Made by a program: the position numbers and the translations under genes. From contig JBHLLT010000008.1 of NCBI GenBank assembly GCA_048938855.1, positions 112,908 to 125,344 on the forward strand: 12,437 bases of DNA. The letters run 5' to 3'. Position 1 is the stretch's first letter. The number at the start of each line of letters is the position of its first letter. Origin of the DNA: Promethearchaeota archaeon. Lineage in GTDB: Archaea; Asgardarchaeota; Lokiarchaeia; Sigyniarchaeales; SOKP01. Shown one piece after another: positions 1 to 12,437 of this stretch. The notes under the pieces were generated by a model. That model was not told where the DNA came from. It saw nothing but the letters and a program-made list of their open reading frames with translations, and ran no database searches.

Positions 1-587
1 TGATACGCAGAATTTGCGTCAACCATGATATCAATATCTGGAAATGAATTTCTTACTTCTTTTATTAATTCTTCATCTTTTTTAGCCCCATTTCCAATTC
101 TTAATTTTACTGCCTTAAATCCTCCAAGCTCTGGTTTTAAAGCAGATTCCACAGCACCAACAGCAGCTTTAGCACTATAACCACGAGGCATTGAAGCATA
201 TGCCTTAACTTTCTGCTTTCTTCCGCCTAAGAGCTTATATACTGGTTGTTTCGTCGCTTTGCCGATTATATCCCAACATGCAATCATTATCGCAGAAGTA
301 GATGCAGGTATACCAAACATGATCCTATTTGTATTCTGGTAAATTTCATGAAAAATCTCTTCTACCATAAAAGGATCCTTCTTAACAACTAACTTTTTTA
401 GCGCTTCATCGATAAATTGTTTTTGGGCTAAATTACTTAAATTCCAATGTGATAAAGCCCATCCCTCAATACCTTCATCTGTAATTAAATTGGTATAAAG
501 ACCTGTCGCTTTAAATCTTGGCATAGAACCGATTTTAATTTTAAAATCCAGTTCTAATAAATGAGTCTTAACATCTGTAATGATCAT
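1..587 (-). CDS. Mandelate racemase/muconate lactonizing enzyme family protein (enolase superfamily); partial, 3' end runs off the window start
   Basis: Not in the ORF track; translated by hand from ATG at 587: MIITDVKTHLLELDFK...LITDEGIEGW...SAIMIACWDIIGKATKQPVYKLLGG...VKAYAS...GFKAVKLRIG...DIMVDANSAY. The WDxxGKxxxxPVYxLLGG signature, the KxR motif at strand beta2 and MVDAN (first metal-ligand Asp) are typical of the MR/MLE group. Frame is open to position 1. Confidence 0.93.
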   Translation of the reverse strand, partial: MIITDVKTHLLELDFKIKIGSMPRFKATGLYTNLITDEGIEGWALSHWNLSNLAQKQFIDEALKKLVVKKDPFMVEEIFHEIYQNTNRIMFGIPASTSAIMIACWDIIGKATKQPVYKLLGGRKQKVKAYASMPRGYSAKAAVGAVESALKPELGGFKAVKLRIGNGAKKDEELIKEVRNSFPDIDIMVDANSAY

Positions 588-670
588 AGTTATTATCTCG
601 CAAAACAATTTAATAATAATTTACTTTTTTTCTAGTTAAATTTTTAGAATAAGATATATTTTCTTCACTC

Positions 671-696
671 GAGAAAGGAATTATAATTTTCTTTAG
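671..696. promoter_or_regulatory. Putative BRE/TATA element between divergent genes
   Basis: GAGAAAGG-AATTATAATT-TTCTTT: palindromic TTATAA core at 681-686 with a purine-rich run upstream on both strands, about 25-35 nt before the 710/719 start. Confidence 0.45.
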
Positions 697-709
697 AAAT
701 ATTCTTGGA

Positions 710-1759
710 TTGGTCGTTGTGTCAGACATTTTTGATGAACCAGTGGAAAAAAACCCTAATGAAGCTTTATGTGTTGTGTATGTACTCTACTTTGATGAAC
801 AAAAGGGACAAATTCCCCTCTTAATGTATCCTGACGATCGACTTCGAAATGATAAAAGATACATGCGCCCTATATATTTTCATCCGGTTTGGTTTTTAGA
901 AACTGCAGACCTTGACCATATAGATTTAGAATATAAAGGGTATACCTTTTTTGGTAAAAAGATCAAAACAACATCAAAAAGACAAAAAAGGAGAGCTGGA
1001 CTTGAGGAAGAAACTCCTGAAACGATAGTTATTATTGTTTCCTTACCTTCTGAATTAGATATCTTTGGTGATGAACTTGTTAAGAAACTGACCAATGAAT
1101 TACGAGATCACTTTGAAAATAAATTATATAAAGTAATAGAAAGCGAAATTGCTTCTGACACAGTAATAAAAACGCAAAAAATTGAAGAAATAATTTTAAA
1201 AGGGACAAAAATCAAGGTTTTTATACGTGAATTAATTGATAAGACTGTTAAGGCTTATTTTTCCAATGTTATAGAAAAAAAGTCAGAATCTCCATCTCTT
1301 AAAACGCAGAAGGCAATTTCTTATTTCTCTCTAAAGGGATTCGAGTTTTCACCTCTCAGTAATTTAAGAGGAGAAAGAGATTTTTCAAACGTTGATTTTT
1401 TTGATGATTCACAAAAAGCTACTGACGAAATTGTTTCAAAGCCTGTCCTCACGATTACTTATCTAAATTTCCTTGAAAATAGTCAAGAAATTGAAATTAC
1501 TATCCAAAATAACACAGAAAAGGAATTAAAGAATATTTCAATTATAATTACTCACGTTAAAGAATTTTTTGAAAAAGAAGTCATGAACCAGGAGATTGAT
1601 TACTGGTTCCCTAAAGAGGAACTCTTATTTATTTCTCCTATTGTTCCTCATATTGACGAATATTTAGTTTGTATCAAGAGGGTAGATGGAAGTGGTGATG
1701 GTCAAAATCTTCTTACCCAAAGGATTGATTTAAACGATATTAATAAAATTACAAGTTAA
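710..1759 (+). CDS. Hypothetical protein with N-terminal uDENN/longin-like domain and C-terminal Ig-like beta-sandwich
   Basis: 349-aa ORF (start TTG 710 or GTG 719). LCVVYVLYFDEQKGQIPLLMYP resembles the beta1-beta2 FDxxxGQ...YP hairpin of uDENN/longin domains; RRAG...ETIVIIVSLP resembles the RG..QKSLVLISKLP segment. The C-terminal IEITIQNNTEKELKNISI is a typical Ig-like strand pattern. The ORF is confident; the domain call is by eye. Confidence 0.6.
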   Translation: MVVVSDIFDEPVEKNPNEALCVVYVLYFDEQKGQIPLLMYPDDRLRNDKRYMRPIYFHPVWFLETADLDHIDLEYKGYTFFGKKIKTTSKRQKRRAGLEEETPETIVIIVSLPSELDIFGDELVKKLTNELRDHFENKLYKVIESEIASDTVIKTQKIEEIILKGTKIKVFIRELIDKTVKAYFSNVIEKKSESPSLKTQKAISYFSLKGFEFSPLSNLRGERDFSNVDFFDDSQKATDEIVSKPVLTITYLNFLENSQEIEITIQNNTEKELKNISIIITHVKEFFEKEVMNQEIDYWFPKEELLFISPIVPHIDEYLVCIKRVDGSGDGQNLLTQRIDLNDINKITS

Positions 1760-1761
1760 AG

Positions 1762-2250
1762 ATGGAAATTATAATGTCAAATGATGAAATAAAAGAAGAA
1801 GATATTATTATCAGAAATTATCGCACGTCAGATTATCAAGCAACTTTAGAAATTTTAAAGGACTTAAATGAAATGTTCGATATTGGTTTTGATGAAAAGC
1901 AATGGAGAGAGTCTTCAGGGTTAAGGCAATTTAAACCAAATCTTAAAAGAATTACTTTAATCGCAGAATTAAAATCTACAGGTCAAGTTGTAAGCATGGG
2001 AATGATTGAAGCAATAAAAAATACCCTTGGAAGATATATTGGTTATTTAGACAACTGGGCCACAAAGAAAGAATTTATCGGAAAAGGTGTAGGTAAACTC
2101 TTAGCAGATAGAGCTACTCAAATCCTTGAATCTTGGGGATGCGATTCTATTCGGATCAACCTAGCTTATAAAACAACTAAGAAATTGGTAGATGTATTTG
2201 GAAAAGCAGGGTTCCATCCAATTATTACAGTACTTGAAAAGAGGTTCTAA
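1762..2250 (+). CDS. GNAT-family N-acetyltransferase
   Basis: IIIRNYRTSDY N-terminus; motif A YLDNWATKKEFIGKGVGKLL (acetyl-CoA-binding GxGxG); GCDSIRINL; C-terminal FGKAGF. Alternative start ATG 1774. Begins 2 nt after the upstream stop. Confidence 0.9.
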   Translation: MEIIMSNDEIKEEDIIIRNYRTSDYQATLEILKDLNEMFDIGFDEKQWRESSGLRQFKPNLKRITLIAELKSTGQVVSMGMIEAIKNTLGRYIGYLDNWATKKEFIGKGVGKLLADRATQILESWGCDSIRINLAYKTTKKLVDVFGKAGFHPIITVLEKRF

Positions 2251-2462
2251 AATAATTAATTTATATTTTGCTTCAGATCATCAACGGATTATTATAATTT
2301 GAATTCTTGAAATATCCATATTAGAATTAAAATCAGTCCTCATAAGCAATTTATTTTTTTATTGAGAAAATATTACAAGCGGATATTTGAACTATAATTA
2401 TATGATTCTCTAGGTATTTCATTGAAGTTCCTATCCTTATTCTATAAGTTATAAAGATTACC

Positions 2463-2472
2463 TTTTTATAAA
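2463..2472 (+). promoter_or_regulatory. Putative TATA box for iorAB
   Basis: TTTTTATAAA about 60 nt upstream of the likely iorA ATG at 2533. Confidence 0.4.
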
Positions 2473-2532
2473 GCGTATATTTAGTGTTGTTTAGTGTATT
2501 TAATATTAAACACAATCAAAAGTAGGATTACT

Positions 2533-4521
2533 ATGATAAAGGATGTTATTTCTGAGAATAAAACTCAAGCATTTCTCTTCTCTAATGAGGCAATAGTGAG
2601 AGGGGCCATAGAATCTGATGTTAAAGTAGTAGCATTTTACCCAGGATCACCAGTATCAGAAATTTTAGATACATTTTATCAGATTTCTGATAAGATGGAT
2701 ATTAAAATGGAAATTGCAGCAAATGAAAAAGTAGCGTTAGAGATAATTTCAGGTGCTTCAATGACAGGACAACGTTCATTCACTGCGATGAAGAGTGTAG
2801 GAATGAATGTTGCCTCTGATACTTTTTTTAGTTTAGGGTATACTGGAGTAAATAAAGGGTGTGTGATTGTCTTTGCAGATGACCCCTTTTGCCATTCGTC
2901 TCAAAGTGAAGAAGATGGAAGATTTTTTGGCCAAAATGCCTATATACCATTGTTAGAACCAACAGATCCAGTTGAAGCAAAAGCTATGGTAAAAGCAGCT
3001 TTCGAAATTTCAGAAAAATATAATACTGTTGTCCTAATAAGGACTACTACAAGAATCAACCATCAATCAACAATAGTACCATTAGACCCACTAAATCGAA
3101 CACCATTTACTCGTAATAGTTTTCGAAGCTATAATAAAACCTATTCTACGGTAGGTTCTGTAGCGAGAGAGCTTAAACTCAAAATGTTAGAAAGAACAAA
3201 AAGTATAGAAGCTGAGTTCAACAATTCACCCTTTAATAAATTGGAATCTGGAATTGGTGATATTGGAGTAATAGTTTCTGGGGTGTCTTATAATTATGTG
3301 AAAGAATCTATGAGGAAATTGAAAATTGAACCTCATATTCTAAAAATTGGAACTACATATCCATTACCAAAGGATTTGATAAAAAAATTCCTCACAGACT
3401 TATCAAAAGTTATTATTGTAGAAGAATTAGCACCCTATTTAGAACTAAATGTAAAAGCCTTAGCAAAAGACGCGAATCCTAATTTAATTGTAATAGGAAA
3501 AGAGAGTGGTGATTTTAGTGAGGCTTTTGAATATAATATCCCGATTGTCATGAAAGTTCTAAAAAATGCGTTTAATTTAAACTTGGATTTAAACTATGAC
3601 GATATTTTGAATAATGCCAATCAATTAAAATCTATCTTGCCCCCTAGAATACCCGTGTTTTGTCCTGGTTGTCCTCATAGATCGACTTTTTGGGCATTAC
3701 AAAAGGCTTTAACTGGGAAATCTGATAAAATTGTCTTAATGAATGATATTGGATGTTATTCAATGCTCTTACTTAACAAAAAAATATACTCAAAACTGCA
3801 TGGCGATGATTTATTATTAGCTATGGGTGCTACTTTAGGAGTAAGTAGTGGTGTCTCTTTAGGATCAAACGAAAAAGTTATTTCACTCATTGGAGATAGT
3901 ACATTTTTTCATGCGGGTTTACCTGGAATGATTAATATTTCAAACAATGACGAAAATTTAGTTGTTTTTATTTTAGATAACTCAGTAACCGCTATGACCG
4001 GCCAACAACCTAATCCGGGTACTGGGTATGGACCAGGAGGAAAATCTAAAAATAAAATTCAAATAGAAAATGTCTTAAAGGGTATGGGTTTAAGGAATGT
4101 TCTAATTGTTGACAGTTTTGATACTAAAAAGGCTATTGCTCCTATGAAGAAAGCTTTAGAGGATTCAGGACCAACAGTTATTATTTCTCGCGGTCCCTGT
4201 GCTCTTTGGAATGACCGTAATAAAAGAAAAAGGGGTGAGAAAATACAGCCTTATAGCGTAGATTGGAAAATTTGTAGGAAATGCCATACATGTATGATAG
4301 ACTTTTATTGTCCTGCAATTTCTATGGAATCTACTTTTAAAGAGTATATCGATGATACTGGTAAGAAATTTGAAGGATATTCATCTCATATTAACTCCGA
4401 ATTATGTGATGGGTGTGGAGTGTGTTCAATCATATGTCCTTATACAGATCATGAAAATAGATCTGAAAAAGATGTAATTAAACCATATTATCAGGAGAGG
4501 GAGGTAAAATATGATTTATAA
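2533..4521 (+). CDS. iorA: Indolepyruvate:ferredoxin oxidoreductase alpha subunit
   Basis: NEAIVRG, FYPGSP, ANEKVALE, MKSVGMNVASD, DDP..HSSQSEED, FCPGCPHR, DIGCY, TPP motif IGDSTFFH...DNSVTAMTGQQPNP and a C-terminal 2x[4Fe-4S] domain (CRKCHTC..CP, CDGCGVCSIICP). The ORF track starts at GTG 2494; ATG 2533, preceded by AGGA, is the more likely start. Confidence 0.95.
   Translation: MIKDVISENKTQAFLFSNEAIVRGAIESDVKVVAFYPGSPVSEILDTFYQISDKMDIKMEIAANEKVALEIISGASMTGQRSFTAMKSVGMNVASDTFFSLGYTGVNKGCVIVFADDPFCHSSQSEEDGRFFGQNAYIPLLEPTDPVEAKAMVKAAFEISEKYNTVVLIRTTTRINHQSTIVPLDPLNRTPFTRNSFRSYNKTYSTVGSVARELKLKMLERTKSIEAEFNNSPFNKLESGIGDIGVIVSGVSYNYVKESMRKLKIEPHILKIGTTYPLPKDLIKKFLTDLSKVIIVEELAPYLELNVKALAKDANPNLIVIGKESGDFSEAFEYNIPIVMKVLKNAFNLNLDLNYDDILNNANQLKSILPPRIPVFCPGCPHRSTFWALQKALTGKSDKIVLMNDIGCYSMLLLNKKIYSKLHGDDLLLAMGATLGVSSGVSLGSNEKVISLIGDSTFFHAGLPGMINISNNDENLVVFILDNSVTAMTGQQPNPGTGYGPGGKSKNKIQIENVLKGMGLRNVLIVDSFDTKKAIAPMKKALEDSGPTVIISRGPCALWNDRNKRKRGEKIQPYSVDWKICRKCHTCMIDFYCPAISMESTFKEYIDDTGKKFEGYSSHINSELCDGCGVCSIICPYTDHENRSEKDVIKPYYQEREVKYDL
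4500..4505 (+). promoter_or_regulatory. Shine-Dalgarno sequence for iorB
   Basis: GGAGGT 5 nt upstream of ATG 4511, inside the 3' end of iorA (11-nt gene overlap). Confidence 0.75.
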
Positions 4522-5116
4522 TATAATGACTGGAGGAGTTGGTGGGCAGGGTTTAATGTTAGTCTCAAATATTATAGGTTTGGCTTGTGCTGAATTTAAA
4601 TATAAAATTCGTACAGCAGAGACTCATGGACTTGCTCAAAGATCTGGTTCGATTTATACTCATATACGAATAAGTCAGGATGAAGAGATATTTTCATCTC
4701 TAATTCCTTATGGAGAAGCAGACGTACTGTTATCAATGGAAGCAATAGAAGCACTTAGGAACATAGAATTTTTAAAAAAGGACGGAATTATAATTTTGAA
4801 TAATTATATATGGCATCCTGTTCAAGAAACATTTGAACGAGTTAGAAATGATGAACAGAAATACATTACCATAGAGGAAATTGTTGAAAGATTAAAAATG
4901 ATTACAGATAATATAATAATTATTCGAGCATTAGATTATGCAAATCAAGCTGGTAACGCTCTAACATCTAATGTAGTATTATTAGGGGTTTTAACTAAAT
5001 TAGAGGATTTTCCATTAAGTATTGATAATTTGAAAGAAGTTATTCCTTTAGTAGTTCCAGAGAAAGCCGTTAAGGCTAATATAAAAGCTTTAGAATTAGG
5101 ATATAATTTCACTTAA
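4511..5116 (+). CDS. iorB: Indolepyruvate:ferredoxin oxidoreductase beta subunit
   Basis: GGVGGQG, ETHGLAQRSGS, E.IEALR, NVVLLG, N.KALELG; overlaps iorA. Confidence 0.95.
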   Translation: MIYNIMTGGVGGQGLMLVSNIIGLACAEFKYKIRTAETHGLAQRSGSIYTHIRISQDEEIFSSLIPYGEADVLLSMEAIEALRNIEFLKKDGIIILNNYIWHPVQETFERVRNDEQKYITIEEIVERLKMITDNIIIIRALDYANQAGNALTSNVVLLGVLTKLEDFPLSIDNLKEVIPLVVPEKAVKANIKALELGYNFT

Positions 5117-5120
5117 TTAA

Positions 5121-5129
5121 TTTTTTTTT
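5121..5129 (+). terminator. Oligo-T terminator after iorB
   Basis: T9 run just after the iorB stop, in a 20-nt gap between convergent genes. Confidence 0.55.
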
Positions 5130-5136
5130 AAATGTT

Positions 5137-5619
5137 TCACTTTGTAGAAATCATACTTTTAGGAATCTTTACAGCCAATACTTCACCACGAACACAGACT
5201 TCTCCATTTGCTAGCACATCTACATTTACGATAACCTTTTTCCCTTCAATTTCCTTTACTCTACCAATTAAAACTAGTTCTGTGTTTATTGGTGTGGGTT
5301 TTATATAATCAACGCGAATGGAAGCTGTAACATATCGTAATTCTGGTTCAGTTCCCATATCTCGTCCTTCTGCTGTATAAGCAGCGGCGGCAGCAGTTCC
5401 TGTACCATGGCAATCTATTAATGATGCTATTAATCCACCGTAAACGAAACCTGGAAACGCAGTGTGATATGATTTTGGAGTGAATCTTGCAATACTCTCT
5501 TCACCATTCCAAAAACTTTTGATTTTCATCCCAAATTCATTTAGCCTTCCACAACCATAACAATGACTCATAGGATCAGAATAGTAATCTTGTATTGCTT
5601 TTTTATCCATTATTCTCAC
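5137..5619 (-). CDS. PaaI-family (hotdog-fold) acyl-CoA thioesterase
   Basis: CYGCGRLNEFG N-terminal motif, GFVYGGLIASLID helix, VTASIRVDYIKPTP, GKKVIVNVDV. Start is GTG 5619 or ATG 5610. Confidence 0.9.
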   Translation of the reverse strand: MRIMDKKAIQDYYSDPMSHCYGCGRLNEFGMKIKSFWNGEESIARFTPKSYHTAFPGFVYGGLIASLIDCHGTGTAAAAAYTAEGRDMGTEPELRYVTASIRVDYIKPTPINTELVLIGRVKEIEGKKVIVNVDVLANGEVCVRGEVLAVKIPKSMISTK

Positions 5620-5696
5620 TCTTATTTTTCAAATTATCAATTTTGATATTGATTATGAATTTTGTATTAATAATAATATCAGTTAATTGACCAATT

Positions 5697-7082
5697 TTAA
5701 CTGACTGGTTCAAATCTAGCTTGGAAAAATCTCAAATGTTTCGGTTCAAAAACCATCTTTAATCCGGAGATTGTATCTTTATTTTCATAGAGCCTTATTA
5801 CTGATTCTGCAGTGTATTCCATATGAGTATTAGTGTATACTCTCCTAGGAATTGTTAAACGTACTAATTCTAATGCAGGAAAAATATTTTTTCCAGTATC
5901 TTTATCTCTACCTTTAGAAACTGCACCTCTTTCCATTGTTCTAACAGCAGAATCCTCATAAATAGCTGCTGAAAGTGTTTGTGCTGGCCATTGGTCTCTT
6001 GGAAGGTGAGGCAAGAATTTCAATGCATCTAGAAACACACCGTGACTACCAACAGGTTTTACTATAGGAACCCCAGCTTTATCTAATAATTCTCCTAAAT
6101 ATCGTACTTGATTAATTCGATACTTTAAATATTCATATTGAGCGCCTTCTCGTAAACCTTGAGCAACCGCTTCCATATCTCGACCTGCCATTCCCCCATA
6201 AGTATGGAGACCTTCGAATAATACAACCATTCCTCGAGTATAATCAAATATATCTTTACTATGAGTAGCTAAGAATCCTCCCATATTAACTAAGCAATCT
6301 TTCTTCGCGCTATATATACATCCATCTGAATAACTCATCATCTCCCTGAGAATGTTGACTATAGGTGTATCTTCGTAACCTTCTTCTCGTTCTCTAATGA
6401 AATAAGCGTTTTCGCTTGAACGTGTTGCATCAAAAATGATTTTAAGATTAAATTCATTACAAAATTTTCTTAATTCTCTTAAATTTTTCATTGATACAGG
6501 CTGACCCCCTGCCATATTCACATTCATTTCAACGTTGACAAACGCGATTTTATCGGGACCGTTTTCGTCAATTAGATTTTTCAGTTTATTCAAATCAACA
6601 TCTCCTTTAAAAGGATTCTCATTTTCAGGATCATGTGCATCATCTATTACAACATCAACCATTCTTCCACCTGCTAATTCCACATGAGCTTTTGAGGTTG
6701 TAAAATACATGTTTCGCGGTACTATCTGTCCTGGTTTTGTTAAATGACCATACATTAAATGTTCAGCACCACGTCCCTGATGAGTTGGTACGATATATTC
6801 ATACCCTAATACATCCTGAATTGCTTTTTCAAGTTTGTAGAAACTCCGAGCACCCGCATAAGCTTCATCACCCAACATCATTCTTGACCACTGAACATCT
6901 GACATAGCAGAAGTTCCTGAATCAGTTAATAGATCAATGAAAACATCTTCTGATTTTAATAAAAATGTATTATAACCTGCTTCTTTAATAGCTTCAGTTC
7001 TTCTTTTTTGATCGGGCATTCCAACATGCTCGATCATCTTAATCTTAAAAGGTTCTGGAGGACCATTCATTTTAGAATTCAC
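5697..7082 (-). CDS. tpl: Tyrosine phenol-lyase-like PLP-dependent beta-eliminating lyase (tryptophanase/TPL family)
   Basis: PEPFKIK, IDLLTDSGT, GDEAYAG, THQGRGAE, SAKKD (PLP Lys), VRLTIPRRVYT. Specificity motifs NMYFTT, MERG and LRFF are the TPL type, not tryptophanase (FDTT, EIG, LRHF). Start is GTG 7082 or ATG 7070. Family is certain; substrate is inferred. Confidence 0.8.
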   Translation of the reverse strand: MNSKMNGPPEPFKIKMIEHVGMPDQKRRTEAIKEAGYNTFLLKSEDVFIDLLTDSGTSAMSDVQWSRMMLGDEAYAGARSFYKLEKAIQDVLGYEYIVPTHQGRGAEHLMYGHLTKPGQIVPRNMYFTTSKAHVELAGGRMVDVVIDDAHDPENENPFKGDVDLNKLKNLIDENGPDKIAFVNVEMNVNMAGGQPVSMKNLRELRKFCNEFNLKIIFDATRSSENAYFIREREEGYEDTPIVNILREMMSYSDGCIYSAKKDCLVNMGGFLATHSKDIFDYTRGMVVLFEGLHTYGGMAGRDMEAVAQGLREGAQYEYLKYRINQVRYLGELLDKAGVPIVKPVGSHGVFLDALKFLPHLPRDQWPAQTLSAAIYEDSAVRTMERGAVSKGRDKDTGKNIFPALELVRLTIPRRVYTNTHMEYTAESVIRLYENKDTISGLKMVFEPKHLRFFQARFEPVS

Positions 7083-7564
7083 ATTAATTTATTATTTAAT
7101 ATAAGAATAAAGAATGGTACTTTGAAAAAGTTTTTGGAGATTCTTGCCCATAGTTGTCCCATAAACATTAATTCTCTTTCAAAGTTTTAGAAGTGTGAGA
7201 GAAATAAATTCTCTTAAACGTATTTCCTTTTATTATGTGTTAAGAAAAGAATTTAAATCAATTTTTCACATTTCTTTTCATTTGTCATCTTCAAAAATTT
7301 TTATCTTGTAGTATAGAAAATTAAAAAATTACTAAAAATATACGAGGGAAGAAAAATTAATAATTTGAATTCGTATGAAGAGACCCATAAAGTTAAATTC
7401 TAAGCATTACCATAAAATTTTTTATAAATTAGTCAAAAATGCAAGTGAAGATAATTCTACCATTTAACGATTTTAAGGAAATATATTTATGGTAATACAT
7501 TTAAAATCATATATATCATAATTTTAAAAAGATTATTTAAAATAAAAAAGGGGAAAAATATAAA

Positions 7565-9004
7565 TTGATAGGTATAAAAAGTTATGGAGCTTATTTGCCT
7601 AGGTATCTATTGCCAAGAGAGTTAATCGCAAAGGCTTGGGAATTTCCAATTGTTCCTGGTACAAAAGCTGTTGCTCAGAACGATGAAGATTCCATAACAA
7701 TGAGTGTGGAAGCTGGTTTGGATGCCTTAAGTGGGTTTGATCCTAAAACTATTGATGGATTGTTCTTTGCCTCAACGACTCAAGTATATTCAGAGAAAGA
7801 TTCTGCTTCTTTAATTGCAACTGTATTAGATATGAGACAAGATATTATCACAGCTGACTTTACTGATTCTTTAAAAGCCGGTACAACTGCGGTAGCACGA
7901 GCAGTTGATACAATAAAAGCTAATAAAGATATTAAAAGTATACTTATAGTTGCGGCAGATACGCGAGCTCCGGAACCATCTACCATGTGGGAATATGGAT
8001 ATGCTGATGGTGCGGCTGCGTTGCTTATAGCAGAAGAAGAAAATCTGCCTTTATCTATAGATGATTATTACTCGGTTTCTGCGAATGTTACTGGACCTTG
8101 GAAAAGGGTTGATAAGGACAAATTTATTAGGACTTTTGAAGCCAAGATGGACACTAAATTCTACTTTGATAACATCACAAAAGTTATGGCTGAAATATTA
8201 AAAAGAAACAGTTTGAAACCGGAAGAAATTAGTGCAGCTGCATATTATTATAACAATCCTAGATTACATGGAAAAGTTTCAAAAATAATGAAATTTGCTG
8301 GAGGAGTTGCTCAAAATAGTGTATTCTTTCAACTTGGCGATTTAGGAACACCAATGCCTTTTATTCTTCTAATTGGCGCATTAAGAAGACCCAAACCTGA
8401 AGCAAAGATAATTATGGCGGGATTTGGCGATGGTGCAGATGCAATATTAATGCAAGTTCGCGATAGAGACGCTCTTAGGAATCTTGGAAAGACAAGAATG
8501 GGTCTTTTATCTCATCAAAAATCTATGAAAACTCTGAATAACTACAATAAATTTCTAGACTTCAAAGAAATTCTTGAAAAGGATAGATACAAAAGAAAAA
8601 GTTCTCCTGTAACAATCTGGCGTGATACTGCGTCAATCTATAAGTGGTATGGTGTTAAGTGTAAGAACTGTGGAACAATTCAATATCCCGATATGTTACG
8701 ATCTTGTTATGTTTGTAGAGCAGATGATCAACTTGAACGAGTTAAACTTTCGCTAAAAGGAAAAATATTTACTTATACATTAGATCATTTAGTAGGTGGA
8801 TCTTACTTGGATATACCAGTACCTAGATGTGTGATTGATTTAGATGGTGGAGGAAGAGTACTATTAAACATGACAGAAATTGAAAAACCTGAAGAAAATG
8901 TTCATATTGGTATGGATGTTGAATTAACATTCAGAAAGGAACATGAAGGTGCTGAATTTAAAAATTATTATTGGAAATGTCGACCCGTAAGGGGGAGACC
9001 ATAA
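7565..9004 (+). CDS. Fusion of a non-catalytic HMG-CoA synthase/KAS III-fold domain and a DUF35 (Zn-ribbon + OB-fold) domain
   Basis: N-terminus GIKSYGAYLPRY..DEDSITMSVEA..DGAAALLI..GFGDGADA is HMGCS-like. C-terminus KCKNCG..CYVC, GKIFTYT, DLDGGGR, IGMDVELTFRK, YYWKCRP is DUF35. TTG start with a purine-rich upstream run. Confidence 0.9.
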   Translation: MIGIKSYGAYLPRYLLPRELIAKAWEFPIVPGTKAVAQNDEDSITMSVEAGLDALSGFDPKTIDGLFFASTTQVYSEKDSASLIATVLDMRQDIITADFTDSLKAGTTAVARAVDTIKANKDIKSILIVAADTRAPEPSTMWEYGYADGAAALLIAEEENLPLSIDDYYSVSANVTGPWKRVDKDKFIRTFEAKMDTKFYFDNITKVMAEILKRNSLKPEEISAAAYYYNNPRLHGKVSKIMKFAGGVAQNSVFFQLGDLGTPMPFILLIGALRRPKPEAKIIMAGFGDGADAILMQVRDRDALRNLGKTRMGLLSHQKSMKTLNNYNKFLDFKEILEKDRYKRKSSPVTIWRDTASIYKWYGVKCKNCGTIQYPDMLRSCYVCRADDQLERVKLSLKGKIFTYTLDHLVGGSYLDIPVPRCVIDLDGGGRVLLNMTEIEKPEENVHIGMDVELTFRKEHEGAEFKNYYWKCRPVRGRP

Positions 9005-9011
9005 AGGAGGT
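9005..9011 (+). promoter_or_regulatory. Shine-Dalgarno sequence for thiolase
   Basis: AGGAGGT 9 nt upstream of ATG 9021, in the 16-nt intergenic gap. Confidence 0.8.
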
Positions 9012-9020
9012 TGATAAAAA

Positions 9021-10208
9021 ATGGGAAGAAAAGGAATAAAAGATAAAGTGGCGATTATTGGATGTGATATGACAAAATATGGGGAGCGTTGGGATAAAAA
9101 TCAATACGATTTATTGTTTGAAGCAGTTCAAAGCGCGACAAAAGATGCAGGAATTACTAAAGATGATATTGATGCTACTTGGGTTGGAATATTCTACTAC
9201 TTCACCGGACTATCTGGAGCCGTAACTGAAGATATTTTAAGACTTGATGGAAAACCAGCTACAAGGGTTGAAAATTTTTGTGCTAGTGGAATGGATGCTT
9301 TTAGAAATGCTTCATTTGCTATAGCATCGGGAGCTTATGATATTGTCCTTGCTTGCGGTGTAGAAAAGTTGATGGATGAAGGAGGAAGCGGTCTTCCAGG
9401 ATTTACGATTTTTGGTCATCCTTTATATCCAACTCCTTCTGCTCCAGCAATGTTTTCTATGGCTGCAACAAGAAGTTTTCATGAATACGGTTGGACTAAA
9501 GAAGATTTAGCAAGAGTAGCGGTTAAAAATCATGATAATGGTGCTGATCATCCAAAAGCTCATTTTAGGAGCAGAATAACGATTGATCAAGCTATGAAAG
9601 CACCGATGATTGCTGATCCACTTGGACGTTTTGATTGTTGTGCTATGAGTGATGGCGCTGCTGCTCTTATTTTAACGAGACCAGAATTAGCTGAAAGTTA
9701 TGCTCATGCAGATGATTATGTCTTGGTCAAAGCTAATGCTATTTCATGTAGGACTAACTTTCCATGGTATATACCACCTAACGGTCCTGGAGCAGATTTC
9801 ACTAGTTTCCCAGCAACTGTTAAAGCTGCCGAATATGCCTATAAAGAAGCGGGTATTACAAATCCTCGAAAAGAAATTGATGCTGCTGAAGTTCACGACT
9901 GTTTCACAATTACAGAATTAATAAACTGCCAAGATTTACAATTCTGCGATCGTGGTCAAGCCGCTGAAGAATTAAAAAATGGTACTTTTAATTGGGATGG
10001 AGAAACTGCGGTAAATCCTTCTGGTGGATTAAAATCATTTGGTCACCCAATAGGATCTACTGGTTGTAGAATGTTAACAGAAATTACAAAACAACTTCAA
10101 GGGAGAGCAGAAGGACGACAAGTTCCAGATGCTAAGATTGGACTCTGTCATAACTTAGGTGGAGCTTTTAGTGTTTGTTCTACCACGATTTTAAGTCAAA
10201 GAGGATAA
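9021..10208 (+). CDS. Thiolase (acetyl-CoA acetyltransferase), SCP2/archaeal type
   Basis: VENFCASG (nucleophile Cys87), GVEK, AVKNH, SDGAAA, EVHDCFT, NPSGGLKSFGHPIGSTG, HNLGG. Confidence 0.95.
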   Translation: MGRKGIKDKVAIIGCDMTKYGERWDKNQYDLLFEAVQSATKDAGITKDDIDATWVGIFYYFTGLSGAVTEDILRLDGKPATRVENFCASGMDAFRNASFAIASGAYDIVLACGVEKLMDEGGSGLPGFTIFGHPLYPTPSAPAMFSMAATRSFHEYGWTKEDLARVAVKNHDNGADHPKAHFRSRITIDQAMKAPMIADPLGRFDCCAMSDGAAALILTRPELAESYAHADDYVLVKANAISCRTNFPWYIPPNGPGADFTSFPATVKAAEYAYKEAGITNPRKEIDAAEVHDCFTITELINCQDLQFCDRGQAAEELKNGTFNWDGETAVNPSGGLKSFGHPIGSTGCRMLTEITKQLQGRAEGRQVPDAKIGLCHNLGGAFSVCSTTILSQRG

Positions 10209-10209
10209 C

Positions 10210-10246
10210 TTTTTGATTTTTCTTTTTTTTTCTTTTGTTTTTATTT
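10210..10246 (+). terminator. Long oligo-T terminator of the fusion/thiolase operon
   Basis: TTTTTGATTTTTCTTTTTTTTTCTTTTGTTTTTATTT directly after the thiolase stop. Confidence 0.75.
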
Positions 10247-10332
10247 AAAATCTTTAAATCTAGTTTGTCGATTAGACAGAATAGATCTGTACAGAATAAT
10301 TTCTACATCTAAATTCAAATGTTTAAATTAAT

Positions 10333-10341
10333 AAAAAAAAA
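10333..10341 (-). terminator. Oligo-T terminator after mscL
   Basis: A9 on + (T9 on -) about 20 nt downstream of the mscL stop. Confidence 0.5.
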
Positions 10342-10360
10342 TTTTTGATAGAAAAATAAA

Positions 10361-10735
10361 CTATTCTATTCCTACTTTAGCAGCATATTTTACTATTATG
10401 AAGATTATAAATGCTATAATTATAAAGTTAAGGAATGCTGCTATAAAATTACCGATTCCAAACACACCTAACTTAATACTACTGATATCTTCAAAGCCAG
10501 GAACGAAAATGCCAATAATGGGTGTTATAATATCTTGTGCTAATGATAGAATCAAAGCATTGACAGCTAAGCCTATAATAAATGCCGCTGCCAGTCCAAG
10601 AATTTTATATTTTTTTATAAACTGTAAAAATTCTGCGGCAAGATTTTTTGGTTTCTTTGGTTCTGGTTCTGGTTTTGGAGTTAATAATTCACGAATTTTC
10701 CTTAATTCTTCTAACAATTCATTTTCTTTTGACAT
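10361..10735 (-). CDS. mscL: Large-conductance mechanosensitive channel MscL (archaeal type, atypical topology)
   Basis: S1 helix EFLQFIKKY, TM1 LGLAAAFIIGLAVNALILSLAQDIITPII, TM2 GNFIAAFLNFIIIAFIIFIIVK. ATG 10735 (MSKENELL) is preferred over the 10786 start in the track, whose extension looks like intergenic A/T runs. Confidence 0.92.
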   Translation of the reverse strand: MSKENELLEELRKIRELLTPKPEPEPKKPKNLAAEFLQFIKKYKILGLAAAFIIGLAVNALILSLAQDIITPIIGIFVPGFEDISSIKLGVFGIGNFIAAFLNFIIIAFIIFIIVKYAAKVGIE

Positions 10736-10839
10736 TGTTTTCTCTCTCAATTTTTTTTTAAAAAAGTGTAAAAAATTAGAGTTCAAAAGTATATAAAACT
10801 TATCATAATTTTTTAGAAAGAATATATTAAATACATTCT

Positions 10840-11475
10840 TTAAATGAACAAATCCATGATATCATATAATTCAATTAATTTCTCAACTGTAAGGTTAGCT
10901 TCAGCTTTTAAATCATCTAATGATTTACCAATCAAAATTCTCTGTTCTTTCCAGAAAAGGGTATAAATTAATCCAAGATACTTTCCGTAAACCAAGATAC
11001 CCCCTTCAAAATCAGAATTTTTATCAATAGTTAATGCTCCAAATGTATTTTCTTCATCATAATCAGTTAAAAACTCTATTAAAGAACTATAAAATTTAGA
11101 ACTTAAAAAAGATCTGTCAGAAACACTAGCAACTTTATGTTCAAATCCTCTTCCTGCTCTCCGAGGTACTTTTAAATGATAAAATCTTATATCATCCTTT
11201 AACTCATTTATTCGATTTCGTGCAGTTTCAAGTAATTGCTCATTTAGAGAAATTTCTTCCTCATCTCCAATGTCATCTATTTTTTGAGAGCCTCTATGTT
11301 TACCATTGTTATCAATAAATGCGATAAAAGGAGGACAGCTTGAATTATCTGAATGATTTTTTATTAATACCGTGAAAAGACCACTTTTTTTCTCATAATC
11401 TATTTGCTTTCTGAAACTTTCTTTACAATACGGACAAATCATATTGATTAATGCTGAATCTTCAGTAAAAGTCAT
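10840..11475 (-). CDS. Hypothetical protein with N-terminal putative Zn-binding domain
   Basis: 211-aa ORF; CPYC...GLFTVLIKNH..CPPFIAFIDNNGKHRGSQKID N-terminal module, acidic linker, alpha/beta C-terminal domain. Confidence 0.75.
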   Translation of the reverse strand: MTFTEDSALINMICPYCKESFRKQIDYEKKSGLFTVLIKNHSDNSSCPPFIAFIDNNGKHRGSQKIDDIGDEEEISLNEQLLETARNRINELKDDIRFYHLKVPRRAGRGFEHKVASVSDRSFLSSKFYSSLIEFLTDYDEENTFGALTIDKNSDFEGGILVYGKYLGLIYTLFWKEQRILIGKSLDDLKAEANLTVEKLIELYDIMDLFI

Positions 11476-11547
11476 GTCTTCTCTAAACCATAATCTAGTA
11501 GGAATTTTTAAATGTTAGTAAAACCAAAAATAGATTTTTTAGAATAA

Positions 11548-11570
11548 ATAAGGTAAAATTTATACCTTAT
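11548..11570. promoter_or_regulatory. Inverted repeat in divergent promoter region (candidate operator)
   Basis: ATAAGGTA-AAATTTA-TACCTTAT: perfect 8-bp arms with a 7-nt spacer, overlapping a TTTATA box. Confidence 0.5.
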
Positions 11571-11610
11571 ATTCAAAAATTATTTAATTTTAAATTAATT
11601 TCATTAACTT

Positions 11611-12437
11611 ATGAGTAATAAGGGTTTTAATAAATTCCAAGGGGACGTAAAAACTCAGAATGTGAAATATCTTGCCGATCCTCAACTCAGAAATATAGTA
11701 AATGTGTCAATTGCTCTCGGACGTCCATTATTAGTTAAGGGAGAGCCCGGAACTGGAAAAACTATGCTTGCCCATGCTATTGCTGAAAGTCTAGGTAAAA
11801 GATTGATAATCTGGAATATAAAAAGTACAACCGAAGCCATAGACGGCTGTTATATGTATGATACAGTTCAAAGATTGAATGACAGTAGGTTTGGTTGTGA
11901 GGATCGAAATGTTAACAACATTCATGATTATATCACGCTTGGTCCTTTAGGTGAGGCGTTTGTATCTGAAGAACAAGTTGTTATATTATTAGATGAAATT
12001 GATAAAGCAGATATAGAATTCCCAAATGATTTATTGCAAGAATTAGATGTAATGGAATTTTACATAAAAGAAACCAAAGAGTTCGTAAAAGCTAAAACCA
12101 GACCAATTGTAGTAATAACATCTAATAATGAAAAAGAACTCCCTGATGCATTTTTAAGACGCTGTGTATTTCATTGGATAGAATTTCCTTCTAAAAGTTT
12201 TATGGGAGAAATATGTAAATTACATTATCCAGACCTAAAAGAAAATCTCTTAAGTCAGTGTTTACAACATTTTTATGCTTTAAGAGCTATTACAAAATTA
12301 AGAAAAATGCCATCAACTTCTGAACTCCTTGATTGGATTGGTGTATTATTAAAAAGCGGTATATCTCTCGAAGAACTGAAGAAAGAAATTCCATTCTTAG
12401 GGGTTTTAATCAAAAAGGAAAAGGATTTTGAAATTGC
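11611..12437 (+). CDS. MoxR-family AAA+ ATPase; partial, 3' end runs off the window
   Basis: Not in the ORF track; translated from ATG 11611: MSNKGFNKFQG...RPLLVKGEPGTGKT (Walker A)...YDTVQRLNDS...VILLDEIDKADIEFPNDLL (Walker B)...ITSNNEKELPDAFLRRC...PSTSELLDW. No stop before 12437. Confidence 0.95.
   Translation, partial: MSNKGFNKFQGDVKTQNVKYLADPQLRNIVNVSIALGRPLLVKGEPGTGKTMLAHAIAESLGKRLIIWNIKSTTEAIDGCYMYDTVQRLNDSRFGCEDRNVNNIHDYITLGPLGEAFVSEEQVVILLDEIDKADIEFPNDLLQELDVMEFYIKETKEFVKAKTRPIVVITSNNEKELPDAFLRRCVFHWIEFPSKSFMGEICKLHYPDLKENLLSQCLQHFYALRAITKLRKMPSTSELLDWIGVLLKSGISLEELKKEIPFLGVLIKKEKDFEI

Follow-up and report, generated by a model that had tools for sequence, protein, structure and literature searches.

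The window analysed here, a stretch of 12,437 nucleotides from a Promethearchaeota archaeon genome, carries near its beginning a gene for a protein in which an N-terminal longin domain is followed by an Ig-like domain. We refer to this protein as longin-Ig and count its residues from GTG 719. The features of the window are as follows.

719-1759, plus strand: longin-Ig gene, 346 aa from GTG 719, with TTG 710 as a possible longer start
764-1282, plus strand: longin domain, residues 16-188, beta1-beta2-alphaA-beta3-beta4-beta5-alphaB-alphaC, AF2 pLDDT mostly 76-96
770-832, plus strand: beta1-beta2 hairpin FDExxG[H/Q]xPxxxYP, G30 in 79/83 members, with G-H/Q in place of the GP of GAP longins
881-892, plus strand: HxxW motif closing helix alphaA, H55 in 81/83 and W58 in 81/83
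974-1000, plus strand: basic beta4-beta5 loop S86-x-R88-x-K90-x-R92-x-G94, with R92 (992-994), or R88/K90, as candidate arginine finger
1298-1333, plus strand: extra helix past the longin domain, residues 194-205, with a QKA motif
1349-1435, plus strand: variable linker, residues 211-239, pLDDT <50 (low confidence)
1436-1747, plus strand: seven-strand Ig-like domain, residues 240-343, with N264, an F-F-E hairpin (1565-1573) and W296 conserved, pLDDT ~90
1762-2250, plus strand: GNAT acetyltransferase, starting 2 nt past the longin-Ig stop
2494-10786: indolepyruvate oxidoreductase alpha/beta, thioesterase, tryptophanase-like lyase, HMG-CoA-synthase-like/DUF35 fusion with thiolase, and MscL, named mostly by sequence appearance, MscL being Pfam-confirmed
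10840-11475, minus strand: 211-aa protein whose N-terminus has a CPxC motif resembling a zinc finger; Pfam gave no family above cut-off

The open reading frame at 710/719-1759 (plus strand) is a genuine gene rather than a chance frame, since 418 homologues were retrieved at E<=0.001 and most differences from relatives affect the third base of a codon (105 of the 153 differences from L036). GTG 719 is probably the start, because a start codon is kept at this position in 25 of 25 homologous loci and the homologues are mostly 344-347 aa long; the codon 9 nt upstream is a non-start in 7 of the same 25 loci. The N-terminal motif quoted in the original prediction is indeed the translation of positions 770-832, and YTFFGKK, KRRAG and TIVIIVSLP are all found in the translation as well. 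Searches of Pfam, NCBIfam and PDB sequences with the protein and its alignment returned nothing, and a scan for sigma-70 promoters, a model ill-suited to archaea, remained near chance. The family was found in Asgard archaea only and is not broadly bacterial. A profile search of 1.84 billion representatives yielded just 99 proteins, of which the named ones sampled were all Asgard; named homologues carry Promethearchaeota and other Asgard labels, and the source names on longin-Ig and cluster proteins include Helarchaeota, Jordarchaeales, Freyarchaeota and Hodarchaeales. The lone bacterial label, on a 'Candidatus Deferrimicrobium sp.' contig (L092), accompanies a Lokiarchaeia gene order, and this record is probably mislabelled.

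An AlphaFold (AF2) model of longin-Ig, built on 54 sequences with a mean pLDDT of 82.5, contains the five-stranded antiparallel sheet by which longins are recognised, in the strand and helix order given above, and thereby bears out the longin fold proposed for the N-terminal domain. About 20 longin chains match residues 16-188 at Z 7.9-10.5, among them NPRL2 (Z 10.5, rmsd 3.2, 134 aligned), folliculin (Z 10.4, rmsd 3.3, 144 aligned), Sec22b (Z 10.4, rmsd 3.1, 123 aligned) and VAMP7 (Z 9.9), with the longins of Mon1-Ccz1, BLOC-3 and TRAPP also in the list (Z 7.9-8.9). In the model the longin fold is thus settled but not the subfamily, as NPRL2, folliculin, Sec22b and VAMP7 are tied in Z. Shape matches in the Atlas were to clusters of the Npr2/folliculin type, with TM <0.5 over the whole chain, and one matched cluster had 16% Avl9 members; a Foldseek search with the two-domain model returned chiefly partial Ig matches and carries no weight. 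The helices of the proposed 'helical middle region' (residues 111-188) are present in the model, but they do not make a separate domain, being the last two, C-terminal helices of the longin domain itself.

The resemblance to DENN proteins of the DENND6/AVL9 type, from which the original prediction had started, did not hold beyond the N-terminus. Longin-Ig has the opening FDxxxGQ...YP pattern and the longin fold in common with the DENND6/AVL9 uDENN domain, but the model contains no cDENN/dDENN lobes: past the longin domain there are only one helix, the linker and the all-beta sandwich, and 346 aa leave no room for an alpha/beta cDENN lobe. None of the 54 longin-Ig members had a Pfam DENN match, nor was there a Pfam uDENN or Avl9 match. 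DENND6, AVL9 and adaptin-ear chains were absent among the fold matches listed, though they may occur outside that list.

Residue conservation was counted in 83 non-redundant longin-Ig members (<70% identity). The residue following G30 is His in 53, Leu in 11, Asn in 5, Ile in 5 and Gln in 3 members, and the GP motif expected before beta2 of a GAP longin is lacking, proline not being among the common residues there. The basic beta4-beta5 loop is well kept (R88 in 60, K90 in 60, R92 in 56 and G94 in 57 of the 83), and about 70% of the members carry the whole S86-to-G94 pattern, the remainder being mostly second copies. The tandem paralogues of family f16 (311-330 aa) have lost the basic loop, and in another genus of the own family (L096, L106, L165) one copy of the tandem longin-Ig duplicates has a degenerate loop. 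Loop-less tandem paralogues occur in f16 and in some genera of f1, and the own genome has a single copy; the HxxW motif is retained in main copies and loop-less paralogues alike. Eukaryotic longin GAPs form catalytic/non-catalytic pairs, which the retention and loss of the loop arginine in longin-Ig copies resembles. The ARG motif of folliculin, which is its arginine finger, also maps to the beta4-beta5 loop, where the profile of the Asgard FLCN-like family aligns to folliculin. The arginine register relative to folliculin is not fixed, because the longin-Ig loop is ~7 residues longer and an hhalign comparison with the Asgard FLCN-like family was not significant (probability 1.7%).

That FLCN-like longin family has already been published (PMC12290439), and its FLCN/SMCR8-type members have the FDxxxG hairpin and a loop arginine in common with longin-Ig. 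They nevertheless form a family of their own, in which GP and RG are invariant, whereas longin-Ig is devoid of GP, by which GAP longins are recognised in eukaryotes and Asgard archaea alike (PMC12290439). The Asgard FLCN-like profile matched human folliculin (E 4e-4) and three other ORFs of the own genome, and longin-Ig was not matched.

The predicted all-beta C-terminus was recovered in the AF2 model as a seven-strand Ig-like sandwich. Its fold matches (Z 8-10.5) include many unrelated proteins, namely WxLIP (10.5), beta-galactosidase (9.8), PDE-delta (9.6), the Fanconi core (9.5) and BBS1 of the BBSome (8.4), and since unrelated Ig domains match equally, the sandwich cannot be named an adaptin ear. 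Assessed within the two-domain model, the Ig domain had no Pfam match, and adaptor-type sandwiches were tied with glycosidase Ig domains (Z 8.4-10.5). More informative was its occurrence elsewhere. The family profile matched two further genes on the same contig through their C-terminal Ig domain, one FrhB-like and the other arrestin-like, and a profile from the FrhB tails alone led back to longin-Ig at E 4e-19. Exactly three ORFs of the own genome carry the domain (longin-Ig, FrhB-like and arrestin-like), and the three proteins have the N, the F/L-F-E hairpin and the W in common. The genes with this domain outside the window are as follows.

L034:12999-14492 (G000 C20 ~73.0-74.5 kb), minus strand: FrhB-like protein carrying an Ig tail as well as two ferredoxin clusters, its gene lying between a HEAT-repeat gene and Rag
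L034:7952-9169, minus strand: arrestin/Vps26-fold protein with an Ig tail, four invariant cysteines, possible metal site
L164:9944-11674, family f16: GltD/NfnB-like flavoprotein with the same Ig domain, its gene oriented towards the longin pair
L161:8444-10027 (genome G004): FrhB-Ig gene; longin and Rag were both not found in this genome

The FrhB-like Fe-S flavoprotein (Pfam FrhB N and C) is encoded directly upstream of a Rag GTPase. The arrestin-Ig gene in L034 is convergent with two Rab/Arf-like GTPases, and the AF2 model of its product (pLDDT 81) matches Vps26 (Z 14.8, rmsd 4.0, 243 aligned), Spo0M (14.8) and Rgp1 (13.9). The GltD/NfnB-like protein is a second, independent Ig fusion to a redox enzyme. 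In another genome (G117, L146:1572-6864), four tandem paralogues of ~425 aa lie directly downstream of the arrestin-Ig gene.

The GTPase next to the FrhB-like gene (G000 C20:72014-72919) is a RagA-like GTPase-roadblock protein and the candidate partner of longin-Ig. It is closest to RagA/Gtr1 (E 3e-21, versus 4e-13 for RagC and 9e-10 for the Arf family), has the Rag-type HKxD motif and an invariant DxGGQ glutamine (Q58), and is separated from its paralogues by a wide margin (E 1e-168 versus 1e-28); its C-terminal extension is a putative roadblock, as read from the sequence pattern. The longin-Ig gene lies <=9 kb from this Rag in 29 of the 33 other-family Asgard genomes having Rag, which upholds the suggested link to small GTPases. 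The cluster neighbours in other families are usually CBS, FrhB-like and arrestin/Vps26-fold genes, and several families show the typical same-strand order CBS - longin-Ig - (insert) - FrhB-Ig - GTPase - arrestin-Ig. In some families the cluster is rearranged or the arrestin gene is not nearby, and in some Helarchaeota-labelled members CBS domains are fused to longin-Ig. Across 80 genomes, the longin-Ig family profile and Rag matched the same nine families; both were missing from the sister family f3 (same order, single-contig genomes) and 14 further families, and family f9 gave an Ig-domain match only. At the level of single genomes, G158, from the own family, lacks all cluster parts. G191 (97% complete) has longin, with Rag, FrhB-Ig and arrestin-Ig not found, and G209 is its reverse, with no longin and the other three found; G279 has no longin, but this genome is 63% complete. 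These co-location and distribution counts come from related genomes, which are not independent, and from profiles built on cluster-bearing genomes.

Two readings other than that of a Rag regulator may be considered here. The original prediction had envisaged a subunit of a coat, an adaptor or a tethering complex acting in membrane trafficking, a uDENN domain with an adaptin-ear-like appendage. A longin domain together with a sandwich is known in adaptins, TRAPP and the BBSome; BBS1 and the Fanconi-core sandwich are in the Ig match list, the cluster has a Vps26-fold neighbour, and a HEAT-repeat gene lies upstream of FrhB-Ig in the own genome. Those Ig matches, however, are level with those to beta-galactosidase and further unrelated Ig domains, no adaptor sandwich being matched above glycosidase Ig, the same Ig domain is found on redox enzymes, and the partner GTPase is of the Rag type and not Arf or Rab. 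We therefore regard a trafficking subunit as highly improbable, and because the gene context consists of a Rag-type GTPase with redox and CBS proteins, we favour a GATOR1/folliculin-like signalling role over vesicle trafficking. Alternatively, the Ig domain might be the functional core that assembles a redox-enzyme complex, with the longin as a ligand-sensing or structural subunit instead of a GTPase regulator. Its fusion to two unrelated flavoproteins, FrhB-like and GltD/NfnB-like, would fit such a complex, as would the frequent adjacency of the clusters to Hdr/FrhB-type genes and the genome G004, in which FrhB-Ig is found and longin and Rag are not. Yet the most conserved residues of the family lie in the longin domain, and Rag is the most constant neighbour of longin-Ig in the cluster, which makes a redox-assembly role very unlikely in our judgement.

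We thus consider it probable that longin-Ig and Rag form a regulatory partnership of some kind, and, at slightly less than an even chance, that longin-Ig is a GAP-like regulator of the C20 RagA-like GTPase. A complex of two longin domains with the Rag G domain and GTP/Mg was modelled with the own genome's pair, and obtained a score of 0.57, while the best control scored 0.00; none of the control partners was one of the ~60 small-GTPase-like ORFs of the own genome. The runs agree in >=85% of contacts, with a partner pLDDT >=84. Of 80 solved complexes, 58 reach the mark applied to such models, as do 2 of 110 mismatches; those reaching it at <=0.60 comprise only 7 solved complexes and both mismatches. 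The model hence lends weak support to the binding of Rag by a longin dimer, and its pass may reflect likeness to the solved GATOR1-Rag and FLCN-Rag complexes; it moves our estimate only a little, because the pairing was already likely from gene context. As to the proposed complexes with the genome's small GTPases, one GTPase, the C20 Rag, was modelled, and this weak pass is what came of it.

A GAP is not the only partner that Rag could have in longin-Ig. It may bind Rag as an exchange factor, effector or scaffold, the basic loop contacting membrane or switch regions in a non-catalytic way. Most longin dimers, such as those of Mon1-Ccz1, TRAPP and DENN, act as exchange factor, effector or scaffold, and the Mon1-Ccz1, BLOC-3 and TRAPP longins are among the fold matches given above. 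Rgp1, a GEF component, is among the proteins that the arrestin neighbour resembles, and the context evidence fits equally well. The GP motif that PMC12290439 ties to GAP longins is moreover absent, and longin-Ig is not a longin GAP by the definition of that work, although it may still operate in a longin GAP-like manner. Against a non-catalytic loop, members sharing only 17-35% identity retain three basic residues, at intervals, together with a glycine, and paralogues lose all four together; this conservation and joint loss suggests a precise role of the loop rather than one of bulk charge. On balance, an exchange factor, effector or scaffold appears unlikely to us.

The own family departs from the arrangement of the other families. 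Here the longin-Ig gene is 40 kb from Rag (28-55 kb in several relatives), the Rag cluster never comes within 6 kb of longin-Ig in 80 own-family loci, and the neighbour is instead the GNAT gene (Pfam Acetyltransf_1, E 8.5e-08), which comes directly after longin-Ig in 79 of the 80 loci and is a fixed neighbour in the own family only. The link to Rag might be ancestral and lost in the own family, the protein working with another GTPase or with the GNAT, whose substrate, partner or sensor it would be. The close GNAT pairing, the distance of the Rag cluster and the longin without Rag in G191 could be read in this way, and so could a different Rag-like GTPase gene that comes right after the longin-GNAT pair, in most cases in opposite orientation. 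That gene occurs in 6 of the 80 loci only (L043, L046, L048, L055, L076, L114), and a specific link to it was dismissed. On the other hand, the loop, HxxW and Ig motifs are unaltered in the own family, Rag is found in 19 of 24 genomes of the own genus while G158 is without both, and the weak complex pass came from the own genome's pair, so that a lost partnership seems quite unlikely. It is a speculation that the GNAT modifies the lysine-rich beta4-beta5 loop. Further along the window, the HMG-CoA-synthase-like/thiolase pair is found near the longin-Ig gene in ~50 of 80 own-family loci.

Returning to the GAP-like reading, the association of longin-Ig and Rag with a flavoprotein and an arrestin-like protein suggests an archaeal metabolism-sensing switch. 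In its fullest form, which we consider doubtful as a whole, this would be an Asgard 'proto-GATOR' in which a new type of longin GAP, without GP and with a long basic loop, controls Rag, an F420/FAD-type Fe-S flavoprotein and CBS domains wire it to metabolism, an arrestin/Vps26-fold protein serves as effector, and a private Ig docking domain joins three of the subunits. For the GAP-like reading itself, two longin domains would pair as a platform, a homodimer in the own genome and a heterodimer with the loop-less paralogue where present, after the manner of NPRL2-NPRL3 and FLCN-FNIP. The Rag G domain would dock on this dimer, where the beta4-beta5 arginine (R92, or R88) and the DxGGQ glutamine of Rag might together stimulate GTP hydrolysis. 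The weakest steps are the last two, in which the flexibly tethered Ig domain would dock longin-Ig with the FrhB-like Fe-S flavoprotein and the arrestin/Vps26-fold protein, and metabolic input would come from the redox state of the flavoprotein and from the adjacent or fused CBS domains.

The comparison with known systems cuts both ways. NPRL2-NPRL3 (GATOR1/SEACIT, the GAP for RagA/Gtr1) resemble longin-Ig in the longin fold, the conserved beta4-beta5 arginines, the RagA-like nature of the putative partner and, in some lineages, a loop-less paralogue. Unlike NPRL2, longin-Ig has no GP, a longer loop and only ~9% identity, carries an Ig domain in place of the TINI/winged-helix lobes of NPRL2-NPRL3, shows no DEPDC5 equivalent and is a single copy in the own genome. 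Folliculin-FNIP and C9orf72-SMCR8 likewise have the longin fold and an arginine-glycine-type motif in the same loop, whereas longin-Ig lacks the C-terminal DENN lobe of the folliculin and SMCR8 GAPs, has R-x-G instead of A-R-G, and again no GP.

Longins, Rags and FLCN-like longins are already known in Asgard archaea, and the longin fold alone is unsurprising; the value of the present locus lies in the longin-Rag pairing and the shared Ig domain. In the accessible passages of bioRxiv 10.1101/2020.10.19.343400, an Asgard operon of roadblock, Rab-like GTPase and DENN genes similarly places a longin-family regulator with a small GTPase, with NPRL2-like longins described there as fusions to two-component domains; the same passages make no mention of Rag, FrhB and arrestin with a shared Ig. 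In openly accessible articles, searched without their family-level supplementary tables, no published description of the longin-Ig family or cluster was found. It has been asked which GTPases are the targets of the Asgard longins (PMC12290439), and Asgard GTPases are hard to match with GAPs and GEFs from genome layout, being rarely in operons (PMC10933270). The cluster described here names a specific, small and soluble longin-Rag pair that is assayable, and suggests what the Rag switch sensed before TOR and lysosomes, namely redox and adenylate state.

Finally, the own genome also contains three folliculin-like GP/ARG longins (G000 C13:16165-17223, C41:91030-92133 and C41:93751-94854). A search of this genome with Pfam Folliculin found nothing, and one with Pfam NPR2, which matched nowhere and so carries no weight, did not either; the three genes missed by Pfam Folliculin are matched by the Asgard profile at E ~1e-12 to 1e-14.

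Follow-up and report, generated by a model that had tools for sequence, protein, structure and literature searches.

An archaeal MscL-type protein with its predicted cytoplasmic helix ahead of S1 represents a widespread subfamily

A reverse-strand gene in the window, the whole 12,437-nucleotide stretch of archaeal DNA analysed here, encodes what its sequence identifies as a genuine MscL-type channel, for which gating by tension is predicted from the family. The predicted cytoplasmic helix of this protein precedes S1, and proteins built in the same way, which we call N-type, form a widespread archaeal subfamily in TACK and Asgard lineages. The core of this N-terminal helix (N-helix) resembles that of the C-terminal helix of canonical MscL; on profile comparison we judge the resemblance real, specific and in register, but short. 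Five N-helices would, with slightly more confidence than doubt, assemble side by side into a parallel axial bundle under the pore. Rather unlikely, taken as a whole, is the further-reaching reading in which the bundle helix of an ancestral MscL was shifted to the opposite end of the protein and there makes a five-helix bundle anchored on S1. The elements are these:

10361-10735, reverse strand: mscL-family gene, 124 codons and a TAG stop, from the open reading frame and its translation.
10682-10729, reverse strand: N-terminal cytoplasmic helix, residues 3-18 (ELLEELRKIRELL; also given as KENELLEELRKIRELL), predicted by AlphaFold2 with block pLDDT 72-74.
10643-10681, reverse strand: Pro/Lys-rich linker, residues 19-31 (TPKPEPEPKKPKN), non-helical and with the lowest pLDDT (59).
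10505-10642, reverse strand: S1 amphipathic helix (EFLQFIKKYK) running into TM1, residues 32-77, from AlphaFold2 and from PF01741, which matches from position 2.
10454-10504, reverse strand: periplasmic loop, residues 78-94, from the secondary structure of the model; the alignment varies most here.
10376-10453, reverse strand: TM2, residues 95-120, an AlphaFold2 helix; the Pfam alignment reaches residue 118.
10364-10387, reverse strand: short conserved C-terminal tail YAAKVGIE, residues 117-124, with no C-terminal helix.
10742-10765, reverse strand: putative promoter or leader, an A/T box TTTTTTAAAAAAAAATT (-30 to -14) followed by the purine run GAGAGAG (-13 to -7), read from the sequence only and with low confidence.

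Both profile and structural comparisons place the protein in the MscL family. The 124-residue product, which begins with MSKENELLEELRKIRELLTPKPEPEPKKPKNLAAEF and ends in VKYAAKVGIE, matches PF01741 (Pfam MscL) at 56.8 bits (E=3.6e-15), above the gathering score of 27.4, and its nearest solved relative in a PDB sequence search is the Methanosarcina acetivorans MscL (MaMscL; 4Y7J/4Y7K, E=1.4e-15). The AlphaFold2 model, for which 35 subfamily sequences served as input, has helices at residues 3-18, 32-77 (S1 and TM1) and 95-120 (TM2), with residues 19-31 non-helical and a mean pLDDT of 75.5. When this model was submitted to Foldseek, the top matches were the chains of 4Y7K, the closed MaMscL (probability 1.00, 44% identity over 91 columns). 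Model and matches together display the MscL fold, comprising an amphipathic S1, two TM helices and a periplasmic loop, and the S1 pattern F36-x-x-F39-I-x-K fits the S1 consensus of PMC4917966. The gene is the sole MscL match within its 3.95-Mb Asgard (Promethearchaeota-type) genome. Relatives already deposited carry the database label 'MscL family protein'.

The PF01741 match is confined to residues 33-118, which correspond to positions 2-95 of the 123 in the profile; the linker and helix that the profile models at its C-terminal end therefore find no equivalent in the protein. Indeed, the terminus lies 8 residues beyond K116, in agreement with the initial annotation, which had placed the end (KYAAKVGIE) about 8 residues after TM2 and had seen no C-terminal helix. 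The modelled helix and the non-helical stretch after it likewise bear out what that annotation had read at the other end, namely a helix and a Pro/charged linker before S1. All NCBIfam MscL equivalog models (TIGR00220, NF001842) scored below threshold, with 39.9 against a cut-off of 71 for TIGR00220 and 49.5 against 146 for the best of them. The protein is therefore not a canonical equivalog, as its C-terminal module is absent and its scores fall under the equivalog cut-offs. Nor is it a helix-less MscL of the Methanosarcina type, because the conserved cytoplasmic helix 3-18 precedes S1.

The core of the N-helix reads L11-x-x-I14-R15-E16-L17-L18. The helix is highly charged, has a narrow hydrophobic stripe and extends over only about two heptads, in which, as read from the sequence, the hydrophobic residues L7, L8, L11, I14, L17 and L18 occupy positions a, d, e and g. 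Hydrophobic residues at these four positions are typical of bundles above dimer order.

With canonical MscL (E. coli; M. tuberculosis, 2OAR; PF01741, TIGR00220, TC 1.A.22) the protein shares S1, TM1, the periplasmic loop and TM2, and also one cytoplasmic helix of ~16 residues, a Pro-rich spacer and the core L-x-x-I-R-[DE]-L-L. In contrast to the canonical arrangement, the helix here is N-terminal, stands before the linker, points toward the membrane and hangs on S1, not on TM2; the early end after K116, the low TIGR00220 score and a position outside the canonical clade set the protein further apart. MaMscL (4Y7K closed, 4Y7J expanded) is likewise archaeal, with a short C-tail and no C-terminal helix. 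However, neither end of MaMscL bears a cytoplasmic helix (PMC6167328), which agrees with what the initial annotation says of the C-terminal helix in MscL of the Methanosarcina type, whereas the present protein carries a conserved 30-residue N-terminal helix-plus-linker and a distinct K-x-G-I-E tail. The review-type paper PMC6167328 goes no further than to say that the domain is missing from homologues such as MaMscL. The initial annotation knew of no account of an N-terminal-helix MscL, and we found none in the open-access literature, to which our search extended (subscription-only papers being outside its scope).

The layout proved to be common among archaea. The closest 120 database relatives (75-94% identity, mostly 124 residues long) belong to Promethearchaeota, Loki-, Thor-, Hod-, Hermod- and Odinarchaeota, and an exhaustive representative search added many proteins at 35-52% identity that begin with x-E-[ML]-L-E-E-L-K-K-I-R-E-L-L-x-P-x-P...P-K-G and end alike. 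The initial annotation had envisaged a survey of archaeal homologues, and in species-representative, named genomes 74 of the best 80 loci turned out to be N-type (Bathyarchaeia 38, Asgard 17 from seven lineages, Nitrososphaerota 10, Methanosuratincolia 3, Thermoplasmata 1, other 5). A sample from the phylum to which the window belongs yielded a match in 82 of 201 genomes (39 of the 85 of high quality), nearly all of which cover residues 1-124. Every N-type member has the order helix-linker-S1-TM1-TM2, with a linker of median length 13 residues and 38% Pro. When helix placement was scored in 104 complete representatives, 22 had the N-helix only, seven the canonical C-helix only, and none had both.

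The helix to which the initial annotation had drawn attention is also the best-conserved block across relatives at 35-50% identity, surpassing the TM helices. E10, L11, I14, R15, E16 and L18 are invariant in all 20 Asgard homologues, and the linker residues T19, P20, P22, P24, P29 and K30 are invariant among close homologues. The 35-protein alignment of the subfamily retains just four invariant columns, two of which (E10 and I14) lie in the N-helix.

The other end of the protein is conserved as well. In 65 of the 74 N-type loci the C-tail reads K-x-x-[KR]-x-G-I-[ED] and ends exactly 6 residues past the equivalent of residue 118; the remaining values stem from misalignment or, in one case, from a longer tail, and the representatives show the same ending. 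A conserved C-tail of fixed length is peculiar to the N-type, and helix-less relatives have Lys-rich ends. The N-type tail might pack against the linker or the helix.

Some members bear additional sequence in front of the N-helix. One or two copies of DUF1508 (YegP-like, PF07411), followed by a long spacer, precede it in P0132, P0147 and P0131 (E=4.6e-32, 2.3e-33), so the N-terminus is able to bear extra cytoplasmic domains. Other helix-less MscL groups (representatives P0192, P0195, P0214, P0229 and P0242) have long, charged and probably helical N-terminal extensions, and tails like KLDKLDKPK. These extensions have neither an IRELL core nor a Pro linker; being unrelated, they suggest that N-terminal extensions arose readily and more than once.

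We compared the N-helix with the C-terminal helix of canonical proteins. The canonical tails collected consist of a K/R-rich and a Pro/Ala-rich part and then [DE]-V-V-L-L-T-E-I-R-D-L-L-[KR], and the N-type consensus is K-E-D-E-M-L-E-E-L-K-K-I-R-E-L-L-T-P-K. In a profile-profile alignment (hhalign), LkkIRelL paired in register with L~EIRDlL over eight core columns with a score of 17.1. Column shuffles averaged 7.7 (SD 2.3) and reached 17.1 only once in 300, and the reversed helix scored 6.7. When the eight residues of the canonical core were turned into an ungapped PSSM, with 1.13 million PSSM windows from the long ORFs of this genome as background, the helix of this protein had P=5e-6 per PSSM window, or ~1.2e-4 per 30 residues, and the median family member 1.5e-3 per 30 residues. 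When an HMM of the N-helix was run on 121 canonical MscLs, its best match was the C-terminal helix in 119-120 of the 121, at weak scores of 0.5-4 bits that ~3% of random ORFs equal. A narrow HMM built from 121 mostly Chloroflexota C-helices did not single out the MscL ORF among all ORFs of the genome (rank 3065th); it was over-specific to T-E-I-R-D and was therefore replaced by the profile-profile and PSSM tests. For the similarity supposed in the initial annotation the picture is thus mixed: hhalign and the PSSM support it, and the HMM scores are weak.

The similarity is limited to eight residues, upstream of which the heptad register differs. In the E. coli bundle, E124, R126 and D127 form an inter-subunit salt-bridge belt (PMC5722894); the N-helix core includes the Arg and acidic pair of this belt, with Lys at the position of E124. 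In both the N-type and the canonical module, a Pro-rich spacer accompanies the helix.

Searching the genome with the N-helix HMM revealed no second helix-plus-Pro-linker, and the idea that the N-helix is a module shared with other proteins of this genome was rejected on that ground. Two ORFs of ~300 residues, C66_+0_7739 and C77_+2_5498 on contigs C66 and C77, were among the top non-MscL matches (ranks 2 and 8, 9.6 and 7.8 bits). Their C-termini read ...VKKIRE[LI]LEK, and no Pro linker follows.

How the helix came to lie at the N-terminus is a separate question. The initial annotation had called the protein circularly permuted, and in that wording the claim is not supported: a permutant would have the order linker-helix-S1-TM1-TM2, as opposed to the observed helix-linker-S1-TM1-TM2. 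The sequence does not bear out a strict circular permutation, the module being mirrored rather than cyclically shifted. As a mirror image of TM2-linker-helix, helix-linker-S1 is not produced by simple duplication and truncation. The mirrored order also means that the N-helix runs toward the membrane, so its geometry cannot equal that of the canonical bundle.

A looser form of the idea is relocation, in which the N-helix is homologous to the canonical C-terminal bundle helix and was moved by recombination, or by duplication with further rearrangement, in a lineage with a helix-bearing ancestor. We regard this as possible, though doubtful. The in-register identity of L..IR[DE]LL, for which permutation and proteome-based tests gave P of 1e-2 to 1e-4, argues for it, as do the coupling of the helix to a Pro-rich spacer in both modules and the strict mutual exclusion of N- and C-terminal positions. 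In a maximum-likelihood tree of 124 MscL cores (92 columns), which is weakly resolved and, being unrooted, does not distinguish gain from relocation, the canonical proteins group in a starred clade (98*) without any N-type row, and N-type rows are mixed with helix-less forms. Forcing the 31 N-type rows together was not rejected (AU p=0.32), so a single N-type origin is possible, which favours relocation. On the other hand, the place of the N-type outside the canonical clade and among helix-less forms makes either a gain in a helix-less ancestor or convergence possible.

Relocation is also burdened by the mirrored order and by a likeness of only eight residues with a different heptad register upstream. 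Neither of the intermediates that might be sought was found in the sets searched: there was no two-helix protein among the 104 complete representatives, and no tandem or fused MscL in a search for longer homologues, a weak negative since this search missed known DUF1508 fusions. In addition, the pentameric coiled coil of COMP carries a similar [IV]-R-E-L-L motif. That unrelated protein likewise forms a short parallel bundle of five helices with hydrophobic a, d, e and g positions, and its V-R-E-L-L would make convergence plausible. Of the initial proposal that the LLxxIRELL helix was moved to the N-terminus, the in-register likeness stands (17.1, one in 300 shuffles), but the mirrored order and the place of N-type proteins outside the canonical clade tell against the move itself.

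The proposed function of the N-helix can be considered apart from its origin. Both termini of MscL are cytoplasmic. In the N-type subfamily the single cytoplasmic helix hangs on the N-terminus ahead of S1 by a Pro-rich spacer of ~13 residues, and not after TM2. Bundled N-helices would do the job proposed for the canonical bundle, as a stabiliser of the pentamer and a pre-filter for solutes; the canonical bundle is stable and has been proposed to act as sieve and stabiliser (PMC5722894). S1 is the force-transducing element and moves 8-10 Å radially on gating (PMC4917966). Extended Pro-rich tethers of up to ~35-40 Å would let S1 travel outward by ~8-10 Å at gating while the bundle stays zipped. 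Because the tether would pull on the tension-coupling S1, threshold or substate behaviour may be set by it as well. Against the bundle count the shortness of the helix, the weak HMM-level likeness to canonical helices, the differing geometry and the Lys at the position of E124. In a complex prediction with four copies of residues 1-32 the score was 0.36, against a mark of 0.42 and controls of 0.05-0.12, a value that speaks neither for nor against a bundle.

The N-helix might instead be an independent archaeal invention that forms no axial bundle and serves for docking of a partner or regulator, or packs on the K-x-G-I-E tail or the membrane surface and thereby biases S1. We consider this improbable. 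The bacterial C-terminal bundle is largely dispensable and tolerant of mutation (PMC6167328), and its deletion has mild effects in bacteria (PMC6167328, PMC5722894). Given that dispensability, the strong conservation of the N-helix, which exceeds that of the TM helices, may reflect another role. An invention of its own would also agree with a subfamily that has its own conserved C-tail of fixed length, with the further cytoplasmic DUF1508 domains before the helix in some members, and with the recurrence of unrelated charged N-terminal extensions in helix-less MscL groups. However, no conserved neighbour gene or partner was identified, and a charged helix with a narrow hydrophobic stripe is a likelier soluble coiled coil than a membrane binder. 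On this view, moreover, it would be chance that the helix resembles the bundle core down to the Arg and acidic pair.

The axial bundle of N-helices, if it forms, bears on a debate of two decades, in which the cytoplasmic bundle of MscL has been argued to be a sieve, an oligomer stabiliser, a pH sensor or a gating element. N-type proteins keep a bundle-like helix more strictly than their TM helices, and keep it hung on S1, which transmits bilayer tension (PMC4917966). They offer natural material for asking whether it matters where the bundle sits, whether a tether to S1 shifts threshold or substates, and whether pentamers in general can be assembled through the L..IR[DE]LL core. Should the helix have been moved and form a bundle on S1, the N-type would be a case of domain transposition in nature, in a channel that ranks among the simplest known; its axial bundle would have a direct hold on the tension-coupling helix and so tune the gating threshold or cooperativity in TACK and Asgard archaea. 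The N-type also sets right the view of archaeal MscLs as channels that merely lack a cytoplasmic domain, and it is relevant for annotating osmotic-stress genes in Asgard archaea, Bathyarchaeia and ammonia-oxidising archaea.

All of this presupposes that the extension is translated. The 124-residue protein has no internal Met, and no ATG, GTG or TTG occurs from codon 7 up to TM1 other than a TTG at codon 7 itself, the sole alternative start ahead of TM1, from which the N-helix would still be kept. Homologues start at the same position. Compared with two homologues, codons 1-30 have a pN/pS of 0.10-0.14 at a pS of 0.43-0.49; so low a ratio with ample synonymous change shows a translated extension that selection maintains. 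Translation from a start downstream of the helix, which the initial annotation had treated as a danger to its reading, therefore finds no place here. A true start close to S1, which would make the protein an ordinary helix-less MscL of the Methanosarcina type, is hardly credible: apart from the chance, present with any ORF, that it has been called too long, and the existence of a longer, TTG-initiated ORF of 141 residues, nothing speaks for it, and it conflicts with the lack of start codons between codon 7 and TM1, with a helix kept at the protein level despite many synonymous changes, with start positions and Shine-Dalgarno-like motifs conserved among homologues, and with the absence of conservation in the 17 additional residues of the 141-residue ORF. 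On the grounds of missing downstream starts, protein-level conservation and conserved starts in homologues, a start-codon artefact was rejected.

Four Asgard homologue loci (L002:169, L003:3001, L004:1368 and L037:3001) start with TTG and have Shine-Dalgarno motifs of the GAGGT/AGGTGA/AAGTGA type (GGTGA-like) 7-9 nucleotides upstream. The copy in the window differs from these in having an ATG start with the GAGAGAG run alone. A look for RNA evidence at the locus turned up DNA runs alone, from sediment and mangrove.

Directly upstream of the gene and on the same strand lies an ORF of 211 residues (10840-11475, reverse strand), which starts with a CxxC motif (ICPYCKESF) and matches no Pfam family at E<=0.01. 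Positions 11611-12435 on the forward strand encode the N-terminal part of an AAA+ ATPase (PF00004, 6.3e-13) that continues past the end of the window.
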